From Thermoplasmata archaeon (GTDB lineage: Archaea > Thermoplasmatota > Thermoplasmata > Lutacidiplasmatales > UBA184): DNA of 64,000 bases. The stretch lies in assembly GCA_021816955.1 (NCBI GenBank), contig JAKAWP010000001.1:10290-74289 (forward strand), read 5' to 3'. Under the pieces are notes generated by a model. That model did not search any database, was not told the DNA's origin, and saw only the letters and a program-made list of their open reading frames with translations. This document shows, one piece after another, positions 1-64,000 of this stretch (its first letter is position 1; the number at the start of each line of letters is the position of its first letter). The translations under genes and the position numbers were made by a program.

Positions 1-870
1 GACCGCTACATCCACGTGCTCGTGAACGAGAAGTTCGACCGGTCGATCCGGGTCGCGTACTCGAAGACCGAGAACGTCGAATCGCTCGACCAGCTCCAAC
101 ACGAACTCGTCCGGGAGGCGATGCGCTACGCCGGAGTCCACGACTCGCTCGAGATCCACACGATCGCCGACATCCCGAGCGAGGGGACCGGCCTCGGTTC
201 GTCGAGCGCCCTCACGGTCGGCCTCTTGAACGCCCTCTACGCCTACCGCGGCATCCTGAAGGACCCCGTCGAGCTCGCCGAGGCGGCGTGTCGGATCGAA
301 ATCGACGTGCTCCACGGCACGCTCGGCAAGCAGGACCAGTACATCGCCGCCCTCGGCGGCGTCCAGTACCTCGAATTCGAGGCGGACGACTCGGTACGCT
401 CGACGCCCCTCCCGCTGTCGACCCGCGACCGGGAGGCGCTCGGCGCGCACCTGTCGCTCTTCTATACCGGGATCACGCGCAACGCCCAGGGGATCCTCAA
501 GCAGATGGACGGCCGGACCGAGGCGAACCTCGCCGCCCTCGGGCGGATGCGCGAGCTCGCCGCCGCAGCGCGCGACGCGATCGTCGCGACGGATTGGGCC
601 GAACTCGGCCGACTGCTCGACGAAGGGTGGGCGCTCAAGCGCGGGCTTTCGAGCGGGATATCGACCGCGGAGATCGACCGGCAGTACGAGCGGGCGAAGG
701 CGGCCGGCGCCTGGGGCGGCAAGATCACGGGCGCGGGCGGCGGCGGGTTCCTCCTGCTCGTCCACCCCCCCGAACGGAGCGGTCAAATAGCGGACGCTCT
801 TCAACCGATGCGCCGGACGCCCGTGCGGATCGCACCGGTCGGCTCTCGGATTCTGTTCGTCGGACGATGA
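1..870 (+). CDS. GHMP-family sugar kinase, 5' end outside window; resembles D-glycero-alpha-D-manno-heptose 7-phosphate kinase (HddA)
   Basis: GHMP motif PSEGTGLGSSSA, HddA-like GKQDQYIAALGG and C-terminal KITGAGGGGF; ORF runs to window edge; stop overlaps next start as ATGA. Confidence 0.6.
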   Translation, partial: DRYIHVLVNEKFDRSIRVAYSKTENVESLDQLQHELVREAMRYAGVHDSLEIHTIADIPSEGTGLGSSSALTVGLLNALYAYRGILKDPVELAEAACRIEIDVLHGTLGKQDQYIAALGGVQYLEFEADDSVRSTPLPLSTRDREALGAHLSLFYTGITRNAQGILKQMDGRTEANLAALGRMRELAAAARDAIVATDWAELGRLLDEGWALKRGLSSGISTAEIDRQYERAKAAGAWGGKITGAGGGGFLLLVHPPERSGQIADALQPMRRTPVRIAPVGSRILFVGR

Positions 871-1460
871 CCGAGGCAAAGGGGCTCCCCGCGTACGTGC
901 GCCGCTACGTCGCGGAGACGAAGGCCGCGCTGGACGACGGCTACCTCGCGACCGCCGTCGCGGCGATCGTGCCGGTCTTCCTCAAAGCCCGGGACGCGGG
1001 TCGCACGATCTACTTCTTCGGGAACGGGGGAAGCGCCTCGACCGCCTCGCACTTCGTGGTCGACATCGCTAAGGCGACGATCCGCGGCGACGGCCGGCGG
1101 TTTCGGTGCGTCGCGCTCGTCGACAACGTGGAGAGCGTCACCGCCTGGGCGAACGACCTCGCGTACGCGCAGGTGTTCGCCCAGCAGCTCAAGACCCTCG
1201 CGCACCCGGGCGATGTCGCCGTCGGGATCTCGGGGAGCGGCAATTCGGCGAACGTCCTCGAGGCTGTCGCGGAGGCCCGACGGCTCGGCCTCGTGACGAT
1301 CGGGCTCACCGGCATGGGCGGCGGGAAGCTGAAGGGGATGGTCGACCACGCGCTCGTCGTCCCCTCGAACAGCATGCAGCACATCGAGGACGTTCACCTC
1401 CTCGTCTGCCACTTGCTCACCGCGTACCTCCGCGACGAAGCCCCCGCCGCCCCCCCATGA
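867..1460 (+). CDS. gmhA: Sedoheptulose-7-phosphate isomerase (SIS domain, GmhA-like)
   Basis: SIS motifs FFGNGGSASTASHF and GISGSGNSANV; ATG 867 overlaps upstream stop; the long track ORF 288..1460 is an upstream run-on of the same frame. Confidence 0.7.
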   Translation: MTEAKGLPAYVRRYVAETKAALDDGYLATAVAAIVPVFLKARDAGRTIYFFGNGGSASTASHFVVDIAKATIRGDGRRFRCVALVDNVESVTAWANDLAYAQVFAQQLKTLAHPGDVAVGISGSGNSANVLEAVAEARRLGLVTIGLTGMGGGKLKGMVDHALVVPSNSMQHIEDVHLLVCHLLTAYLRDEAPAAPP

Positions 1461-2299
1461 CCGTCGCGGTCCGCGACTACATGATCCTCGAGGTCGAGAA
1501 GGTCCCCGAGTCGGCGACGATCGAGGAGGCGACGCGCCGGCTCCTCCAAGGTCGGCACCACGGTCTACCGGTCACGGACGCCGACGGGAAGCTCGTCGGG
1601 TTCGTCAGTTCGAAGGAGCTGTTGCGCCACCAGGGCGAGCGGACCCTCCCGCTCAAGCGGATCCTCCGGCCCGGCACGTATACCGCCCGGCCCGAGACCC
1701 CGCTCGACGACGCGGCGCGGGTGATGTTCCGCTACGGGCTGCGCGACCTTCCGATCATCGACGACGACGGGCGGCTCTGCGGGATCATCTCGAACCTCGA
1801 CATCGTCCGGTCGCACTTCGAGCGCGCCTCCCCCCAGAAGGCCGACACGCTCCGCACGCTCCTCACGGAGCGCTACCGGCTCTCCTTCGGGATGCGCCGC
1901 GGCGTCGTCCCGATCGACCGGCTCCGCCCGACGCAAGGGAAGGTCTTCGAGGACGAGCTCGAAGGCCGTCGCTACGAGCTCGAGCGAGGGTTCGCCGAGC
2001 CGGTCCTCGTGGTCGAGAAGGGCGACCAACTCCTCCTCGTCGACGGCCATCACCGGGCGCTCGCGGCCCGGGAGATGGGGCTCACCCAGCTCCAGGCGTT
2101 CATCATCGCGTGCGAGCGGCCCGAGGAGTTCGCGCGGCTCGAGCTCGGGTTCGAACGCGGGGCGAAGGCCCAGCGGCTCGAGCGCCTCGACGACATCGAG
2201 GTCGACCGATCCGCCCATCACCCGCTCATCGAAGTGACGACCCAGCTGCTCCGCCGGTTCGAGGCCGGGTCGGGCGCCGCCCCTCCGCCCGTTCCCTGA
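1457..2299 (+). CDS. CBS-domain pair fused to ParB/Srx-like nuclease domain protein
   Basis: N-terminal CBS pair (GLPVTDADGKLVGFVS, DLPIIDDDGRLCGIIS); C-terminal ParB-like LLLVDGHHRALAAREMGLTQLQAFII; ATG 1457 overlaps gmhA stop. Confidence 0.55.
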   Translation: MTVAVRDYMILEVEKVPESATIEEATRRLLQGRHHGLPVTDADGKLVGFVSSKELLRHQGERTLPLKRILRPGTYTARPETPLDDAARVMFRYGLRDLPIIDDDGRLCGIISNLDIVRSHFERASPQKADTLRTLLTERYRLSFGMRRGVVPIDRLRPTQGKVFEDELEGRRYELERGFAEPVLVVEKGDQLLLVDGHHRALAAREMGLTQLQAFIIACERPEEFARLELGFERGAKAQRLERLDDIEVDRSAHHPLIEVTTQLLRRFEAGSGAAPPPVP

Positions 2300-2367
2300 C
2301 GGGGGTCGCTCGCCGAAGGATTCGTACAACACCGATATCAACCGACCCCCCGTCCAACCGCCGTTCG

Positions 2368-3432
2368 ATGGCCGCGCATCGTTCGCGTCGCCGGTGGGCG
2401 TACGCTCGAATCGTTCCGTGGGGGGTGGTCGGCGTGCTGCTCCTCGCGCTCGCCGGCCCGGGGCTGTCGTGGGCGGCGCCGTACCACCGGTCGGTCGTCG
2501 AGGTCGGCTACGCTACGGCGATCCCCGGCGCCGCCCCCGGGCCGACGGTCCTACCGGTCAACCTCACGGACGCCCCCGCGTTCGATCCGAACAATCTCAC
2601 CGCCCCCGCCTCCGTCAACGTGACGCTGCGCCTGTCGAACACGGGCGCTTACGACCACACGTTCACGCTCTCAAGCGTCCCCGGTCGCGCCGTGTTGAAG
2701 CCGACCTGGACCCCGCGGCAGGTCGATCAGTTCTTCCAGAACCACACCCCGATCGTCAACGTCAGCGTCGCTCCCGGCGCCACGGTTGTCGTGAATCTAT
2801 CGTTCGCGCCGTCCCAGGCGCTCAACTACTACCAGTACGTCAGCGTCGTGCCGTACCAGTTCCAGGCGGGCATGGCCGGGGTCTTCTACGTGTCGGGTGG
2901 GAGCCCCTCGTACAACCTCACGGAGAGCACCACGGACAGCTTGTCGTTCCTTCCGAACGAGCTCGCCGTGCTCAACGTCACGCACTTTCCCGTGATCGCG
3001 CACGTCGTGGTGACGAACACCGGTACGTTCAGCCACACCTTCACGGTCTCGCCCCTCGCGAACTACACGATCTCGGTCGCGAACTACACCTCGTTCTTTT
3101 TCACCAACACGCCGCTGATCAGTCTCCCGGTGCCGAGCGGGGCCGGCAGCACGGTGGCCGGGAACCTCACGATTCGGGGCCCGGGGGTGTACGAGTACAT
3201 CTGCCTCATCCCCGGCCACTTCGCGGCCGGGATGTACGGGTTCTTGTACGTCAACCTCCCGCCCCCACCGCCCCCGCCCGCGCCGAGCACGGCGCTGATC
3301 CAAGGGTGGCTCCTCGGGATCGCCGCGATCTTCCTCGGCGTCGCGCTCGTGCTCGCGTTCGCGGTCTCGTACATCGGCCGCCGGCCTCGCGAGCCGACCC
3401 CCGTCCCCGAGTCCCCCGCCTCCCCTCACTGA
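2368..3432 (+). CDS. Membrane-anchored two-domain cupredoxin (sulfocyanin/halocyanin-like blue copper protein), sequon-rich
   Basis: Signal/TM at N-terminus; second domain has type-1 Cu ligands H..CLIPGHFAAGM (CX4HX4M); first domain lacks Cys; poly-Pro linker PPPPPPAP then C-terminal TM anchor; about 12 N-x-S/T sequons. Confidence 0.65.
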   Translation: MAAHRSRRRWAYARIVPWGVVGVLLLALAGPGLSWAAPYHRSVVEVGYATAIPGAAPGPTVLPVNLTDAPAFDPNNLTAPASVNVTLRLSNTGAYDHTFTLSSVPGRAVLKPTWTPRQVDQFFQNHTPIVNVSVAPGATVVVNLSFAPSQALNYYQYVSVVPYQFQAGMAGVFYVSGGSPSYNLTESTTDSLSFLPNELAVLNVTHFPVIAHVVVTNTGTFSHTFTVSPLANYTISVANYTSFFFTNTPLISLPVPSGAGSTVAGNLTIRGPGVYEYICLIPGHFAAGMYGFLYVNLPPPPPPPAPSTALIQGWLLGIAAIFLGVALVLAFAVSYIGRRPREPTPVPESPASPH

Positions 3433-3485
3433 GCCGCGGAGCGAAGCGCGGAACCGTTCCGTCGAGCCCGAGCGGCGGACGCGCA

Positions 3486-3506
3486 GGCGAAACCGCCGGT
3501 TTGCAT
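3486..3506. terminator. Palindromic element between convergent cupredoxin and coxII genes
   Basis: AAACCG-C-CGGTTT inverted repeat in the 138 bp convergent intergenic region. Confidence 0.2.
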
Positions 3507-3570
3507 CCGCACCGGCCGGGACGAGAGCGGCGAACCGTCTTGTCGCACGAAAGAGGACGACGGAGGGAGA

Positions 3571-4008
3571 CTAGGTCACGACGAGCAGCGAGCGCATGTC
3601 CCCGTGGCCCTCGCCGCAGAACTCGGTGCACTGGATGAGGTACGTCGTCCCCGGCGTGTTCGGCACCGTGAAGGCGATGCGGTTGATCCGGCCGGGAATC
3701 GCGTCCAACCGGACCCCGAGGGCGGGGATGTTGAACGAATGGACGACGGCCGTGCTCGTGATATTGAGCTGGATCAGGGCGCCCGCGGGGGCCCACAACG
3801 GGATGTCCGACGCGTTGGTCGCCCCGCAGCCGGTCTGGTTTTGATAGCAGAACTGCCAGTAGAACCGGTGCCCGATCACGGTCACGGTCTCGACCGGGTT
3901 CGGCGGGAGCTGGCCGAGGTTGTACAGCAGAAACGTGGAGTAGACCCCGACGCCGGCGATGAGGACGACGACCGCGAGGGTCCAGGCGAGTTCGACGCGG
4001 CTAGCCAT
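3571..4008 (-). CDS. coxB: Heme-copper oxidase subunit II (CuA cupredoxin, single TM)
   Basis: CuA motif H..CTEFCGEGHGDM; one N-terminal TM helix; 145 aa. Confidence 0.8.
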   Translation of the reverse strand: MASRVELAWTLAVVVLIAGVGVYSTFLLYNLGQLPPNPVETVTVIGHRFYWQFCYQNQTGCGATNASDIPLWAPAGALIQLNITSTAVVHSFNIPALGVRLDAIPGRINRIAFTVPNTPGTTYLIQCTEFCGEGHGDMRSLLVVT

Positions 4009-4225
4009 ATCGCCGGCGGCGCGTCGCGGGATCGCGGTAGCGCCAGATCGAGTAGAAGAGGAAGGCGAACGTGATCACCGCGCCTCCGGCCGCGATGCCC
4101 GTGATCACCCAGACGAGCGGCATCGTCTGCTCGATCGGGGTCTGGGCGGCAAACGCCGCGGCGCCCAGCGCGATGGCGGTGACGCCGGCGCTCCGTCGGA
4201 CGACTCCCCGTCCGGCGCTCAGAGT
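4001..4225 (-). CDS. Small membrane protein upstream of coxII (start uncertain)
   Basis: C-terminal TM segment MPLVWVITGIAAGGAVITFAFLFYSIW; overlaps coxII start by 8 bp; N-terminal part of the track ORF 4001..4645 looks like run-on. Confidence 0.3.
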   Translation of the reverse strand, partial: TLSAGRGVVRRSAGVTAIALGAAAFAAQTPIEQTMPLVWVITGIAAGGAVITFAFLFYSIWRYRDPATRRRRYG

Positions 4226-4391
4226 CGACACGTCGAACGCTCTGAGACGGAAGTTCTTATGGCCCGCGTACGAACGCGCGGCCGACCGTCCGCCCTCTCG
4301 ACTTCGGTCGGCGGGCCGTTCCCCCACCGCCGAGGGCGCACGGCCGTATGTACGGAACGGCTTTGAATCGACCGTAGCGTAGCGCCGCCGT

Positions 4392-5165
4392 ATGCCGAAA
4401 CGCGGGCCGCGGGTCGCGACTCTCGCTCGGGCCGTGACCGTGGGCGTCGTGTCGGTCGTGTTGCTGGCCGTGATCGGCGCTGGGGCGGCCCACCCGCCGC
4501 TCCCCGGGCTCCCGACGACGCCGTCCACGATCCGGACCGCCCAAGGATCGACCGTCGTCACGATCAGCGTGGGCGAGGCGTATGCGTTCTCCCCGAACAT
4601 CGTGAGCAACCTTCCGCTGAACACGACGATCGAATTCGACCTCATGACGGTCCAGCCGTCCGGCCACTACTTCACGCTCGTCAACGCGAGCAACGAAGGA
4701 TACGACATCGCGACCGGCCTCGGCGGCGGGAATCCGGGGTCGGTCACCCCCACGCAGCTCGACAATTTCTTTAAGAAGCACCCTCCGACCGTGAGTGTCG
4801 CGTTCGGAACGAACCCGGGCGACCAGGTCTTCATCAACATCACCTCCCTCCCGAAGGGATGGTACGAGTTCGTCTGCACGGTTGCTGGCCACTTCCAAGG
4901 CGGGATGTTCGGCTACCTCGCCTTCGGCATGGCCGTGCCCGGTAACCTGAGCGGCGGCGGTCCGACCAACGCCGTCGGCCTTCCCGTCTACATCATTGTC
5001 GGGACGATCGTCACCCTCGTCGTGATCGCGATGGTTCTCGGGTTTGTCATCGGACGGCGACGGCAGGGCGAGGAGATGCCGCCCGAGCGTCTCGGCTACC
5101 CGGAGCCGGCCCCTCCGTCCGCTCCCGAGACTCCCGCGGGCGGACCCCGCGGCCCCGCGCCGTAG
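4392..5165 (+). CDS. Membrane-anchored single-domain cupredoxin (sulfocyanin/halocyanin-like)
   Basis: Type-1 Cu ligands HYFT...CTVAGHFQGGM; N-terminal signal/TM, C-terminal TM anchor; N-x-S/T sequons. Confidence 0.7.
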   Translation: MPKRGPRVATLARAVTVGVVSVVLLAVIGAGAAHPPLPGLPTTPSTIRTAQGSTVVTISVGEAYAFSPNIVSNLPLNTTIEFDLMTVQPSGHYFTLVNASNEGYDIATGLGGGNPGSVTPTQLDNFFKKHPPTVSVAFGTNPGDQVFINITSLPKGWYEFVCTVAGHFQGGMFGYLAFGMAVPGNLSGGGPTNAVGLPVYIIVGTIVTLVVIAMVLGFVIGRRRQGEEMPPERLGYPEPAPPSAPETPAGGPRGPAP

Positions 5166-5269
5166 CCGAAGTTCGAACGGTACGCACCAGAACCAATACG
5201 CACGCAACGTTCAAAAAGGCAGGTCGGGTCTACCTACGAGCCTCGTAGTAGGTTCGTGGGGGAAAGTCG

Positions 5270-6310
5270 ATGGCGTGGGCGACGCCGAGCCGAGAGCGCC
5301 GGGTGCTGAAAGCGGGCCATTCGTCGATCGCGGTGACGCTGCCGAAACCGTGGGCCGAGGCGATGAACCTTCGACCGGGGGACCTCATCGTCTTCGACCA
5401 GAACGATGACGGCACGCTGTTCTTGAAACCCGCCCCGACCGGGGCCGTCGGGACACCGGCCGCGCCGTACCTCGTCCAAGGCCACGCCTTCGAGGTGCCG
5501 GGCATGATCGAGCGGCTTGTGGTGGCGGCGTACCGGGCCGGCCACGACGCGATTGAGATCCGCAGCGAACGGCCGTTCTCCCCCGAGCGGGTCGAGGAGC
5601 TGCACACCACGGCCCGGGGGCTGCTCGGCGTGAGCGTCGTCGCGCTCGAACCGAGCCGGGTCGTGCTGCAGAACTTCATCGACCCGTCGAAGTACGGCCT
5701 TCCCCAGCTCGTCCAGCGGATGAAGATGATCTTGGTCGCCTTCCTCGAGGAGATCGAGGAGCTTCTCGCCCGTCACAGCCGCACCCGTCGCCTCGCGACG
5801 CTCCAAGAGGAGGCGAACAAAGTCCTCGCGTTGCTCGTCCGCCAACTGTTCCTGGCGAGCCGGGACTGGTCGCTCGCGCGCCGGATCGGCTCGCCGGACC
5901 CGCGCCAACTGCTCGAGTGGCGGGTGGTCGTCCACGCCCTCGAGGAGCTCTCCCTTTTGTTCAAGGAGGCGGTGATCGCGCTGAACCAGGATCCGCAGAA
6001 GCTGACGGGGCTCACCGCGAGCCTCGAGGCGTTCCTGCCCGAGCTGAAGAGCCACCTCAAGCAGGTCGTCGACGCCCTCATGCATCCGTCCCTCGACCAC
6101 GCGTGCGAGGTGCACCACATGAGCGTCCAGCTCTGGGAGGCCGCGGGGGACGCGGCGGAGCGCCTCAAGGGGGTCGCGAAGCGCAACGGCGCCCACGCGG
6201 CCACGATGGCGCTGCAGCGGGGAACCAGCTGCCTCGCCCAACTCGCGAGCGTCGCCATCGACCGGGCCGTCGCGTCGGGCGGCGAAACGATCTTGGTCGA
6301 GGCGGCCTAG
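5270..6310 (+). CDS. AbrB/SpoVT-type DNA-binding domain fused to PhoU-like domain regulator
   Basis: N-terminal swapped-hairpin motif KAGHSSIAVTLPKPWAEAMNLRPGDLIVF followed by helical PhoU-like repeats. Confidence 0.55.
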   Translation: MAWATPSRERRVLKAGHSSIAVTLPKPWAEAMNLRPGDLIVFDQNDDGTLFLKPAPTGAVGTPAAPYLVQGHAFEVPGMIERLVVAAYRAGHDAIEIRSERPFSPERVEELHTTARGLLGVSVVALEPSRVVLQNFIDPSKYGLPQLVQRMKMILVAFLEEIEELLARHSRTRRLATLQEEANKVLALLVRQLFLASRDWSLARRIGSPDPRQLLEWRVVVHALEELSLLFKEAVIALNQDPQKLTGLTASLEAFLPELKSHLKQVVDALMHPSLDHACEVHHMSVQLWEAAGDAAERLKGVAKRNGAHAATMALQRGTSCLAQLASVAIDRAVASGGETILVEAA

Positions 6311-6419
6311 CCGCGGTCGGTCGTTCATAAGGGGCGCGTATGGACGGTCCCTACGCGTCGAGCCGTCCCGTACGAACCGCATATCCCCCGTCCCTCGCTC
6401 GGTCGGCGAGGTAACGCCG

Positions 6420-6626
6420 ATGTTCGACTCGATCGATGATTGGCTGATCATCGCGGTGGTCGCCGGAATCCTGTTCTATGGGTCGAGCAAGATTCCCGCC
6501 CTCGCGCGAAGTCTCGGCCGATCGGTGGGGGAGTTCAAGCGGGGACGGATGGAAGTCGACCGAGAGTTGAAGGCCGAGGCGGCGGCCCCGGCCGCGCCGG
6601 GGCCGAGCGCACCCCCTTCCCGATAG
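6420..6626 (+). CDS. tatA: Twin-arginine translocase TatA/E
   Basis: TM helix plus hinge and amphipathic helix LIIAVVAGILFYGSSKIPALARSLGRSVGEFKR; GAGGT-like SD upstream. Confidence 0.75.
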   Translation: MFDSIDDWLIIAVVAGILFYGSSKIPALARSLGRSVGEFKRGRMEVDRELKAEAAAPAAPGPSAPPSR

Positions 6627-6726
6627 ACCGCGGCCGCCGCGGGGGACGATGGAGCGTCGAGTCCGAACCGCCTCGTCCGGCCCGATGGGCCGGCGGAGGA
6701 GGACCGGCCGAGGTGGCTGGTGATCG

Positions 6727-7563
6727 ATGCGGGATCTCGACCGGATCCTTTCGGTTCTCGGAGAGGTTCGCCACCGGGCCGTCCGGATCGCGCTCGTGCT
6801 CGTCCCACTGTTCGGGTTCCTGATCGCGTTCCGGTTGGTCCGGTTCGAGGTGGCGATCGGGCCGTTCTCGTTCGTCTTCGCCTATCCGTTTCCGAGTCCG
6901 TTCGACAATGTCAGCGCCCAAGTGTTCCGGGCGATGGCCGCCTACGCGCTGCCGAGCGGGGTCTCCTTGCTCAACCTCGGGGTCGGCGATTCGGTCTTTG
7001 TCCAGATGGAGATCGCGCTGCTCCTCACGCTCATCTTCGGCATGCCGTGGATCGTCCACGAGGTCGGGGCGTTTTTGGTGCCGGCGCTTCGCCGCAACGA
7101 ACGCGGACTGATCCGCCAGATCGGTCTTCCCGCCACCGGACTGTTTGCGGTCGGCGCCCTGCTCGGCTTCTTCGTCCTGACGCCGTTCACGCTTCGGCTC
7201 CTGTTCCTGTACGTCGCCTCCCTGGGCCTGGCCCCTGCGATGGGCGTGCAGAGCTTCGCGACGTTCGTGCTGCTGTACTCCCTCGGTTTCGGGGTCGTCT
7301 TCGAGCTGCCGGTCTTCTTGTACGCGCTCACCCGGCTCGGGCTCGTTCGGGCGGCGACCTGGCGCAAGCAGTGGCGGGTCGCCGTGATCGCCTCGCTCGT
7401 CTTCGGCATGGTGATCACGCCGGACAATTCGGGGATCACGATGCTCCTGATCGCCGGTCCGATGTTCGGCCTCTACGCGGGCGGAGCGTACTTCGCGTCG
7501 CGCTACGAGCGGCTGCGCGACGCCGGTCGCGAACGCCCGATCGCCCCCACGGCCGGAGGCTAG
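6727..7563 (+). CDS. tatC: Twin-arginine translocase TatC
   Basis: 6-TM TatC architecture, 278 aa. Confidence 0.75.
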   Translation: MRDLDRILSVLGEVRHRAVRIALVLVPLFGFLIAFRLVRFEVAIGPFSFVFAYPFPSPFDNVSAQVFRAMAAYALPSGVSLLNLGVGDSVFVQMEIALLLTLIFGMPWIVHEVGAFLVPALRRNERGLIRQIGLPATGLFAVGALLGFFVLTPFTLRLLFLYVASLGLAPAMGVQSFATFVLLYSLGFGVVFELPVFLYALTRLGLVRAATWRKQWRVAVIASLVFGMVITPDNSGITMLLIAGPMFGLYAGGAYFASRYERLRDAGRERPIAPTAGG

Positions 7564-7567
7564 GCTA

Positions 7568-7960
7568 GTGTCGCTGTTCAGCGAGATGGACTGGATCGTG
7601 CTCCTCGCGATCGGGGGGCTCGTGCTGCTCGGCAACGGCGGAACCAGCGCGTTGCGGATGCTCGGGCGGCTCTACGGTCGGGCCGTGCGGATGAAGCGCG
7701 AGCTGCTGAGCGAAGTCGCCCGTGCGGCGGACCTCCCGCCGCCGATCGAAGGGCAGCCGACGAGCGTTCGCGCGATGCTCCTCGGCGTCGATCCGACTCC
7801 CGAATCGAACGTCCCGTCCGTCGCCGCCGCCATGGCGGTACCGCTCGCCGGCTTTTCCAGTCGGTCGGTCGCGACCGCTGCGCGCGCCGACGGGCCGCCG
7901 CCGAGCGTGTGGAGCCGCACCGTCCCGTTCGACCCGTCCGAAGCGAGGTGGACCCGGTGA
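7568..7960 (+). CDS. Second TatA/TatB-like protein
   Basis: DWIVLLAIGGLVLLGNGGTSALRMLGRLYGRAVRMKR: TM + Gly hinge + amphipathic helix as in TatA/B; longer C-terminal tail. Confidence 0.5.
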   Translation: MSLFSEMDWIVLLAIGGLVLLGNGGTSALRMLGRLYGRAVRMKRELLSEVARAADLPPPIEGQPTSVRAMLLGVDPTPESNVPSVAAAMAVPLAGFSSRSVATAARADGPPPSVWSRTVPFDPSEARWTR

Positions 7961-8145
7961 GCGCGCTCGACCCGGACCAGATCGTCACCCTCGCTGAGAT
8001 CCTGTTGGTGCTCGCCGGCGTCGGGATCCTGTGGGCCGTCTACCACGGGAGCGAATCCGCCGAGCTCCCGGGAGAGGCGACGATCCCGCCGCCCGGCGAG
8101 GCCGACGACGCGGTGCCGGACACCCGGGGGAGGACGCTCCAATGA
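7957..8145 (+). CDS. Small single-TM protein (possible respiratory complex accessory subunit)
   Basis: GTG 7957 overlaps upstream stop (GTGA); TM LAEILLVLAGVGILWAVY; stop overlaps Rieske ATG. Confidence 0.3.
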   Translation: MSALDPDQIVTLAEILLVLAGVGILWAVYHGSESAELPGEATIPPPGEADDAVPDTRGRTLQ

Positions 8146-8981
8146 ACGGCCTCGATTGCGACCCGACGTGTCCGTTCACGGTCGGACGGGCGCCGACCCT
8201 GGACTTCCCCGTCGGCCAGATCCACCGGGTTTCCATGCGCTCCTCCTCCTCCTCGGACGAGGGCGTCGACGAGACGAAGCGCAACCTCCTCAAGCTCCTC
8301 GCGATCGCGGGCGTGATCGGCGCCGGAGCCGGCGGGGTGGTCGGCGGCGCGCTGCAGTACGTACAGCCCCCGACCGTCGGGCTCGGGAGCTATCCCAAGA
8401 CGCAGCTTCTCGACCTCGACGGCTCGGCGCTGACCGTCGACACGGCGCTCCGAGAGTACAACTGGAAGACGAGCGAGCTCCACCTGTTCAACTACCCCCT
8501 CCAGAACGAGCCGAACTTCTTTCTCTGCCTCGAAGGCGCCCCGTTCAAGCCGCTCGGCGGAATCGGGGGGCCGAACCAAACGTCGGACCCGAACTCATCC
8601 CAGGGGCCGATCGTGGCGTTCAGCGCCATCTGCCAACACCTCGGCTGCCCCGCGCCGGCGATCTCCTACTACCCGCCCGGGACGTGTCCGAAGTTCAGCC
8701 CGTCCGGTGTGAACGGCCCGATGTCGTTCTACATCCACTGCTCGTGCCACGGATCGACGTACGACGTGACGGCGAACGCCGCCGTCCTGACCGGCCCGAC
8801 GCTCTACGCGCTCCCGCAGATCATTCTCGAGACGGATGCGGACGGGAACATCTACGCCGTGAACATGGCGAGCTTGAACGGCCAGCCGGTGAACGGCCAC
8901 CTGAGCAACCTCACGGGCGGCTACGGCGTCGGGTCGTCCCAGCAGCTCACGAAGGATACCCCCACGATCCTCTGTCCGTGA
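8142..8981 (+). CDS. Rieske [2Fe-2S] protein of a bc-type complex
   Basis: Rieske boxes CQHLGC and CSCHGS; KRNLLK twin-Arg-like motif before TM; GGAGG 8 bp upstream of ATG 8142. Confidence 0.8.
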   Translation: MNGLDCDPTCPFTVGRAPTLDFPVGQIHRVSMRSSSSSDEGVDETKRNLLKLLAIAGVIGAGAGGVVGGALQYVQPPTVGLGSYPKTQLLDLDGSALTVDTALREYNWKTSELHLFNYPLQNEPNFFLCLEGAPFKPLGGIGGPNQTSDPNSSQGPIVAFSAICQHLGCPAPAISYYPPGTCPKFSPSGVNGPMSFYIHCSCHGSTYDVTANAAVLTGPTLYALPQIILETDADGNIYAVNMASLNGQPVNGHLSNLTGGYGVGSSQQLTKDTPTILCP

Positions 8982-8982
8982 G

Positions 8983-10425
8983 GTGACCGCTCGGATGCTG
9001 GGACGATGGTACAACCGAAACCTGAACCGGCTCTGGACGTTCATCGAAGACCGAACGAGCATGCGGAAGTGGCCGCTACGGCCCCAGCCGCAGTTCACGT
9101 TCAAGCCGTCGTACTGGACCGGCGCCTTCGTCGTCAACGCCTTCCTGTACCAGGTCGTCTCGGGGATGCTGCTGCTCCTGTACTACCAGCCGAGCGTCTT
9201 CCCGACGCTCACGAACTGCGGCCAGACGCTCGGCACGCTCTCGCAGGCGCCGGCGGCGTGGTGCTCGACGTACTACATCATCCACTCAGTGCCGCTCGGC
9301 TCGCTCCTCCTCTCCTCCCACCTCTACGGCGCCTACGCGATGATCTTCCTGCTGTTCGTGCACCTCTACCGCGGCTACTACATGGGGGTCTACAAGAAGC
9401 CGCGCGAGTTTTCCTGGATGGTTGGCACCCTGCTCCTGCTCGCCACGCTCGGGATGGGGTTCACGGGGTATCTCCTGCCGTACACGGCGCTCAGCTACGG
9501 GGCGACGAACGTCGGGATCGTCCTCGCCGTCCGCACGCCGTACATCGGGACGATCCTCGCGCCGTTCATCCTCGGGGACGGCACGCCGCAAGGGCTGCTC
9601 AGCCGGATGTTCGCGGCGCACGTGGTGCTGATTCCGCTCGCTCTCGGCGCGCTGCTCGCCGTCCACCTCCTGCTGTTCGAGGCGCACGGGATCGCCCCGC
9701 CCGCGACCAGCGACCCCACCCAGCGCCGCCGGTTCACGGCGCGGGAGGACGAACGGCACGTGCCGTTCATGCCCCACATCTTCCTCTACATCACGAAGTG
9801 GGCGCTCCTCTACATCGGCGTCCTGCTCGGGATCGCGGCGCTCTGGCCGTGGAGCCTTCCGACGTACTACGGGAACACCGCGGCGGCCCAGGGGTTGATC
9901 ATCCCGGACTGGTACTTCCTCTGGCTGTTCAAGATCCTCGACTTCGTGTACAACACCACGCCGATCCCGGCGACGTTCGCGCTCGGGATCGGCACGGTCC
10001 TCTTGCTCTACTTCCTCTTCCTGCCGTGGCTCGACCGGTCGAAGCGCACCCATCCGCGCGACCGGCCATTCTTCATCTGGCTCGGGACGTCGCTCCTCGA
10101 GATGTTCGCCCTCCTGACGGTCTGGGGCGGATTCGAGCCGTCGATCCAGATCCAGCTCTTCACCTACACGAACGGCCTCACCCCCGTCGTGCTCCGTCTC
10201 GGGCCGCTCTTCGCGGTGAACGCGGTGGCGATCGCGATCTTCCACTACCGGTACACGGCGAGCTACCGTCGACGGCTCGAGGAGCGCCTGCCTCGATTTC
10301 CGGGCATCTACGCCCCGATCGACGTCGTCGCGCCGCCACGGGGCCGGCCGACACCGACGGCCTCGTCGTCCGGGGCGGGGCCGCTGGCGCGAGCGGCGCC
10401 GTCGTCGGGAGGGGACCGCGCATGA
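8983..10425 (+). CDS. Cytochrome b of bc/b6-type complex
   Basis: Multi-TM cytochrome b fold with conserved His-bearing helices; 480 aa. Confidence 0.75.
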   Translation: MTARMLGRWYNRNLNRLWTFIEDRTSMRKWPLRPQPQFTFKPSYWTGAFVVNAFLYQVVSGMLLLLYYQPSVFPTLTNCGQTLGTLSQAPAAWCSTYYIIHSVPLGSLLLSSHLYGAYAMIFLLFVHLYRGYYMGVYKKPREFSWMVGTLLLLATLGMGFTGYLLPYTALSYGATNVGIVLAVRTPYIGTILAPFILGDGTPQGLLSRMFAAHVVLIPLALGALLAVHLLLFEAHGIAPPATSDPTQRRRFTAREDERHVPFMPHIFLYITKWALLYIGVLLGIAALWPWSLPTYYGNTAAAQGLIIPDWYFLWLFKILDFVYNTTPIPATFALGIGTVLLLYFLFLPWLDRSKRTHPRDRPFFIWLGTSLLEMFALLTVWGGFEPSIQIQLFTYTNGLTPVVLRLGPLFAVNAVAIAIFHYRYTASYRRRLEERLPRFPGIYAPIDVVAPPRGRPTPTASSSGAGPLARAAPSSGGDRA

Positions 10426-10685
10426 GCGACGAGGTTCCGCGATGGACGACCGGCGTGCTCTGGGGGATCCTCGCCGTGCTGCTCGTCCTCGGCACGGTCG
10501 GCGCCGGGACGGTCGTCTACGGGTTTCTCGGGCTCGTCGGCCACGCCCCGAATGCGTTCGACGCGATCGCGCTCGCGGTCGGAGCGATCGTGGCGGTCCT
10601 CGCGTTCCTGTTCATGGCCGGCATCCTCTACCGCGTCGACCGCTACCGCGGCGTTCCCCACCGGGAGGTGAAGCTGTTTGAGTGA
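10422..10685 (+). CDS. Small 2-TM membrane protein
   Basis: ATG 10422 overlaps cyt b stop (ATGA); two hydrophobic helices; strong GC3 coding bias; hidden inside the long track ORF 9006..10685. Confidence 0.4.
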   Translation: MSDEVPRWTTGVLWGILAVLLVLGTVGAGTVVYGFLGLVGHAPNAFDAIALAVGAIVAVLAFLFMAGILYRVDRYRGVPHREVKLFE

Positions 10686-11073
10686 GCTGACCGATCTCAC
10701 GCCCGCGGAGCTGAACGCGATCCGCGAACGATTGTTTCGCTGGTACGGGGCGATCACGGCGATCGCCCTCGGCGTGATGGCCGTCCTGATCGCCTACGTC
10801 ATCGTCTACGGCATGGGGTTCGCCGGCCCGGGGCTCGCAAGCCCGGGCGGGCAGCAATCTGTCGGATTCGCCTTGGCGATGCTCTTGCTCTTGGCCGCGC
10901 TCCTCGTCCATTTGGTTGACCGGATCTACCGGGTCTGGCCGTTCGGACGGAAGGTCGAGGTCCTCGTTCCCCGCCCGCTCACGATCGAGAGCCAGGTCCT
11001 GCTCCTCAAGGTGCTGGTCGCCGTCTTCGCGGCCGCGGGGATCGGATGGTTGATCGCGGGGTTGCTCACATGA
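10678..11073 (+). CDS. 3-4 TM membrane protein
   Basis: TTG start overlapping upstream stop; GGGAGGTG SD upstream; hydrophobic. Confidence 0.4.
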
Positions 11074-11086
11074 GCGCGGAGGATCG

Positions 11087-12802
11087 ATGACGTTCGTCGC
11101 CATCCCGGACGCGAGCACGTTCGGCCTGGTCGTCCTGATCGCGGGCCTCGCGGCGTTCTTGCTCTGGACCCTCTTCTATCACGGCGACTGGGTCGTTCGG
11201 ACGGTGAAGAAGTACCTCTTCACCACCGACCACCGCCGGATCGGCTGGATGTACATCACCACGGGGTTCGTCTTCTTCTTCATCGGCGGGATCTACGCGA
11301 TGCTGATCCGCACCGACCTGGGCTTCGTCCAGGGGCTCGGCCTCGACCCGCAGACGACGCTCGGCATCTCGCCGGAGGTCTACTCGAGCCTCTTCACGAT
11401 GCACGGGGTGCTGATGATCTTCATGTTCATCATGCCCGTCTTGGCCGGCTTCGGAAACTTCCTCGTCCCGTCGATGATCGGCGCCCGGGAGATGGCGCTC
11501 CCGCGGATCAACGCGATCGCGTTCTGGCTAATCCCTCCGGCGGGGATTCTCCTCGTCATCTCCAATGCGAACGCCGGGTGGACCGGCTACGTCCCGTTGA
11601 GCGTGCTCACGCCGGGAATCGGGATCGACCTCTGGATCCTCGGGCTGCACATCCTCACGATCTCGAGCATCCTCGGCGCGGTGAACTTCCTCGTCACGAT
11701 CATGAAGCACCGCGCGCCCGGCGTCGAGTACTGGAACATGCCGCTCTTCGTCTGGGCGACGTTCGTCAACTCGATCCTCTTGCTCTTCGCGCTCCCGAGT
11801 CTGTCGATCGCGCTCACGTTCGTCCTGAGCGATCGGAATTTCGGGACGAGCATCCTCGCGGCCGTCAACGGGACGCCGCTCGGCGGCGCGCTCCTCTACC
11901 AGAACCTGTTCTGGTTTTTCGCGCATCCCGAGGTCTACATCATGGTCCTGCCGGCGTTCGGCCTGATCTCCACGATCATCCCGAAGCTCGCGCGCAAGGA
12001 CATCTACGGCTACGCCGCCATGGTGATCGCGATCGGCGTCTTCGCGGTGCTCAGCTTCGCCGTCTGGGAGCACCACATGTTCGTGACCGGGATCGACGAG
12101 AACATCCGGTTCGTCTTCATGCTCACGACGATGGCGATCGCCGTCCCGTCGGCCGTGAAGACGTTCAACTGGGTCGCGACGCTCTGGGGCGGCCGGATCT
12201 GGATGGCGGTGCCGATGTGGTTCTGCGTGGCGTTCATCACCGGGTTCGTCATCGGCGGCCTGTCGGGCCTCTACCTCGCCTCGATCCCGGTCGACTACCT
12301 CTACCACGGGACGTACTTCGTCGTCGCCCACTTCCACTACATCCTGCTCGGCGGCACGCTCATGGCGATCTTCGCGGCGATCTACTTCTATTTCCCGGTG
12401 CTCACTCGGCGCTGGTACAGCCAGCGGCTCGGCCACACGCACTTTCTGCTGACGTATGTCGGCGTCAACCTGCTCCTCTTCCCGATGTTCATCCTCGGGG
12501 CGGAGGGGATGCCGCGGCGGGTCTACACGTACCTGTGGGCCGGCAACTTCCAGGCGCTCAACTTCCTCTCGACCCTCGGGGCGTACATCTTCGCGATCGG
12601 CCAGCTGGTCTTCGTCTTCAACATGGTCTACAGCTACTTCGCGGGCGCTCCGGTGACGTCCGACGATCCGTGGGGCGAGCCCCTCGCGAGCTCGATCCGG
12701 GGGCCCGCACCGGTCCCGGTCCCGTTGCGCGTGCCGGTCCCGACCGCGACGGAGGCGTCGGCCGCCGCGAGCGGCGGCGCGCCGTCCGACCCGGTCGGCT
12801 AG
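11087..12802 (+). CDS. coxA: Heme-copper oxidase subunit I
   Basis: 12-TM CoxI with conserved His ligand helices; 571 aa. Confidence 0.85.
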
Positions 12803-12814
12803 CGAGGACGGCCG

Positions 12815-13405
12815 ATGCGAGGGCATGACGCGTTCCGCTACCTCGTCTTGATCGCGCTCGCGCTCGCGTATGTCACGATCCTGCTCGGGGGGAACGTCGC
12901 GGCGAGCGATTCGGGACTCGCCTGCCCGACCTGGCCGCTCTGCCGTCCGGGCGCGGGCCTCTGGCCGTCCGGCCTCGACGGCGGGGTGCTGATCGAGTGG
13001 TCCCATCGGGTGGCGGCGTTCGTGCTGAGCGCCAGCATCGCCGCGTTCACCCTCCTCGCGCTCGTATTCGAGCGGCGCCGCCCGGCGCTCCAGCGGCTCA
13101 GCTTCGCGGCGGCGGGGCTCGTCCTCGTCCAGGTGCTGCTCGGCGGTCTCGTCGTCGACACGGACCTCTCCGTCGCCGCGGTCGTCGCGCATCTCGGGAT
13201 GGCGACGGCGCTCTTCGGCGTGCTCGTCGTTCTCGCCGCGGTGGCGAACCTCCCGGCGATCCCGCGCCGGTGGCTCGCTTGGCTCCGCCGGGCCGGGGAG
13301 GAAGCCCCGCCGACCGCGCCCGAGTCCCGTCCCGGACGGGAGGCCGTTCCGGCCGGCGCCCCGGAGCCGATAGCGGCCGCGGTCGGCGGCCGGCCCGGGA
13401 GCTAA
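12815..13405 (+). CDS. ctaA: Heme A synthase (short 4-TM CtaA type)
   Basis: Loop motif GLACPTWPLC and His-bearing TM helices (EWSHRVAAF, AHLGMATALFG). Confidence 0.65.
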   Translation: MRGHDAFRYLVLIALALAYVTILLGGNVAASDSGLACPTWPLCRPGAGLWPSGLDGGVLIEWSHRVAAFVLSASIAAFTLLALVFERRRPALQRLSFAAAGLVLVQVLLGGLVVDTDLSVAAVVAHLGMATALFGVLVVLAAVANLPAIPRRWLAWLRRAGEEAPPTAPESRPGREAVPAGAPEPIAAAVGGRPGS

Positions 13406-13430
13406 AGCGACCGGGGTCGCTGCGGATCCG

Positions 13431-14360
13431 ATGGCCGCGTCGCCCCCGTCCCCCGATCGGCGCGAACGCCTCGGGCCGAGTCGATGGCGGGATTATCTCA
13501 CGCTCACCAAGCCCGGGATCTCGGCGTTGATCGTCGCGGTCGCGGTCGGAGGGTACTCCCTCGCGCTCCCGTCACCCATCGACCCCGTCCGTCTCGCGAT
13601 CCTCGCGCTCTCGGGCGCGACCGCCTCGTTTGGGGCGGCGATGCTGAACCACTACCTCGACCGAGACCTCGATCGAACGATGGCCCGGACCCAGCACCGC
13701 CCGCTCGCGGACGGCCGGGTCCGATCCGAGCGGGGCGTTGCGGCGGCCGGACTCGTCCTGTCGGCCGTCGGCGTCGGAGCCGCCACCGTACTGCTCAATC
13801 CCCTGACCGGGGTGTCGATACTCCTCGGCGGCGTCACCTACGTCCTCATCTACACGGCTTGGTTGAAGCGCCGCTCGAGCTGGAACATCGTGATCGGAGG
13901 GTTCGCGGGGAGTGCGCCGGTCCTCGCGGGGAGCGCCGCAGCGGTCGGAGGGTGGACGCCGGCCGCGATCGCCTTCGCCGTCCTCGTCTTCTTTTGGACC
14001 CCGCCGCACTTCTGGAGCCTCGCCGTCCTGCTGCGGGACGATTACCGGCGCGCGGGCCTCCCGATGCTCCCGCGGATGGACGACCTCGCCTACTCGGGCC
14101 GCGTGATCGTCGTCAGCACGCTCGCCCTGTTCGCCTCGACGGGGGCGCTCGTCGCGACCGGCACCCTTGCGTGGCCGATCGCCGTCGTGGCGCTTGCCCT
14201 CGGGGCGACGTTCGTCGGGCTGACCGCCCCGATGTGGAAGGGCGCGATGCGCCGCGCGGCCCGTCGCGGCTTCTTCTACTCGGGGCCGTACCTCCTCGCG
14301 CTCGTCGTGGCCGTGATCATCAATTGGCCGCTCGTCGGCCGGGGGGTCGGGGGCTGGTAG
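13431..14360 (+). CDS. ctaB: Protoheme IX farnesyltransferase (heme O synthase, UbiA family)
   Basis: UbiA-family polyprenyltransferase, 9 TM; follows ctaA. Confidence 0.8.
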   Translation: MAASPPSPDRRERLGPSRWRDYLTLTKPGISALIVAVAVGGYSLALPSPIDPVRLAILALSGATASFGAAMLNHYLDRDLDRTMARTQHRPLADGRVRSERGVAAAGLVLSAVGVGAATVLLNPLTGVSILLGGVTYVLIYTAWLKRRSSWNIVIGGFAGSAPVLAGSAAAVGGWTPAAIAFAVLVFFWTPPHFWSLAVLLRDDYRRAGLPMLPRMDDLAYSGRVIVVSTLALFASTGALVATGTLAWPIAVVALALGATFVGLTAPMWKGAMRRAARRGFFYSGPYLLALVVAVIINWPLVGRGVGGW

Positions 14361-14388
14361 GCGAGTCGGCCGGCCGTCCGGCCAGCGC

Positions 14389-15162
14389 TTGTGGCGGACA
14401 GGTCACCGCAAGCTTATGTCGCGTACGCGTACTGAAGCATCGATGAGCTCGAGCGAACCGTCGCCGCCCACGTCGTCGTCCGCCTCGGACGGCCGTGTGC
14501 GGGCGGCCGAAACCGTCCTGCGCCGGCTCGGCTTCTCCCGGGCCCGATCGGTCCGCGGCGACTCCGCCGCCCGGGCCGCCTTCTGGGTCGAGCCACCGGG
14601 CGACCGGGGGCCGCGGCCGGTCTACCTCGTCTCGGGCGACTCGGCCGACGAGTCGACCCCGAAGGAGCGATGGCTCCCGGGGATCCGGTCCGTGCGGGCG
14701 CGTCGGGGGATTTGGGTGGTTCCTACCGATCGGGTCGCGGAAGCCGTCTCGGCCGAGCTCCGCGCGCAAGCGCGCCCCGGCGACGACGAGCCGCCGTCGA
14801 TCCTTGTCGTTCCCCCGGAGCCGCCGGCGGGAGAGAGCCCGCATTGGTACCTCGCCAGCGTCTCCCGGTCGGAACTGTTGCGCCTCGCGACCGGGGTGGT
14901 CGTCGGGCTGTTCCGCCGGGCGCAGCGCGACGGCGGCGGTAACGCCGTCGACTTCGGCGAGATGCTCGAACTTTTGCGGCGAAAGTTCGGCGTCGACCCG
15001 GCCGCGTCGTTGGGCGTCGACGACGACGAATCGGCGCTCTTTTTGCTGTACCAGCTCGCCCTGCGCGACACGTGGGCGCCGGGGGACGGCGGCGCGAACC
15101 TCCACCTCCTCGTCTTGAAGCCGACCGGCCCGGCCGCGCGCCTTCCGTGGTTTGCCGCCTAG
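14389..15162 (+). CDS. Hypothetical protein (start ambiguous: 14389, 14416 or 14443)
   Basis: GC3-biased ORF with no recognisable motif. Confidence 0.35.
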   Translation: MWRTGHRKLMSRTRTEASMSSSEPSPPTSSSASDGRVRAAETVLRRLGFSRARSVRGDSAARAAFWVEPPGDRGPRPVYLVSGDSADESTPKERWLPGIRSVRARRGIWVVPTDRVAEAVSAELRAQARPGDDEPPSILVVPPEPPAGESPHWYLASVSRSELLRLATGVVVGLFRRAQRDGGGNAVDFGEMLELLRRKFGVDPAASLGVDDDESALFLLYQLALRDTWAPGDGGANLHLLVLKPTGPAARLPWFAA

Positions 15163-15222
15163 CCCGCGCGGCTCGAACCGAACGGATATGAACGTCGGGG
15201 GCTGAACTAGATCGGTCCGACG

Positions 15223-15408
15223 ATGGACGAACCGTCCGTACCGTTCCGCTCGCCGTTCACCCCGTATCCCGGCGGTGCGACTGCCCCTCCGGACGAACCC
15301 CCCGAGGTGAGCCGGCGGGAATTGTGGACGTTCTTCTGGTTCTCGATCCTTTCGAGCGCGATCATCGGCGGCGCGGGGGTCGTAGCGTTCTTCCTGGCCA
15401 CCCGCTGA
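15223..15408 (+). CDS. Small 1-TM hypothetical protein
   Basis: 61 aa, C-terminal TM WTFFWFSILSSAIIGGAGVVAFFLA. Confidence 0.25.
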   Translation: MDEPSVPFRSPFTPYPGGATAPPDEPPEVSRRELWTFFWFSILSSAIIGGAGVVAFFLATR

Positions 15409-15466
15409 TCGCTCGGCGCAACGTTATCTTCGCCGCCTCGGTCGGGGCGTCGGGCCGGTGCGCATC

Positions 15467-15541
15467 GGGGCCGTGGGGTAGCTTGGACCATCCTTCTTGC
15501 TTGGGGTGCAAGAGACTCCGATTCAAATTCGGACGGCCCCA
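15467..15541 (+). tRNA. tRNA-Pro (anticodon GGG), CCA not encoded
   Basis: 7-bp acceptor stem GGGGCCG/CGGCCCC, anticodon stem CTTGC/GCAAG with loop TTGGGGT (U33, GGG, G37), T-arm TCCGA-TTCAAAT-TCGGA, discriminator A; D-arm irregular. Confidence 0.6.
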
Positions 15542-15645
15542 CCGACCCTCGGGGAGCGGCCCGCGCGGGTCGGTCGGTTCGGTGCCGTCCCCCCCGTCGG
15601 GCCGTCCCGAACCGTTCTATCCTCTCGCGGCCCTTCCCGACGGCG

Positions 15646-16254
15646 ATGCCCCGCCGGTTCGAACAGGCGCGTCGGCGTGACCCGTACTACCGCGGGGCGC
15701 AGCGCGAAGGTCTGCGCTCCCGGGCGGCCTACAAGCTCGGCCAGCTCGCCGAGCAGTTCCCGATCTTCGCGGCCGGTGACCGGGTTCTCGACCTCGGCGC
15801 GGCCCCGGGGGGCTGGTCGGTCGTCGCGCGCGAACTCGTCGGCGCGAGCGGCGAGGTCGTCGCGGTCGATGTCCGGCGCATCGAGCCGATCGACGGGGTG
15901 CGCGTCGTGCGAGGCCCCGTCGGGAGCCCCGCCGTGGCCGAACGCCTCGGCCCGGAGCCGTTCGACGTCGTCCTGTCAGATATGGCCCCCTCGATCAGCG
16001 GCGCCTACGCCACCGACCACGCCCGCAGCGTCGAGTTGGTGCGCGCCGCGTGGGCGCTGGCGGCGGAACGGCTCCGGCCGGGGGGATCGTTTGTCGCCAA
16101 GCTGTTCGACGGCGATCTGCGGGAGGGGCTCGAGCGAGAGATCCGGCCGTCGTTCCGCGCCTGGCACCGCACGAAGCCGCCCGCCTCCCGCGCCGGCTCC
16201 TCCGAGATCTACGTGATCGGCCTTGGGTTTGACCCGGGGCCGAAGCGATCGTGA
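15646..16254 (+). CDS. rlmE: 23S rRNA (uridine-2'-O)-methyltransferase RlmE/FtsJ
   Basis: AAYKL...LDLGAAPGGWS SAM motif. Confidence 0.8.
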   Translation: MPRRFEQARRRDPYYRGAQREGLRSRAAYKLGQLAEQFPIFAAGDRVLDLGAAPGGWSVVARELVGASGEVVAVDVRRIEPIDGVRVVRGPVGSPAVAERLGPEPFDVVLSDMAPSISGAYATDHARSVELVRAAWALAAERLRPGGSFVAKLFDGDLREGLEREIRPSFRAWHRTKPPASRAGSSEIYVIGLGFDPGPKRS

Positions 16255-16922
16255 GGCCCGCCGCGGCCATCTCCTCGGGGCCGGCCGCCTCCGTCCCTCG
16301 ATGGATCGAGGAGATCCGACTCCACTACCCGGCCGTCGCGGCCGCGTTCGAGCGCGTCCCTCGCACCGCGTTCCTCCCGGCCAGAGCTCGGCTCGAGGCG
16401 GAGGAGGACACGCCGGTCCCCCTCGGAGTGGGCGGCGCGACGATCAGCGCGCCGACGATGGTCGCGACGATGCTCGTCGAGGCCGATCTTCGGCCCGGGC
16501 AGCGGTGCGTCGAGGTCGGGAGCGGCTCGGGCTATCTCCTCGCGCTCGTCGCCGAATTGCTCCAAGGGACGGGGACGATCCACGGCGTGGAGATCGAGCC
16601 CCGGCTCGCCGGCGCGTCGCGCCGGACGCTCCGAAACCTCGGCTACGGTCCCCCTCGCGTGGTCGTGCACTGCGCGGACGGGGTCGATCCGGACCGACGC
16701 CACGGGCCGTTCGACCGCTTGATCGCGTCGTGCGCGATCGACGCGATCCCACCCGCCTGGGTGACGACGCTCGCCCCGGACGGGCTCGGCGTCGTTCCCC
16801 TGGGACCGCCGTACGACGCCCGGCTCGCCGTTTACACGCGCCGCTCGGGTGGCGCAGTCGTGCGATGGGGTCCCGCCTGCTCGTTCGTTCCATTCCGGCG
16901 GCCGCCGAGACCCGATATATAG
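16251..16922 (+). CDS. pcm: Protein-L-isoaspartate O-methyltransferase
   Basis: GATISAPTMVATML and VEVGSGSGYLLALVAEL motifs; GTG overlaps rlmE stop. Confidence 0.75.
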   Translation: MRPAAAISSGPAASVPRWIEEIRLHYPAVAAAFERVPRTAFLPARARLEAEEDTPVPLGVGGATISAPTMVATMLVEADLRPGQRCVEVGSGSGYLLALVAELLQGTGTIHGVEIEPRLAGASRRTLRNLGYGPPRVVVHCADGVDPDRRHGPFDRLIASCAIDAIPPAWVTTLAPDGLGVVPLGPPYDARLAVYTRRSGGAVVRWGPACSFVPFRRPPRPDI

Positions 16923-16967
16923 ACCCAGCTTCTTGGGGGGCCTCCGCGCCTTTGGGGTCGTTCTCAC

Positions 16968-18212
16968 GTGATTCGGTTCGGTCCGGCCGGAATCCCGCTC
17001 TCCTGCAAAGGACGTACGCTGCGCGACGGTCTCGCCGACGTACACCAGCTGGGGCTCTCGGCGATGGAAGTGCAATTCATCAAGGTCAACCCGACGGTCC
17101 GCCCGGTCTTTGACGAAGAGGTCGGTCGCGTTCCGTTCGAGCTCACGGGCGTCCTCCCGGTGGCGGTCGGCGCCCGCGGCGATGCCGACGGGCCGCCGTC
17201 CTGGGAGCGGCTCCACTCGCCGCTCGCCGCGAAGAGCTCGCTCACCACCCTCAACTGGTCCCTCGCGAAGGAGCACGGGGACCTGGACGCCGCGAAGACG
17301 CTCGCCCGCTCGCTCGACATCGAACTCACGCTGCACGCGCCGTACTACGTCGACTTCTTCGGAAGCGAGGAAGCGCGAACCCGCTCGCTTCGGCAGCTCG
17401 AGTGGGCGTGTGTGATCGCGGAATCGCTCGGCGCTCGCCTGGTCGTCACCCATCTCGGCTTCTATGGGCCCGGCTCGCGCGCCGACAGCACCGCGGAGCT
17501 CGCGTCGACGCTCGGCAATGTCGCCCGATGGCTGCGGCAGTACAGCCGCGGGTCGCTTCGCCTCGGGATCGAACCGAGCGGACACCCGGACGTCTTCGGC
17601 TCGCGCGAGGAGGTGCTCGAGCTCGCGCGCCGGGCGCGGCTCGTCCCCGTCCTGAACGTGCCCCACCTCGCCGCCCGCGAGCGCCGCCCCTTCGACACCG
17701 TCGCCGAGATCCGGCCGATCGTCGACGAATTCGTCGCGGCGTCGGCGGGGCCGCTCTACGCGCACTTCTCGGGGGTCGAGATGAACGGCCCGAACGAGTT
17801 TCGCCTGACGCCGATCAAGCGCGGGGCGATCCGGTTCGACCCGCTCGCGGACGTCCTCGCCGAACGGGAGTACGATGTCACGGTCATCTCGAGCTCGCCG
17901 CTCTTGGAACACGACGCGATGTACATGAAGCTCCTCTACGAACGCGCGCTCGCCCGCCGGTGGGCCCGTCTCCATCCGACCCCTCCGCCCTCCGGTCGGC
18001 CGGGAGCGCGTGCGACCGTGCCGACGGCCCGACCCAAAGCCCCGGCGCTGCGGAAGCAACCCCGGCCACCGCGCGCGCGCCCGCATGCCCCCGCCCGCCG
18101 CCCGGCCCGGCTGCCGCGGCGGACCGGGCAGCCCCGCCCGACGCGCCGGTCGCCCCCGTCTCGTCGGGACCGATCGGCCAGGAGAGAATCGCATGGCGCG
18201 AAACGTCGATAA
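16968..18212 (+). CDS. Xylose-isomerase-like TIM-barrel (AP endonuclease 2 family) protein with ~90 aa Arg/Pro-rich C-terminal tail
   Basis: N-terminal MIRFGPAGIP...LGLSAMEVQF TIM-barrel pattern; tail overlaps the next gene start. Confidence 0.4.
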   Translation: MIRFGPAGIPLSCKGRTLRDGLADVHQLGLSAMEVQFIKVNPTVRPVFDEEVGRVPFELTGVLPVAVGARGDADGPPSWERLHSPLAAKSSLTTLNWSLAKEHGDLDAAKTLARSLDIELTLHAPYYVDFFGSEEARTRSLRQLEWACVIAESLGARLVVTHLGFYGPGSRADSTAELASTLGNVARWLRQYSRGSLRLGIEPSGHPDVFGSREEVLELARRARLVPVLNVPHLAARERRPFDTVAEIRPIVDEFVAASAGPLYAHFSGVEMNGPNEFRLTPIKRGAIRFDPLADVLAEREYDVTVISSSPLLEHDAMYMKLLYERALARRWARLHPTPPPSGRPGARATVPTARPKAPALRKQPRPPRARPHAPARRPARLPRRTGQPRPTRRSPPSRRDRSARRESHGAKRR

Positions 18213-18762
18213 AGGCCCGGTCTACCTGCGCGCGATCCGCCACATCGGCGATCACGTCACGCGCGCGCTCGAGCGCGTCGATCCGCAAGCGGTCCGCCGT
18301 GCGGTCGCGCTCCTGAACGGCGCCCCGTCGATCTTCGTCTACGGGGCCGGACGCAGCGGGATCATCGCCCGGGCCTTCGCGATGCGGCTCGTTCAGCTCG
18401 GTCTGCGGGCGTACGTCATCGGCGAGACGGTCACGCCGATCGTCCGCCGCGGGGATGCGGTCTTCATCGTCTCGAACCAGGGCGAGAGCTACTCGAGCCT
18501 GCAGACGGCGAACATCGTTCGCCGGGAAGGTGCGGAGCTGATCGTCCTGACCGCCGCGCCGTCGAGCAAGCTCGCCCACGCCGCCTCGGTGCTCCTGGCC
18601 CTCGACCTCCAAGACGGTCGAATCCACCGTGCGTACGCCCCGCTCGGCACCGTCTTCGAGGCGGCCACGCTCCGCCTGACCGACGGGCTGGTCGCGGAGC
18701 TCCTCCAGGCGCGCGGCGAGAGCGAGGAGTCGATGCGTCGACGCCACGCGATCATGGTCTAG
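18193..18762 (+). CDS. SIS-domain 6-phospho-3-hexuloisomerase-like protein
   Basis: SIFVYGAGRSGIIARAFAMRLVQLG...VFIVSNQGES SIS motifs; GGAGAG SD before ATG 18193. Confidence 0.6.
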   Translation: MARNVDKGPVYLRAIRHIGDHVTRALERVDPQAVRRAVALLNGAPSIFVYGAGRSGIIARAFAMRLVQLGLRAYVIGETVTPIVRRGDAVFIVSNQGESYSSLQTANIVRREGAELIVLTAAPSSKLAHAASVLLALDLQDGRIHRAYAPLGTVFEAATLRLTDGLVAELLQARGESEESMRRRHAIMV

Positions 18763-18777
18763 GCGGCGTCCGGACGG

Positions 18778-18790
18778 CATATCTTTAATC
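18778..18790 (+). promoter_or_regulatory. TATA-like box upstream of pdaD
   Basis: CATATCTTTAATC about 25 bp upstream of GTG 18812 in a ~70% GC background. Confidence 0.4.
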
Positions 18791-18811
18791 CGCGACCGAA
18801 CTCCCCAGCCC

Positions 18812-19312
18812 GTGCCGCGTCGCCACTCGCCGGAGGCCGAGACGCTCGTCCGGGTACCGAGCCGCTTTTTCGTCACGAGCGGCAAGGGGATCAACAAGAC
18901 GAGCGAGCTGAACGCCTTCGACCTCGCGCTCCTGCAGGCCGGTATCGGCGAGCAGAACCTGGTGAGCGTCTCGTCCGTCCTTCCGATCGGCATCCGGCAG
19001 GTCGACCGCGTGCCGATCGCGCGGGGCGCGATCACGCACTGCGTCCTCGCCCGCCACGGGGGCGGCGAGGGCGAGGTGATCAGCGCCGGGATCGCCTACG
19101 GCTTTCGCACGGACGGCCAAGGCGGCTACGTCGCGGAAGGTCACCTCCACGGGACCCAGAAGTCGCTCAAGGAGTTCCTCAAGTGGCGGATGGAGGAGAT
19201 CGCCCACTTCCGCGGCGTCGAGCTCCGACGGATCCAGTACCGGACGGAGGAGCTGTCGATCCCGATGGACCATTACGGGGTCTGCATCGCCGCGGTCGTC
19301 TTCCTCCCGTGA
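18812..19312 (+). CDS. pdaD: Pyruvoyl-dependent arginine decarboxylase
   Basis: FFVTSGKG...SELNAFDLALLQAGI...NLVSVSSVLP signature, 166 aa. Confidence 0.8.
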   Translation: MPRRHSPEAETLVRVPSRFFVTSGKGINKTSELNAFDLALLQAGIGEQNLVSVSSVLPIGIRQVDRVPIARGAITHCVLARHGGGEGEVISAGIAYGFRTDGQGGYVAEGHLHGTQKSLKEFLKWRMEEIAHFRGVELRRIQYRTEELSIPMDHYGVCIAAVVFLP

Positions 19313-19360
19313 CGATCGCCGTTCGGAACGTTTAGATACGTTGTGCTCCCTATGGGGTCC

Positions 19361-19579
19361 GGAACCATGGCCACCTCGCTGGTCGACCGGATCTGGACCG
19401 CGGACGAAGTGCGCGAGGTCATCCAGGCGCTCAAGGACACTGACGGGACTGTCGATCTCACCTTCGACAACCTCTCCTGGAAGCTGCCGATGCTCGGCGA
19501 GTCGGTGGTCGTCAACGGATCCGTGCGCCTGCGGATGCGCCTCGAGACCCCGTCCGCATCGAAAGGCCGCCGGTCGTAG
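19361..19579 (+). CDS. Small hypothetical protein
   Basis: ATG 19361 about 25 bp downstream of GTTTAGATA AT-rich box; GC3 coding bias. Confidence 0.3.
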   Translation, partial: GTMATSLVDRIWTADEVREVIQALKDTDGTVDLTFDNLSWKLPMLGESVVVNGSVRLRMRLETPSASKGRRS

Positions 19580-19608
19580 ATCGACGGGGGCCACCAAGCG
19601 GCCGCTCG

Positions 19609-19944
19609 CTACAAGAGGCGGCGCAACAGCAGCTTGTCTTCGAGCGAGCCGTCGAGCCGCAGGCGGCCCGTGACGATCGCCTTCATCGGTCCGAGCTCCT
19701 TGCGGACGAGTTGCTCGAACGTCGCCTGATCGGTGGTGATTCGGAGGTCGGCCCGATCGGCGGCGCTCGTGCGCAGGTTTTCTAGGCGCGACCGGGCGAG
19801 ATCGACCGCGTACGTCGGCCCGTCCGTGAACCGGATCTCGATCGTCCGTTCGATGCGGGCGAGCTCTTCGGCGATCCCCGGGTGGCGGGCCACGTGACGG
19901 TTGAACCGGTCGACCAGCCCGACCAGAGTCGCTTCGACGTTCAT
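19609..19944 (-). CDS. SCP2 sterol-carrier-like domain protein
   Basis: 111 aa ending GPMKAIVTGRLRLDGSLEDKLLLRRLL; hidden in the track ORF 19609..20703. Confidence 0.55.
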   Translation of the reverse strand: MNVEATLVGLVDRFNRHVARHPGIAEELARIERTIEIRFTDGPTYAVDLARSRLENLRTSAADRADLRITTDQATFEQLVRKELGPMKAIVTGRLRLDGSLEDKLLLRRLL

Positions 19945-20609
19945 CCGAACGGCTCGTCGAGCGTCCGACGGCCGAGCGCCGCCATAACCCTTTCCTTGGT
20001 CGACCACGACGCGCGCGCCCAGTCCGGCCAGCGTCGGGTCGTCCGGAAAACATCGGTGACCGCGCGCACCGATCGGGGGTCGGACGGGTAGCCGCTCCCC
20101 AGGTCGAGGCCGAGCGCTCGGGCGAGCTCGGCGAGCCACCGGTCCCGCTCGACCTTCGCCACGATCGAGGCGGCGCCGACGACCGGGTCGGTGCGGTCGG
20201 CCCGATGCCGGGCGACCACCCGCGTTTCGGGACCGAGCCGTTCGGCCAGCGCCTGTTCGAATCGCCGCGCGTTCGCGTCGCACGCGTCGGCGACGACCAT
20301 GGAGGCCGACCAATCGCCCGCGAGGCGGGCGAAGGCATCGAGCTCGAGCCGGTTCAGTCCGTGGCGGACGACCGCCCGGTCGATCTCGGTCGGCGGCAGC
20401 GGACACAGCCGCACCTCCCCGAGCGTTCGGAGCCGCTGAGCGAGTTCGCGCCGTCGAGCGGGGGAGAGCAGTTTGGAGTCCCGGACGCCGATCGCGCGCA
20501 GTTGCGCGCGATCGGGCGCGCGGATGCGGAATGCCCCGACCACGAGCGGCCCGAGGAACGATCCCCGCCCGGCTTCGTCGAGTCCCACGACGTACTCCTC
20601 GCGCGCCAC
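19941..20609 (-). CDS. rnhB: Ribonuclease HII
   Basis: VGLDEAGRGSFLGPLVVGAF catalytic N-terminus; stop overlaps SCP2 start. Confidence 0.8.
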   Translation of the reverse strand: MAREEYVVGLDEAGRGSFLGPLVVGAFRIRAPDRAQLRAIGVRDSKLLSPARRRELAQRLRTLGEVRLCPLPPTEIDRAVVRHGLNRLELDAFARLAGDWSASMVVADACDANARRFEQALAERLGPETRVVARHRADRTDPVVGAASIVAKVERDRWLAELARALGLDLGSGYPSDPRSVRAVTDVFRTTRRWPDWARASWSTKERVMAALGRRTLDEPFG

Positions 20610-20668
20610 GGAGCCGACCGGTCGAGAACCCCCGTGAACGATTAAGGCACGCGTCCCCTGACCGCCGC

Positions 20669-21574
20669 GTGGGGCTCGAAGGATTGGCCGTGCCGACGGC
20701 CACGGTGTTCGCGCCGGACGGGGCGCTGGACGACGACGGGAACCGTCGGTTCCTTTCGAGCCTGAGCGCCGCCGGCGTCGACCATCTATTCGTCCTCGGC
20801 TCGCTCGGGGAGTTTCCGCTGCTCGACGAGAGCGAGCGCGCGCGGCTCGTCCGCGTCGCGGTCGACGCCGCGCGGGGTCCTACGGACGTCTGGGTCGGGG
20901 TGGGAGCGCCGTCGACGCGCCAAGCGATCCGGTATGCGCGCGACGCGGCCTCCGCCGGAGCGAGCGCCCTCGTCGCCGTCCCGCCGTACTACCTTCACCC
21001 GACAGCGCCCGCGATCGCGCGCTACTACCGGTCGATCGCGGCCGAGGTCGACCTGCCGCTGCTCGCCTACAACATTCCGTCGCTCGTCGGCTACGCCCTG
21101 TCCCCCGCGCTCGTCCACGCGCTCGGAGCGGAGGGAACGTTGCGCGGAACGAAAGACACGTCCGGCAGCCTCGCGAGCGTTCGGGCGTTCCTGACCGGCC
21201 GGCCGGACGGCTTCCACGTCCTACCGGGCGACGACGCGCTTGCCCTCGAGAGCATGGCGATCGGAGCGAGCGGGGCGATCATGGGGATGGGCAACCTCGT
21301 CCCCCGGCTGTGCGCGGCGCTCGTTCGGACGATCCGCTCGGGCTCGCTCGATTCCGCGCGCCCGCTCCAGCAGCTGATCGACCGGCTCGTGGACGTGAGC
21401 CGCGCCGGACCGTTTCCCGCGACGGACAAGTACCTCGCGAACAAGCTGTGGGGCGCCCCCGCCGGCTACCGCTCCCCGTACGACCCCCTGACCGCGGACG
21501 AGGCGGCCGAGGTCGATCGTCGGCTCGCCCCGCTCCGCCCCGATCTCGCCCCGTACCTCGGAGCGCGGCCGTGA
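20669..21574 (+). CDS. DapA-family class I aldolase (likely KDG/KDPG aldolase)
   Basis: DHDPS/NAL family fold with catalytic Lys region LRGTKDTSG; sits beside a glucose dehydrogenase. Confidence 0.6.
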   Translation: MGLEGLAVPTATVFAPDGALDDDGNRRFLSSLSAAGVDHLFVLGSLGEFPLLDESERARLVRVAVDAARGPTDVWVGVGAPSTRQAIRYARDAASAGASALVAVPPYYLHPTAPAIARYYRSIAAEVDLPLLAYNIPSLVGYALSPALVHALGAEGTLRGTKDTSGSLASVRAFLTGRPDGFHVLPGDDALALESMAIGASGAIMGMGNLVPRLCAALVRTIRSGSLDSARPLQQLIDRLVDVSRAGPFPATDKYLANKLWGAPAGYRSPYDPLTADEAAEVDRRLAPLRPDLAPYLGARP

Positions 21575-22716
21575 AGGCGCTCGTGGTCGAGCCGCCCCGC
21601 CCGGGGGTGGCGCTCCGGGACGTTCCTCGGCCGGGGCTCGCGGCCGGCGCGGTTCGCGTCCGGGTGCTCGAGGTCGGGATCTGCGGCACCGACCACGACA
21701 TCGTGGAGGGGGCGTACGGAACGCCACCGGACGGTCGGTCCGACCTCATCCTGGGCCACGAGAACCTCGGCGTCGTCACCGAGATCGCTTCCGAGGGCGT
21801 CGGGTTCGCCCCGGGTGACCTCGTGGTGGCGACCGTGCGACGCGGGTGCGGTGAGTGCCGGTTCTGCCGGACCGGCCAGTCGGACTTCTGCGAGACGGGT
21901 CGCTACCGGGAGCGTGGGATCCGAGGGCTCGACGGCTACCTCGCCGAGGAGTACGTCGAGCGGCCCGACTATCTCGTCCACGTGCCGGCGTCGTTGCGCG
22001 ACGTCGCCGTCCTCCTCGAGCCGATGAGCGTGGTCGAAAAGGCGATCGCCCAAGGCGAGAAGGTCCTCGAGCGCAAGGAACCGACGCCCGGGATCCCGGC
22101 CGACCGGCCGCGGCGGGCGCTGGTCGCCGGGACCGGAGCGATCGGCATCCTCGCGGCGGTCGTGTTGCGGTTGAAAGGCTACGACGTCGTCGCGATCGAC
22201 CGCCACGGCGAGACGACGCCGGCCGCGACGATCCTGCGCGCCTTCGGCGCCCGGCACGTCGACGCCGCGGCCGGGCTCGGCGGCGTCGGCCAGCGGGCGT
22301 TCGACCTCGTGGTCGAGGCGACCGGTTCGTCGACCCTCGACGTCGCGCTGTTCGACTGCCTCGCCGTGAACGGGACGCTCGTGCTGACCGGGATTCCGGA
22401 CGCGGCGGCGCCGCCGGCGCCCGTCGCGACGGGCCGGCTGTTCCGGGAGCTCGTCCTCGCGAACCAGGCGGTTGTCGGATCGGTCAACGCGAACCGCACG
22501 TACTTCGAGCAGGGCGTTGCCGACTTCGCGAGCGCCGAGCGACGCTGGCCGGGGACGCTCGGCCGGCTGATCACTTCCCGCCGTCCGATCGACCAGTTCG
22601 CGGACGTCCTCGCGCAGCGGACCGGCGGGGCGATCAAGCACGTCCTTCAGGTCGCGGACGCGGCGGCCGGGACCGCCGGCCCGGGCTCGTCCGTCCCCCG
22701 TTTCGACAAACCCTAA
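21571..22716 (+). CDS. Zinc-dependent glucose 1-dehydrogenase (MDR family, archaeal type)
   Basis: GICGTDHDIVEG...GHENLGVV zinc-ADH motifs and structural-Zn cysteines CGECRFCRTGQSDFC. Confidence 0.65.
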   Translation: MKALVVEPPRPGVALRDVPRPGLAAGAVRVRVLEVGICGTDHDIVEGAYGTPPDGRSDLILGHENLGVVTEIASEGVGFAPGDLVVATVRRGCGECRFCRTGQSDFCETGRYRERGIRGLDGYLAEEYVERPDYLVHVPASLRDVAVLLEPMSVVEKAIAQGEKVLERKEPTPGIPADRPRRALVAGTGAIGILAAVVLRLKGYDVVAIDRHGETTPAATILRAFGARHVDAAAGLGGVGQRAFDLVVEATGSSTLDVALFDCLAVNGTLVLTGIPDAAAPPAPVATGRLFRELVLANQAVVGSVNANRTYFEQGVADFASAERRWPGTLGRLITSRRPIDQFADVLAQRTGGAIKHVLQVADAAAGTAGPGSSVPRFDKP

Positions 22717-22719
22717 ATA
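22713..22719 (+). promoter_or_regulatory. TATA-like box upstream of the S8e-SRP19-GPN operon
   Basis: CTAAATA 38 bp upstream of ATG 22757. Confidence 0.35.
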
Positions 22720-22756
22720 CGGCGCTCCGCTCGCATCGCCCCTTCGGAGACGGACG

Positions 22757-23164
22757 ATGGGAGTCTGGCAGGGTCGACCGCGACGCAAGCGGACGGGGGC
22801 GCGCCTTCGCCCGCTGCGCAAGAAGCGCCGGTTCGAGATCGCCCGCGAGGCGCAGTTCGCGACCGTCGGTCCGGGCACGATCAAGACCTACCGGGTCCGG
22901 GGGGCGAACCAGAAGCTCCGGATCCTCACCGCCTCCACGATCAACGTCTACGACCCCGCCACGAAGTCGACGCGCCGGGCGAAGGTCGTGACCGTCCGGG
23001 CGAATCCCGCGAACCCGAACTACGTGCAGCGGAACATCATCACCCGCGGGGCGGTCGTCGAGACCGAGATCGGACTCGTGCGGGTGACGAGCCGTCCGGG
23101 GCAGCACGGGCTGTTGAACGGGGTCCGCGTCGAATCGCCCGGCCCGTCGTCGCCCTCGGCGTGA
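22757..23164 (+). CDS. rps8e: Ribosomal protein S8e
   Basis: N-terminal QGRPRRKRTGARLRP basic block typical of S8e. Confidence 0.8.
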   Translation: MGVWQGRPRRKRTGARLRPLRKKRRFEIAREAQFATVGPGTIKTYRVRGANQKLRILTASTINVYDPATKSTRRAKVVTVRANPANPNYVQRNIITRGAVVETEIGLVRVTSRPGQHGLLNGVRVESPGPSSPSA

Positions 23165-23179
23165 GCCCGGCGCGCGCCG

Positions 23180-23479
23180 ATGCCGGACCACTTCTACATC
23201 TACCCGGCCTACCTCTCGGGCGCGTTGCCGCGCCGCCTCGGACGCCGCGTTCCGGCGGCCGTCGCCGTGCCGGACGTGACCCTTGAGGAGATCGTGCAGG
23301 CGGCCCGCCGCCTCGGCTTGTCGGCGACCGCCGAGGAGGGAAAGCAGTACAGCCGACGCGCGCATGCCTATGAGGGCCGGGTGAAGGTCGCGAAGCGCGC
23401 GGGGACGTCGAAGACGGCGGCGTTGCGTTCGATCGCCCAGGAGATCCGCCGGCACCGACCCGCCAGCGGGAAGCGCTAA
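23180..23479 (+). CDS. srp19: Signal recognition particle protein SRP19
   Basis: IYPAYLSGALPRRLGRRVP SRP19 N-terminus, 99 aa. Confidence 0.8.
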   Translation: MPDHFYIYPAYLSGALPRRLGRRVPAAVAVPDVTLEEIVQAARRLGLSATAEEGKQYSRRAHAYEGRVKVAKRAGTSKTAALRSIAQEIRRHRPASGKR

Positions 23480-23481
23480 CG

Positions 23482-24273
23482 ATGGACGAGCCCGGCTGGA
23501 TCTACGTCACGGGCACCGCGGGCGCCGGCAAGACGACGTTCGTCCGGGAGTTCGCGGGCTGGCTCAAGTCGGCCGGCTACGAGACGACCGTCGTGAACCT
23601 CGACCCGGGCAACGAGCAGTGGACCGAGCCGCCGGACGTCGACATCCGCGAGTGGGTCCGGCTCGCGGACATCATGGACGACTACGGCCTCGGCCCGAAC
23701 GGGGCGCAGGTCGCCGCCGCCGACATGATCGCCCTCAAGATCTTCGACATCAAGGCGGCGATCCAGGACCTTCGGTCGGACTACGTCCTCGTTGACACGC
23801 CGGGCCAGGTCGAGCTGTTCGCGTTCCGCGAGTCGTCCCGGGCGATCGTCGACGCGCTCGGCGGCGACCGGGCGTTGATCGCGTTCTTGTACGACCCGGC
23901 GCTCGCGCGCTCCCCGAGCGGGTTCGTCTCGCTGTTGATGCTCAGCGCGACCGTCGAATTCCGATTTCGGCTGCCGATGGTCCCTCTGTTGGCGAAGGCG
24001 GACGTCCTCACGCCCGAGCAGCGGGACGAGATCGCGGCGTGGTGCGAGATGCCGGACCGCCTCCACGAGCGGATCACCGACGAGGGCGCGACGCCCGATC
24101 TCTCCCTGTCGACCGAACTGTTGCGGGCGATCGAGACGCTCGGGCCGGTCCTCGATCTGGTCGCCGTGAGCGCCAAGGACGGCACCGGGCTCGAGCGCTG
24201 CTACCGGGCGGTCCAGCGGGTTTTCGGCGGGAGCGAGGACGCGGAACCGGGCCAGAACCCGGCCGACCTCTGA
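23482..24273 (+). CDS. GPN-loop GTPase
   Basis: P-loop GTAGAGKTT and GLGPNGA GPN motif. Confidence 0.8.
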   Translation: MDEPGWIYVTGTAGAGKTTFVREFAGWLKSAGYETTVVNLDPGNEQWTEPPDVDIREWVRLADIMDDYGLGPNGAQVAAADMIALKIFDIKAAIQDLRSDYVLVDTPGQVELFAFRESSRAIVDALGGDRALIAFLYDPALARSPSGFVSLLMLSATVEFRFRLPMVPLLAKADVLTPEQRDEIAAWCEMPDRLHERITDEGATPDLSLSTELLRAIETLGPVLDLVAVSAKDGTGLERCYRAVQRVFGGSEDAEPGQNPADL

Positions 24274-24298
24274 GGCCGCGCGCGGCCGGCGCGGGTCG

Positions 24299-24601
24299 TC
24301 ACTCTTCGGTGAAGAACAGGCCCATCCCCGCCGACGCAGCGTCGTCCTCCGCGTGCAGGCGGTCGAGCAGTTCCCGGGCCGCCGACGCGTCCAAGCGGCT
24401 CCCGATTGGCGTCAACAGCTCGTCTGCGCGAGCGATCGCCGCCGGATCGCCCTCCACGAGGACGTAGAGCGCTCCCGCCGGTCCCCCGAGCGTTAAAGCG
24501 TCGCGGAGCTTTTGGCTCTGCCGGGAGACGAGGTCGTCGTGCAGCACCTGATCGAGTTCGGTCCGTCGGGCGGTCGGGACCGACCAGATCGTCCACGCCA
24601 T
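24299..24601 (-). CDS. Hypothetical 100-aa protein
   Basis: CTATATG box 24625-24631 lies about 25 bp upstream of its ATG (leaderless geometry); GC3 bias. Confidence 0.4.
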   Translation of the reverse strand: MAWTIWSVPTARRTELDQVLHDDLVSRQSQKLRDALTLGGPAGALYVLVEGDPAAIARADELLTPIGSRLDASAARELLDRLHAEDDAASAGMGLFFTEE

Positions 24602-24624
24602 CGGCTGTTCGCGACCCGGGCGGA

Positions 24625-24631
24625 CTATATG
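24625..24631. promoter_or_regulatory. TATA box in a divergent intergenic region
   Basis: GACTATATGGG; serves the minus hypothetical gene and possibly the + strand TraB gene. Confidence 0.45.
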
Positions 24632-24717
24632 GGATTGTCCGACCCCCGGAGGCGCGGGGGCCGCCCGATGCGGGGGTTCTCGACAGGGGGGCCGCGTCGG
24701 ATCGGGGGAGGCGGGAC

Positions 24718-25410
24718 GTGGAGCCGTCGGTGACGCTGGTCGGCACCGCCCACGTGGTCGACCTCTCCTCGGCGATCGCCCGGGTCTTCGGGCAGGTGGC
24801 GCCGGACGCGGTCGCCCTCGAACTCGACGCCGATCGGGCGCGAGTCCTCTTCGAGCCGACGCCCGAGGGGTCGCGGTCCCGCCGCCGCGGGGTTCCGCTC
24901 TCGTTTCGGCTGTTCGCTCGCCTCGAGCGACGGCTCGCCCGATCGATTGGCGGCGGCGTCGCGGGCGCGGAGATGAAGGCGGCCTGGAACGAGGCGCGCG
25001 CCCGTCGGCTGCCGGTCTATCTGATCGACGCCCCGATCGGGGAGACCGTCGGCCGCCTCCTCGGGGAGCTCTCCGTCGCGGAGCGCCTTCGGCTCCTCGC
25101 GATCGCCGCCGTCGGCCTCCTCGTTCCGCCCCGGGTCGTCCGGCGGGAGCTGGGTCGGTACGCCGACGATCCAGCGGAATACGAATCCGAGCTGCGCGTC
25201 CAGCAGCCGGCCCTCGCCCGGATCTTGATCGACGAACGGAACGAGCGGATGGCGGCCCATTTGGCCCGGCTCGTCGAGAGCGGAGCTCGTCGGCTCGTCG
25301 CGGTCGTCGGGGACGCCCACGTCCCTGGCTTGGCCGAAGCGCTCGCCGCTCGGGGGATTTCCGTGCGCCCGATCCGGCTCGCCGAGCTCGCGACGTTCAG
25401 AGCGTCGTGA
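24718..25410 (+). CDS. TraB/GumN-family protein
   Basis: VTLVGTAHVVDLS...APDAVALELD N-terminus and C-terminal RLVAVVGDAHVPGL. Confidence 0.6.
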   Translation: MEPSVTLVGTAHVVDLSSAIARVFGQVAPDAVALELDADRARVLFEPTPEGSRSRRRGVPLSFRLFARLERRLARSIGGGVAGAEMKAAWNEARARRLPVYLIDAPIGETVGRLLGELSVAERLRLLAIAAVGLLVPPRVVRRELGRYADDPAEYESELRVQQPALARILIDERNERMAAHLARLVESGARRLVAVVGDAHVPGLAEALAARGISVRPIRLAELATFRAS

Positions 25411-26173
25411 GACGCGACGACTCGGCCCGCTCGACGGCGGCCAGGAACGCGTCCGCGTATCGGCGGAGCGCCTCGCTCGTGTACGTCTCGAGCGAGCCGG
25501 CGTCGCCGAGTCGGCTCAGCTGCGGGTCGACCGGGAGCTGGGCGAGGACCGGGATCCCGTACTCGCGGGCGACCGCGTCGACGTGGCTCTCCCCGAAGAG
25601 ACGGATCGCTTCGTGGCAGTGCGGACAGCGGATCTCCCCCATGTTCTCGACGATCCCGAGCAGCGGGACGTGGAGGTCCCGGGCCATGTTCATCGCCTTC
25701 TTCACGATGAGCGCGGCGAGCTCCTGGGGCGTGAAGACGAAGACCATTCCGTCGAGCGGGATCGTCTGGAACACCGTGAGCGGAACGTCGCTCGTACCGG
25801 GCGGCATGTCGATCAGCAGGTAGTCGAGCGGCCCCCAGTTCACCCCTCCGAAGAACTGCAGGATGAGCCGGGTGACGAGCGGACCGCGCCAGATCACGGG
25901 GGTCTGCTCGTTTTCGACCAGGAATTGCGAGCTGACGACCGGGATCCCCGAACGGCTGACGGCCGGTTCGATCCCTTCCCCCCGGTCGACGAGCGGCCCC
26001 GTGAGACCGAGGAGCTTCGGGATCGACGGGCCGGTCACGTCCGCATCGAGCACCCCGACCGCCAGGCCGCGTCGGCGTAGCTCGGCCGCGAGCAGCGCCG
26101 TCGCCGACGACTTGCCGACGCCCCCCTTCCCGCTGCCGACGGCCACGACGTGGCGCAGCGTTCCCTTCTCCAT
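25397..26173 (-). CDS. Mrp/NBP35-type Fe-S cluster carrier ATPase (alternative start 26269)
   Basis: Deviant Walker A VGSGKGGVGKSS and CPHC pair. Confidence 0.8.
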   Translation of the reverse strand: MEKGTLRHVVAVGSGKGGVGKSSATALLAAELRRRGLAVGVLDADVTGPSIPKLLGLTGPLVDRGEGIEPAVSRSGIPVVSSQFLVENEQTPVIWRGPLVTRLILQFFGGVNWGPLDYLLIDMPPGTSDVPLTVFQTIPLDGMVFVFTPQELAALIVKKAMNMARDLHVPLLGIVENMGEIRCPHCHEAIRLFGESHVDAVAREYGIPVLAQLPVDPQLSRLGDAGSLETYTSEALRRYADAFLAAVERAESSRLTTL

Positions 26174-26291
26174 CCGCTGGGTGACGCTGGTCCCGGGCCG
26201 CCGAGGGCCGGGCGGCGCCGACGGGGCGGGCGGGCGGGTCGATCCGGTCGGGGCGGGTCCGTTCGCCATGCCCCAGGGGGCCGCCGGTCGC

Positions 26292-26298
26292 CTATATC
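26292..26298 (+). promoter_or_regulatory. TATA box for ADP-forming acetyl-CoA synthetase
   Basis: CCTATATCGT 30 bp upstream of ATG 26328 (leaderless). Confidence 0.5.
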
Positions 26299-26327
26299 GT
26301 GTTCGGCGTATCGCCCGCCCCACGGCC

Positions 26328-28493
26328 ATGCCCCGTCGGAACCGTTCGCCGCCCGCCCCGCCGCTCCTCCGCGAGTTGTTTACCCCGGCCTCCGTCGCGG
26401 TCGTGGGCGCGTCGAACCGCCCCGGGGCGGTCGGCACGGCGCTGATGCGCAACCTCCTCGCGGCCGGCTACCGCGGCGTGGCGTACCCGGTCAATCCGTC
26501 GTGGAAGAGCGTCTCGGGCGTCCGGTGCTACCCGGATGTCGACGCGCTCCCCGAAGCTCCCGAACTCGGCATCGTGATCGTGCCGGCGGCTCGCGTCGCG
26601 GAGGTTGTGCGCGCCCTCGGTCGGCGCGGCACCCGGGGGGTGATCATCATCTCGTCCGGCTTTCGGGAGGTCGGCGGCGCCGGCGTCGCCCGCGAGCAGA
26701 CGGTCGTGGAGGTCGCCCGCCGCTACCGCATGTCGCTCGTCGGGCCGAACTGCTTCGGGGTGCTGAACACGGACCCCGCGGTGAGCCTCAACGCCACGTT
26801 CAGCGAGAGCCTGCCTCCGCGCGGGTCGATCGCGTTCGTCTCCCAGAGCGGAGCGCTCTGCGCGGGCATCCTCCAGTACGGGATCAGCGAGCGGATCGGG
26901 TTCTCCCGGTTCGTGAGCGTCGGCAACCGGGCCGGCGTCGACGAAAACGACCTTCTCGCCGCCTTGGCGAACGACGAGTCGACGCGCGTGATCTTGCTCT
27001 ACGTGGAGAGCTTGGCGGACGGCCGACGCTTCCTCGCCGAGGCGCGCGAGGTGACGCCGCGCAAGCCGATCTTGGTCATCAAGAGCGGCCGCACGCCCGC
27101 CGGCGAGCGCGCGGCCCAGAGCCACACCGGCTCGCTCGCCGACTCGGCCCGGGACGCGCTGTTTGACGCCCTCTTCGAGCAGAGCGGGGTGCTTCGGATG
27201 GAATCGATCGGGGAGTTGTTCCGGGCCGCCCGACTGTTCAGCTCGTCGTTGCGGTTCCGGGGTCCGCGGCTCGCCATCCTGACGAATTCGGGCGGACCGG
27301 GGATCGTCGCGGCGGACGCCGCGACGCGCCACGGTTTTTCGCTCAGTCGCCTGTCGGCCCGGACGGCGGCGCGGATCCGCGAGCGGTTGTCGCCGTCCGC
27401 GTCGATCGCCAACCCGCTCGACATGACGGCGGACGCCACCGCCGATCAGTACTCCGTCGCCTTGCGCGGGCTGCTCGGAGAGCCGACGGTCGACGGAGCG
27501 TTTGTCATTGCGACGCCGACCGGCACCCTCACCGGCCGCGCCGCCGCCGAGGCGATCCTCCGCGGGCGCGGGCGACGTTCAAAGCCGATCGCAGCGTGCC
27601 TGTTCGGTCTCACCGACCTCTCCCAGGACGTCGGCTTCCTCGAGGCGGCCGGCGTTCCGACGTTCACCTTTCCCGAGGAAGGGATCCAGGCGCTCTCCGC
27701 CCTGGCCCGCTATGCGGAGCGCGTGCGCGAGCCGCCGGAGAAGCCGCGGCGATTTCCCGTCGACCGCGGACGGGCGGACGCGGCGTTGGCCCGGGCCGAG
27801 TCGCTGGGCACCTCGGTGCTGCCCCCGACCCTCGCCCGGGAGCTCCTCGAGGCGTACGGTATCCGATTTCCCCCGAGCCGGCTCGTCCGATCGGCCGAGG
27901 CGGCCGTCGCGGCCGCCGAGGCGATCGGCTACCCCGTGGTCCTCAAGGTCGCCTCGCCGGAGATCCCGCACAAGACCGACGTCGGGGGCGTGGCGCTTCA
28001 CCTGTCCGATGCGGCCGCCGTCCGACGGGCGTGGAATGAGATGCAGCAAGCCCTCGCCCGCCGGGCGCCCCACGCCCGACGGGACACGTTCGAGATCGAG
28101 CCGATGGTCACGGGCGGGCCGGAACTTTTGGTCGGGGTCCAGCGCGAACCGACCTTCGGCCCGGTGCTCGCCTTCGGCCTCGGTGGCGTCTACGTCGAGG
28201 TGCTGCGGGACGTCACGTTCCGGCTCGCCCCGATCGACGAACGGGAAGCGCGGCAGTGGGTGGCGAGCGCGACCGCGTACCCGTTGCTGCGCGGCGTCCG
28301 AGGCGAGCCACCGCGCGACATAGCGGCGGTCAGCGAGGCGCTCGAGCGCGTCTCCCAGCTGAGTGTCGAGCGGCCCGAGGTCCTCGAGCTCGACCTGAAC
28401 CCCTTGGTCCCGCGGCCGCGGGGCCGCGGCGTGATCGCCCTCGACGCGCGGGTCGTCGTTCGTCGGTCTTCCAGATCGGGACGCCGTGCTTGA
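26328..28493 (+). CDS. ADP-forming acetyl-CoA synthetase, fused alpha-beta (NDP-forming acyl-CoA synthetase)
   Basis: CoA-binding VAVVGASNRPG, succinyl-CoA-synthetase-like flavodoxin domains, C-terminal ATP-grasp; 721 aa. Confidence 0.75.
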   Translation: MPRRNRSPPAPPLLRELFTPASVAVVGASNRPGAVGTALMRNLLAAGYRGVAYPVNPSWKSVSGVRCYPDVDALPEAPELGIVIVPAARVAEVVRALGRRGTRGVIIISSGFREVGGAGVAREQTVVEVARRYRMSLVGPNCFGVLNTDPAVSLNATFSESLPPRGSIAFVSQSGALCAGILQYGISERIGFSRFVSVGNRAGVDENDLLAALANDESTRVILLYVESLADGRRFLAEAREVTPRKPILVIKSGRTPAGERAAQSHTGSLADSARDALFDALFEQSGVLRMESIGELFRAARLFSSSLRFRGPRLAILTNSGGPGIVAADAATRHGFSLSRLSARTAARIRERLSPSASIANPLDMTADATADQYSVALRGLLGEPTVDGAFVIATPTGTLTGRAAAEAILRGRGRRSKPIAACLFGLTDLSQDVGFLEAAGVPTFTFPEEGIQALSALARYAERVREPPEKPRRFPVDRGRADAALARAESLGTSVLPPTLARELLEAYGIRFPPSRLVRSAEAAVAAAEAIGYPVVLKVASPEIPHKTDVGGVALHLSDAAAVRRAWNEMQQALARRAPHARRDTFEIEPMVTGGPELLVGVQREPTFGPVLAFGLGGVYVEVLRDVTFRLAPIDEREARQWVASATAYPLLRGVRGEPPRDIAAVSEALERVSQLSVERPEVLELDLNPLVPRPRGRGVIALDARVVVRRSSRSGRRA

Positions 28494-28839
28494 GCTGCTC
28501 GATCAGATAGCGCGCGGCTCGGAACGCCTCGGCCCGGTGCGGCGCGGCCGCTCCCACCACGACCGCGACCTCGCCGGCCGCGACACGTCCGATCCGGTGC
28601 CAGAGGAGCGGCGCTACCCCCGGCCAGCGGTCGACGGCCCGATGAGCGAGCGCGGCCATCGTCCGCTCGGCGAGCGCCCGATCGGCCTCGTAGTACAGGG
28701 CTCGCACCGGCCCCCCGCGGCCCGGGTCCGGCCGGACCTTGCCGACGAACAGGCAGACCCCTCCGCCGGGTTTCGCGAGGAGGAAGGCGACGGCCTCGCG
28801 GAGGGAGAAAGGGCGTCGACGCAACTCGACCGGGCGCAC
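28330..28839 (-). CDS. moaE: Molybdopterin synthase catalytic subunit MoaE with basic C-terminal tail
   Basis: VCLFVGKVRPD...LYYEA...AAPHRAEAFRAARYLIEQLKHGVPIWK; tail overlaps the 3' end of the convergent acetyl-CoA synthetase gene by about 160 bp. Confidence 0.7.
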   Translation of the reverse strand: MRPVELRRRPFSLREAVAFLLAKPGGGVCLFVGKVRPDPGRGGPVRALYYEADRALAERTMAALAHRAVDRWPGVAPLLWHRIGRVAAGEVAVVVGAAAPHRAEAFRAARYLIEQLKHGVPIWKTDERRPARRGRSRRGPAAAGPRGSGRARGPRAARHSAGRRARAPR

Positions 28840-28844
28840 GACCT

Positions 28845-29102
28845 CTAGCCCCCGCTGTACGGCGGATGAATCGCCAGCACGTCGCCCGCGCGGAGCCGCC
28901 GGGTACGTCGGGTCACGTACGTTTCGTTCACGACGAGCCGCGCATGCGCGAGGACGGGACGCAGGGCCGGATACCGGTCCCGAAGGACGTTCACGGCGTC
29001 GGCGACCGTCGGGGCGTCCGCGAGGGAGAGCGTCAGTCGCGGGCGGCCGACGGCTTCCCGAGCTTGGGCGAAGAGTACGACCCGGATCCCGCGAGCGGCC
29101 AC
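28845..29102 (-). CDS. moaD: MoaD/ThiS-type sulfur carrier
   Basis: 85 aa ending in Gly-Gly. Confidence 0.65.
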   Translation of the reverse strand: MAARGIRVVLFAQAREAVGRPRLTLSLADAPTVADAVNVLRDRYPALRPVLAHARLVVNETYVTRRTRRLRAGDVLAIHPPYSGG

Positions 29103-29154
29103 CGTTCGGCTACGGCACGGGACCTTTTGGCCTCACCGGGCGAGCGGCGACAAC

Positions 29155-29164
29155 CGATTAATAC
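29155..29164 (+). promoter_or_regulatory. TATA box for the OFOR operon
   Basis: GATTAATACG 27 bp upstream of ATG 29187. Confidence 0.5.
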
Positions 29165-29186
29165 GCACCGGCCCCTCGTTCTTCGG

Positions 29187-30941
29187 ATGACGGAGATTTC
29201 GGTACGGTTCGGGGGGGCCGCGGGGGACGGGATCGCCTCGCTCGGCGAGATGATCACCCGATCGTTCTCGCGTCGGGGACTTCACGCCATGGGCCTGAAC
29301 GCGTACCAATCGGTTATCCGGGGCGGGCACGTCTGGTTCCAGACCCGGGCGTCGACCGACCCGATCCACTCGCAGGGGGACGGCACCGACCTTCTGTACG
29401 CCCTCGACGCGCTCACGGTCGAGATTCACGCTCCCGAGGTCCGGCGCGGAGGGACGGTGATCTTCGATCCGGAGAAGTTCACGCTCCCCCGCGACCGAAT
29501 CCCGACGGGCGTTTCCGTCCTCGAGGTTCCGACCCTCGCGATCGCGCGCAAGTACTCGACCCAGGCGATCCTGCAGAACGCCGCCGGCCTCGGCGCCGCG
29601 GCCGCGCTCGCGGGCGTTCCGTGGGCGACGCTGCACGACGTGATCCAAGACTCGTTCGGGAGGAAGTCCGACAACGTCGTGCAATGGAACCTCGGGGCGA
29701 GCGAGGACGGCTATCGCTACGCCCTCGAGCACGCCGCGGTCCACGACCGCGCTCCCGCCGGTGGGGGAGCGGCGAAGCTCGTTCTCACCGGCAACCAAGC
29801 GATCGCGTTAGGGGCCGCGGCGGCCGGCTGCAAGTTCCTCAGCCAGTACCCGATGACGCCCGCCTCGTCGATCATGCATTGGATGGCCGCCCACTCCCGG
29901 GCGCTCGGGATCGTGGTGAAGCAGGCGGAAGACGAGCTCGCCGCGATCAACATGGCGATCGGCGCGTCGTTCGGAGGGGTCCGGGCGATGACCGCGACGA
30001 GCGGGGGCGGGTTTGCCCTCATGGTGGAGGCGCTCGGGATGGCCGGGATGACCGAAACCCCGCTCGTCGTCGTCGAGTCGCAGCGCTCCGGCCCATCGAC
30101 CGGCCTTCCCACGAAGACCGAGCAGGGCGATCTCAACCTGATGCTCGGCGCGGGACAAGGCGAGTTCCCGCGGGCGATCTTGGCCCCGGCCGACCCGGCC
30201 GAGGCGTACCGGGCCGCGATCCGGGCGTTCGAGCTCGCCGAAGCGTTCCAGACGCCGGTCCTGCTCGCGAGCGATCTCCACCTCTCCGAAAGCTACTTCA
30301 CGGTCGACCGCGAGGCGATCGCGCTTCCGCCGGATCCCCCGTCGCTCTTCACCGTGGCCGAGAACGGTCATGAGTACCGCCGCTACGAGATCACCCCCTC
30401 GGGCGTGTCGCCGCGCGCGCTCCCCGGCCAGCCGGGCCTGCAGTTCGTGGCCGGGTCGGACGAACACGACGAGTGGGGCCACCTGATCTCCGACGTCCGC
30501 AGCGGGGTGCCCGAAGGGGTGGCGAAGCGCGTGGAGATGATGGACAAGCGGATGCGAAAGCTGCGGGGGCTGGCGGACGCGGCGCCGACCCCGTTCGTGG
30601 AGGGACCGGTACCGGCCGAGCTCACGATCGTCGCGTGGGGGTCGAGCGTCGGTCCGGTCCGGGACGCGGTGGCAAACCTGAGGGCCGAAGGGATCGTCGC
30701 GAACGTGCTGCGGGTGCCGACCGTCTACCCGCTCCAGGTCGAAGCGCTCGTTCCGCTGCTCCGGGCGGCGCGTCGCACCCTGCTCGTCGAGCTCAATTAC
30801 TCCGGCCAGTTCGGTCGTCTCGTGCGCGCGGAGACCGGGATCGAGCTGCCCGAGCGACTGTTGAAGTACGACGGGGAACCGCTCTATCCCCGCGAGATCG
30901 TCGCCCGCGCGAAGGAGGTCGTTCGAGCCCATGGCGGATAG
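29187..30941 (+). CDS. 2-oxoacid:ferredoxin oxidoreductase alpha (fused gamma-alpha) subunit
   Basis: N-terminal gamma-like RFGGAAGDGIASLGEMI then alpha-domain motifs; 584 aa. Confidence 0.8.
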   Translation: MTEISVRFGGAAGDGIASLGEMITRSFSRRGLHAMGLNAYQSVIRGGHVWFQTRASTDPIHSQGDGTDLLYALDALTVEIHAPEVRRGGTVIFDPEKFTLPRDRIPTGVSVLEVPTLAIARKYSTQAILQNAAGLGAAAALAGVPWATLHDVIQDSFGRKSDNVVQWNLGASEDGYRYALEHAAVHDRAPAGGGAAKLVLTGNQAIALGAAAAGCKFLSQYPMTPASSIMHWMAAHSRALGIVVKQAEDELAAINMAIGASFGGVRAMTATSGGGFALMVEALGMAGMTETPLVVVESQRSGPSTGLPTKTEQGDLNLMLGAGQGEFPRAILAPADPAEAYRAAIRAFELAEAFQTPVLLASDLHLSESYFTVDREAIALPPDPPSLFTVAENGHEYRRYEITPSGVSPRALPGQPGLQFVAGSDEHDEWGHLISDVRSGVPEGVAKRVEMMDKRMRKLRGLADAAPTPFVEGPVPAELTIVAWGSSVGPVRDAVANLRAEGIVANVLRVPTVYPLQVEALVPLLRAARRTLLVELNYSGQFGRLVRAETGIELPERLLKYDGEPLYPREIVARAKEVVRAHGG

Positions 30942-31830
30942 CGGCGCCGTGGCCGCCGTCCCGACGACGGACCATCCGCTGCCCCTCGTCGGGAAGTCGA
31001 CGGTCAAACCGACGTGGTGCCCCGGCTGCGGCGACTACGGGGTCGTGGCGGCGATCGAGATGGCGGTCAAGCGGCTGCGCTTGCCGAGTCACGAGGTCGT
31101 CATCGTCTCGGGGATCGGCTGCTCGTCGAACTTGCCGCACTTTCTCTCCGCCTACGGGTTCCACGGCATCCACGGCCGGGTCCTTCCGGTCGCCGAGGGG
31201 ATCCGGTGGGCGAACCACGAACTCACCGTCATCGGGACGGGCGGGGACGGCGACGGGTTCGGCATCGGCTGCGGCCACTTCGTCCACGCGATGCGGCGCA
31301 ACGTCAAGATCTGCTACGTGACGATGGACAACGAGATCTACGGCCTCACGACCGGCCAGGCCAGCCCGACGTCCGAGCTCGGCCACCGGACGAAGTCGAC
31401 CCCGTTCGGAGTGATCGAGCGCCCGATCGACCCGATCGCGCTCGCGCTCGCGAGCGGGGCGACGTACGTCGCTCGGGGGTTCTCGGGGGACGTGAAGCAC
31501 TTGGCCGACCTCGTCGCGAACGGCCTCACGCACCGCGGCTTCGCGTTCGTCGACGTGATGAGCCCGTGCGTGACGTACAACAAGATCAACACGTTCGATT
31601 TCTTCCGCCAGCGCGTCTACAAGCTCGAAAGTGCGGGCCACGACCCGTCCGATTTGGTCGCGGCGTGGCAGCGGGCGCTCGAGTGGGGCGAGAAGATCCC
31701 GATCGGCCTGTTCTACAAGACCGACCGGCCGACCTACGAGGAGCTCGAGGAGGTCTTGTCGGCCGGACCGCTCGCCCGGCAACCGGCGGGACTCCGCGCA
31801 CATCCCGAGATCCTGGACGAGTTCGTCTGA
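30931..31830 (+). CDS. 2-oxoacid:ferredoxin oxidoreductase beta (TPP-binding) subunit
   Basis: WCPGCGDYG and GIGCSS TPP-subunit motifs. Confidence 0.8.
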   Translation: MADSGAVAAVPTTDHPLPLVGKSTVKPTWCPGCGDYGVVAAIEMAVKRLRLPSHEVVIVSGIGCSSNLPHFLSAYGFHGIHGRVLPVAEGIRWANHELTVIGTGGDGDGFGIGCGHFVHAMRRNVKICYVTMDNEIYGLTTGQASPTSELGHRTKSTPFGVIERPIDPIALALASGATYVARGFSGDVKHLADLVANGLTHRGFAFVDVMSPCVTYNKINTFDFFRQRVYKLESAGHDPSDLVAAWQRALEWGEKIPIGLFYKTDRPTYEELEEVLSAGPLARQPAGLRAHPEILDEFV

Positions 31831-31965
31831 GCGAGGAGCGAACGGCCGGCCCGGGCGGGGCCGTCTCCTCCGTTTCCCGGCGCGGGCGCTCGAGCGCGGC
31901 CCCCGGTCGACCTTTGCCACCGACGGGGAAGTATTTTGTGCTCGGAGCACGCCGGGCGCAGGGGG

Positions 31966-33552
31966 ATGACCACGGCCGATCGTCGTACGACCCTCGATTC
32001 CGGACTCGCCTCGGTCACGCGTGGGACCGTCCTGCTCTTCGTGGCGTCGCTCCTGTTCATCGCGTTCACCTTCGTCTGGCGCGTGGTGCTCGTCCGCACC
32101 CTCGCCCCGGTCGACTGGAGCGTCTTTTCGCTCGGGCTCGCCTACGCGGGGCTGTTCTCTTCGGTCGGAGGGCTCGGTCTCGGAAACACGCTCGCCCGGA
32201 ACATCCCGTACGCCCGCGACGACGACGAGCGACGCGCGATCGTGCGGGGGGCACTCGGCGTGGGAGCGCTCGCCGCGGCCCTTTCGGGCGTCGGGATGTT
32301 CGTGGTCGGCCAGTACGTCGGCGCGACCGTCGGCTCCTCGCTGGTCACCGAATCGCTCGAACTGTTCAGCCTGTCGGTCGCGTTCTCGGTGTTCGCCGGC
32401 ATCCTCGTCTCGGTCTTCCAAGGGTACGAGGACGTCGGGCCGAACGCCTACTTCCTCCAGATCGGAAACCCGCTGTTGTTCCTCGTCTTTCTGGCCGTGC
32501 TGGCCGCGGTCCCGTCGTTGCCCTACTCGTTTTTGACCGCTCTCTGGGCGTACGTGCTCGCGAGCGCGGGGGTGCTCGGCCTCACCGTCCTCTACACCGT
32601 GCGCCACCTCCCTCGCCGGCTTTCGCCCGGTCCGCGCGCGCCCGGGATGCTTGCCCCGACGCTCGCCTTCGCCCTGCCGCTCCTGTTCGTCGCCGTGTCG
32701 GGCTACGTCGCCGGCTACGGCGACACCCTGGTCCTCGGCGCGTACAGCGTCATCGAGGTCGGAACCTACGCGGCGTCGCTGTCGATGGCCCGCCTCCTCA
32801 CGATCGGGGTGGGCGCGCTCTCGTTCATCTTCCTCCCGGTCGCGTCGCGCTACTACGCCCAACGCGACCTCGAGTCGATCCGGACGCTGTACGTCACCGC
32901 CACCAAGTGGATCGTGCTTGCTTCGCTCCCGTTCTTCCTCGTCTTCGTCTGGCGAGCGGGCAACTCGCTCGCGCTCGTCTACGGCAGCGCGTACGCGAGC
33001 AATCCGCTGCCGCTCGAGATCGTCACGACCGGGGCGTTCCTCTCCACGCTGGTCGGCCCCGCGGCGAGCGTCCAGGTCGCGTTCGGCCAAGGGCGGGCCC
33101 TCCTCGTGAACTCGGTCATCGCGGCCGTCGTCGACCTTCTCCTCGCGATCGTCCTCGTGCCGTCGTACGGGATCACGGGCGCGGCGATCGCTTGGGCGGC
33201 GTCCACCGCGGTCTACCCGGCGCTCTCCCTCCTCGAGATCGCGTGGTGGAACGGCGTCCACCCGTTCTACCTCCACTTCGGCCTCCCGCTCGCGGCGACG
33301 CTCGTCCCGCTCGGGATCCTGTTCGTCCTCCTGCCCGCGGGGCCGATCTGGACGCTGCCGCTGCTCGGGGGGCTCGCGGTCGTTTGGTTCGTCGGGGCGA
33401 CGATCGCGACCCGGTCGATCGATGAGGGGGACCGCCGGCTCCTCTACGCCGTCGAGGGGCTGCTCAAGGTGAGGCTCGGCCTCGTCCGCCGGCTCGGCCG
33501 CTTCGCCCTCCGCCCCGCTCAGCCGGACGATCGATCGGCCCGCGACCCTTAA
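31966..33552 (+). CDS. MOP-superfamily polysaccharide/oligosaccharide flippase (Wzx-like)
   Basis: About 14 TM helices, Wzx/MATE-like N-terminus. Confidence 0.5.
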   Translation: MTTADRRTTLDSGLASVTRGTVLLFVASLLFIAFTFVWRVVLVRTLAPVDWSVFSLGLAYAGLFSSVGGLGLGNTLARNIPYARDDDERRAIVRGALGVGALAAALSGVGMFVVGQYVGATVGSSLVTESLELFSLSVAFSVFAGILVSVFQGYEDVGPNAYFLQIGNPLLFLVFLAVLAAVPSLPYSFLTALWAYVLASAGVLGLTVLYTVRHLPRRLSPGPRAPGMLAPTLAFALPLLFVAVSGYVAGYGDTLVLGAYSVIEVGTYAASLSMARLLTIGVGALSFIFLPVASRYYAQRDLESIRTLYVTATKWIVLASLPFFLVFVWRAGNSLALVYGSAYASNPLPLEIVTTGAFLSTLVGPAASVQVAFGQGRALLVNSVIAAVVDLLLAIVLVPSYGITGAAIAWAASTAVYPALSLLEIAWWNGVHPFYLHFGLPLAATLVPLGILFVLLPAGPIWTLPLLGGLAVVWFVGATIATRSIDEGDRRLLYAVEGLLKVRLGLVRRLGRFALRPAQPDDRSARDP

Positions 33553-33576
33553 GAACCGCGGGAGGGTCGTTCGAAT

Positions 33577-33834
33577 GTGTCGTCTCGTGAGACCTCTCCC
33601 CCGGACGGACCCCGGCTACTCGACGAGCTGTACCGCGCCGTGGCGCGGGCCGATCCGAAGCCAACCGCGATCGAGGTCGGGGTTGCCCTCTCGATCGAGC
33701 TCGGCCGCCAGCGGCCGGCGGTCGCCTGCGGCGGCTGCTCGACCCCGCTCGAGGTCGCGGGGATCCCGGCGCGGACGAACATCCACCTCCGCGAGCCGTT
33801 CCGGCTCGTGTACGATCGCTCGACCGGGCGGTAG
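33577..33834 (+). CDS. Small hypothetical protein
   Basis: 85 aa, strong GC3 bias, CGGC motif. Confidence 0.3.
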   Translation: MSSRETSPPDGPRLLDELYRAVARADPKPTAIEVGVALSIELGRQRPAVACGGCSTPLEVAGIPARTNIHLREPFRLVYDRSTGR

Positions 33835-33873
33835 ATCCGTGCCGCCGCTCGTCCCCGGGGTGGTCGGGTCGCG

Positions 33874-34611
33874 ATGAGTTCGTTGCCGCTCGTCCAGACG
33901 ATCGTCAGTTTCGTCACGACGACGATGACGGTCATCGGGCTTCCCGGCCTGTTCGCCTTGATGGTGGTGGAGAGTTTCGGCCTTCCTCCGCTCCCGAGCG
34001 AGGTGATCCTGCCGTTCGCGGGGTTCCTCGTCGCGAAGGGGCCGTACTCGATGGTCGGCGCGGCGGCGGCGGCTCTCGCGGGCGGGCTCGTCGGCTCGTT
34101 TGTCGCGTACGCCGTGGGGTACTGGTTCCGCGGTCGGCTCACGGCCGTCGGGATCGGCCGGCTCCGGCTGAAGGAATCCGACCTCGCCCGCGTCGATCGT
34201 TGGTTCGACCGACACGGGGAAGGGACCGTCCTGGTCGGCCGGTTGCTGCCGGTGATCCGCGGGTACGTAAGCTACCCCGCGGGAGGGGCGCGGATGAACC
34301 TCGTCCGGTTCGGCGTCTTTACGTTCGTGGGCGCGCTGCCGTTCACGCTGGCGTTGATGTACGCCGGTGTCGTGCTCCGGTCGAATTGGGCGGTCGTCTC
34401 GACGTACTTCGACCTGCTCAACTACCTGTTGATCGCCCTCGTCATCGCCGCGGCGGTCTACCTGTGGCTCGCGGCGGTCGGAACGATCCGCTTCGGCTGG
34501 CCGTTCGGGTCGCGCCGGGCCCCACCGAACACCCCGGTCGAGGCGTCGCCGGCCCCCCGCGATCCCAACGAGCCGACCGGACCGATCCGCGGACGATCGC
34601 CGCCCCCGTAG
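33874..34611 (+). CDS. DedA/SNARE-associated family membrane protein
   Basis: ESFGLPPLPSEVILPFAGFL DedA motif. Confidence 0.7.
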   Translation: MSSLPLVQTIVSFVTTTMTVIGLPGLFALMVVESFGLPPLPSEVILPFAGFLVAKGPYSMVGAAAAALAGGLVGSFVAYAVGYWFRGRLTAVGIGRLRLKESDLARVDRWFDRHGEGTVLVGRLLPVIRGYVSYPAGGARMNLVRFGVFTFVGALPFTLALMYAGVVLRSNWAVVSTYFDLLNYLLIALVIAAAVYLWLAAVGTIRFGWPFGSRRAPPNTPVEASPAPRDPNEPTGPIRGRSPPP

Positions 34612-34632
34612 AAGCCAGCGCGCCCCGGTCGC

Positions 34633-35946
34633 TCATCGGCGTAGGGCCCCCGCGGGCTCGGGCGCCTCGTTGGTCGGGGGCTCTTCCCGGTAGCTCGGTC
34701 GAACGACCGAGCCATGCCGCTCCCCGAGGAACTCTCCCCCGCTCACGATCAGCGTTCCCCGGTGGTAATGCTCGGAGGGAAAGATCGCGGGCCAGCCTTC
34801 GTACGGCGTCCAGCCGCACGGCGCGTGGAGGCGGTCCGCGGCCAGCCGAACGACAGCTCGGAAATCGACGACGAGCAGGTTGGCGAGATGGCCGACCGCG
34901 AGGCGGCCGTGGGGACGCCCGAGCCACCGGGCCGGCCGGTCGGCGCCGGCGCTCTGGAGGACCGAAAGGGGCAGCCGTCCGTCCTTCACCGTTTGGAGGA
35001 GCAACGGGACCATCGTCTCGACGCCCGGAACGCCGCTCGGCGCGAGGGCAAACGGCCCGTCCTTCGCCGTGAGCGGATGGGGCGCGTGGTCGCTTGCGAG
35101 GATCGGTATGGCGCCCGCCGCGAACGCCTCCCAGAGCTGCGCGCGCTCGGCTTCGGAGCGGATCGGGGGGTTGACCTTCCATCGCCCCGTTCGGCAGCGG
35201 TCGGTGCTCGCGAGGAGGTGGTGGGGGGTTGCTTCGAACGAGACGCCCCGGTTTCGGAGCCGCTCGACCGTCGTCGGGCTCGTGACGTGCGCGATGTGGA
35301 GTCGCAGCGACGGAGGCGCTGGATCGACCCGGTCGATCCCGGCGAGCTCGGCCGCGACGGGCCGGGCGGCGTCCCACGCCGCGGTCGACGTCGGAGGAGG
35401 ACCTGGAACGAACTGACCCGGGTCCTCCGCGTGCACGACGAGCGGCAGCTCCGTCGAAGCGACGGCAGCGAGAACGGCGGGGATCATCTCGGGCTCGACC
35501 GGCGTGTCGAGCCCGGTCGTGGGACCGAGGTACAACTTGAACGAGCCGGCGAGTCGACCGAGTCGGGGGACCTCCGCGAGCCGCGTCGGGGTGGCGTACA
35601 CGACGAGGTCGACCGCGAGCCGTCCCGCGGCTCGCGCGATGCGCTCGTTCAGTCGGTCGACCCGGTCGGTTGGCGGCTCCGTGTTCGGCATGTCGCCGAC
35701 GAGCCCGACTCCTCCGAGGGCCGCCTGCACGGTGCCGTGCGCGACGTCTTCGGCGGCGTCCGGCGGGCCCGGTTCCCGGAAGTGGACGTGGAGGTCGGTG
35801 AAGCTGGGCAGGAGGACCTTCTCCCCATAGTCGCGGCGCGGCGCTCCCCGCAGATCTTTCGCGATCGCGGCGATGACGCCGTCGTCGTCGATCCCGATCT
35901 CGATCGGTTCGAGTCGTCCGCGCCAGAGCGCCCGGCCGGCGATCAC
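34633..35946 (-). CDS. pyrC: Dihydroorotase (cyclic amidohydrolase)
   Basis: LLPSFTDLHVHFREPG metal-binding motif; GTG 35946; the upstream part of track ORF 34633..37536 is antisense run-on. Confidence 0.7.
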   Translation of the reverse strand: MIAGRALWRGRLEPIEIGIDDDGVIAAIAKDLRGAPRRDYGEKVLLPSFTDLHVHFREPGPPDAAEDVAHGTVQAALGGVGLVGDMPNTEPPTDRVDRLNERIARAAGRLAVDLVVYATPTRLAEVPRLGRLAGSFKLYLGPTTGLDTPVEPEMIPAVLAAVASTELPLVVHAEDPGQFVPGPPPTSTAAWDAARPVAAELAGIDRVDPAPPSLRLHIAHVTSPTTVERLRNRGVSFEATPHHLLASTDRCRTGRWKVNPPIRSEAERAQLWEAFAAGAIPILASDHAPHPLTAKDGPFALAPSGVPGVETMVPLLLQTVKDGRLPLSVLQSAGADRPARWLGRPHGRLAVGHLANLLVVDFRAVVRLAADRLHAPCGWTPYEGWPAIFPSEHYHRGTLIVSGGEFLGERHGSVVRPSYREEPPTNEAPEPAGALRR

Positions 35947-36225
35947 CCGGCTCACCGAACGCGACGGCGGGCGACGATCGCCGGTGGCAGGGCGGCGCCG
36001 GGCGCCGGGCACGGCCGAGGCGAGCGACCCCGGCGTACTAATAGCCACCCCACCGGGGAACGGCGACCGGTCGACGGCTCTTTCGTTCGCTCGATACGCC
36101 GCTGGGAAGGTCCCGGAGGAGCGGCCGGTCCGCATCTCGACCCAAGCGACGGCGATCTCAACCGGTCCCCTCCGAGCGGCGCGCGCCGGCCGAAGCGCTT
36201 TTCCCGCCGGGTCTATCGTTCCCGC

Positions 36226-37287
36226 GTGGGAGCCGCGCGGCGTCCGTGGACTTACGCTCGAAGCGGCGTCGACCGGCGGGCGGTCTCGGTCGCGCTCGAC
36301 CGACTGCTCCGAGCCGCTCGGTCGCCCCGGCCCCCGCGCTCGGCCGGCCGGCCGGTCGGTGCGCCGGGCCATTACGCGGGGCTCTGGGCGATCGGACGCG
36401 AGGTCATCGCGGTGACCACCGACACGGTCGGGACGAAGGTGCTCGTCGCCGACGCGCTCGGACGGTGGGAAGAGGTCGGCGAGGATATCGTCGGGGTGAA
36501 CGTCAACGACTTGGCCGCGGTCGGGGCGCGACCGGCCGGGTTGGTCGACACGATCCTCTGCGCCGCGCCCGACCCTCGGCGATTCGCGGCGATCGGCCGG
36601 GGACTCGCCCGCGGGCTTCGGTCCGCCCGGTGCGCGCTGCTGGGCGGCGAGACCGCCGTCGTGCCCGAGATCGTGCGGGGAATCGACCTCGGAGGGACCG
36701 CCGTCGGCTTCTTTCCGCGCGGGCGACGCCCGATCCTCGGTGACCGGCTGCGCCCGAACGACATCATCCTCGGGCTTCGCTCGACCGGCTTGCACGCGAA
36801 CGGCTTCACCCTGGTCCGCCGTTGGCTCGCGGAGGAGCGGCTCCCGCTCGACCGGCCCCGGCCGGGGGCTCGGCGACCGCTCGGGGAAGAGCTCCTCCGG
36901 CCGACTCGGATCTATGTTCGGGCCATCGACGCGATCGCGGACGAGCCCGGGGTGCACGGGCTCGCGCACATCTCCGGCGGAGGCGTCCGCAACCTGGTCC
37001 GGCTGAATCGGCGGGTCCGATTCCGGCTCGACCAATGGCCGGCTCCGGACGGCCTGTTTGCCTTCATCGCCGAACGCGGCGGCATCTCTTTGCGCGAGAT
37101 GTACCAGACGTTCAACATGGGCATCGGGTTCGTCGTGATCGTCGCTCCGAGCGCCGCGGCCTCCATCGCGGAGCGCCTCGAGCGGGCCGGCGCCGGCCCG
37201 GTCGTTCGGCTCGGGTCGCTCGCGCCGGGGCACGGCGTCGAGCTCCCCCACCTCGGCCTCTTGTACGATGAGTACGGCGGCGCCTGA
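36226..37287 (+). CDS. purM: Phosphoribosylformylglycinamidine cyclo-ligase (AIR synthase)
   Basis: TYARSGVD...AVTTDTVGTKVLVA...VNVNDLAAVGARP and C-terminal FNMGIGFVVIV; first in-frame start GTG 36226. Confidence 0.65.
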   Translation: MGAARRPWTYARSGVDRRAVSVALDRLLRAARSPRPPRSAGRPVGAPGHYAGLWAIGREVIAVTTDTVGTKVLVADALGRWEEVGEDIVGVNVNDLAAVGARPAGLVDTILCAAPDPRRFAAIGRGLARGLRSARCALLGGETAVVPEIVRGIDLGGTAVGFFPRGRRPILGDRLRPNDIILGLRSTGLHANGFTLVRRWLAEERLPLDRPRPGARRPLGEELLRPTRIYVRAIDAIADEPGVHGLAHISGGGVRNLVRLNRRVRFRLDQWPAPDGLFAFIAERGGISLREMYQTFNMGIGFVVIVAPSAAASIAERLERAGAGPVVRLGSLAPGHGVELPHLGLLYDEYGGA

Positions 37288-37344
37288 CCCCGCCCGGACG
37301 AGAGCGCGGGGCTCGCGGAACCGGAGGGCCCCCTGATCGCTTCC

Positions 37345-38265
37345 GTGCGGACGCGCGCGCTCGCGGCCGGGCTCAGCGTGGCGGCCGCCTTCCTGTGGGC
37401 GACGTACTATGTCTTCATCCTGTCGCTCTCGGCCACGCCGACCGCGGTCGCCGTCGTCTTCTATCCGTTCGTGTTCGGCGGTCTCGGCTATCTGGTCTGG
37501 ATCGCGTTCGCCGGCCACGCGCGTTCGTTCGTGCAAGTCTGGCGGGAACCGCTAAGCTACCTACGCGTCGCGCTCCTCGTCGGGATGCAGTTCTCGGTCG
37601 TGGCGGCGACCTACCTCCTCGGGCCGGTCGACGCGTCGCTCCTCTCGCTCGTCGGCGACGTCGTCGTGACCCCGCTCATCGTCCTCGCCTTCTTCGCCCC
37701 GGTGGGCGGCGCGCACCAGCGGGCGGTGTTCTGGGTCGGCCTCGCGCTGGCGGCCGCTGGCGGGAGCCTCACGATCGTGGGCGGCGCGACCGTCCGGCCC
37801 GTGGCGGGGCTCGGGTGGCTGGTCGCCGCGATCGTGCCGGTCACGGTCGCGTTCTACTTCCTGCTCACCGCCCGAGCCAACCGGGGCGCCCCGGGGCCGG
37901 CCGTCGTCGGGCAATCGCTCGCGGCGGCCGCCGGGGCGACGTTGGTCGTCGCCGCGGTCAGCCCCGGCGGCCTCGGCTCGCTCGCCCTCGGCGACGCCCG
38001 CGACCTCGGGCTGCTCGCGCTCACGGGCCTCACCTCGTTCACGCTCGCCCCGGCGCTTTACTTCTCCTCCATCGAGCGGGTCGGGTTGTTCCTCCCGGCG
38101 CTGCTCATGGTGACGATCCCGATCTTCACCCTCAGCCTCGCGCTTGCGCTGCTCGGCCTCGTCCCGCCGTGGGCGGCGCTGGCCGGCATCCCGATCGCGC
38201 TCGCGGGAGCGGTCGCCGCGGCGTCCGGCGAGCACGAGCCGTGGAACCGCCTTCCCTCGAGCTGA
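37345..38265 (+). CDS. EamA/DMT-family transporter
   Basis: 10 predicted TM helices in two repeats. Confidence 0.55.
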   Translation: MRTRALAAGLSVAAAFLWATYYVFILSLSATPTAVAVVFYPFVFGGLGYLVWIAFAGHARSFVQVWREPLSYLRVALLVGMQFSVVAATYLLGPVDASLLSLVGDVVVTPLIVLAFFAPVGGAHQRAVFWVGLALAAAGGSLTIVGGATVRPVAGLGWLVAAIVPVTVAFYFLLTARANRGAPGPAVVGQSLAAAAGATLVVAAVSPGGLGSLALGDARDLGLLALTGLTSFTLAPALYFSSIERVGLFLPALLMVTIPIFTLSLALALLGLVPPWAALAGIPIALAGAVAAASGEHEPWNRLPSS

Positions 38266-38293
38266 CCGGCCTGTCCGCCGGCGCCGGCGGACC

Positions 38294-40747
38294 TCAGAAC
38301 AACGGCCGGGTCGTCCGCCGCTTCGGCCGGGGCGACCCGTCGCCGAGGGGAGAGTCGAGGGTGACGGGCGGCGTCCCGGCCGCCGCGGACGCCGGGGCCG
38401 GTAGCTCGGTGATGCGGCGTTGGTGGCTTCCTCGGAGGAGGGCGGCGGCGTCCCAGTCGAATACTTCGGTCACGCGCGCGAGGGTCTGGGCGACGCGGTC
38501 CGCATAGTACGCCCAGTCCGGCGTGCACGGATGCAAGGGCCCCTCGATCCACGGCTCGATCTGTTGGGGGGTGGCGCGGGAGTCGGTGACGATCCACGCG
38601 ACCTTCATACCGGGGATCACATCGTAGCCCGCCTCCTTGAGCTGACGGTAAACCCGGAGGAACGGGAGCGAGTCGCGGGTGCTTTCGTTGTACTCCTCCT
38701 CGGGACGGACCGTCCGGGCGATCACGAGCTTCTCGATCGGGACTTCTCCGTCCCGGACCGCTCGGACGAGCTCTCGCGACCGGCGAACGGCGCCGTCGGT
38801 GTCGCCCGCGAGGACGAGGTCGAAGACCTCGAGGAGCGCCTCCGACTGGTAGTCGAACGCGTCCGTCCGTCGGGTCTCGTAGCCGCGGATGACCGTCTCC
38901 TCCTTCGGCCAGAGCTGCCGGCCGACGTAGCGCTTCTTCGCGCCGTGCGAGAAGAAGGCGCTGTAGACCGACTGGAACTCGAACGTCGCGCCCGCTTGGG
39001 TGAAGCGCCGGGCGATCTCCTCGCCGAAGCGCCGGGCGCCGTCGAGCGACGCGTCGGGCGACTGGACGAAGACGGAGTCGGTGTCGGAGTACACCACGTG
39101 GTGTCCCTCGGCTTCGAGCGCGCGGATGATCGACGTGATCGCCTCCCGGGCGAACGCCGTGATCGCCGCGCCGATCTCCTTGTTGGTGAACCGGTAGAAG
39201 CTCGAGGCGAGGACGCCGTAGAACGAATTCATCAGGATCTTCACCGCGCTCTGGAGCCCGTCGTAGTACTGCCGCAGATCGTCGGAGTCGGCCGTGCGGG
39301 CGAGCGCCCGGAACCGCTCCCGGTCCTGGAGGAGCTCGCTCAGGATCGCGGGAATCAACCCGCGACGGACTTCCGGCGCGAGGAACCGCGCGGTCCCGTC
39401 GGGCGCGACGGTCGTTCCGTCCGGGCTGAGCGTCGTGAAGCAGAGGTTCTTGGCGATGATGATCGACGGATACATCGACTTGAAGTCGAGCACGACGACC
39501 CAGCGGTACAGTCCGGGCCGGATCGCGTGGACGTACCCGCCCTCGATCGGGGCTTCCCGACGGCCGAGGTGATTCGGCGGGACGCCGACCCCCTCCTGAT
39601 CGGCCCGGGGGATCAAGAGCGCGTCGATGAACTGCGAGGTCCGGCCGTTCAGTCCCTCCTCGAGCGGGAGGTGGGCGACCGTCGCGAGGTCGGCGGCTCG
39701 CTCCACCGTCCGCAGGCGCTCCAAGATGCGTCGCGCGAGCTCCGCGTCGCGCACGCAGTACTCGACGACCCGGTCCGGGTCGCGAGCCCACTCCTCCTCG
39801 ATCCGGCGCCGATCGACGTCCAGCTTCGATTCCCCGAGCAGGGTGCGGGCGACGTATTGCAGCGTCTCCTGCTTGGGCCGCAGGTCCCGGCGGGCGGACC
39901 ACCAGGCGTCGGCGATGACCCGTCCGCTCACCCGCCAGAGGCGCTCGCCGGCGTCTCTCGGCCCGCTTCGGTCGCGGCCGAGGGGGAGGGAGGCGAGGCC
40001 GAGCGCTTGGGCTCGCTCCACCAAGAGGGGCAAGTCGTAGCCGCCGATGTTGTAGCCGGTGATCACGTCGGGGTCGTCGTCTTGGACCACCCGGCAGAAC
40101 GCTTCGAGGAGCGCCCGCTCGTCCGACTCCCGCAGGCGGTACGTCTTCGGGGGGCGCGCCCCCCCGACGGCATCGCAACAGATGGTGAAGATCGTCCGGT
40201 CCCGGATCGCGTTCTCGATGTCGAAGGCGAGGACCCGGAGCGGGGGGCGGAACGGGTCGCACGGGCGGATCTCCCGCCCGTCGCCGTGGGCGATCCGAAC
40301 GACGGTGGGGACCGTGTAGCGGCTGCGGATCTCCTCCGGCTCCGGCTCGCCGTCGAACTCGACCGTGAGGCCGAGCCGCTTGTCGTAGAGGAATCGGTGC
40401 ACGAACGGGATGTCGCACGCGAGCACGCTCGCGTCGTCGTTCGGTCGACGGAACCGATCGCGGTACTCGGGAACCTTCCACGGCGAGCGGAGGGTGACCC
40501 GGATCCCGGGGCGCCGCCGGCTGCCGATCCACCGCTCGACGGGTTCCCACCGGACGATCTCGGGGTCGGCGTCAAGGCTCGCGCGGTTCGCCTCGGTCGG
40601 CTCGATCAGCTCGAAGTACGGTAGGAAATCGTAGTACCGGCCGACCACCGCGCGGCCGTCCGGCGTGCGGCCGAACAACTCGACCACCACGCCGTTGTCG
40701 GTGCGTTGGTACGACCCTCCCAACAGGAAGAGGCGAAACGTCTCCAC
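38294..40747 (-). CDS. polB: Family B DNA polymerase
   Basis: Exonuclease motif LAFDIENA and polymerase motif C VVYSDTDSVFV; 817 aa, no intein. Confidence 0.9.
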   Translation of the reverse strand: METFRLFLLGGSYQRTDNGVVVELFGRTPDGRAVVGRYYDFLPYFELIEPTEANRASLDADPEIVRWEPVERWIGSRRRPGIRVTLRSPWKVPEYRDRFRRPNDDASVLACDIPFVHRFLYDKRLGLTVEFDGEPEPEEIRSRYTVPTVVRIAHGDGREIRPCDPFRPPLRVLAFDIENAIRDRTIFTICCDAVGGARPPKTYRLRESDERALLEAFCRVVQDDDPDVITGYNIGGYDLPLLVERAQALGLASLPLGRDRSGPRDAGERLWRVSGRVIADAWWSARRDLRPKQETLQYVARTLLGESKLDVDRRRIEEEWARDPDRVVEYCVRDAELARRILERLRTVERAADLATVAHLPLEEGLNGRTSQFIDALLIPRADQEGVGVPPNHLGRREAPIEGGYVHAIRPGLYRWVVVLDFKSMYPSIIIAKNLCFTTLSPDGTTVAPDGTARFLAPEVRRGLIPAILSELLQDRERFRALARTADSDDLRQYYDGLQSAVKILMNSFYGVLASSFYRFTNKEIGAAITAFAREAITSIIRALEAEGHHVVYSDTDSVFVQSPDASLDGARRFGEEIARRFTQAGATFEFQSVYSAFFSHGAKKRYVGRQLWPKEETVIRGYETRRTDAFDYQSEALLEVFDLVLAGDTDGAVRRSRELVRAVRDGEVPIEKLVIARTVRPEEEYNESTRDSLPFLRVYRQLKEAGYDVIPGMKVAWIVTDSRATPQQIEPWIEGPLHPCTPDWAYYADRVAQTLARVTEVFDWDAAALLRGSHQRRITELPAPASAAAGTPPVTLDSPLGDGSPRPKRRTTRPLF

Positions 40748-40769
40748 GAGCCCGAGAGGAGGCCGGGCG

Positions 40770-41372
40770 TTAAATCCTCTGGGACGGTCGCCGCGTCCAT
40801 CGGCGAGCGGCGAGCCATCGGCCGAACCGTTCGAGATCGTGCTCCCAGCGCTCGCGAGTGGCGTGCGAACGGACGGCCGCGGGGTGGATGAGCGGAAACA
40901 GCGTTGTCCCGCCCACTCGCCGAGGGCGCCCCGCGGCCTGCGAGATCGGCGGGGCGCTCGGGTCGAACGCTCGGAGCGCGTGGCGGCCGAGCGGAACGAC
41001 GATCGGAGGTCGGAGCAGCTCCAGCTGGCGGTCGAGAAACGGACGGCAGCGCGCGGCCGCGATCGGGGAGTACCGGTTCGCCGGGGGCCGGCACTTGATC
41101 AGGTTCAGCATCCCGTACTCCGCCGCCGATAGGCCCAGGGCCGCCACCGCGCGGTCGAGGCGTTGGCCGGCACGGCCCACGAACGGTCGCCCGGCGGCGT
41201 CTTCGGCGGCCCCCGGGGCCTCCCCGACAAAGAGGACGAGGGGCGACGCCGAGCCCCGATAGACGACCACGCGCTGTCGCGTCGCGTGCAATGGGCAGCG
41301 GACGCACCGCTCGATCTCGGCCTGCAGGGTGGCCCACGCGGACGCCCCGACCGTGCTTTCCCCCGGACCCAC
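40770..41372 (-). CDS. Uracil-DNA glycosylase family 4 (4Fe-4S)
   Basis: GEAPG motif LFVGEAPGAAED and Cys cluster residues RCVRCPLH. Confidence 0.75.
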   Translation of the reverse strand: MGPGESTVGASAWATLQAEIERCVRCPLHATRQRVVVYRGSASPLVLFVGEAPGAAEDAAGRPFVGRAGQRLDRAVAALGLSAAEYGMLNLIKCRPPANRYSPIAAARCRPFLDRQLELLRPPIVVPLGRHALRAFDPSAPPISQAAGRPRRVGGTTLFPLIHPAAVRSHATRERWEHDLERFGRWLAARRWTRRPSQRI

Positions 41373-41437
41373 GACCCCCCGAGGCGACGGATCGGTTAGG
41401 CTTCTTGTACGACCGACGCCGTGTTTTCGGGACGAAT

Positions 41438-41446
41438 CTTATATAG
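41438..41446 (+). promoter_or_regulatory. TATA box for the S12-S7-EF2 operon
   Basis: CTTATATAG 35 bp upstream of ATG 41480. Confidence 0.55.
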
Positions 41447-41479
41447 CATGGCCCTGTGGCTCGGCCCCTCTTCCCAGCG

Positions 41480-41914
41480 ATGACGCCCCCGTCCGGACTT
41501 CATACCGCCGGCAAGCTCACGCAGCTTCGCCAGCGGCGACGCTGGTCGGACCGCTACTACAAGCGGCGGACCCTGCACCTCAAGGAGCGATCGGACCCGC
41601 TCGAGGGAGCGCCGCAGGCCCGGGGCATCGTCATCGAGAAGGTCGGCGTGGAGGCGAAGCAGCCGAACTCCGCGATCCGAAAGTGCGTCAAGGTCCAGCT
41701 GATCAAGAACGGCCGGCAGGTCACGGCGTTCGCCGTCGGCGACGGCGCCATCAGCTTCATCGACGAGCATGACGAAGTGATGGTCGAAGGGATCGGAGGG
41801 CGGATGGGCCGGTCGTACGGCGACATCCCCGGGGTCCGCTACAAGGTGATCAAAGTGAACGGCGTATCGCTCGATGAGCTGGTGCGCGGCCGCAAGGAGA
41901 AGCCGCAGCGATGA
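41480..41914 (+). CDS. rps12: Ribosomal protein S12 (uS12)
   Basis: [13 protein letters not shown]...[28 protein letters not shown]; ATG 41480 preferred over GTG 41456 by homology. Confidence 0.85.
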
Positions 41915-42567
41915 GCGCCACTCCCTCCCGCCCGGAGCCGGAGCCCGCCGACGCCCCGGCGCCCGAAATCGCCCGTCCCGAGGCGCCCCCGCCGCCCCCG
42001 TTCGCGCTCCCGCCGCTCTTCGGCAAGTATCCGTTCGAGGGGATCGAAGTGCACGACCCGGGGCTCGGTCCGTACCTCTACCTCCACCCGACGTACAGCC
42101 CGCACACCGAGGGGAAGCTCTCGGGCCGCCCGTTCCAGAAGACCCGGATGCACCTCGTGGAGCGGCTCGCGAACCACCTGATGAAGGGCGGGAAGTTCAC
42201 CGGCAAGAAGTCGAAGGCGATCTCGACCGTTCGCCAGGCGTTTGACGAGCTCGCCGCTCAAGAGAAGGCGAATCCGCTCCAGCTGCTCGTGAACGCGGTG
42301 GAGAACGCCGCGCCTCGCGAGGAGGTCACCCGGCTTCAATTCGGTGGGATCTCCGTTCCGCGGGCCGTCGACTCGTCCCCGAGCCGCCGCGTCTCGGTCG
42401 CCATCCGCAACCTCGCCTTGGGGGCGATCCAGGCGTCCCACAAGTCGACCAAGCCGATCCACTCCTGCCTCGCCCACGAGATCGCGCTCGCCGCGAAGGG
42501 GGATCTGACGAGCTTCGCGGTCGGTCGCAAGGAAGAAGTCGAGCGCGTCGCCCAGTCGGCCCGGTAG
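41911..42567 (+). CDS. rps7: Ribosomal protein S7 (uS7) with Pro-rich N-terminal extension
   Basis: [23 protein letters not shown] and C-terminal S7 block; ATG overlaps S12 stop. Confidence 0.85.
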
Positions 42568-42590
42568 GCCCTGAGAGCGGAGAGACGGTC

Positions 42591-44792
42591 ATGACGCATA
42601 TTCGAAGCGAGCTGGCGAAGGCCATTCCCGAGATGATGCACAACATCGACCAGATCCGGAACATCGGGATCGTCGCCCATATCCACCACGGGAAGACCAC
42701 GCTGAGCGACAACCTCCTCGCCGCCGCGGGGATGATCTCGAACGAGCTCGCGGGCAAGCAGCTCTACCTGAACTTCGACGAACAGGAGCAGGCCCGACTC
42801 CTCACGATCAACAACGCCGACGTGACGATCGTCCACGAATTCGAGGGCCAGCCGTACCTGATCAACCTGATCGACACGCCCGGCCACGTCGATTTCGGCG
42901 GGGACGTCACCCGCGCGATGCGGGCCGTCGACGGCGCGGTCGTCGTCGTCTGCGCCGTGGAGGGGGTCATGGCCCAGACCGAGACCGTGCTGCGGCAGGC
43001 CCTGCGGGAGAAGGTGAAGCCGGTCCTCTTCATCAACAAGGTCGACCGCGCGATCAAGGAGCTCAAGCTGACCCCCGAGTCGCTCCAGAAGCGGTTCGCG
43101 ACGATCATCGCCGAGGTGAACGAGCTGATCCGCCGGATGGCGCCCGAGGAGTTCGTCGACGACTGGATGGTCGACGCCCGCGACGGGTCGGTGGCGTTCG
43201 GCTCCGGATACGAGAACTGGGCGATCAGCGTCCCGTACATGCAGCGGACCGGCGTGAAGTTCCCGGACATCATCGAGTACGTCTCGACCGGCCGCTCCCG
43301 CGAGATCGCCCAGCGAGCGAAGATCAACGACGTCGTCTTCGACATGGTCGTCCGCCACCTGCCAAGCCCGAAGACGGCGCAGCGCTACCGGATCCCGAAC
43401 ATCTGGCGCGGCGAGCCGACCAGCCCGATCGGCCAGTCGATGATCTCCACGTCGACCGACGGTCCGACCGCCTTCATGGTGACGGACATCACGATGGACC
43501 CGAGCGCGGGGGAGATCGCCACCGGGCGGGTCTTTTCCGGGCGCCTGACGAAGGGAATGGAGCTTTACGTCGCGGGAACGAAGACGAAGGACCGGGTGCA
43601 GCACGTCTCGCTGTTCATGGGCCCCGAACGTCTCATGGTCGACGAAGTGACCGCGGGGAACATCGCCGCGGTGATCGGCTTGTCCGACGCGTTCGCGGGG
43701 ACGACGATGTCGACCCTGCCCGACATGGTCCCGTTCGAGGAGATCCGGCACGTCTCCGAGCCGGTCGTCACCGTCGCCATCGAACCGAAGCATATGGGCG
43801 ACCTTCCGAAGCTGATCGAGGTCATGCGGAAGGTCGCGAAGGAGGATGCGAGTCTGCGCGTCGAGATCAACCCCGAGACCGGCGAGCACCTCTTGTCCGG
43901 CATGGGCGAGCTCCACCTCGAGATCACCCAGTACCGGATCGTCAACGACTACAAGGTCGAGATCCAGGCGTCGAAGCCGATCGTCGTCTATCGGGAGACG
44001 GTGCGCGGGCCGGGCGGCCCGTTCGAGGGGAAGTCGCCGAACAAGCACAACCGCTTCTACTTCGAGGTCGAGCCGCTCCCCGAGCCGGTCGTCCGGGCGA
44101 TCAAGGACGGCGAGATCCCCCAGGGCAAGTCGTTCAAAGACCTCAAGACCCTCGTCACGAAGCTTGAAGGGCTCGGCCTTCCGCGCGAGGAAGGCCGCGG
44201 ACTCACGGCGGTCGAGGGGACGAACCTGCTGCTCGACGTCACCAAGGGGATCCAGTACCTCAACGAGACGATGGAGCTGATCATCGACGCGTTCAAGGAA
44301 GCGATGAACCGCGGGCCGCTCGCGAACGAGAAGGTCCACGGCCTCAAGGTGCGCTTGGTCGACGCGAAGCTCCACGAGGACTCGATCCACCGCGGACCGG
44401 CGCAGACGATTCCGGCGGCCCGCAGCGGTATCTACGGCGCGATGGTACTCGCCGGCCGCGTGCTGCTCGAGCCGTTCCAGAAGGTGACGGTCAACGTTCC
44501 GCAGGACGTCCTCTCGGGAGCGACGCGGGAGCTGCAGCGCCGCCGCGGCGAGATCCTGGACATGACGAGCGTCGGCGACCTCCAGACGATCGTCGCGAAG
44601 GTGCCGGTCGCCGAGATGTTCGGGTTTGCCTCCGACATCCGCAGCGCCACCGCCGGCAAGGTCCTTTGGGCGACCGAATCGATGGGCTTCGAGCCGGTCC
44701 CGACGGAGATGCAGGCCGCGGTCGTGGCGGAGGTCCGCCAGCGGCGCGGGCTCAAGCCCGAGCCGTACGACGCCGCGTACTACGCCGGGTGA
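42591..44792 (+). CDS. fusA: Elongation factor 2 (aEF-2)
   Basis: G domain AHIHHGKTTLSD, diphthamide-site HEDSIHRGPAQ; 733 aa. Confidence 0.9.
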   Translation: MTHIRSELAKAIPEMMHNIDQIRNIGIVAHIHHGKTTLSDNLLAAAGMISNELAGKQLYLNFDEQEQARLLTINNADVTIVHEFEGQPYLINLIDTPGHVDFGGDVTRAMRAVDGAVVVVCAVEGVMAQTETVLRQALREKVKPVLFINKVDRAIKELKLTPESLQKRFATIIAEVNELIRRMAPEEFVDDWMVDARDGSVAFGSGYENWAISVPYMQRTGVKFPDIIEYVSTGRSREIAQRAKINDVVFDMVVRHLPSPKTAQRYRIPNIWRGEPTSPIGQSMISTSTDGPTAFMVTDITMDPSAGEIATGRVFSGRLTKGMELYVAGTKTKDRVQHVSLFMGPERLMVDEVTAGNIAAVIGLSDAFAGTTMSTLPDMVPFEEIRHVSEPVVTVAIEPKHMGDLPKLIEVMRKVAKEDASLRVEINPETGEHLLSGMGELHLEITQYRIVNDYKVEIQASKPIVVYRETVRGPGGPFEGKSPNKHNRFYFEVEPLPEPVVRAIKDGEIPQGKSFKDLKTLVTKLEGLGLPREEGRGLTAVEGTNLLLDVTKGIQYLNETMELIIDAFKEAMNRGPLANEKVHGLKVRLVDAKLHEDSIHRGPAQTIPAARSGIYGAMVLAGRVLLEPFQKVTVNVPQDVLSGATRELQRRRGEILDMTSVGDLQTIVAKVPVAEMFGFASDIRSATAGKVLWATESMGFEPVPTEMQAAVVAEVRQRRGLKPEPYDAAYYAG

Positions 44793-44847
44793 CGATCGAG
44801 CCGACCGGCGACCGTCTCCCGCGCATCGAAAACAGCCGCGCGGGCCC

Positions 44848-44870
44848 AGTTACTACGCCGTGTAGTAACT
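44848..44870. terminator. AT-rich perfect hairpin between convergent EF-2 and ogt genes
   Basis: AGTTACTA-cgccgtg-TAGTAACT, 8-bp arms, the only AT-rich stretch in this region. Confidence 0.45.
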
Positions 44871-45562
44871 TAGGTCGCCGGCGCCGCGCCGCCCGAGGCG
44901 GCGGCGCCCGGCGGGCTTGCCGGCGGCGCCCGAGCGCCGACCTGCCGCCGCTCGAGCTTGGAGGCCGCGAGCTCGTCGAGGGTCCGTTGCCCCCGGGGCC
45001 GGGGGCCTTCGGCCGAGCGGGAGCGCAGCGGCCAGGCTCCCTCGCGTTCGAGCAGCCAGCGCTTGCGCCAGAGGCCGAGGCCGTAGCCGGTGATCCGTCC
45101 GTCCTGCCCGACCACCCGGTGGCACGGGACGATGATCGGGATCGGGTTGCGGGCCATCGCGCCCCCGACGGCGCGCGCGGCGCCGCGGAATCCGGCGCGA
45201 CGGGCCAGCTCTCCGTAGGTGATCGTCGATCCGGCCGGGACGCCCTCGAGCGTCTTCCAGACCTTTCGGTCGAACGCGGAGGCCGAGTCCGGCCGCGGAT
45301 CGACGTCGAACGTGATCCGCCGGCCCCGGAAGTACTCGTCCAGCTGCCGCGGAGGGCTGCCGGGCGGAAACGGCGGCTTGCGGCGGACGGCGCCGACCGC
45401 GAGCGCCGGCGCGGGCGCCCCCCGCTCGATCAGGTCGACCCGGTAGACCGCGCGCCCCTCGTAGACGACCGCGAAGACGCCGATCGGAGTGGAGAGCTCG
45501 GCCGCCTCCAACAGTTCGACCACGCGGGTCGTAGCACGTGGCCGCTTATCTCCGTTTGGCAA
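44870..45562 (-). CDS. ogt: Methylated-DNA-protein-cysteine methyltransferase (Ogt/MGMT) with N- and C-terminal extensions
   Basis: Active-site IIVPCHRVV and helix-turn-helix GSTITYGELARRAG; TTG start per track. Confidence 0.7.
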   Translation of the reverse strand: MPNGDKRPRATTRVVELLEAAELSTPIGVFAVVYEGRAVYRVDLIERGAPAPALAVGAVRRKPPFPPGSPPRQLDEYFRGRRITFDVDPRPDSASAFDRKVWKTLEGVPAGSTITYGELARRAGFRGAARAVGGAMARNPIPIIVPCHRVVGQDGRITGYGLGLWRKRWLLEREGAWPLRSRSAEGPRPRGQRTLDELAASKLERRQVGARAPPASPPGAAASGGAAPAT

Positions 45563-45571
45563 TCCGGCTGC

Positions 45572-46258
45572 TCAGTCGATACCGGACGAGGTGATCCGGA
45601 ACTCGGCGGAGCCTTCGGGCCGGGATCGGTGCTTGACGAGGATCGCCCGGCGGACGCCGGGCCCGACCTTCTCGAAGCGGACGATCGTCTTCGCCGCGTG
45701 GGCGAGGTAGGAGCCGCCGAGCGGCTCGAGCCGTCCGTCCCGGGGGTTGCGCCAGACTTGGTTGGTGACGACGACCGGCACCGTATGCGCCAGGCTCGTC
45801 GTGACGAGTTCCGCGAGCTCGAGGCCGAGGTCGAACCGGGCGTCGTCCTCCGTCGACCCCCCGAGAGCGAGCCGGTAGTACTGGGTGGCGGAGTCGACCA
45901 CGATGAGGCCGACCGGCCGCCGAGCCTCCCGGGTCATCGCGCAGGCGGCGCGCACCGCCCGGGTCTGCTCGGCGAGATCTTTCGGGGTCGCGACCCACAG
46001 ATGGCGGACGAGCCGGTCCAAGTCCGGGCCGGCGATCTGGCGCAGCCGCTCCGAGCTGAGGCCTTCCGTGTCGATGTAGAAGACCCACCGGCCCTCGAGG
46101 GCGACCCGCCGGGTCAATTCGAGGCAGACGATCGTCTTGCCGCTCCCGGCCTCCCCGTAGAATTCCGTGACGCAGTCGGGCTCGACGCCGCCGCCGAGCA
46201 GGTGGTCGAGCTCCTTCGCTCCGGTGGGGAGGCGGCCGTCGTCCATCGTGTCGGCCAC
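45572..46258 (-). CDS. radB: DNA repair and recombination protein RadB
   Basis: Walker A GEAGSGKT, RadB length (228 aa) without the RadA N-terminal domain. Confidence 0.75.
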   Translation of the reverse strand: MADTMDDGRLPTGAKELDHLLGGGVEPDCVTEFYGEAGSGKTIVCLELTRRVALEGRWVFYIDTEGLSSERLRQIAGPDLDRLVRHLWVATPKDLAEQTRAVRAACAMTREARRPVGLIVVDSATQYYRLALGGSTEDDARFDLGLELAELVTTSLAHTVPVVVTNQVWRNPRDGRLEPLGGSYLAHAAKTIVRFEKVGPGVRRAILVKHRSRPEGSAEFRITSSGID

Positions 46259-46338
46259 ACCCCCCGCCGCTTAAGCGCTCGCGAGAGCGGTCGGCGACCG
46301 CGCGGTGGCCGCGGGCCGGGGAGCGTCCGCGGCCGCGC

Positions 46339-46473
46339 TCAGCGGGCCTTGAGCACCTTCTTGACGTTCGGGTGCTCCTTCGTGAAGATCTTCCCGCCGC
46401 AGTTGTCGCACCGAACCCCAAAGAGGTTCGAGTCGGACGGCAGCGGCTCTCCGCACCGGATGCAACGGAACAT
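46339..46473 (-). CDS. rpoP: DNA-directed RNA polymerase subunit P (Rpb12/RpoP zinc ribbon)
   Basis: MFRCIRCGEPL...VRCDNCGGKIFTK; 44 aa; not in the ORF track (too short). Confidence 0.65.
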   Translation of the reverse strand: MFRCIRCGEPLPSDSNLFGVRCDNCGGKIFTKEHPNVKKVLKAR

Positions 46474-46500
46474 CGCGCGCCCGGCTCCCGCTCCGGCGGC

Positions 46501-46782
46501 TTAAGATTTGCCGGTCCCCGGCGCCGTCGTCGACGGCGCTTCGGTCCGGGTGATCGACGGCGCCGGCGCAAAGACGTACGCGTTCGAAGCGAACCGAGTC
46601 TTGCACCGCGTGCACTCGTAGACGCCGCTCGCTCGGCGGCGGACCGTCACGGTCGAGCACTTGGGGCACGGCGACGCGGCCTGGCGCGCCCGGTCGAGGT
46701 CGAGGACCCGGCGGCGGATGCGGATCCCATAGCGGGCCCCCATCCAGCCGGTCGGGCCGACCTTCTTCGTCCGCTGGCTCAT
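46501..46782 (-). CDS. rpl37ae: Ribosomal protein L37Ae (eL43)
   Basis: TKKVGPTGWMGARYG and C4 zinc ribbon CPKC...CTRC. Confidence 0.8.
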   Translation of the reverse strand: MSQRTKKVGPTGWMGARYGIRIRRRVLDLDRARQAASPCPKCSTVTVRRRASGVYECTRCKTRFASNAYVFAPAPSITRTEAPSTTAPGTGKS

Positions 46783-47573
46783 GCGCCGGTCCCTCCCCCG
46801 CGCGCGAGCGACCGCAGCCGGTCCCCGTGGCGGAACGCGCGGTCGACGAGCTCCTTGACGTCGTCCGGGGAGAACGCCCCGACCCGTCCCTTCTGCATCG
46901 CGACGATCCGCCCGACCTCGTCGGTCGCGATCGTGAGCCGCCCCTGTCCGGCCCGCTCTTCGTCGACCGTCGGGTCGACCACGATCGTGTCACCGAGCCG
47001 GACGAACGTGCACTCGATCGGGAAGTGGTCGACTTCGAGCGGGACGTCGGCGGCCCCGAGGCCGAACCGGACGAGCGGTTGCGTCGTGTGCGCGAGCGCC
47101 GAGACCCCCGCGAGGAGGGCCGCGTCGATCAGGTTCCCCCCGTGGTCGAGGACGTGGAGGTCGACGTAGCAAACCCACGTCTTCTCCCCCGGCGTGATGC
47201 AGAGCTTGGTGAGGTCGATCGTTTCGGCGGCCCGGATCGCCCGGTCGACCACCCGGCTTACCTCGATCGCCGTCGGGGTCGGCGGACCCGGCTCGAACAT
47301 CGGGGAGCTCAGCGGGACGAGTTCGGCGTTGGTCGTGAGCACCCCGGCGTTCGGGGTGTCGGGAAACGGCTTTCCCGGCTCGAGCTTCACGCCCGCCAGC
47401 ACCTTGGTGTCCCCGAGGTGGACGAGCGCGGAACCGTCCGCGCTGGCGACGAAGCCGGGTTCGATGCGCACCGGCCGGTAGTCGTCCGGCCCTCGGCCGT
47501 CGACCCGCTTGCCCGAGTGCGCGAGGTCGAGGATGTGGCTGGTGAGGATCTCGGCGCTCAACGTGTCGCTCAT
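46779..47573 (-). CDS. rrp42: Exosome complex component Rrp42
   Basis: RNase PH-like, follows Rrp41 with overlapping stop/start. Confidence 0.75.
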   Translation of the reverse strand: MSDTLSAEILTSHILDLAHSGKRVDGRGPDDYRPVRIEPGFVASADGSALVHLGDTKVLAGVKLEPGKPFPDTPNAGVLTTNAELVPLSSPMFEPGPPTPTAIEVSRVVDRAIRAAETIDLTKLCITPGEKTWVCYVDLHVLDHGGNLIDAALLAGVSALAHTTQPLVRFGLGAADVPLEVDHFPIECTFVRLGDTIVVDPTVDEERAGQGRLTIATDEVGRIVAMQKGRVGAFSPDDVKELVDRAFRHGDRLRSLARGGGTGA

Positions 47574-48316
47574 GCCGCCCCTCCGTCGCCTTCGGCGTAG
47601 CGGGTGCGCAACGCCTCCTTCATCTTCGCGTGGACCTCCCGGCAGCCTTGGACGCCGAGGTCGAGCGCCTTGGCGAGCTCCTCCCGGGTCAGGTGGCCTT
47701 CCATCTGCAAGAGGACGAGCCGGCCGGACTGCGGGACGAGCGCCATCGGAAGGTCGGCCTCGCCGTAGTTGTCCTCCTCCTTCTTCAGGTCAAGGACGAT
47801 CTCGCCCGCGACCTTGCCGACCGCCACCGCGGGCAGCAGGTCGACCATCGGGATACCCGCGTCCGCGAGCGCCACCGACGCGGCGACGAGCCCCGCGCAC
47901 CGCGTCCCCGCGTTCGCCTGGAGCACCTCGATGTAGACGTCGATGCTCGTCCGCGGAAACTCCTCGGCAAAGACGACCGATTCGAACGCCTCCCCGATCA
48001 CCTTCGAGATCTCCTGCGAGCGCCGGTCGAGACCGGGGCGCTTGCGCTCGTCGACTGAGAACGCCGCCATGTTGTAGCGGCACTGCACGATCGCCTTGTG
48101 GTTCTCCTGGAGGTGGCGCGGATGGACCTCCCGGGGCCCATAGACCGCCGCCATCACCTTGTTGTGCCCCCACTCGACGAACGCCGACCCATCGGCTTGG
48201 CGGAGCGCGCCCGCCACGATCCGAATCGGCCTAATCTCGTCCTCCCGTCGTCCGTCGATCCGCAACCCGTCCGGGCTCATCAGCACCGGTACGTCCTTCG
48301 CTCCTACGGTTCCCAT
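47570..48316 (-). CDS. rrp41: Exosome complex exonuclease Rrp41
   Basis: RNase PH catalytic subunit pattern LRIDGRREDEIRP; ATG 48316; upstream part of track ORF is run-on. Confidence 0.8.
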   Translation of the reverse strand: MGTVGAKDVPVLMSPDGLRIDGRREDEIRPIRIVAGALRQADGSAFVEWGHNKVMAAVYGPREVHPRHLQENHKAIVQCRYNMAAFSVDERKRPGLDRRSQEISKVIGEAFESVVFAEEFPRTSIDVYIEVLQANAGTRCAGLVAASVALADAGIPMVDLLPAVAVGKVAGEIVLDLKKEEDNYGEADLPMALVPQSGRLVLLQMEGHLTREELAKALDLGVQGCREVHAKMKEALRTRYAEGDGGAA

Positions 48317-48336
48317 CGTTGTTGCCTCCTCGCGGT

Positions 48337-49206
48337 TCAGTACTCGTGAGATGACGGCTCCGCCGACGAGGACGGGCCGTCGTCGTCGGGGCCCGCCGGC
48401 TCTTCGGCGCCGTCGGCGGCGCGCGGCTCGTGGAGCCGCTGGACGACGGACGGAAGCCGCGGATCGATAAGCGGGGGGGCGCGGGCGCTGGTGGCGGTCA
48501 GGTACCCTTCGACCCGCTGGGTGAGCCCGCGGCGGTGGCCTTCCTCGTCGATCATCCGCAGCGCCTCCGACACCCGCTCGATCGCGTCGGGAGTTCCCGA
48601 GACCCAGATCCGACCGTTCTGGCCGATCGCAACTTCGGCGCCGGTCATCCGCGTGATCGTCTCGATCATCGATCCCCGCCGCCCGATCACGCGGGGGACC
48701 TTCGCTGGGGAGATCGTCACGATCGTCCCGCCGTCGAGCTTGCCCAGCCCTTCGCCGAGCATCGTCACGCCGATCCGGCCGGTCGGGTCGAGGCTCTCGA
48801 CCCGGACGAGGACCGCATCGCCGACATGCAGGTAGCGCTGCGTCTCCCCGACCTCGACCTTCCACGGCGTGCCCGTGATGTGGAGCGGCGCCCAGCGCGG
48901 AGCGCCGACGTCGAGCAGCCAGAACGTTCCCTGCGCGTCGGTGACCGTCCCGATCACGGTGTCGCCGGGGCGAGGGATATAGCGGCCCGCGAGGGGGATC
49001 ACCTGGGCGACCGGGGGGCGAGGATCGTAGTAGCCGAGGATGCTCGCGTAGATCGTGTCGCCCACGCGGTAGGTGCCGCGGCCGGGTCGCATCCCGCTCC
49101 CGGCGACCGCCTCGCCGGGCAAGACTAGTGAGCGCGGCGACTCCGAAGAACGGCCCGTAGACGGGCCGCCACCCCGGCGGCCGGGCCGATGACGTCCTCT
49201 ACCCAT
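48337..49206 (-). CDS. rrp4: Exosome RNA-binding subunit Rrp4 (S1 + KH)
   Basis: LVLPGE...GRGTYRVGDTIYAS N-terminus, KH motif VIGRRGSMIETI. Confidence 0.75.
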   Translation of the reverse strand: MGRGRHRPGRRGGGPSTGRSSESPRSLVLPGEAVAGSGMRPGRGTYRVGDTIYASILGYYDPRPPVAQVIPLAGRYIPRPGDTVIGTVTDAQGTFWLLDVGAPRWAPLHITGTPWKVEVGETQRYLHVGDAVLVRVESLDPTGRIGVTMLGEGLGKLDGGTIVTISPAKVPRVIGRRGSMIETITRMTGAEVAIGQNGRIWVSGTPDAIERVSEALRMIDEEGHRRGLTQRVEGYLTATSARAPPLIDPRLPSVVQRLHEPRAADGAEEPAGPDDDGPSSSAEPSSHEY

Positions 49207-49242
49207 TGTACTGTCCGCACCGGCGGGTCGGACAAGGGGTCG

Positions 49243-49938
49243 CTATTTAACTAAAGCGGTCTCGGCAGCGCCTTTGGTGCGCGCGTTGAGCTTCTCGTAG
49301 AGCTCGGTCTGCACCCCGGCCGGAATCTCGAGGACGCCCGACCAGCTGCCGTCGGAGAGCCACTCCTCGTGGACGATCCGCCCGAGCCCCTTCAGGTCGC
49401 CGACGACCTTCGGGTAGTCGCTGCCGCGCAGGCGGATCTTCACCTTCGCGACGTCGAAGCGGATCGGGAGGAGCGGCCTAAGCTTCTGGAGCACCTCCTG
49501 CACCTGGGCGTCGACCGGTCGGAACGGGTCGACGTGGATCCGGGCCTCCGCCATCGCCGCCTCGATGCGCGCGGGAGGGTGCGGCGCGCCGGTTTGCGGG
49601 TTCATCGCGTTGCGCGCGATCGTCGCGACGATCTGCCGGAGCTTCGCCGCCTGGAGCTTGTGGCGCTGCTCGGTCGTCACCTGCACCTCGCCCTTCTGGA
49701 TGATCGTCTTCGCGATCGAGGGGATGTGGCGGGTGTGGAACGTCCGCTCGAGATGCTCTTCGGAGATCTTGTCGCCCCGTTTCGCATCTTTGAAGACTTG
49801 GTCGAGCGCGAGCTTGTCGGTCAGGTCGACGTCCCGACCGTCCTTGATCGCTTGGACCGCGTCGGGGTCGACCAGCACCTCGAACCGCGAGCCCTGGGTC
49901 TCCCACCGGGCGATCACGGCATCGTCGACCTTCACCAT
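49243..49938 (-). CDS. SBDS-family ribosome maturation protein (Sdo1)
   Basis: SBDS N-terminal FEVLVDPDAV...; position in the exosome superoperon. Confidence 0.75.
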   Translation of the reverse strand: MVKVDDAVIARWETQGSRFEVLVDPDAVQAIKDGRDVDLTDKLALDQVFKDAKRGDKISEEHLERTFHTRHIPSIAKTIIQKGEVQVTTEQRHKLQAAKLRQIVATIARNAMNPQTGAPHPPARIEAAMAEARIHVDPFRPVDAQVQEVLQKLRPLLPIRFDVAKVKIRLRGSDYPKVVGDLKGLGRIVHEEWLSDGSWSGVLEIPAGVQTELYEKLNARTKGAAETALVK

Positions 49939-49971
49939 GCGCCCTCGATCCGGGGACGCGGGTCGGACTGC

Positions 49972-50721
49972 TTACGACCGTCCGGCGCGCGTCGAGCCGC
50001 CCCCCGACGACAGGCGGGCCACGTACTTCTGGGTTTCTTCGGGGGTGAGCCGGTGGATGCCCGCGCCGCGGTCGATCGTGAGCACCTCGACCTGGGCGAG
50101 CGTCGCCCCCTCCTCGAGAGCGGCCTTGAGCCCCTCGAGGGCGAGGGCGATCGCCGACTCTCGATCGAGACCGGGCTTGTACTTCTGCTCGAGGACCTCC
50201 ATCACCGGGCCCTTGTTGCCGCCCGTCGCCGACGCCTTGAAGCTCGTGAGCGAGCCCGACGGCTCCGTCTCGAACAGGTGGACCCCGCTCGCGTCGTACC
50301 CGCCGACCAAGAGGGCCGTGCCGAACGGACGAACCCCGCCGTACTGCGTGTACTGCTGCTTGTAGTCGCAGATCTTCCGGACGAGCAGTTCGACCGAGAT
50401 CGGCTCCGAGTACGTCACCCGGTTGATCTGGCTCTGCAGGCGGGCGAAGTCGACCAGCACCCGGGCGTCGGCGACGAGCCCCGCGGTGGCACAGGCCACG
50501 TGCTCGTCGAGCACGTGGATCTTCTCGAGGCTCGCGGGCTCGGCGAGCTTCGGGTTCGGGATCCGTCGGTCCGCGACCAGCACGACCCCGTTGTCGTAGG
50601 TGACGCCGGCGGTGGTCGCTCCCCGCCGGACGGCTTCGCGGGCGTACTCGACCTGGAACAGCCGTCCGTCCGGGGAGAAGACGGTGATTGCCCGGTCGTA
50701 GGCCATCTGGCCCGGTTGCAT
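49972..50721 (-). CDS. psmA: Proteasome subunit alpha (track ORF start 50748; homology favours ATG 50721)
   Basis: MQPGQMAYDRAITVFSPDGRLFQVEYAREAV nearly identical to the Thermoplasma-type alpha N-terminus. Confidence 0.85.
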   Translation of the reverse strand: MQPGQMAYDRAITVFSPDGRLFQVEYAREAVRRGATTAGVTYDNGVVLVADRRIPNPKLAEPASLEKIHVLDEHVACATAGLVADARVLVDFARLQSQINRVTYSEPISVELLVRKICDYKQQYTQYGGVRPFGTALLVGGYDASGVHLFETEPSGSLTSFKASATGGNKGPVMEVLEQKYKPGLDRESAIALALEGLKAALEEGATLAQVEVLTIDRGAGIHRLTPEETQKYVARLSSGGGSTRAGRS

Positions 50722-50757
50722 CTCCATCTCGGGTCCTCGCGACGGCACCGAGGTCCC

Positions 50758-50771
50758 CTTTATAAGAAAAG
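50758..50771. promoter_or_regulatory. Near-palindromic TATA element in the divergent psmA / DUF255 intergenic region
   Basis: CTTTATAAGAAAAG; 37-44 bp upstream of psmA ATG 50721 on the minus strand and about 110 bp upstream of ATG 50880 on the plus strand. Confidence 0.5.
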
Positions 50772-50879
50772 CGCGAGCGCTAACGTCGCCTTCAGCCGGT
50801 AGCGACCCGTCGCTGCCCCCGGTATCCCCGGCTCGCCCGGAGCGACAACGGTAAGGCTCGGCGCGGCCGAACGACGGCG

Positions 50880-52985
50880 ATGGCCACCTCTCCTATCGAC
50901 CGCCCCCGCCGTCGGGCTTCGCGGCTCGCCTCGGCGTCGTCGGCCTACCTCCGCAGCGCCGCCGACCAGCCGATCGACTGGCACCCGTGGGGCGACGAGC
51001 CGTTCCGGCTCGCCCGTCAGACGGGCCGGCCGGTCCTCCTCGACATCGGCGCGGTCTGGTGCCACTGGTGCCACGTGATGGACGAAGGGACGTACGTCGA
51101 CCCCGAGGTCGTCCGGCGCATCGAAGAGGGGTTCATCGCCGTCAAGGTCGACCGCGACGAGCACCCCGAGGTCGACCGTCGCTACCAGCGCGAAGTGAAC
51201 GCGCTCACGGGCGAGGGGGGATGGCCGCTCACGGCGTTCCTGACCGCGGACGGCTCGGCGTTCTATGGCGGCACGTACTTCCCGCCGACGGACGGCTACG
51301 GCCGCCCGGGGTTCCGCCGGGTATTGGCAGAGGTCGCGCGCCAGTACCGGGACGAACCGGACGCGATCGCGAGCACGGTCCGGGCCGTGAAGGAGGCGCT
51401 CGATCGCGGAGTGGGCGCGCCCGCCCGGGCCCGCGTCGATCTTTCGACGTTCGCCGACCGCGTCGGCGAAGCGCTCGACGGCGGGTACGACCCCGTGTAC
51501 GGCGGCTTCGGGGGCGGACCGAAGTTCCCGCATCCGGCCGCCCTCGAGTTCTGGTTGTCCGACGCGTTCGTGCAGGGAGACGGCCGGGTCGCCCGGCAAC
51601 TGCGAGAGACGCTCGAACGAATGGCCGCGGGCGGCATCTACGACCAAGTCGGCGGTGGGTTCCACCGGTACGCGGTCGACGAGGGATGGCACGTCCCCCA
51701 TTTCGAGAAGATGGCGGCCGACAACGCCGCGCTCTTGGCCGTCTACGCCGAGGCGGCCGCCCGATGGCCCGACCCGAACTTCGGCGAGGTCGCCCGCGGG
51801 ATCGTCGACTGGGCGAGCCGCGAGCTCGAGGATCCGTCGGGCGGCTTCGGAACGAGCCAAGACGCCGACAATGCGCCCGGGGACGACGGAAGCTACTACA
51901 CCTGGTCCCGGGCCGAGCTCAAGCGCGAACTTTCCGAGGAGGAGTTCCGCCTCGCCGTCCGGTGCTTCGGGATTGACACGGACGGCCGAATGCCCCACGA
52001 CCCGGAGCGCAACGTCCTCTTCCGGCTCGTCTCGCCGGCCGAGGCGCTCGCGGGCCGCCCGACCGAGGGTAGCCCCGACGCCCGATGGGCCGCGCTTAGG
52101 GAGCGCCTCCGCGCGCTCCGCGAGCGTCGGCGAAAACCGCTCGTCGACCGGGCCTGTTTCGCGAGCGTCAACGGCGCCTGGATCCGGGCGCTCGCACGGG
52201 CCGCCCCGCGCATCGGCGACCGTTCGTGGCTGCTTCGGGCGCGGCGCGCGGCCGACCGGTGGCTCGCCGACGGGTTCTCACCGGAGCGTGGCGTCGCCCA
52301 TCGGCTCGCGGGATCCGGCGGAGTCGGCGCGGGTCACCTCGACGACCAAGCGGAGATGGCGCTCGGGCTCGTCGAGCTCGGGGGCGTCCTCGCGGATCGT
52401 CGGTACGTCGAGGCAGGCCGGTCGCTGCTCGAACTCATCGACCGGGAGTTCGTCGACGAGACCGGGCTCGCCCGGGACCTTGCCCCCCGGCTGTACGACG
52501 GACCGCTCGTCGGGAGCATCGCGGCCCCGTCGTACCCCGTCGAAGACGCTCCGAACCTATCGGCGAACGTGGCCGTGGCGCTCGCGTGGATCCGCTGGGG
52601 TTCGCTCGTCCACGACCCCCAAGGGAGGGGGCGCGCCCGCTCGCTCCTCGAGCGCATCGCGGGCCGGCTCGACGGGGCCGGGCTGTTCGCGGGCGGGGCC
52701 GCGTGGGCCGCCCGCACACTCGCGGTGCCGCCCGCCACCGTGGTGATCGAGGGGGCCGGCGCCGACGCCGGCGCGTGGGCCGCTCGGGCGTACGCGAGCG
52801 GACACCCCGACCTCTGGGTCCACACCGAGCCGGTCGACGAGCCGTTCGGGCTCCCGCCGGGCGCTTCCGCGGCGGGGGGCGGGGACCATCCGCGAGCGCT
52901 CGTCTGCTTCGAGCGGGCCTGCCTTCCCCCGGTCGAGCGGGCCGACGACCTCGTCGACGTGCTCAGGCGCGGTCGACCGTCGTGA
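50880..52985 (+). CDS. Thioredoxin-domain protein of the DUF255/YyaL family
   Basis: Thioredoxin-like WCHWCH active-site region then (alpha/alpha)6-like domain; 701 aa. Confidence 0.7.
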   Translation: MATSPIDRPRRRASRLASASSAYLRSAADQPIDWHPWGDEPFRLARQTGRPVLLDIGAVWCHWCHVMDEGTYVDPEVVRRIEEGFIAVKVDRDEHPEVDRRYQREVNALTGEGGWPLTAFLTADGSAFYGGTYFPPTDGYGRPGFRRVLAEVARQYRDEPDAIASTVRAVKEALDRGVGAPARARVDLSTFADRVGEALDGGYDPVYGGFGGGPKFPHPAALEFWLSDAFVQGDGRVARQLRETLERMAAGGIYDQVGGGFHRYAVDEGWHVPHFEKMAADNAALLAVYAEAAARWPDPNFGEVARGIVDWASRELEDPSGGFGTSQDADNAPGDDGSYYTWSRAELKRELSEEEFRLAVRCFGIDTDGRMPHDPERNVLFRLVSPAEALAGRPTEGSPDARWAALRERLRALRERRRKPLVDRACFASVNGAWIRALARAAPRIGDRSWLLRARRAADRWLADGFSPERGVAHRLAGSGGVGAGHLDDQAEMALGLVELGGVLADRRYVEAGRSLLELIDREFVDETGLARDLAPRLYDGPLVGSIAAPSYPVEDAPNLSANVAVALAWIRWGSLVHDPQGRGRARSLLERIAGRLDGAGLFAGGAAWAARTLAVPPATVVIEGAGADAGAWAARAYASGHPDLWVHTEPVDEPFGLPPGASAAGGGDHPRALVCFERACLPPVERADDLVDVLRRGRPS

Positions 52986-53787
52986 GGGTGCGCAACACTC
53001 CGAGGTCGGTCCCGTCGAGCAGGTAGGCGCGCGCCACCCGGCCGCCGAGGAACCGCGCGACGAGGAACGATCGGTTTCGCCCGGGGCGTTCCCGATTGAG
53101 CGATTCGGTGCCGCTCAGCGGGTGGAAGGCGGGGACGACGATCACTTCCTCCGCGAGCAGTCCAAGTGGTTCGGAGGAGCGGGCCGGCCTGCTCGAGGTT
53201 CGACGGGCCCGAACCCAGCATCGGAGCTTCGGGCTCGGCAGATCGGCCGTCGGAGCGAGGCGAACCCCGGGGTGGAGGTGGCCGACGACGACGACCGGGG
53301 CGCGTCGCACGGCGGGGGACGGCCAGCGGTGGCCGTGGGTGAGGCCGACGCCGTGCGCCACGATCCCGGTCGACGGGTGCACCGCCACCTCCCGAGGGAG
53401 GTACGGGACGAGCCCGACATCGTGATTGCCGAGCACGACCTCCGGGTCGAGGCCCGATTCGAGCAGGCGGGCAAAGAACGAGAAGACCACCGGCCGCAGC
53501 CACGGAGGCGTGCCGACGATCGGGTGTTTCACGTCCCCGATGACGATCACGCGCCGGGCCCGTTCGTGGCGGGCCGCGGCGACGACGGTTTCGGCGAGTC
53601 GGTCGGCCGATCCTTCCGGGGGTCCGGCCGGCTGCTTCGGTCCTCCGCCCTGCCCGAGGTGAAGGTCGGCGAGCACGAGCGAGCGGCTTCGCTCCGTCCG
53701 CGTCGGCTCGAGGACGAGGAGGGGCCGGTCGGGGATCGGTCGGACGATCGGTCGCACGACGGAGGCGGAGCGACCGTCCGTATTCAC
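52963..53787 (-). CDS. Calcineurin-like metallophosphoesterase (possible internal start GTG 53676)
   Basis: LVLADLHLG, GDVKH, LGNHD, GHLHP motifs. Confidence 0.6.
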   Translation of the reverse strand: MNTDGRSASVVRPIVRPIPDRPLLVLEPTRTERSRSLVLADLHLGQGGGPKQPAGPPEGSADRLAETVVAAARHERARRVIVIGDVKHPIVGTPPWLRPVVFSFFARLLESGLDPEVVLGNHDVGLVPYLPREVAVHPSTGIVAHGVGLTHGHRWPSPAVRRAPVVVVGHLHPGVRLAPTADLPSPKLRCWVRARRTSSRPARSSEPLGLLAEEVIVVPAFHPLSGTESLNRERPGRNRSFLVARFLGGRVARAYLLDGTDLGVLRTLTTVDRA

Positions 53788-53882
53788 GGTGATGGAGCCC
53801 GGGCCCGCGGCGGCGCAGCGCCGCCGACCCTCCCTCGGAGATTTATATACCTGGCTCCCCTCAATTGTCTCGAGGAGGGACG

Positions 53883-54890
53883 ATGGAGCGATCCCGCGAC
53901 CAGGCGATCGACGAGCTGCGCGAGATGCTCGAGCGCTCGGGCTTTTACGTCGCCGTCACCCACGGCATCCGCCCGTCGAGCTTCGATTTGGCGGCGCGAC
54001 GCGACTCGTTGTTCCTGCTCGTCAAGGTGCTGAAGAACATCGACGCGTTCGACGCCGACGAGGCCGAACGGCTGCGCCGGCTCAGCGAGCTATTCCCGGC
54101 GGTCGGGCTCGTGGTCGGTCGGACGTCGGGCGCCAGCGAGCTCGAGCCGGGCGTCGTCTACATGCGCTACGGGATTCCGATCATCGCGACGGAAACCCTC
54201 CGCGACTACGTCGAGAAAGGTCTGCCGCCGTTCCTCGTCTCGAGCCCCGGCGGCATCTACGCCCGGATCGACGGCAAGCGCCTGCGCCAGCTGCGCGAGG
54301 AGCGCGGCCTATCGCTCGGGGCGCTCGCCGAGATCGCCCGCGTCTCTCGGCGGACGATCCAGCTGTACGAGGACGGCGGCGGCGCCGAGGTCGACGTCGT
54401 CGAGCGGATCGAGACGTGGCTCGACGAGCCGATCGTCGTCCCGTTCGATCTGTTCGAACCGCCTTCAGTCGAATCCGGGGCCGGTTCGGGCGAGTCCGAG
54501 CCACCGCGCGACGGCGCCGGCGCGCCCCGGCGGTCGGAGTGGGTCTCCACGGGCGACCCGTTGCGGGACCGCGTCCTTCGTCAGCTCGGGGGGCTCGGCC
54601 TTCAGGTCGTCGTGACGACCCGCGCTCCGTTCGACGCGTTCAGCCGAACCCCGGATTCCGACCCGGAGATCCTGTTGACCGGGATCGGGACGTTGCGGGC
54701 CGCCCACCACCGGGCGCCGATCCTGCAAGGGATCGCCCGCGTCGCCGAGGGCCACGCGATGTTCGTCGTCCGGGAGGACCGCACGCGCGCCTCGCTGGAG
54801 GGACTGCCGATCCTGTCGATGGGGGAGCTCCAGCGCCACCGGGATCCCGAGGCGCTGCTCGAGATCCTGATCGAGCGGAGCGGGGCGTGA
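53883..54890 (+). CDS. Archaeal HTH (XRE-like) transcriptional regulator, COG1395-like
   Basis: Central helix-turn-helix LSLGALAEIARVSRRTIQLYE; TATA ATTTATATAC 53841-53850 and GGAGGG SD just before ATG 53883. Confidence 0.5.
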   Translation: MERSRDQAIDELREMLERSGFYVAVTHGIRPSSFDLAARRDSLFLLVKVLKNIDAFDADEAERLRRLSELFPAVGLVVGRTSGASELEPGVVYMRYGIPIIATETLRDYVEKGLPPFLVSSPGGIYARIDGKRLRQLREERGLSLGALAEIARVSRRTIQLYEDGGGAEVDVVERIETWLDEPIVVPFDLFEPPSVESGAGSGESEPPRDGAGAPRRSEWVSTGDPLRDRVLRQLGGLGLQVVVTTRAPFDAFSRTPDSDPEILLTGIGTLRAAHHRAPILQGIARVAEGHAMFVVREDRTRASLEGLPILSMGELQRHRDPEALLEILIERSGA

Positions 54891-55525
54891 TCCGGGCGGC
54901 GGTGCCCGGTACGCCGATCGTGCTCGTCGGCGCCGTTCGCGGCCTCGTCGCGGAGGCGCGGCGCGTCTCTCGCGAGCTCTACGACCTTGCGCCCGACGCG
55001 GTCGGCCTCGCCCTCTCGCCGGAGGAGTTCCGCGGCTACCGGGAGTACTTCGTCGACGCCCGGGCCGAGCCGGTCGTACCGCTCGCGTCGACCGAGTGGA
55101 GCGAGATCCGGGGGCTCGTCCGGTTCGGGGAGGTTCGCGTGCCGAACCCGACGATGGTGGAAGCGATCGGCTGGGCCGTCGATCGGAACGTGCCGGTCGA
55201 GCCGCTCGACCCCCGGGACGACGCGACGGCGGAGTGGTTCACGGAGCATATCGGCTACGTCGAGCTCGTTCGTCGGACCCTGCGGGAGCGCGGCCTCGCC
55301 CACCATCCGCCCGAGCCGGCGAGCCCGGACGAGTTCGTCGCGGCGTGGGAGGACACGATCGACGTCGGCGCGGGCTCGCGCCGCTACCGCGCGGCGAAGG
55401 ACGCCCACCTCGTCCGGGCCGCGACCGACTTCGCCCGCGGGCGGAGCCGGGTCGCGCTCGTCCTCGATCGGGAGCGGCTCGAACGCGTGCACCGGGCGCT
55501 CGCGACCGGCGCCCCGGGCGCCTGA
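54887..55525 (+). CDS. Divergent TraB-family paralog lacking the conserved His residues
   Basis: GTG overlaps upstream stop (GTGA); PIVLVGAVRG...APDAVGLAL and RVALVLDRERLERVHRAL align with the TraB gene at 24718 but TAHV/GDAHV are replaced; only the terminal part of track ORF 53789..55525 is genuine. Confidence 0.4.
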   Translation: MIRAAVPGTPIVLVGAVRGLVAEARRVSRELYDLAPDAVGLALSPEEFRGYREYFVDARAEPVVPLASTEWSEIRGLVRFGEVRVPNPTMVEAIGWAVDRNVPVEPLDPRDDATAEWFTEHIGYVELVRRTLRERGLAHHPPEPASPDEFVAAWEDTIDVGAGSRRYRAAKDAHLVRAATDFARGRSRVALVLDRERLERVHRALATGAPGA

Positions 55526-55545
55526 CGCCTTGGTCGCGCGGACGG

Positions 55546-56082
55546 TCAGTCGTCTTCGTCGAGGATCGCCACGAGGCGACGACGGGCTTCCGTGCGGAAC
55601 TCCTCGATCGTCCCCTCGTTCACGATCATCCCGTCGGCGAGGGTGAACGCGTTGCCGATCCCCCACTTGAGCTCTCGGCGGTCGCGCTCGTAGAACGCTT
55701 CGAGGCTGTCGTCGTCCCGGCCGCGCTTCGCGAGCCGCGCGGCCCGGGTCGACGGGGAGCTGTAGATGCCGAGCACGAAGAGATCGCCGAAATGGTGGCG
55801 GAAGACGGCGACCTCCGTGTCGGAGCGGCAGCCGTCGACGAGCGTCCGGGTCTCGGTGAGCTTCGGCACCGCCCGCTGCGCCCAGATCCCCGGGCCGTGG
55901 CGGTCGCGCTCCTCGCTCGCGACCCGGCCGAGGTTCGCGTTAGTGAGCGGCAGCCCTCGGCGACGCGTCTCGTCCCGGACGAGGTCGCCCATCTTGAGCG
56001 TGGCGAGGCCGATGCTCCGGGCGATCTCGGTGAGCTCGTCCTTCCCCGAGCCCGGCATCCCGACCGTGACGATCAGTTTCAT
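55546..56082 (-). CDS. UPF0200 / dephospho-CoA-kinase-like P-loop nucleotide kinase
   Basis: Walker A VGMPGSGKDE and archaeal UPF0200-like layout. Confidence 0.55.
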   Translation of the reverse strand: MKLIVTVGMPGSGKDELTEIARSIGLATLKMGDLVRDETRRRGLPLTNANLGRVASEERDRHGPGIWAQRAVPKLTETRTLVDGCRSDTEVAVFRHHFGDLFVLGIYSSPSTRAARLAKRGRDDDSLEAFYERDRRELKWGIGNAFTLADGMIVNEGTIEEFRTEARRRLVAILDEDD

Positions 56083-56681
56083 GCCGACGGCGGGGCGCTG
56101 TCGCCGTTCGTCGCGGGGGGGCTCGGCGCGGGCGGGGTCGGGAGCTCGCTCTCCAGGACCGCTTGGAGGCGGTCGGCGCGCCGGACGAACGCCTGCGCTT
56201 CCGCCTCCTCGGCCGACGCGACCTCGAGGAATCGGTCCTCCTTCACCTTGAGTTCGGCGGCCCGCTGGGCTTTCTGCGTCGCCCGGAGCTCGAGGCGACC
56301 GGCCGCGTTCTCGAGGTTGGCGATCCGCTGCTGAAGCTTACGGATGCGGTACTGCAGCGCCGTCAGGTCCGAGCCACCCGTCGACCCGGCCGCCTTCGCC
56401 TCGCTTTCGAGCTGCTGGATCTCCTGCTCGACGCCGGGGATCTCGTTCCGCTTCGCTTGGGCCTTCTCGCGGAGGACCGTCGCCTGGTGGCGGATCCGCT
56501 CGATCTTGGTCGAGAGGCGGGCCGCGCGCTCGCGGGCCCGCGTCGCGGCCTGCTGGTGGCGGGCCGCGATCTCGCGCAGCTTCGTCACGTCGCCGTATGC
56601 TTCGCCTCGCCACCGGCTCGCCCGCAACGAGGCGAGCGAGGGACCCGACGGGGCCGGGGGAGGACCGCCTCCGGTCGTCAT
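56079..56681 (-). CDS. Coiled-coil hypothetical protein
   Basis: Heptad-rich Q/A/R/E/K central region, Pro-rich ends; stop overlaps downstream start. Confidence 0.35.
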   Translation of the reverse strand: MTTGGGPPPAPSGPSLASLRASRWRGEAYGDVTKLREIAARHQQAATRARERAARLSTKIERIRHQATVLREKAQAKRNEIPGVEQEIQQLESEAKAAGSTGGSDLTALQYRIRKLQQRIANLENAAGRLELRATQKAQRAAELKVKEDRFLEVASAEEAEAQAFVRRADRLQAVLESELPTPPAPSPPATNGDSAPPSA

Positions 56682-56747
56682 CGGCCCGAGAACGGGAACG
56701 TGCCATATAGCCGTTGTTGCCCAACGGCGCTCGACCGTCCGGGCGGT

Positions 56748-58256
56748 CTAGCCCGCGCGGGGCGGGTGCGGGAAGACGAACGCCGGCCGGAGCCGCGCGG
56801 CGAGCCGGGCGCGGGCGAGCCGCTCCTGCGAGCGATCGTCGCGGAGACGAACGGTCACCGTGCCCTGCGCGGGGCCCGGCTCGATCGTCTCCCGGTCGAC
56901 GGTGACGGCGAACGGGATCCCGGCCTCGTCGACCCGCGCATAGCGGCGGCCGACGTTGCCGGCGTCGTCGTACTCGACGGCCCATCCTTCGCCGCGCAGC
57001 TCCTCCGCGATCGTTCGGGCGACCGGACCGTGCTCCTTCTTGAGCAGCGGAAAGACGGCGACTTGGAGGGGGGCGAGGTACGGCGGGAGCTTCCAGACGG
57101 TCCGCTCCCCGTCCCGGACGAGGTGGAGGTCGGCGAGCGCCCAGAGGTTGCGGTCGACGCCGAACGTGAGCTCGAGGACGTGGGGAACGATCCGACGGCC
57201 GTCCCCGGTCGTCACCGCGAGGTCGCGCCCGCTCCCAGCGCTGTGCCGGGAGAGGTCGTAGTCGCCCCGATAATGCACGGCCCCGACCTCCCGGAACCCT
57301 CCGAGGCTGTCGAGGTTCACCTCGACGTCGAACTGGAGCCGGTTGTAGAACGCCCGCTCCGTCTCCGACTTTTCGAACAGTCGCAGCCGGCCCGCCGGGT
57401 AGCCGAGCACGTCGCGGTAGAACCGGTGGGCCATCGCGAGGTGGTAGGCGAAGAACTCTGGCACGTTCTCCTCGCGCACGAGCGCCTCGACGGTCGTCGG
57501 GTGGATCGATTCGTCGCCGGCGGCCCGCCGCCGGGCCAGGACGAGCGGAAGCGCGTCGTGGCGGACGACGTCGATCGGCACCGTCCAACGCTCCGGGTCG
57601 AAGAAGATCTGGAGCTCGGCTTGGGTGAACGCCCGCAGGCGGTAGAGGATCTGGCGCGGCGCGATCTCGTTGCGGAACGCCTTGCCCACGACTGCGATTC
57701 CGAGCGGGAGCGCCTTGCGTCCGACCTCCCACATCCGCGCGAACGCGAGGTAGCTGTTCTGGGCCGTTTCCGGGCGCAAGTACGCCCGGTCCCCGGCAGC
57801 GGCGCCGAACTCGAGCCCGAACATCAGGTTGAACGGGCGGGGCACGCGAAGGCGCTCGGCGCCGCACGCCGGACAGCGCGGCGCGAACCGCCGCACGAGG
57901 TCGGCGATCGCCTCGGACGACAGGCCGTCGACCCCTTCGGGCCGCGCGGACTCGAGGATCGTGTCGGCCCGATACGCCCGGTGGCAGCCGTCGCAGACGA
58001 CCTCGGGATCGGTGAAGTTCTCGAGATGGCCGGACGCGCGGACGACCGCTTCGGGGAGCAGCTCGGCCGGGTCGATCTCGTAGTAATCGTCGGACAGCCC
58101 CAAGAACCATGCCCGCCAGGCGTCTTCGATCCGGCGCTTGAGCGCCGCCCCGAGCGGCCCGTAGTCGTAGAGGCCTTGGGCCCCCCCGTAGATCTCGCTC
58201 GACGGCCAGAGGACCCCGCGACGGCGAAGGAGCGCGTACAGTTCGTCGGAGTTCAT
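56748..58256 (-). CDS. glyS: Glycyl-tRNA synthetase (archaeal/eukaryal class II type)
   Basis: N-terminal IYGGAQGLYDYGPLG motif; Cys cluster insertion; ATG 58256. Confidence 0.75.
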   Translation of the reverse strand: MNSDELYALLRRRGVLWPSSEIYGGAQGLYDYGPLGAALKRRIEDAWRAWFLGLSDDYYEIDPAELLPEAVVRASGHLENFTDPEVVCDGCHRAYRADTILESARPEGVDGLSSEAIADLVRRFAPRCPACGAERLRVPRPFNLMFGLEFGAAAGDRAYLRPETAQNSYLAFARMWEVGRKALPLGIAVVGKAFRNEIAPRQILYRLRAFTQAELQIFFDPERWTVPIDVVRHDALPLVLARRRAAGDESIHPTTVEALVREENVPEFFAYHLAMAHRFYRDVLGYPAGRLRLFEKSETERAFYNRLQFDVEVNLDSLGGFREVGAVHYRGDYDLSRHSAGSGRDLAVTTGDGRRIVPHVLELTFGVDRNLWALADLHLVRDGERTVWKLPPYLAPLQVAVFPLLKKEHGPVARTIAEELRGEGWAVEYDDAGNVGRRYARVDEAGIPFAVTVDRETIEPGPAQGTVTVRLRDDRSQERLARARLAARLRPAFVFPHPPRAG

Positions 58257-59344
58257 CGGCCGTCCCTCCCGGCCACCCACGAGCCGGTCCTTATCACGGC
58301 CGCGCCGCTCCCCCGGCTCACCAGTTGGTACGGCGGATCGTCCGGCGGGAGCCTCAGCGCGAGCGGGTGGGTCGACCCGCCGACCTCGATCCGCGCCTCG
58401 GAAGGAGTGCCGAGGAGGCGCCACGGCTCGACGAACGCGGCGCGGGCCAAGTACGACGCCGAGACCGGTCGTCGGGCGAGCCGACTCGCCAAGTAGGCAA
58501 ACTCGAGCTCCTGCCAGACGGTCGGCGGACGGAGCATGCCGTTGTCCGTCCCGAGGACGAGCCGAACGCCGAGCCGCTCCATCGTGGCGAGGTCCGGCCG
58601 ACGACCGAACAGCGCGTTCGACCGGGGACAGACCGCGACCACAACTCCGTCATCCCGCACTTGCTCGAGATCTCCCTCGGAAGCGCACGAGAGGTGGACG
58701 ACGAGGTCCGGTCGAGGCGAGAGATAGTCGCGGGGCGATTCGCGCCGCTCCTCGCTCGCGTGGAGCGCGTAGAGCTTCCGCTTCGCCCGGCACGCCCGTG
58801 CGACGGCCGCGCGGGTCTCGGCCGACTCCTCGCGGGCCGAGCTCAACCCGACCCCGTCGCTCTCTGCGAGGAGCGCGTCGAGCTCGGCCCGGTCGATCGG
58901 TCGGCGCAGCGGTCGACCCAGCACGACCGCTCGTACGCCCGCCGCGCGGGCGGCCCCTCGGAGGAGTCGGACGCCGGGGAGTCCTTCTTCGCGGAAGTCG
59001 ATCGTCGCCGCGACCCCGTCCCGCCGCATCCCGCGGAGGGCCCGGGTCATCGCCCGCCGTTTTTCCCCGTCGCTCGTGCGTCGCAGCAGCGTGAACTTGT
59101 AGCCGTCGGGCGGCCGGACGAGCTCCGCCAGCGAGACGGCGGGCGGCTCGCGAACCGACACCGAGTCCGCGAGGTGGGTATGTCCGTTCACGGGGGCGGG
59201 TACGACGATCCCTCGAAGCCGCCGCTCTCGTCCGTGGTCGGACGCCGTCCCCCGTTGACCGACCTCGACGATCCGGCCGTGACGGAGGCGGACGTAGCCC
59301 GGCCGCGAGCCGTCGGCGTCCAAGATCGCCCCGTCCACGATCAT
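58253..59344 (-). CDS. Metal-dependent amidohydrolase (chlorohydrolase/deaminase-like)
   Basis: PAPVNGHTHLADS metal-binding motif and later HASE / CPRSN motifs. Confidence 0.55.
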   Translation of the reverse strand: MIVDGAILDADGSRPGYVRLRHGRIVEVGQRGTASDHGRERRLRGIVVPAPVNGHTHLADSVSVREPPAVSLAELVRPPDGYKFTLLRRTSDGEKRRAMTRALRGMRRDGVAATIDFREEGLPGVRLLRGAARAAGVRAVVLGRPLRRPIDRAELDALLAESDGVGLSSAREESAETRAAVARACRAKRKLYALHASEERRESPRDYLSPRPDLVVHLSCASEGDLEQVRDDGVVVAVCPRSNALFGRRPDLATMERLGVRLVLGTDNGMLRPPTVWQELEFAYLASRLARRPVSASYLARAAFVEPWRLLGTPSEARIEVGGSTHPLALRLPPDDPPYQLVSRGSGAAVIRTGSWVAGRDGR

Positions 59345-59430
59345 GTCGGGGGAGCGGAGGGCACCTGTTAGTTAAAGCCCCCGGGCGCCAACGGCATAAG
59401 GGGTCGACCGGCTGCGCGGGCGGTGAGCGG

Positions 59431-60342
59431 ATGGACCGTAAGGGGCGAATGCCGCGGTCGCCGTCGCTATCGCTCGCCGTCGTCGGCCACGTGAACGTCG
59501 ACCGGTTCCTGCGGGTGCCCCGCCCGCTCGCTCGCGACCGAACCGTGCCGGTGATCGCTCGCTTCGAGCGGCTGGGCGGGACGGCCGCGAACATCGCGCT
59601 CGGGGCGGCCCGCCTCGGCGTACCCGTCGGCCTCGCCGGGCGGATCGGCCGCGATTTCCCTCCGCCGTTCCTCGCGGCGCTCCGCCGCTCGGGGATCGAT
59701 CTCGGAGGGCTCGAGCGCGTGCCCGGGCGGGAGACCCCCACCTGCACGATCGTGGAGGATCCTCGCGGAGAGACCTGCGTCCTCATCGAACAGGGCCCCA
59801 TGGACCGGAGCGCCGCGACGGCCCCTGTCCCGCGCGCCTGGCTTCGCCGGTTCGATTGGCTCCACCTCACCACGGGCGAGCCGAAGTGGCTTCTGCGCTG
59901 GGCGGAGGCGGCGCGCGCGCTCGGCGTGCGGGTGAGCGTCGACCCGGCCCAGGAGGTGCACTACCGCTGGTCGGCGGTGGCGCTCCGCCGGCTCCTAGCC
60001 GGAGCGGAGGTGTTGTTCGGCAACGCCCACGAGATCGACCGGGTCGTCTCGCTCCTCGGCCACCGCCGAGTCGAGGCGCTCCTTCGGCACGTCCCGGTCA
60101 TCGTCCGGACCGATGGCGCCCGGGGCGCCGTGGCGTACCACCGAGCGGGAGTTACCACGGCCGCGTCCCGGCCCGCCCGGCGCATCGCGACGACCGTCGG
60201 CGCCGGGGATGCGTTCCGGGCCGGATTCTTCCACCGATGGCTCTCGGGCGCTACGCTCTCCGCGGCGCTCCGGGCGGGCAATCTCGCCGCGTCCCGCTGG
60301 GTTCGGGGGGTCGGGCGGCCGATCGACCGAGCGTACCGATGA
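59431..60342 (+). CDS. PfkB-family carbohydrate/nucleoside kinase
   Basis: GGTAANIALGAARLG and C-terminal VGAGDAFRAGF motifs. Confidence 0.65.
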   Translation: MDRKGRMPRSPSLSLAVVGHVNVDRFLRVPRPLARDRTVPVIARFERLGGTAANIALGAARLGVPVGLAGRIGRDFPPPFLAALRRSGIDLGGLERVPGRETPTCTIVEDPRGETCVLIEQGPMDRSAATAPVPRAWLRRFDWLHLTTGEPKWLLRWAEAARALGVRVSVDPAQEVHYRWSAVALRRLLAGAEVLFGNAHEIDRVVSLLGHRRVEALLRHVPVIVRTDGARGAVAYHRAGVTTAASRPARRIATTVGAGDAFRAGFFHRWLSGATLSAALRAGNLAASRWVRGVGRPIDRAYR

Positions 60343-61595
60343 AGTTCCGGTTGTTCACCACTCTTCTCTCGCCCGACGACGCGCTAGACCGATCGCTCCG
60401 GGCGACCGAGCCGATTCGCCGAACCGAGACGATATCCGTATCGACCGCGCTCGGCCGCGTGGCGGCCGAACCGGTCCGCGCGCCTCGCCCCGTCCCTCCG
60501 ACGAACCGGGCGACATGGGACGGCTATGCGGTCCGCGCCGCGGACCTGCGGGGCGCCTCGGCCGAACGGCCGGCGGAGCTCCGGCTCGTCGGAAGCGCGT
60601 ACGCGGAGGATCGGCTCGTTCGCCGGTTGCGCCCGGGGCAGACGATCGCGGTCGCCACGGGCGCTCGGATGCCGGCGGGCGCGAACGCGGTCGTGATCGC
60701 CGAGCACGCCCGCGTCGTCGGGTCCCGGGTCCGCATCGCCCGCCCCGTGGCTCCGGGCGATCGGGTCGTGCGAGCGGGGGAGGACTTTCCGCGCGGGACG
60801 CTCCTCGCGGCCCAAGGGGACGTGTTGGGGGCCGCCCAGCTTGGGGCGATCGCCTCCGCCGGACGCGCCGGCCTCACCGTCTACGCCCAGCCCCGGGTCG
60901 CGATCGTCCCGAACGGCAACGAGCTCGTCCCGCCCGGCGTCCGGCCCGCACCGGGCCAGATCGTCGAGTCGAACAACGTCGCGCTCGCGGCGGTCGTCCG
61001 CGCCGCGGGCGGCGTCCCGATCCTCTACCCGCCCGTGCCGGACGATCCGCGGACGATCGAGCGGGTGCTCCGACGTGCGGCCGACCGCGCCGACCTCGTT
61101 CTCGCGACGGGCGGGAGTTCCGTCGGCGAGCACGATTGGCTGCCGACGGTCTTTTCCCGAATCGGCCGGCGGCTCTTCCACGGGATCGCAGTCCGGCCCG
61201 GCAAGCCGACGCTGGCCGCCGTCCGACGGGGGCGGCTGCTGATCGGTCTTCCGGGCCATCCGACGTCCTGCCTCGCGAACTCGTTCTGGCTCGTCACGCC
61301 GGTGCTGCGTCGGCTCGCCCGGTTGCCGGGCCCGGGCTGGTCGGACGGCACCGCGCGCTGGGGAGGGCCGACGGTCGCGCCGACACCGGGGTTCGCGATG
61401 GTGGTGCCGATCCGGCTCGTTCGCGGCCGGGCGTACTCCACGTTCCGGGACTCCTCGGCGATCACGAGCCTCTTCGGCGCGAGCGCCTACGCGCTCCTCC
61501 CCCCGCGTCGCCGCCCCGTCCGACCGGGGGACCGGATCCCGATCCGCCACCTCTGGCCCCCCCTCGGCCCGCCCGTCCCGGTCGCGAATCGTTAA
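60339..61595 (+). CDS. moeA: Molybdopterin molybdenumtransferase MoeA
   Basis: MoeA N-domain then MoCF-binding LVLATGGSSVGEHD; ATG overlaps pfkB stop. Confidence 0.75.
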   Translation: MKFRLFTTLLSPDDALDRSLRATEPIRRTETISVSTALGRVAAEPVRAPRPVPPTNRATWDGYAVRAADLRGASAERPAELRLVGSAYAEDRLVRRLRPGQTIAVATGARMPAGANAVVIAEHARVVGSRVRIARPVAPGDRVVRAGEDFPRGTLLAAQGDVLGAAQLGAIASAGRAGLTVYAQPRVAIVPNGNELVPPGVRPAPGQIVESNNVALAAVVRAAGGVPILYPPVPDDPRTIERVLRRAADRADLVLATGGSSVGEHDWLPTVFSRIGRRLFHGIAVRPGKPTLAAVRRGRLLIGLPGHPTSCLANSFWLVTPVLRRLARLPGPGWSDGTARWGGPTVAPTPGFAMVVPIRLVRGRAYSTFRDSSAITSLFGASAYALLPPRRRPVRPGDRIPIRHLWPPLGPPVPVANR

Positions 61596-61619
61596 GGCCG
61601 CGGCCCGGGTGCTTCGGTT

Positions 61620-62543
61620 GTGGCGCCCGCGCGATTGTCGGCCGCGATTCTCGCCATCGAAGGAACCAACTGCGATGCCGAACTCCGAACCGCGCTCACC
61701 GAGGTCGGGACGGCCGCCGAAGTCGTCCACCTGAACCAGCTGACCGGTCGGTCGGTAGAGCCCAGCGAGCGCCGCCGGCTCCTCGACTACGACCTGGCGC
61801 TGATCCCCGGGGGCTTCTCCGCGGGCGACTACGTGCGGGCCGGAGCGATCTTCGCCGCCCGGCTTGCGACGTCGCTCCGGGACGACCTCGAATCGTTCGT
61901 CCGATCGGGTCGGCTGCTCGGCGGCATCTGCAACGGCTTCCAAGTCCTGGTCGAGCTCGGCCTCTTACCCGGACGGCCGGACGGACGGATCGGTTCCCCC
62001 GAAGCCGTCCTCCTCCCGAACGACTCCGGCCGGTTCGAGTGCCGTCCGACGTTCGTCGCGTGGACGGGGGGCCGCTTCGGCCCGTTGAAGGAGTGGCCCG
62101 CCGGCGCGCGGTTCCTCTTTCCGAGCGCGCACGCCGAAGGCAAGCTCGTGTTTGCAGAACCGGCCGAAGAGCGGCGGCGAGACGTCGAAGCGGCGGGGCA
62201 GGTCCTCTTTCGTTGGGTCGCCCCGGACGGCTCCCCCGCCGCCTATCCGTGGAACCCGAACGGGTCGGCCGGCGACATCGCAGGGCTCGTCAGTCCCGCA
62301 GGGAACGTCTTCGGGCTGATGCCGCACCCCGAGCGGGCGTTCTTCGCGCGGCAGATGCCCGAGCCGACCCGTCCCCGGCCGGCCGGTCGGTACGGGGACG
62401 GCTACGGCTTCTTCCGGTCCCTCGTCGACTACGCCCGGGGCGAGATGCGGGCGACGGACGCTTCGGCGAGCTCCGTCGGGGAACCGTCAACCGCCAGACA
62501 GAGAGCCGCTCGCCCTCGAGCGATCGCGTCGCCACCACGGTGA
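61620..62543 (+). CDS. purQ: FGAM synthase glutaminase subunit PurQ with C-terminal extension
   Basis: Class I GATase catalytic GICNGFQ and MPHPER. Confidence 0.75.
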   Translation: MAPARLSAAILAIEGTNCDAELRTALTEVGTAAEVVHLNQLTGRSVEPSERRRLLDYDLALIPGGFSAGDYVRAGAIFAARLATSLRDDLESFVRSGRLLGGICNGFQVLVELGLLPGRPDGRIGSPEAVLLPNDSGRFECRPTFVAWTGGRFGPLKEWPAGARFLFPSAHAEGKLVFAEPAEERRRDVEAAGQVLFRWVAPDGSPAAYPWNPNGSAGDIAGLVSPAGNVFGLMPHPERAFFARQMPEPTRPRPAGRYGDGYGFFRSLVDYARGEMRATDASASSVGEPSTARQRAARPRAIASPPR

Positions 62544-63090
62544 CCCGCCCGCCCTGCGCGACAAACCGCGCCCGGGCGCGCGCAAGCGCCCGCGGTGCCT
62601 GGACTGACGAGACGACGAGGTACGCCTCCCCGCCGGGCGTGAGGTGGTCGGCGACTTCATGCAAAAACCGCCGCGTCAGCGCGCAGCCGTCCGGGCCGCC
62701 GTTCACCGCCCGGTCGTGCTCGGGGTCCGGATCCGCAGCGCCGGGCGGGACCGGGAGGTACGGTGGGTTGAACAGGATCCGGTCGAACCGACCGAGTCCG
62801 TCGAACAGGTCGGTCCGCACGAGACCGATCGGGAGGCGTTCGCGCCGGGCGAGCCGCGCGAGCCGGAGAAGCGCCGTCCGGTTCACGTCGGTCGCGACGA
62901 CCCGGGCGCCGTGCCGAGCCGCGTCGAGCGCGGCCAAGCCGGCCCCCGTGCCGAGGTCGGCGAGCGCGGCGCCGGCCGCTCCTCGGGCGAACGGCAGGAG
63001 CAGATAGGTGTCTTCGCGAGGCGGGTAGACGTGCGCGTCGTCCGGATCGGGCGCGCTCGTTCCTCGCGGGGCCGGCTCGGGGTCGGTCAT
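62290..63090 (-). CDS. HemK/PrmC-like (Mtq2-type) SAM methyltransferase with Arg/Ser/Pro-rich tail
   Basis: SAM motif LADLGTGAGL and substrate motif ILFNPPYLP; tail overlaps purQ 3' end by about 250 bp. Confidence 0.6.
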   Translation of the reverse strand: MTDPEPAPRGTSAPDPDDAHVYPPREDTYLLLPFARGAAGAALADLGTGAGLAALDAARHGARVVATDVNRTALLRLARLARRERLPIGLVRTDLFDGLGRFDRILFNPPYLPVPPGAADPDPEHDRAVNGGPDGCALTRRFLHEVADHLTPGGEAYLVVSSVQAPRALARARARFVAQGGRVTVVATRSLEGERLSVWRLTVPRRSSPKRPSPASRPGRSRRGTGRSRSRPRTDRPAGDGSARASAARRTPARGAASARRRSLRD

Positions 63091-63168
63091 CGGCGGGCGG
63101 GACCGTCCATCGCGCAGAGCTCATATCCGATGGGGGCGTTCTGACGGTGTTTTGGCCGGGATGCATCA

Positions 63169-63726
63169 ATGGCGCGACGGGCAGCGGCTCCGGTGAAGAT
63201 CGCGATTACCGGTCTACCGGGCTCGGGCAAGACCCAAACGCTCCTGCGGATCATCCAGCTGCTCGAGAAGGATGGGCTGACCGTTGGGGGGATGATCACC
63301 GAGCCGATCGTCGAGCGGCACCGGCCGACGGGCTTCCAGATCGTCAACTGGATCACGAAGGAAAAGGCGGTCTTCGCCCACGAAGGGATGCGGACGCGGG
63401 TCCGCTCGGGCCGGTTCGGCATCGACGTCCACGCGCTCGAGGACCTCGGGACCCGCGCGCTCGCCGACGCCCGCGCGGAGGCCGACGTGATCGTCATCGA
63501 CGAGGTCGGCAAGATGGACGTCGAGAGCGAGCTGTTCGGCCAGAGCGTGATCGACACGCTCGACACGAACAAGTCGATCATCATGACGCTTCATAAGAAG
63601 TCCCGCAATCCGCTCCTCCAGGACATCCGACGGAGGGACGAGCTACGGCTGCTCGAGGTGACGCCGGTGAACAAGAACCTCCTCGCGTTCAAGGTCGTCG
63701 GCCTCGTGACCGGCGAGGGCCGCTGA
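63169..63726 (+). CDS. Nucleoside-triphosphatase THEP1 family
   Basis: KIAITGLPGSGKTQTL Walker A and DEVGKMD Walker B. Confidence 0.7.
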   Translation: MARRAAAPVKIAITGLPGSGKTQTLLRIIQLLEKDGLTVGGMITEPIVERHRPTGFQIVNWITKEKAVFAHEGMRTRVRSGRFGIDVHALEDLGTRALADARAEADVIVIDEVGKMDVESELFGQSVIDTLDTNKSIIMTLHKKSRNPLLQDIRRRDELRLLEVTPVNKNLLAFKVVGLVTGEGR

Positions 63727-64000
63727 CCGTACGGCTCGCCCGCGAGGGGTCGACCCCGCTCTACCTTCCCGTCACCCCTTTCTCCCGCGGACCCGCCGCC
63801 CGGTCGCCGATCTTCTACAACCCCGCGATGGCGTTCGACCGGGACTTGGCGGTCGTCTTCGCCGCCCACGCGGCCCGCCGCTTCCCCGGCGACAGCGCCG
63901 GCTGGGAGATGCTCGCCGCCACCGGCGCGCGCAGCCTACGGATGGCGCACGAAGGGCGCTACCCGGCCCGTTGGCATCTCACCGAGGCCCATCCGGACGC
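63723..64000 (+). CDS. trm1: tRNA (guanine26-N2)-dimethyltransferase Trm1, 5' part only (continues beyond window), start codon unclear
   Basis: IFYNPAMAFDRDLAVV Trm1 N-terminal signature; no ATG/GTG/TTG in frame after the THEP1 stop. Confidence 0.5.
   Translation, partial: MTVRLAREGSTPLYLPVTPFSRGPAARSPIFYNPAMAFDRDLAVVFAAHAARRFPGDSAGWEMLAATGARSLRMAHEGRYPARWHLTEAHPD

Follow-up and report, generated by a model that had tools for sequence, protein, structure and literature searches.

The SoxM system of Sulfolobus acidocaldarius (SoxEFGHIM), reportedly described as a terminal oxidase supercomplex by Komorowski et al. in 2002, joins a Rieske/cytochrome b module to a CuA-containing A-type oxidase, with a membrane-bound blue copper protein in place of cytochrome c. 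To our knowledge, neither tat nor ctaA/ctaB belongs to the sox gene row, unlike the Lutacidiplasmatales cluster described here. The ba3 oxidase of Thermus thermophilus, a B-type enzyme, contains a separate single-helix peptide, subunit IIa, beside a one-helix CuA subunit II, and this additional helix reportedly has opposite polarity. In the obligate bc-aa3 assembly of Actinobacteria, CIII2CIV2 (QcrCAB-CtaCDEF; 6ADQ, 6HWH, 7RH5, 8HCR, 7Q21), menaquinol is used, the carrier is membrane-bound rather than a soluble cytochrome c, and QcrA is exported by Tat; the complex includes subunits III and IV and its operon lacks tat genes. Linkage and co-expression of a translocase with the genes of exported proteins is known from Bacilli (phoD-tatAd-tatCd, and efeB/ywbN near tatAy-tatCy), where additional specialised Tat copies serve single hydrolytic or iron-uptake enzymes (PMC3827258).

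The locus itself has already been described gene by gene in Ca. Lutacidiplasma silvani (AcS3-62_00358-00372; Sheridan et al. 2022, Nat Commun 13:4110, PMC9287336, text and Supplementary Data 9), and the arrangement reported here is therefore a rediscovery. Fifteen genes of the window recur in the published locus, with order and strand unchanged and sizes that match (155/76/228/346/70/276/131/61/268/451/88/122/567/191/307 aa). Sheridan et al. assigned coxA to the A1 type, considered blue copper proteins to be likely electron carriers, noted that tat adjoins complexes III and IV and heme A/O synthesis, and found all Thermoplasmatota genomes to lack cytochrome c. They named TatC 'tatB', listed six proteins as of unknown function, and left Tat signals and promoters, as well as the TatB-like gene and the subunit II split, outside their analysis. 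The window, the 64,000-nt stretch of DNA analysed here, comes from a different species: its cytochrome b is 61-76% identical to those of the 80 species representatives of the order, and it carries an extra two-domain cupredoxin gene, which the Ca. L. silvani type genome (locus L050 of our synteny set) lacks at that position. Beyond the published description, we identified the 131-aa protein of Ca. L. silvani as a TatA/B-family paralogue, and report the subunit II split, the Tat motifs of the Rieske protein and the two-domain cupredoxin, a promoter element and a candidate regulator.

The locus is, with high probability, the aerobic respiratory gene cluster of an uncultured acid-soil archaeon (~70% GC) of the soil order Lutacidiplasmatales (Thermoplasmata). 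The features are listed in Table 1. An initial annotation of the sequence had placed eleven genes in a row on the + strand between 6420 and 14360, and the GC3 frame plot, the Pfam and NCBIfam matches and the public gene calls, which are identical for this sequence, all agreed with it. In our reading the row starts with tatA and tatC, continues with a TatB-like paralogue, the gene for a 62-aa membrane protein, those for Rieske and cytochrome b and two for small membrane proteins, and ends with A1-type coxI, a compact ctaA and ctaB. Its statement that all junctions are ATGA/GTGA overlaps or gaps under 30 bp held at nine of the ten, the exception being the tatA-tatC spacer. Specifically, tatC and the TatB-like gene are 4 nt apart, overlaps occur at 7957 (GTGA), 8142 and 10422 (both ATGA) and 10678 (8 nt), and the other gaps are 13, 13, 12 and 25 nt. 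These overlaps (4-8 nt) and short gaps (4-25 nt) are conserved across related loci. The annotation had put three genes on the other strand; this is correct for the CuA subunit II, but both cupredoxins are encoded on the + strand. The 76-aa ORF, the regulator gene and the 248-aa gene were absent from it. The window was found to contain no additional tat, Rieske or cox gene, and no cluster protein contains a c-type heme motif.

Table 1. Features of the respiratory locus (positions in the window)
Feature	Position	Strand	Evidence or remark
Promoter element CGTACAACACCGATAT (CGTAC-N7-ATAT)	2323-2338	+	29 nt upstream of two-domain cupredoxin; 40/57 loci
Two-domain membrane-anchored cupredoxin, 354 aa	2368-3432	+	PF00127 4e-5; Cupredoxin_1 1e-3
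coxII, C-terminal fragment of subunit II, 145 aa	3571-4008	-	TM2 + CuA domain
76-aa ORF	4001-4231	-	signal-like segment + TM1; public 76-aa gene call
Promoter element CGTACGCGGGCCATAA	4257-4272	-	25 nt upstream of 76-aa ORF-coxII; 33/57 loci
Promoter element GTACGGAACGGCTTTGAAT	4350-4368	+	23 nt upstream of single-domain cupredoxin; 47/56 loci
Single-domain membrane-anchored cupredoxin, 257 aa	4392-5165	+	copper site CTVAGHFQGGM
TTCAAAAA box	5206-5219		upstream of palindrome
Perfect palindrome ACCTACGAGCCTCGTAGTAGGT	5232-5253	+	17 nt upstream of regulator gene, 3' of TTCAAAAA box
Regulator candidate, 346 aa	5270-6310	+	PF04014 4e-10; between single-domain cupredoxin and tatA
Promoter element CGTACGAACCGCATAT	6369-6384	+	35 nt upstream of tatA; 26/64 loci (strict pattern)
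tatA, 68 aa	6420-6626	+	PF02416 4e-12; TIGR01411 55.8 bits, above cutoff
tatA-tatC spacer, 100 nt	6627-6726	+	length conserved; SD-like GGAGG at its end
tatC, 278 aa	6727-7563	+	PF00902 3e-42; TatC-Arch 2e-46
TatA/B-family paralogue (TatB-like), 130 aa	7568-7960	+	hhalign to TatA family
62-aa single-TM protein	7957-8145	+	GTGA overlap upstream, ATGA downstream
Rieske [2Fe-2S] protein, 279 aa	8142-8981	+	PF00355 5.5e-6; motifs CQHLGC, CSCHGS
Cytochrome b, fused N- and C-terminal domains	8983-10425	+	profile match 5e-40
87-aa two-TM protein	10422-10685	+	order-specific; conserved GILYRVDRYRG...LFE*
131-aa three-TM protein	10678-11073	+	order-specific; conserved H-x-VDRTYR-x-WPLGRR
coxI, heme-copper oxidase subunit I, A1 type, 571 aa	11087-12802	+	COX1 6e-145
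ctaA, compact heme A synthase, 196 aa	12815-13405	+	COX15/CtaA 1.6e-20
ctaB, heme O synthase, 309 aa	13431-14360	+	UbiA 2e-45; TIGR01473 253.7 bits
248-aa soluble conserved protein	14416-15162	+	55 nt 3' of ctaB

In a synteny comparison, the order and strand of the eleven genes were identical in all 38 related loci holding the complete set, none of 716 adjacent gene pairs in related loci broke the order, and the upstream block was colinear in 56/56 loci. The arrangement is not due to chance. The entire 20-kb neighbourhood, including unrelated heptose-pathway, FtsJ and endonuclease genes, was equally syntenic, so synteny by itself does not prove function. The 248-aa gene, syntenic in all 54 loci where it was found, may be the final gene of the tatA..ctaB unit; its product had no Pfam or PDB match.

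Four promoters, those of both cupredoxins, the 76-aa ORF-coxII unit and tatA, have a CGTAC-N7-ATAT element in common. This pattern occurs three times in the window (0.05 expected), and 146 of its 154 matches in 1.27 Mb of related loci lie within 200 nt upstream of these four units. It is missing from the flanking housekeeping genes, and within the same 1.27 Mb it does not occur upstream of any gene from tatC through ctaB. The stretch ahead of tatA (6324-6362) also contains additional TACG-type repeats and a TTCATAA box. CoxII, both cupredoxins and the regulator belong to transcription units separate from the row. The proposal that Tat is co-transcribed with its clients is not supported for the cupredoxins, which have their own units; the row itself contains no internal promoter-like element. 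Judging from this absence and from the spacing of the genes, tatA..ctaB is most likely co-transcribed. The row might instead comprise several independent units placed head to tail, for example tatA, tatC to cytochrome b, and coxI-ctaA-ctaB. The tatA-tatC spacer has a conserved length (median 104 nt, n=62 loci), suggestive of some function, and in many loci contains a GGCATG motif; it could harbour a promoter or a processing site beyond the reach of these scans. Moreover, AT is mildly enriched (0.45) ~25-30 nt before coxI, where an internal promoter is therefore possible, and across related loci the gap from ctaA to ctaB has a median of 33 nt and that from ctaB to the next gene one of 53 nt. 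Against such a division, the spacer contains neither an AT-rich box (AT fraction 0.18-0.30) nor significant RNA structure and ends in an SD-like sequence ahead of tatC, six junctions overlap or have gaps no wider than 13 nt, and the shared element is absent inside the row. We thus consider several units unlikely and retain a single tatA..ctaB unit as the preferred reading.

The Tat assignments of the initial annotation, including that of a second TatA/B-like gene, were upheld by profile searches. The paralogue had a weak Pfam TatA_B_E match in 5/25 members, and hhalign aligned it with the TatA family at 96.1% probability (E 3.3e-9, 49 columns). Its architecture comprises a TM helix, a Gly hinge, an amphipathic helix and a long tail. 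According to PMC9287336 (Supplementary Data 9), every Lutacidiplasmatales genome has one copy each of the tatA and tatC families. Being the genome's sole Tat system, it must handle whatever other Tat clients exist and is not strictly dedicated to respiration; calling the module "self-contained" was too strong. The single-copy status is also what would be expected if the adjacency were incidental, that is, if a housekeeping Tat lay beside respiratory genes in an arrangement that has become fixed across the Lutacidiplasmatales, with no regulatory or functional coupling beyond the Rieske protein's general need for Tat. The equal synteny of unrelated neighbours and the 100 nt between tatA and tatC fit this explanation as well. 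However, the tatC, TatB-like, 62-aa and Rieske genes are linked through the 4-nt gap and the GTGA and ATGA overlaps, and the promoter element of tatA is that of the cupredoxin and subunit II units, not of the flanking housekeeping genes. Furthermore, Thermoplasmatota-wide, tat families are found only where Rieske or cytochrome b is present, and TMEG-bg1, which lacks cox, retains tatA-tatC-UnF-UnF-Rieske-cyt b, including the 62-aa protein gene (PMC9287336, Supplementary Data 9). Incidental adjacency is accordingly improbable in our view. In the preferred reading of a coupled tat-headed cluster, and unlike in Bacilli, the cell's sole Tat is tied to a whole respiratory chain.

Clients bearing Tat motifs were identified within the cluster, as had been claimed. 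The Rieske protein begins with a conserved cytoplasmic extension, after which come the Tat motif TKRNLLK and a TM anchor, and the motif T-[K/R]-R-N-x-L-K is invariant among the orthologues. Rieske proteins, including those with KR/RK variants, are Tat substrates (PMC6251230), and QcrA of B. subtilis is a substrate of TatAyCy (PMC3827258). The two cupredoxins are indeed membrane-anchored, each having an N-terminal signal, a C-terminal TM anchor and a copper site. The larger one has two domains, both paralogous to the single-domain protein: domain 1 lacks copper ligands and domain 2 carries C-x2-H-x4-M (CLIPGHFAAGM). It also contains 11 N-x-S/T sequons, and its N-terminal RRR signal has a twin arginine in 42/46 orthologues. 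By contrast, RR occurs in 34/56 orthologues of the single-domain cupredoxin, whose start codons are uncertain, and the window copy has KRGPR only; this protein may be exported via Sec instead. Cupredoxins usually receive their copper outside the cell and hence need not be exported by Tat.

Cytochrome b, for which the public call begins at ATG 8995 (476 aa), contains four invariant His residues and the Qo-site motif PDWY. No solved relatives of the 87-aa and 131-aa membrane proteins were found, and no relationship was detected between the two. CoxI contains the motifs HPEVY, WEHHMF and HFHY. As the initial annotation stated, subunit I is unfused, and profile searches yielded neither a domain nor a gene for subunit III; the row closes with the synthases for heme O and heme A. 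CtaB exceeds the TIGR01473 cutoff (210.3 bits). CtaA corresponds to half a bacterial CtaA: it covers only the C-terminal half of the COX15-CtaA profile (179-322 of 322) and matches residues 173-297 of B. subtilis CtaA (6A2J; 5e-14).

The likeness to SoxM drawn in the initial annotation holds for function, in that quinol, Rieske/cytochrome b, a blue copper protein and a CuA oxidase would operate without cytochrome c, but not for family membership. Were the cluster an orthologue of the Sulfolobus SoxM operon (soxEFGHIM), by inheritance or by transfer from Sulfolobales, one could point to SoxF as the nearest solved Rieske structure (1JM1, 1e-11; next 5e-5), to SoxL2 (6e-30) and SoxC (1.6e-72) as the best NCBIfam models for Rieske and cytochrome b, to the replacement of cytochrome c by a blue copper protein, to the single TM helix of the CuA subunit II, and to a faint, below-cutoff Pfam SoxE match (0.03) at the copper loop of the single-domain cupredoxin. 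Yet every Sox-model match is far under its cutoff (104 vs 582; 245 vs 740), and neither cupredoxin reaches the threshold of the NCBIfam or Pfam sulfocyanin models. Unlike in SoxM, subunit I is not fused to III, subunit II is split, and the small subunits differ, being order-specific. CoxI fits bacterial-type CtaD_CoxA best (594 bits; SoxB-type 72 bits), and its nearest solved sequences are those of actinobacterial supercomplex oxidases (4e-125). Finally, Sheridan et al. (PMC9287336) placed coxA, coxB and ctaA/B separately in phylogenies. Orthology with SoxM is thus very unlikely.

Subunit II, according to sequence comparison, is split. The coxII product has all CuA ligands (H...CTEFCGEGHGDM) and matches COX2 (1.4e-18) and TIGR02866 CoxB (5e-35), the latter limited to profile positions 54-191. 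The 76-aa ORF, with a conserved core and the C-terminus ...FRDPxxxxRRYG*, overlaps the coxII ATG by 8 nt, as it does in 55/57 loci. When the two were concatenated, the CoxB match grew to positions 7-191 and gained 20-24 bits, as compared with 1-7 bits for controls. Unlike subunit IIa of ba3, the peptide lines up, in register, with the first TM helix of canonical A-type CoxB models, which indicates a true fission product.

Together, these data are best explained by a tat-headed respiratory cluster that probably combines Tat export, heme A supply and shared regulation. Electrons would pass from membrane quinol to a Rieske/cytochrome b complex without cytochrome c1, then via one or two membrane-anchored blue copper proteins to CuA of subunit II, and on to the A1-type heme-copper oxidase, which would reduce O2. 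The complexes may form a supercomplex, in which the bridge would be a cupredoxin rather than the di-heme cytochrome cc of Actinobacteria. The tatA..ctaB row, most likely a single transcription unit, would be headed by the genome's only Tat translocase, predicted to export the folded Rieske [2Fe-2S] domain with the uncleaved signal remaining as membrane anchor, and probably the RR-bearing cupredoxins as tail-anchored proteins. CtaB and the compact CtaA would supply the heme A needed by CoxI, and the two - strand pieces of subunit II, TM1 (76 aa) and TM2 + CuA (145 aa), are predicted to be translationally coupled.

The cupredoxin, subunit II and tat-to-ctaB units, which have a CGTAC-N7-TATA-like element in common, probably respond to the same control, possibly that of the AbrB-PhoU-like protein whose gene lies between them. 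This candidate regulator, linked to the motif by adjacency only, combines a DNA-binding N-terminus of the AbrB/SpoVT type with a small alpha/beta domain and a helical bundle resembling PhoU. In Foldseek searches with its AF2 model (pLDDT 82.6), the best 16 PDB matches were all PhoU or PhoU-like, at weak E-values (0.04-0.4). The palindrome ACCTACGAGCCTCGTAGTAGGT occurs once in the window; about half of shuffles also give one match at a relaxed setting, so its support comes from conservation and not from its count. It is conserved in nearly all loci and is a probable operator.

Raw ORF lists for the window were full of artefacts because its GC content is ~70%. The gene map was based on a third-position GC (GC3) frame plot, Pfam and NCBIfam scans, and public gene calls for the identical sequence; these were mutually consistent and gave a single map (table). 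The row of eleven plus-strand genes from tatA to ctaB was recovered in the order initially annotated. The tight junctions described for this row hold at nine of ten positions (a 4-nt gap, one GTGA and two ATGA junctions, an 8-nt overlap, and gaps of 13, 13, 12 and 25 nt) and fail between tatA and tatC, which are 100 nt apart. Both cupredoxin genes, previously assigned to the opposite strand, lie on the plus strand; the minus strand carries only coxII and the 76-aa ORF. The latter ORF had been overlooked, as had the 346-aa regulator-like gene between the single-domain cupredoxin gene and tatA. The small ORFs were accepted as genes because all are conserved among related loci.

Genes of the respiratory cluster and the downstream tRNA gene (window coordinates)
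Feature	Position	Strand
Two-domain cupredoxin	2368-3432	+
CuA subunit II (coxII)	3571-4008	-
76-aa ORF	4001-4231	-
Single-domain cupredoxin	4392-5165	+
AbrB-type protein, 346 aa	5270-6310	+
tatA	6420-6626	+
tatC	6727-7563	+
130-aa TatA-like protein	7568-7960	+
62-aa membrane protein	7957-8145	+
Rieske	8142-8981	+
Cytochrome b	8983/8995-10425	+
87-aa membrane protein	10422-10685	+
131-aa membrane protein	10678-11073	+
coxI	11087-12802	+
Half-size ctaA	12815-13405	+
ctaB	13431-14360	+
Conserved 248-aa protein	14416-15162	+
tRNA-Pro, anticodon GGG	15467-15543	+

The downstream limit of the cluster is set by the tRNA-Pro gene, which sits in a 483-nt gap between the gene for the 248-aa protein and ftsJ. 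Immediately ahead of the tRNA gene lies a 61-aa ORF (15223-15408) whose GC3 is coding-like. No relative of the 248-aa protein was found in Pfam or the PDB. The 87- and 131-aa membrane proteins gave nothing significant in Pfam. As remnants of oxidase subunits III or IV they were rejected, PDB profile matches being at chance level only (E 0.36 or worse), and as paralogues of each other likewise (hhalign probability 0.4%).

Cytochrome b returned hundreds of relatives at 61-76% identity, of which every named one was a "Thermoplasmata archaeon" MAG. A genome scan using one genome per species yielded 310 loci. The best 80, which were examined further, were all from Thermoplasmata, including UBA184 and Candidatus Lutacidiplasma silvani; these 80 loci and the TatC and cytochrome b homologue lists fell entirely within the one order. 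When 23 window proteins were mapped onto related loci, gene order and strands were identical across the mapped loci. All 38 loci having the eleven genes were colinear, with no order violation in 716 adjacent pairs, the upstream block showed no change in any of 56 loci, and junction lengths were likewise conserved. Overall, the arrangement is real and far from chance. A haloarchaeal origin, suggested by the 70% GC, was rejected: the proteins are not acidic and the relatives are all Thermoplasmata.

Synteny with the respiratory cluster is just as strict for three genes further upstream (16-2299), which encode an HddA-like GHMP sugar kinase, a GmhA-like sedoheptulose-7-phosphate isomerase and a CBS-domain protein, as it is for the cluster genes themselves, so that gene order in Lutacidiplasmatales is frozen over at least 20 kb. 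The two-domain cupredoxin is apparently absent from eleven loci of the synteny set (L002, L042, L044, L050, L056, L061, L063, L066, L075, L078 and L079), including that of the type species, where the two-domain query matched the single-domain paralogue only; this fits the published family copy number of 2-3. At L081 (13361-15076; GCA_027322125.1), a window-identical sequence from a second public assembly of the same organism, coxI was called as ORFs of 81 and 467 aa, as against the intact 571-aa gene of the window, which is probably due to an assembly frameshift.

The order, with ~69% GC and from acid soils, was named Lutacidiplasmatales by Sheridan et al. 2022 (PMC9287336), who listed a reference locus gene by gene in their Supplementary Data 9, with sizes and strands matching the window. 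Our finding is thus a rediscovery and adds no new system. According to these data, every genome of the order has one copy each of tatA and tatC, the latter mislabelled tatB. The description of the cluster as a self-contained module was therefore overstated, as the cluster holds the cell's only Tat system. Other orders lack the six families of unknown function as well as the short ctaA family, and TMEG-bg1 lacks cox and retains tatA, tatC, two unknowns, Rieske and cytochrome b (PMC9287336). Of the six published genes of unknown function, three receive an annotation and a testable hypothesis here, as a TatB-like subunit, the split-off first transmembrane helix (TM1) of subunit II and an AbrB-PhoU regulator candidate; a promoter element defining the regulon is also added. 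These annotations are modest, testable extensions.

CoxI comprises a single COX1 domain (residues 51-501). As initially annotated, it is an unfused subunit I of 571 aa: no COX3 match was found in it, and Pfam and NCBIfam identified no subunit III gene within the cluster. Its sequence contains the motifs MHG, HPEVY, WEHHMF, HFHY, GFGNF and PRINA, and the Lys of PSAVKTFNW. The six His ligands are complete, HPEVY supplies both Glu and Tyr, and the residues of the K- and D-channels are present, with Glu instead of Asp at the D-channel entrance (GAREMALPR). The protein scored 594 bits against TIGR02891, below the equivalog cutoff of 671, and its closest solved relatives are actinobacterial CIII2CIV2 oxidases (4e-125). 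CoxI carries the sequence features of an A1-type heme-copper oxygen reductase, the type to which all coxA of Thermoplasmatota belong (PMC9287336). The Rieske protein has both cluster-binding boxes, CQHLGC and CSCHGS, and cytochrome b has the invariant H113, H127, H213 and H228 and the Qo-site P308-D-W-Y311 (PDWY). The CxxCH motif that a c-type subunit (c1, f or cc) would carry does not occur in any of the 17 cluster proteins, and no Thermoplasmatota genome encodes cytochrome c (PMC9287336). The two cupredoxins are paralogues of each other.

The 196-aa short CtaA aligned to positions 179-322 of the 322 in the COX15 profile and corresponds to the C-terminal half of Bacillus subtilis CtaA (residues 173-297). 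The compact archaeal heme A synthase of the Aeropyrum type has four TM helices and ~190 aa, half of the eight-TM bacterial CtaA; its hallmarks are a conserved Cys pair and His ligands. The window protein contains CPTWPLC and two TM His residues, and four TM helices are reported for it (PMC9287336). It fits the compact type and is a predicted heme A synthase. CtaB was identified as a heme O synthase by equivalog TIGR01473 (253.7 bits, above the cutoff of 210.3).

The SoxM supercomplex of Sulfolobales comprises SoxM, a fusion of subunits I and III, the CuA subunit II SoxH, a SoxF-type Rieske protein, the sulfocyanin SoxE (PF06525/TIGR03094), the cytochrome b SoxG with heme A-type groups, and SoxI. 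By contrast, the window CoxI is unfused. A CuA-containing subunit II is present, as in SoxM, and is probably split between two ORFs. Among solved structures, SoxF of the Sulfolobus SoxM complex (1JM1, 1.1e-11) is nearest to the Rieske protein, and the NCBIfam SoxL2 model gave 104 bits versus a cutoff of 582; the best model for cytochrome b was SoxC, with 245 bits versus a cutoff of 740. The cupredoxins were rejected as sulfocyanins: there was no NCBIfam sulfocyanin match at E < 0.01, and PF06525 matched the copper loop only (E 0.03, 14.3 bits versus a cutoff of 21). Because two defining features fail, the I+III fusion and sulfocyanin, the cluster is not a SoxM family member, and the SoxM likeness initially noted stands in function and not in family membership. 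Blue copper proteins have been proposed as the electron carriers, with reference to SoxM (PMC9287336); with them in place of cytochrome c, the chain would function in a SoxM-like manner.

CoxII has a COX2 domain (1.4e-18) with the full ligand set H...C-x-E-x-C-x3-H-x2-M. It lacks TM1, as its match to the NCBIfam CoxB model begins only at profile position 54. The 76-aa ORF has a conserved core consisting of TNLQxT, a TM helix and a C-terminal FRDPxxxxRRYG*, and in 55 of 57 loci its 3' end overlaps the coxII start codon by 8 nt. Concatenating the two window peptides raised the CoxB score from 120.8 to 140.4 bits, as one match over profile positions 7-191. Similar gains were obtained at two related loci, L005 (108.8 to 132.9 bits) and L013 (115.1 to 134.5 bits); control fusions of the window CoxII with reversed, shuffled or unrelated TM peptides gained 1.0-6.7 bits only. 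Pfam COX2_TM matched just one of eight concatenated sequences (E 0.067), and the CoxB model rather than COX2_TM was decisive. The charge distribution of the two peptides fits a canonical N-out TM1 and N-in TM2. Together, these data point to fission of the subunit II gene in the cytoplasmic loop.

The Tat assignments of tatA and tatC were well supported by the profile scans. TatC matched PF00902 above cutoff (3e-42), its best NCBIfam model being TatC-Arch (158.5 bits, below the equivalog cutoff of 192.6), and TatA matched PF02416 (4e-12) and TIGR01411 (55.8 bits, above the 53.9 cutoff). TatA proteins have an N-terminal TM helix, a Gly hinge and an amphipathic helix. The window copy of the 130-aa protein had no direct Pfam or NCBIfam match, and TatA_B_E matched only 5 of 25 orthologues, weakly. 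A profile of these 25 orthologues nevertheless aligned with the TatA profile (hhalign probability 96.1%, E 3.3e-9) over the TM helix, hinge and amphipathic helix. The protein, labelled "UnF" in PMC9287336, starts 4 nt past the end of tatC; together with its length, this makes a TatB-like role plausible.

Tat signals follow a pattern of the (S/T)-R-R-x-F-L-K type. Every Rieske orthologue has T-[K/R]-R-N-[VIL]-L-K immediately ahead of its single hydrophobic segment. Of 46 orthologues of the two-domain cupredoxin, 42 have RR just before the h-region; for the single-domain protein RR is present in 34 of 56, the window copy not being among these. Both cupredoxins have a C-terminal TM anchor, which with the RR would make them predicted tail-anchored Tat clients, a known class. 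The orthologue comparison revealed no RR-type Tat signal in CoxII. Elsewhere in the window, a crude search for RR signals turned up no convincing further clients, yet it missed one known client owing to start-codon handling and so carries no weight. That Rieske proteins are Tat substrates is well established and extends to KR/RK variants (PMC6251230; PMC3827258). All Rieske orthologues share a conserved ~50-aa cytoplasmic extension before the Tat motif (residues 1-50, window 8142-8290), with a Cys pair (C-x4-5-C-P) and the motif (L)DFPVGQVRRVA. It is unusual as the n-region of a Tat signal and may serve as a binding site for a chaperone or for quality control. Sequons of the N-x-S/T type cluster in exported domains: the two-domain cupredoxin has 11, the single-domain one 4, and CoxII and Rieske have 3 each. 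The polytopic membrane subunits TatC, cytochrome b and CoxI have at most one and the cytoplasmic cluster proteins none, a distribution that suggests N-glycosylation of the extracytoplasmic redox proteins.

AT-richness profiles across loci revealed clear AT boxes upstream of tatA, the regulator gene and the cupredoxin genes. No TATA-like box is present in the tatA-tatC spacer (AT fraction 0.18-0.30), and there is no strong one elsewhere inside tatA..ctaB, the enrichment ahead of coxI peaking at 0.45 only. Four promoters, those of the two-domain cupredoxin, the 76-aa ORF-coxII pair, the single-domain cupredoxin and the tatA row, have in common (TT)CGTAC(GAA) followed after 7-8 nt by ATAT, ATAA or TTTGAA, 23-35 nt before the start codon. 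CGTAC-N7-ATAW occurs three times in the window versus 0.05 expected, each time at one of these promoter positions. Of 154 matches in 1.27 Mb of related loci, 146 lie ≤200 nt upstream of the four units and the remaining eight in the same spacers; none was found upstream of tatC through ctaB or of any flanking gene. From these data we infer the transcription units and their regulation.

The regulator gene has its own AT box and a perfect palindrome (5232-5253) that occurs once in the window. In a relaxed palindrome search about half of the shuffles also gave one match, so support for the palindrome comes from its conservation across loci. Pfam identified an AbrB/SpoVT DNA-binding N-terminus in the product, which some sources name a phosphate uptake regulator. 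The AlphaFold model is confident (pLDDT 82.6) with a C-terminal bundle whose top 16 PDB matches are all PhoU or PhoU-like, at weak E-values. Adjacency makes this AbrB-PhoU protein the candidate regulator for the shared element.

It is possible, if somewhat doubtful, that the cluster is a self-regulating respiratory regulon combining Tat, a split CuA subunit and four-unit control. TatA, TatC and the TatB-like paralogue would then form a three-component archaeal system serving chiefly the cluster's own Rieske and tail-anchored cupredoxins. In the A-type oxidase, the gene for CuA subunit II would have split within the TM1-TM2 loop, and the subunit would be synthesized as a pair of translationally coupled peptides. 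The CGTAC-N7-TATA element would coordinate the four transcription units; its reader would be the AbrB-PhoU protein encoded in the cluster, which would autoregulate through its palindromic operator. The locus illustrates how an aerobic chain free of cytochrome c is built in an uncultured and globally common order of soil archaea, with the only exporter of folded proteins genetically tied to the Fe-S and copper proteins needing it. To our knowledge, archaeal Tat biology has barely been studied outside haloarchaea; if the annotations and the promoter element added here are confirmed, they would turn the locus into a compact model of Tat-dependent assembly of archaeal respiratory complexes.

An attenuator or stabilising hairpin in the tatA-tatC spacer was rejected, as 12 orthologous spacers fold no better than shuffles (z -1.6 to +1.2). 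The spacer is conserved in length (median 104 nt) and not in sequence or predicted structure. Many orthologous spacers (loci L005-L050) have GGCATG(C) ~25 nt past the tatA stop, which the window spacer (6627-6726) lacks. Between the regulator stop and the tatA element (6324-6362) lie a conserved TTTATC/TTCATAA box, at about -96 from tatA and with an AT fraction of 0.70 across loci, and two TACGGAC-like repeats, which may represent a second promoter, an array of sites for the regulator or a terminator of its gene.
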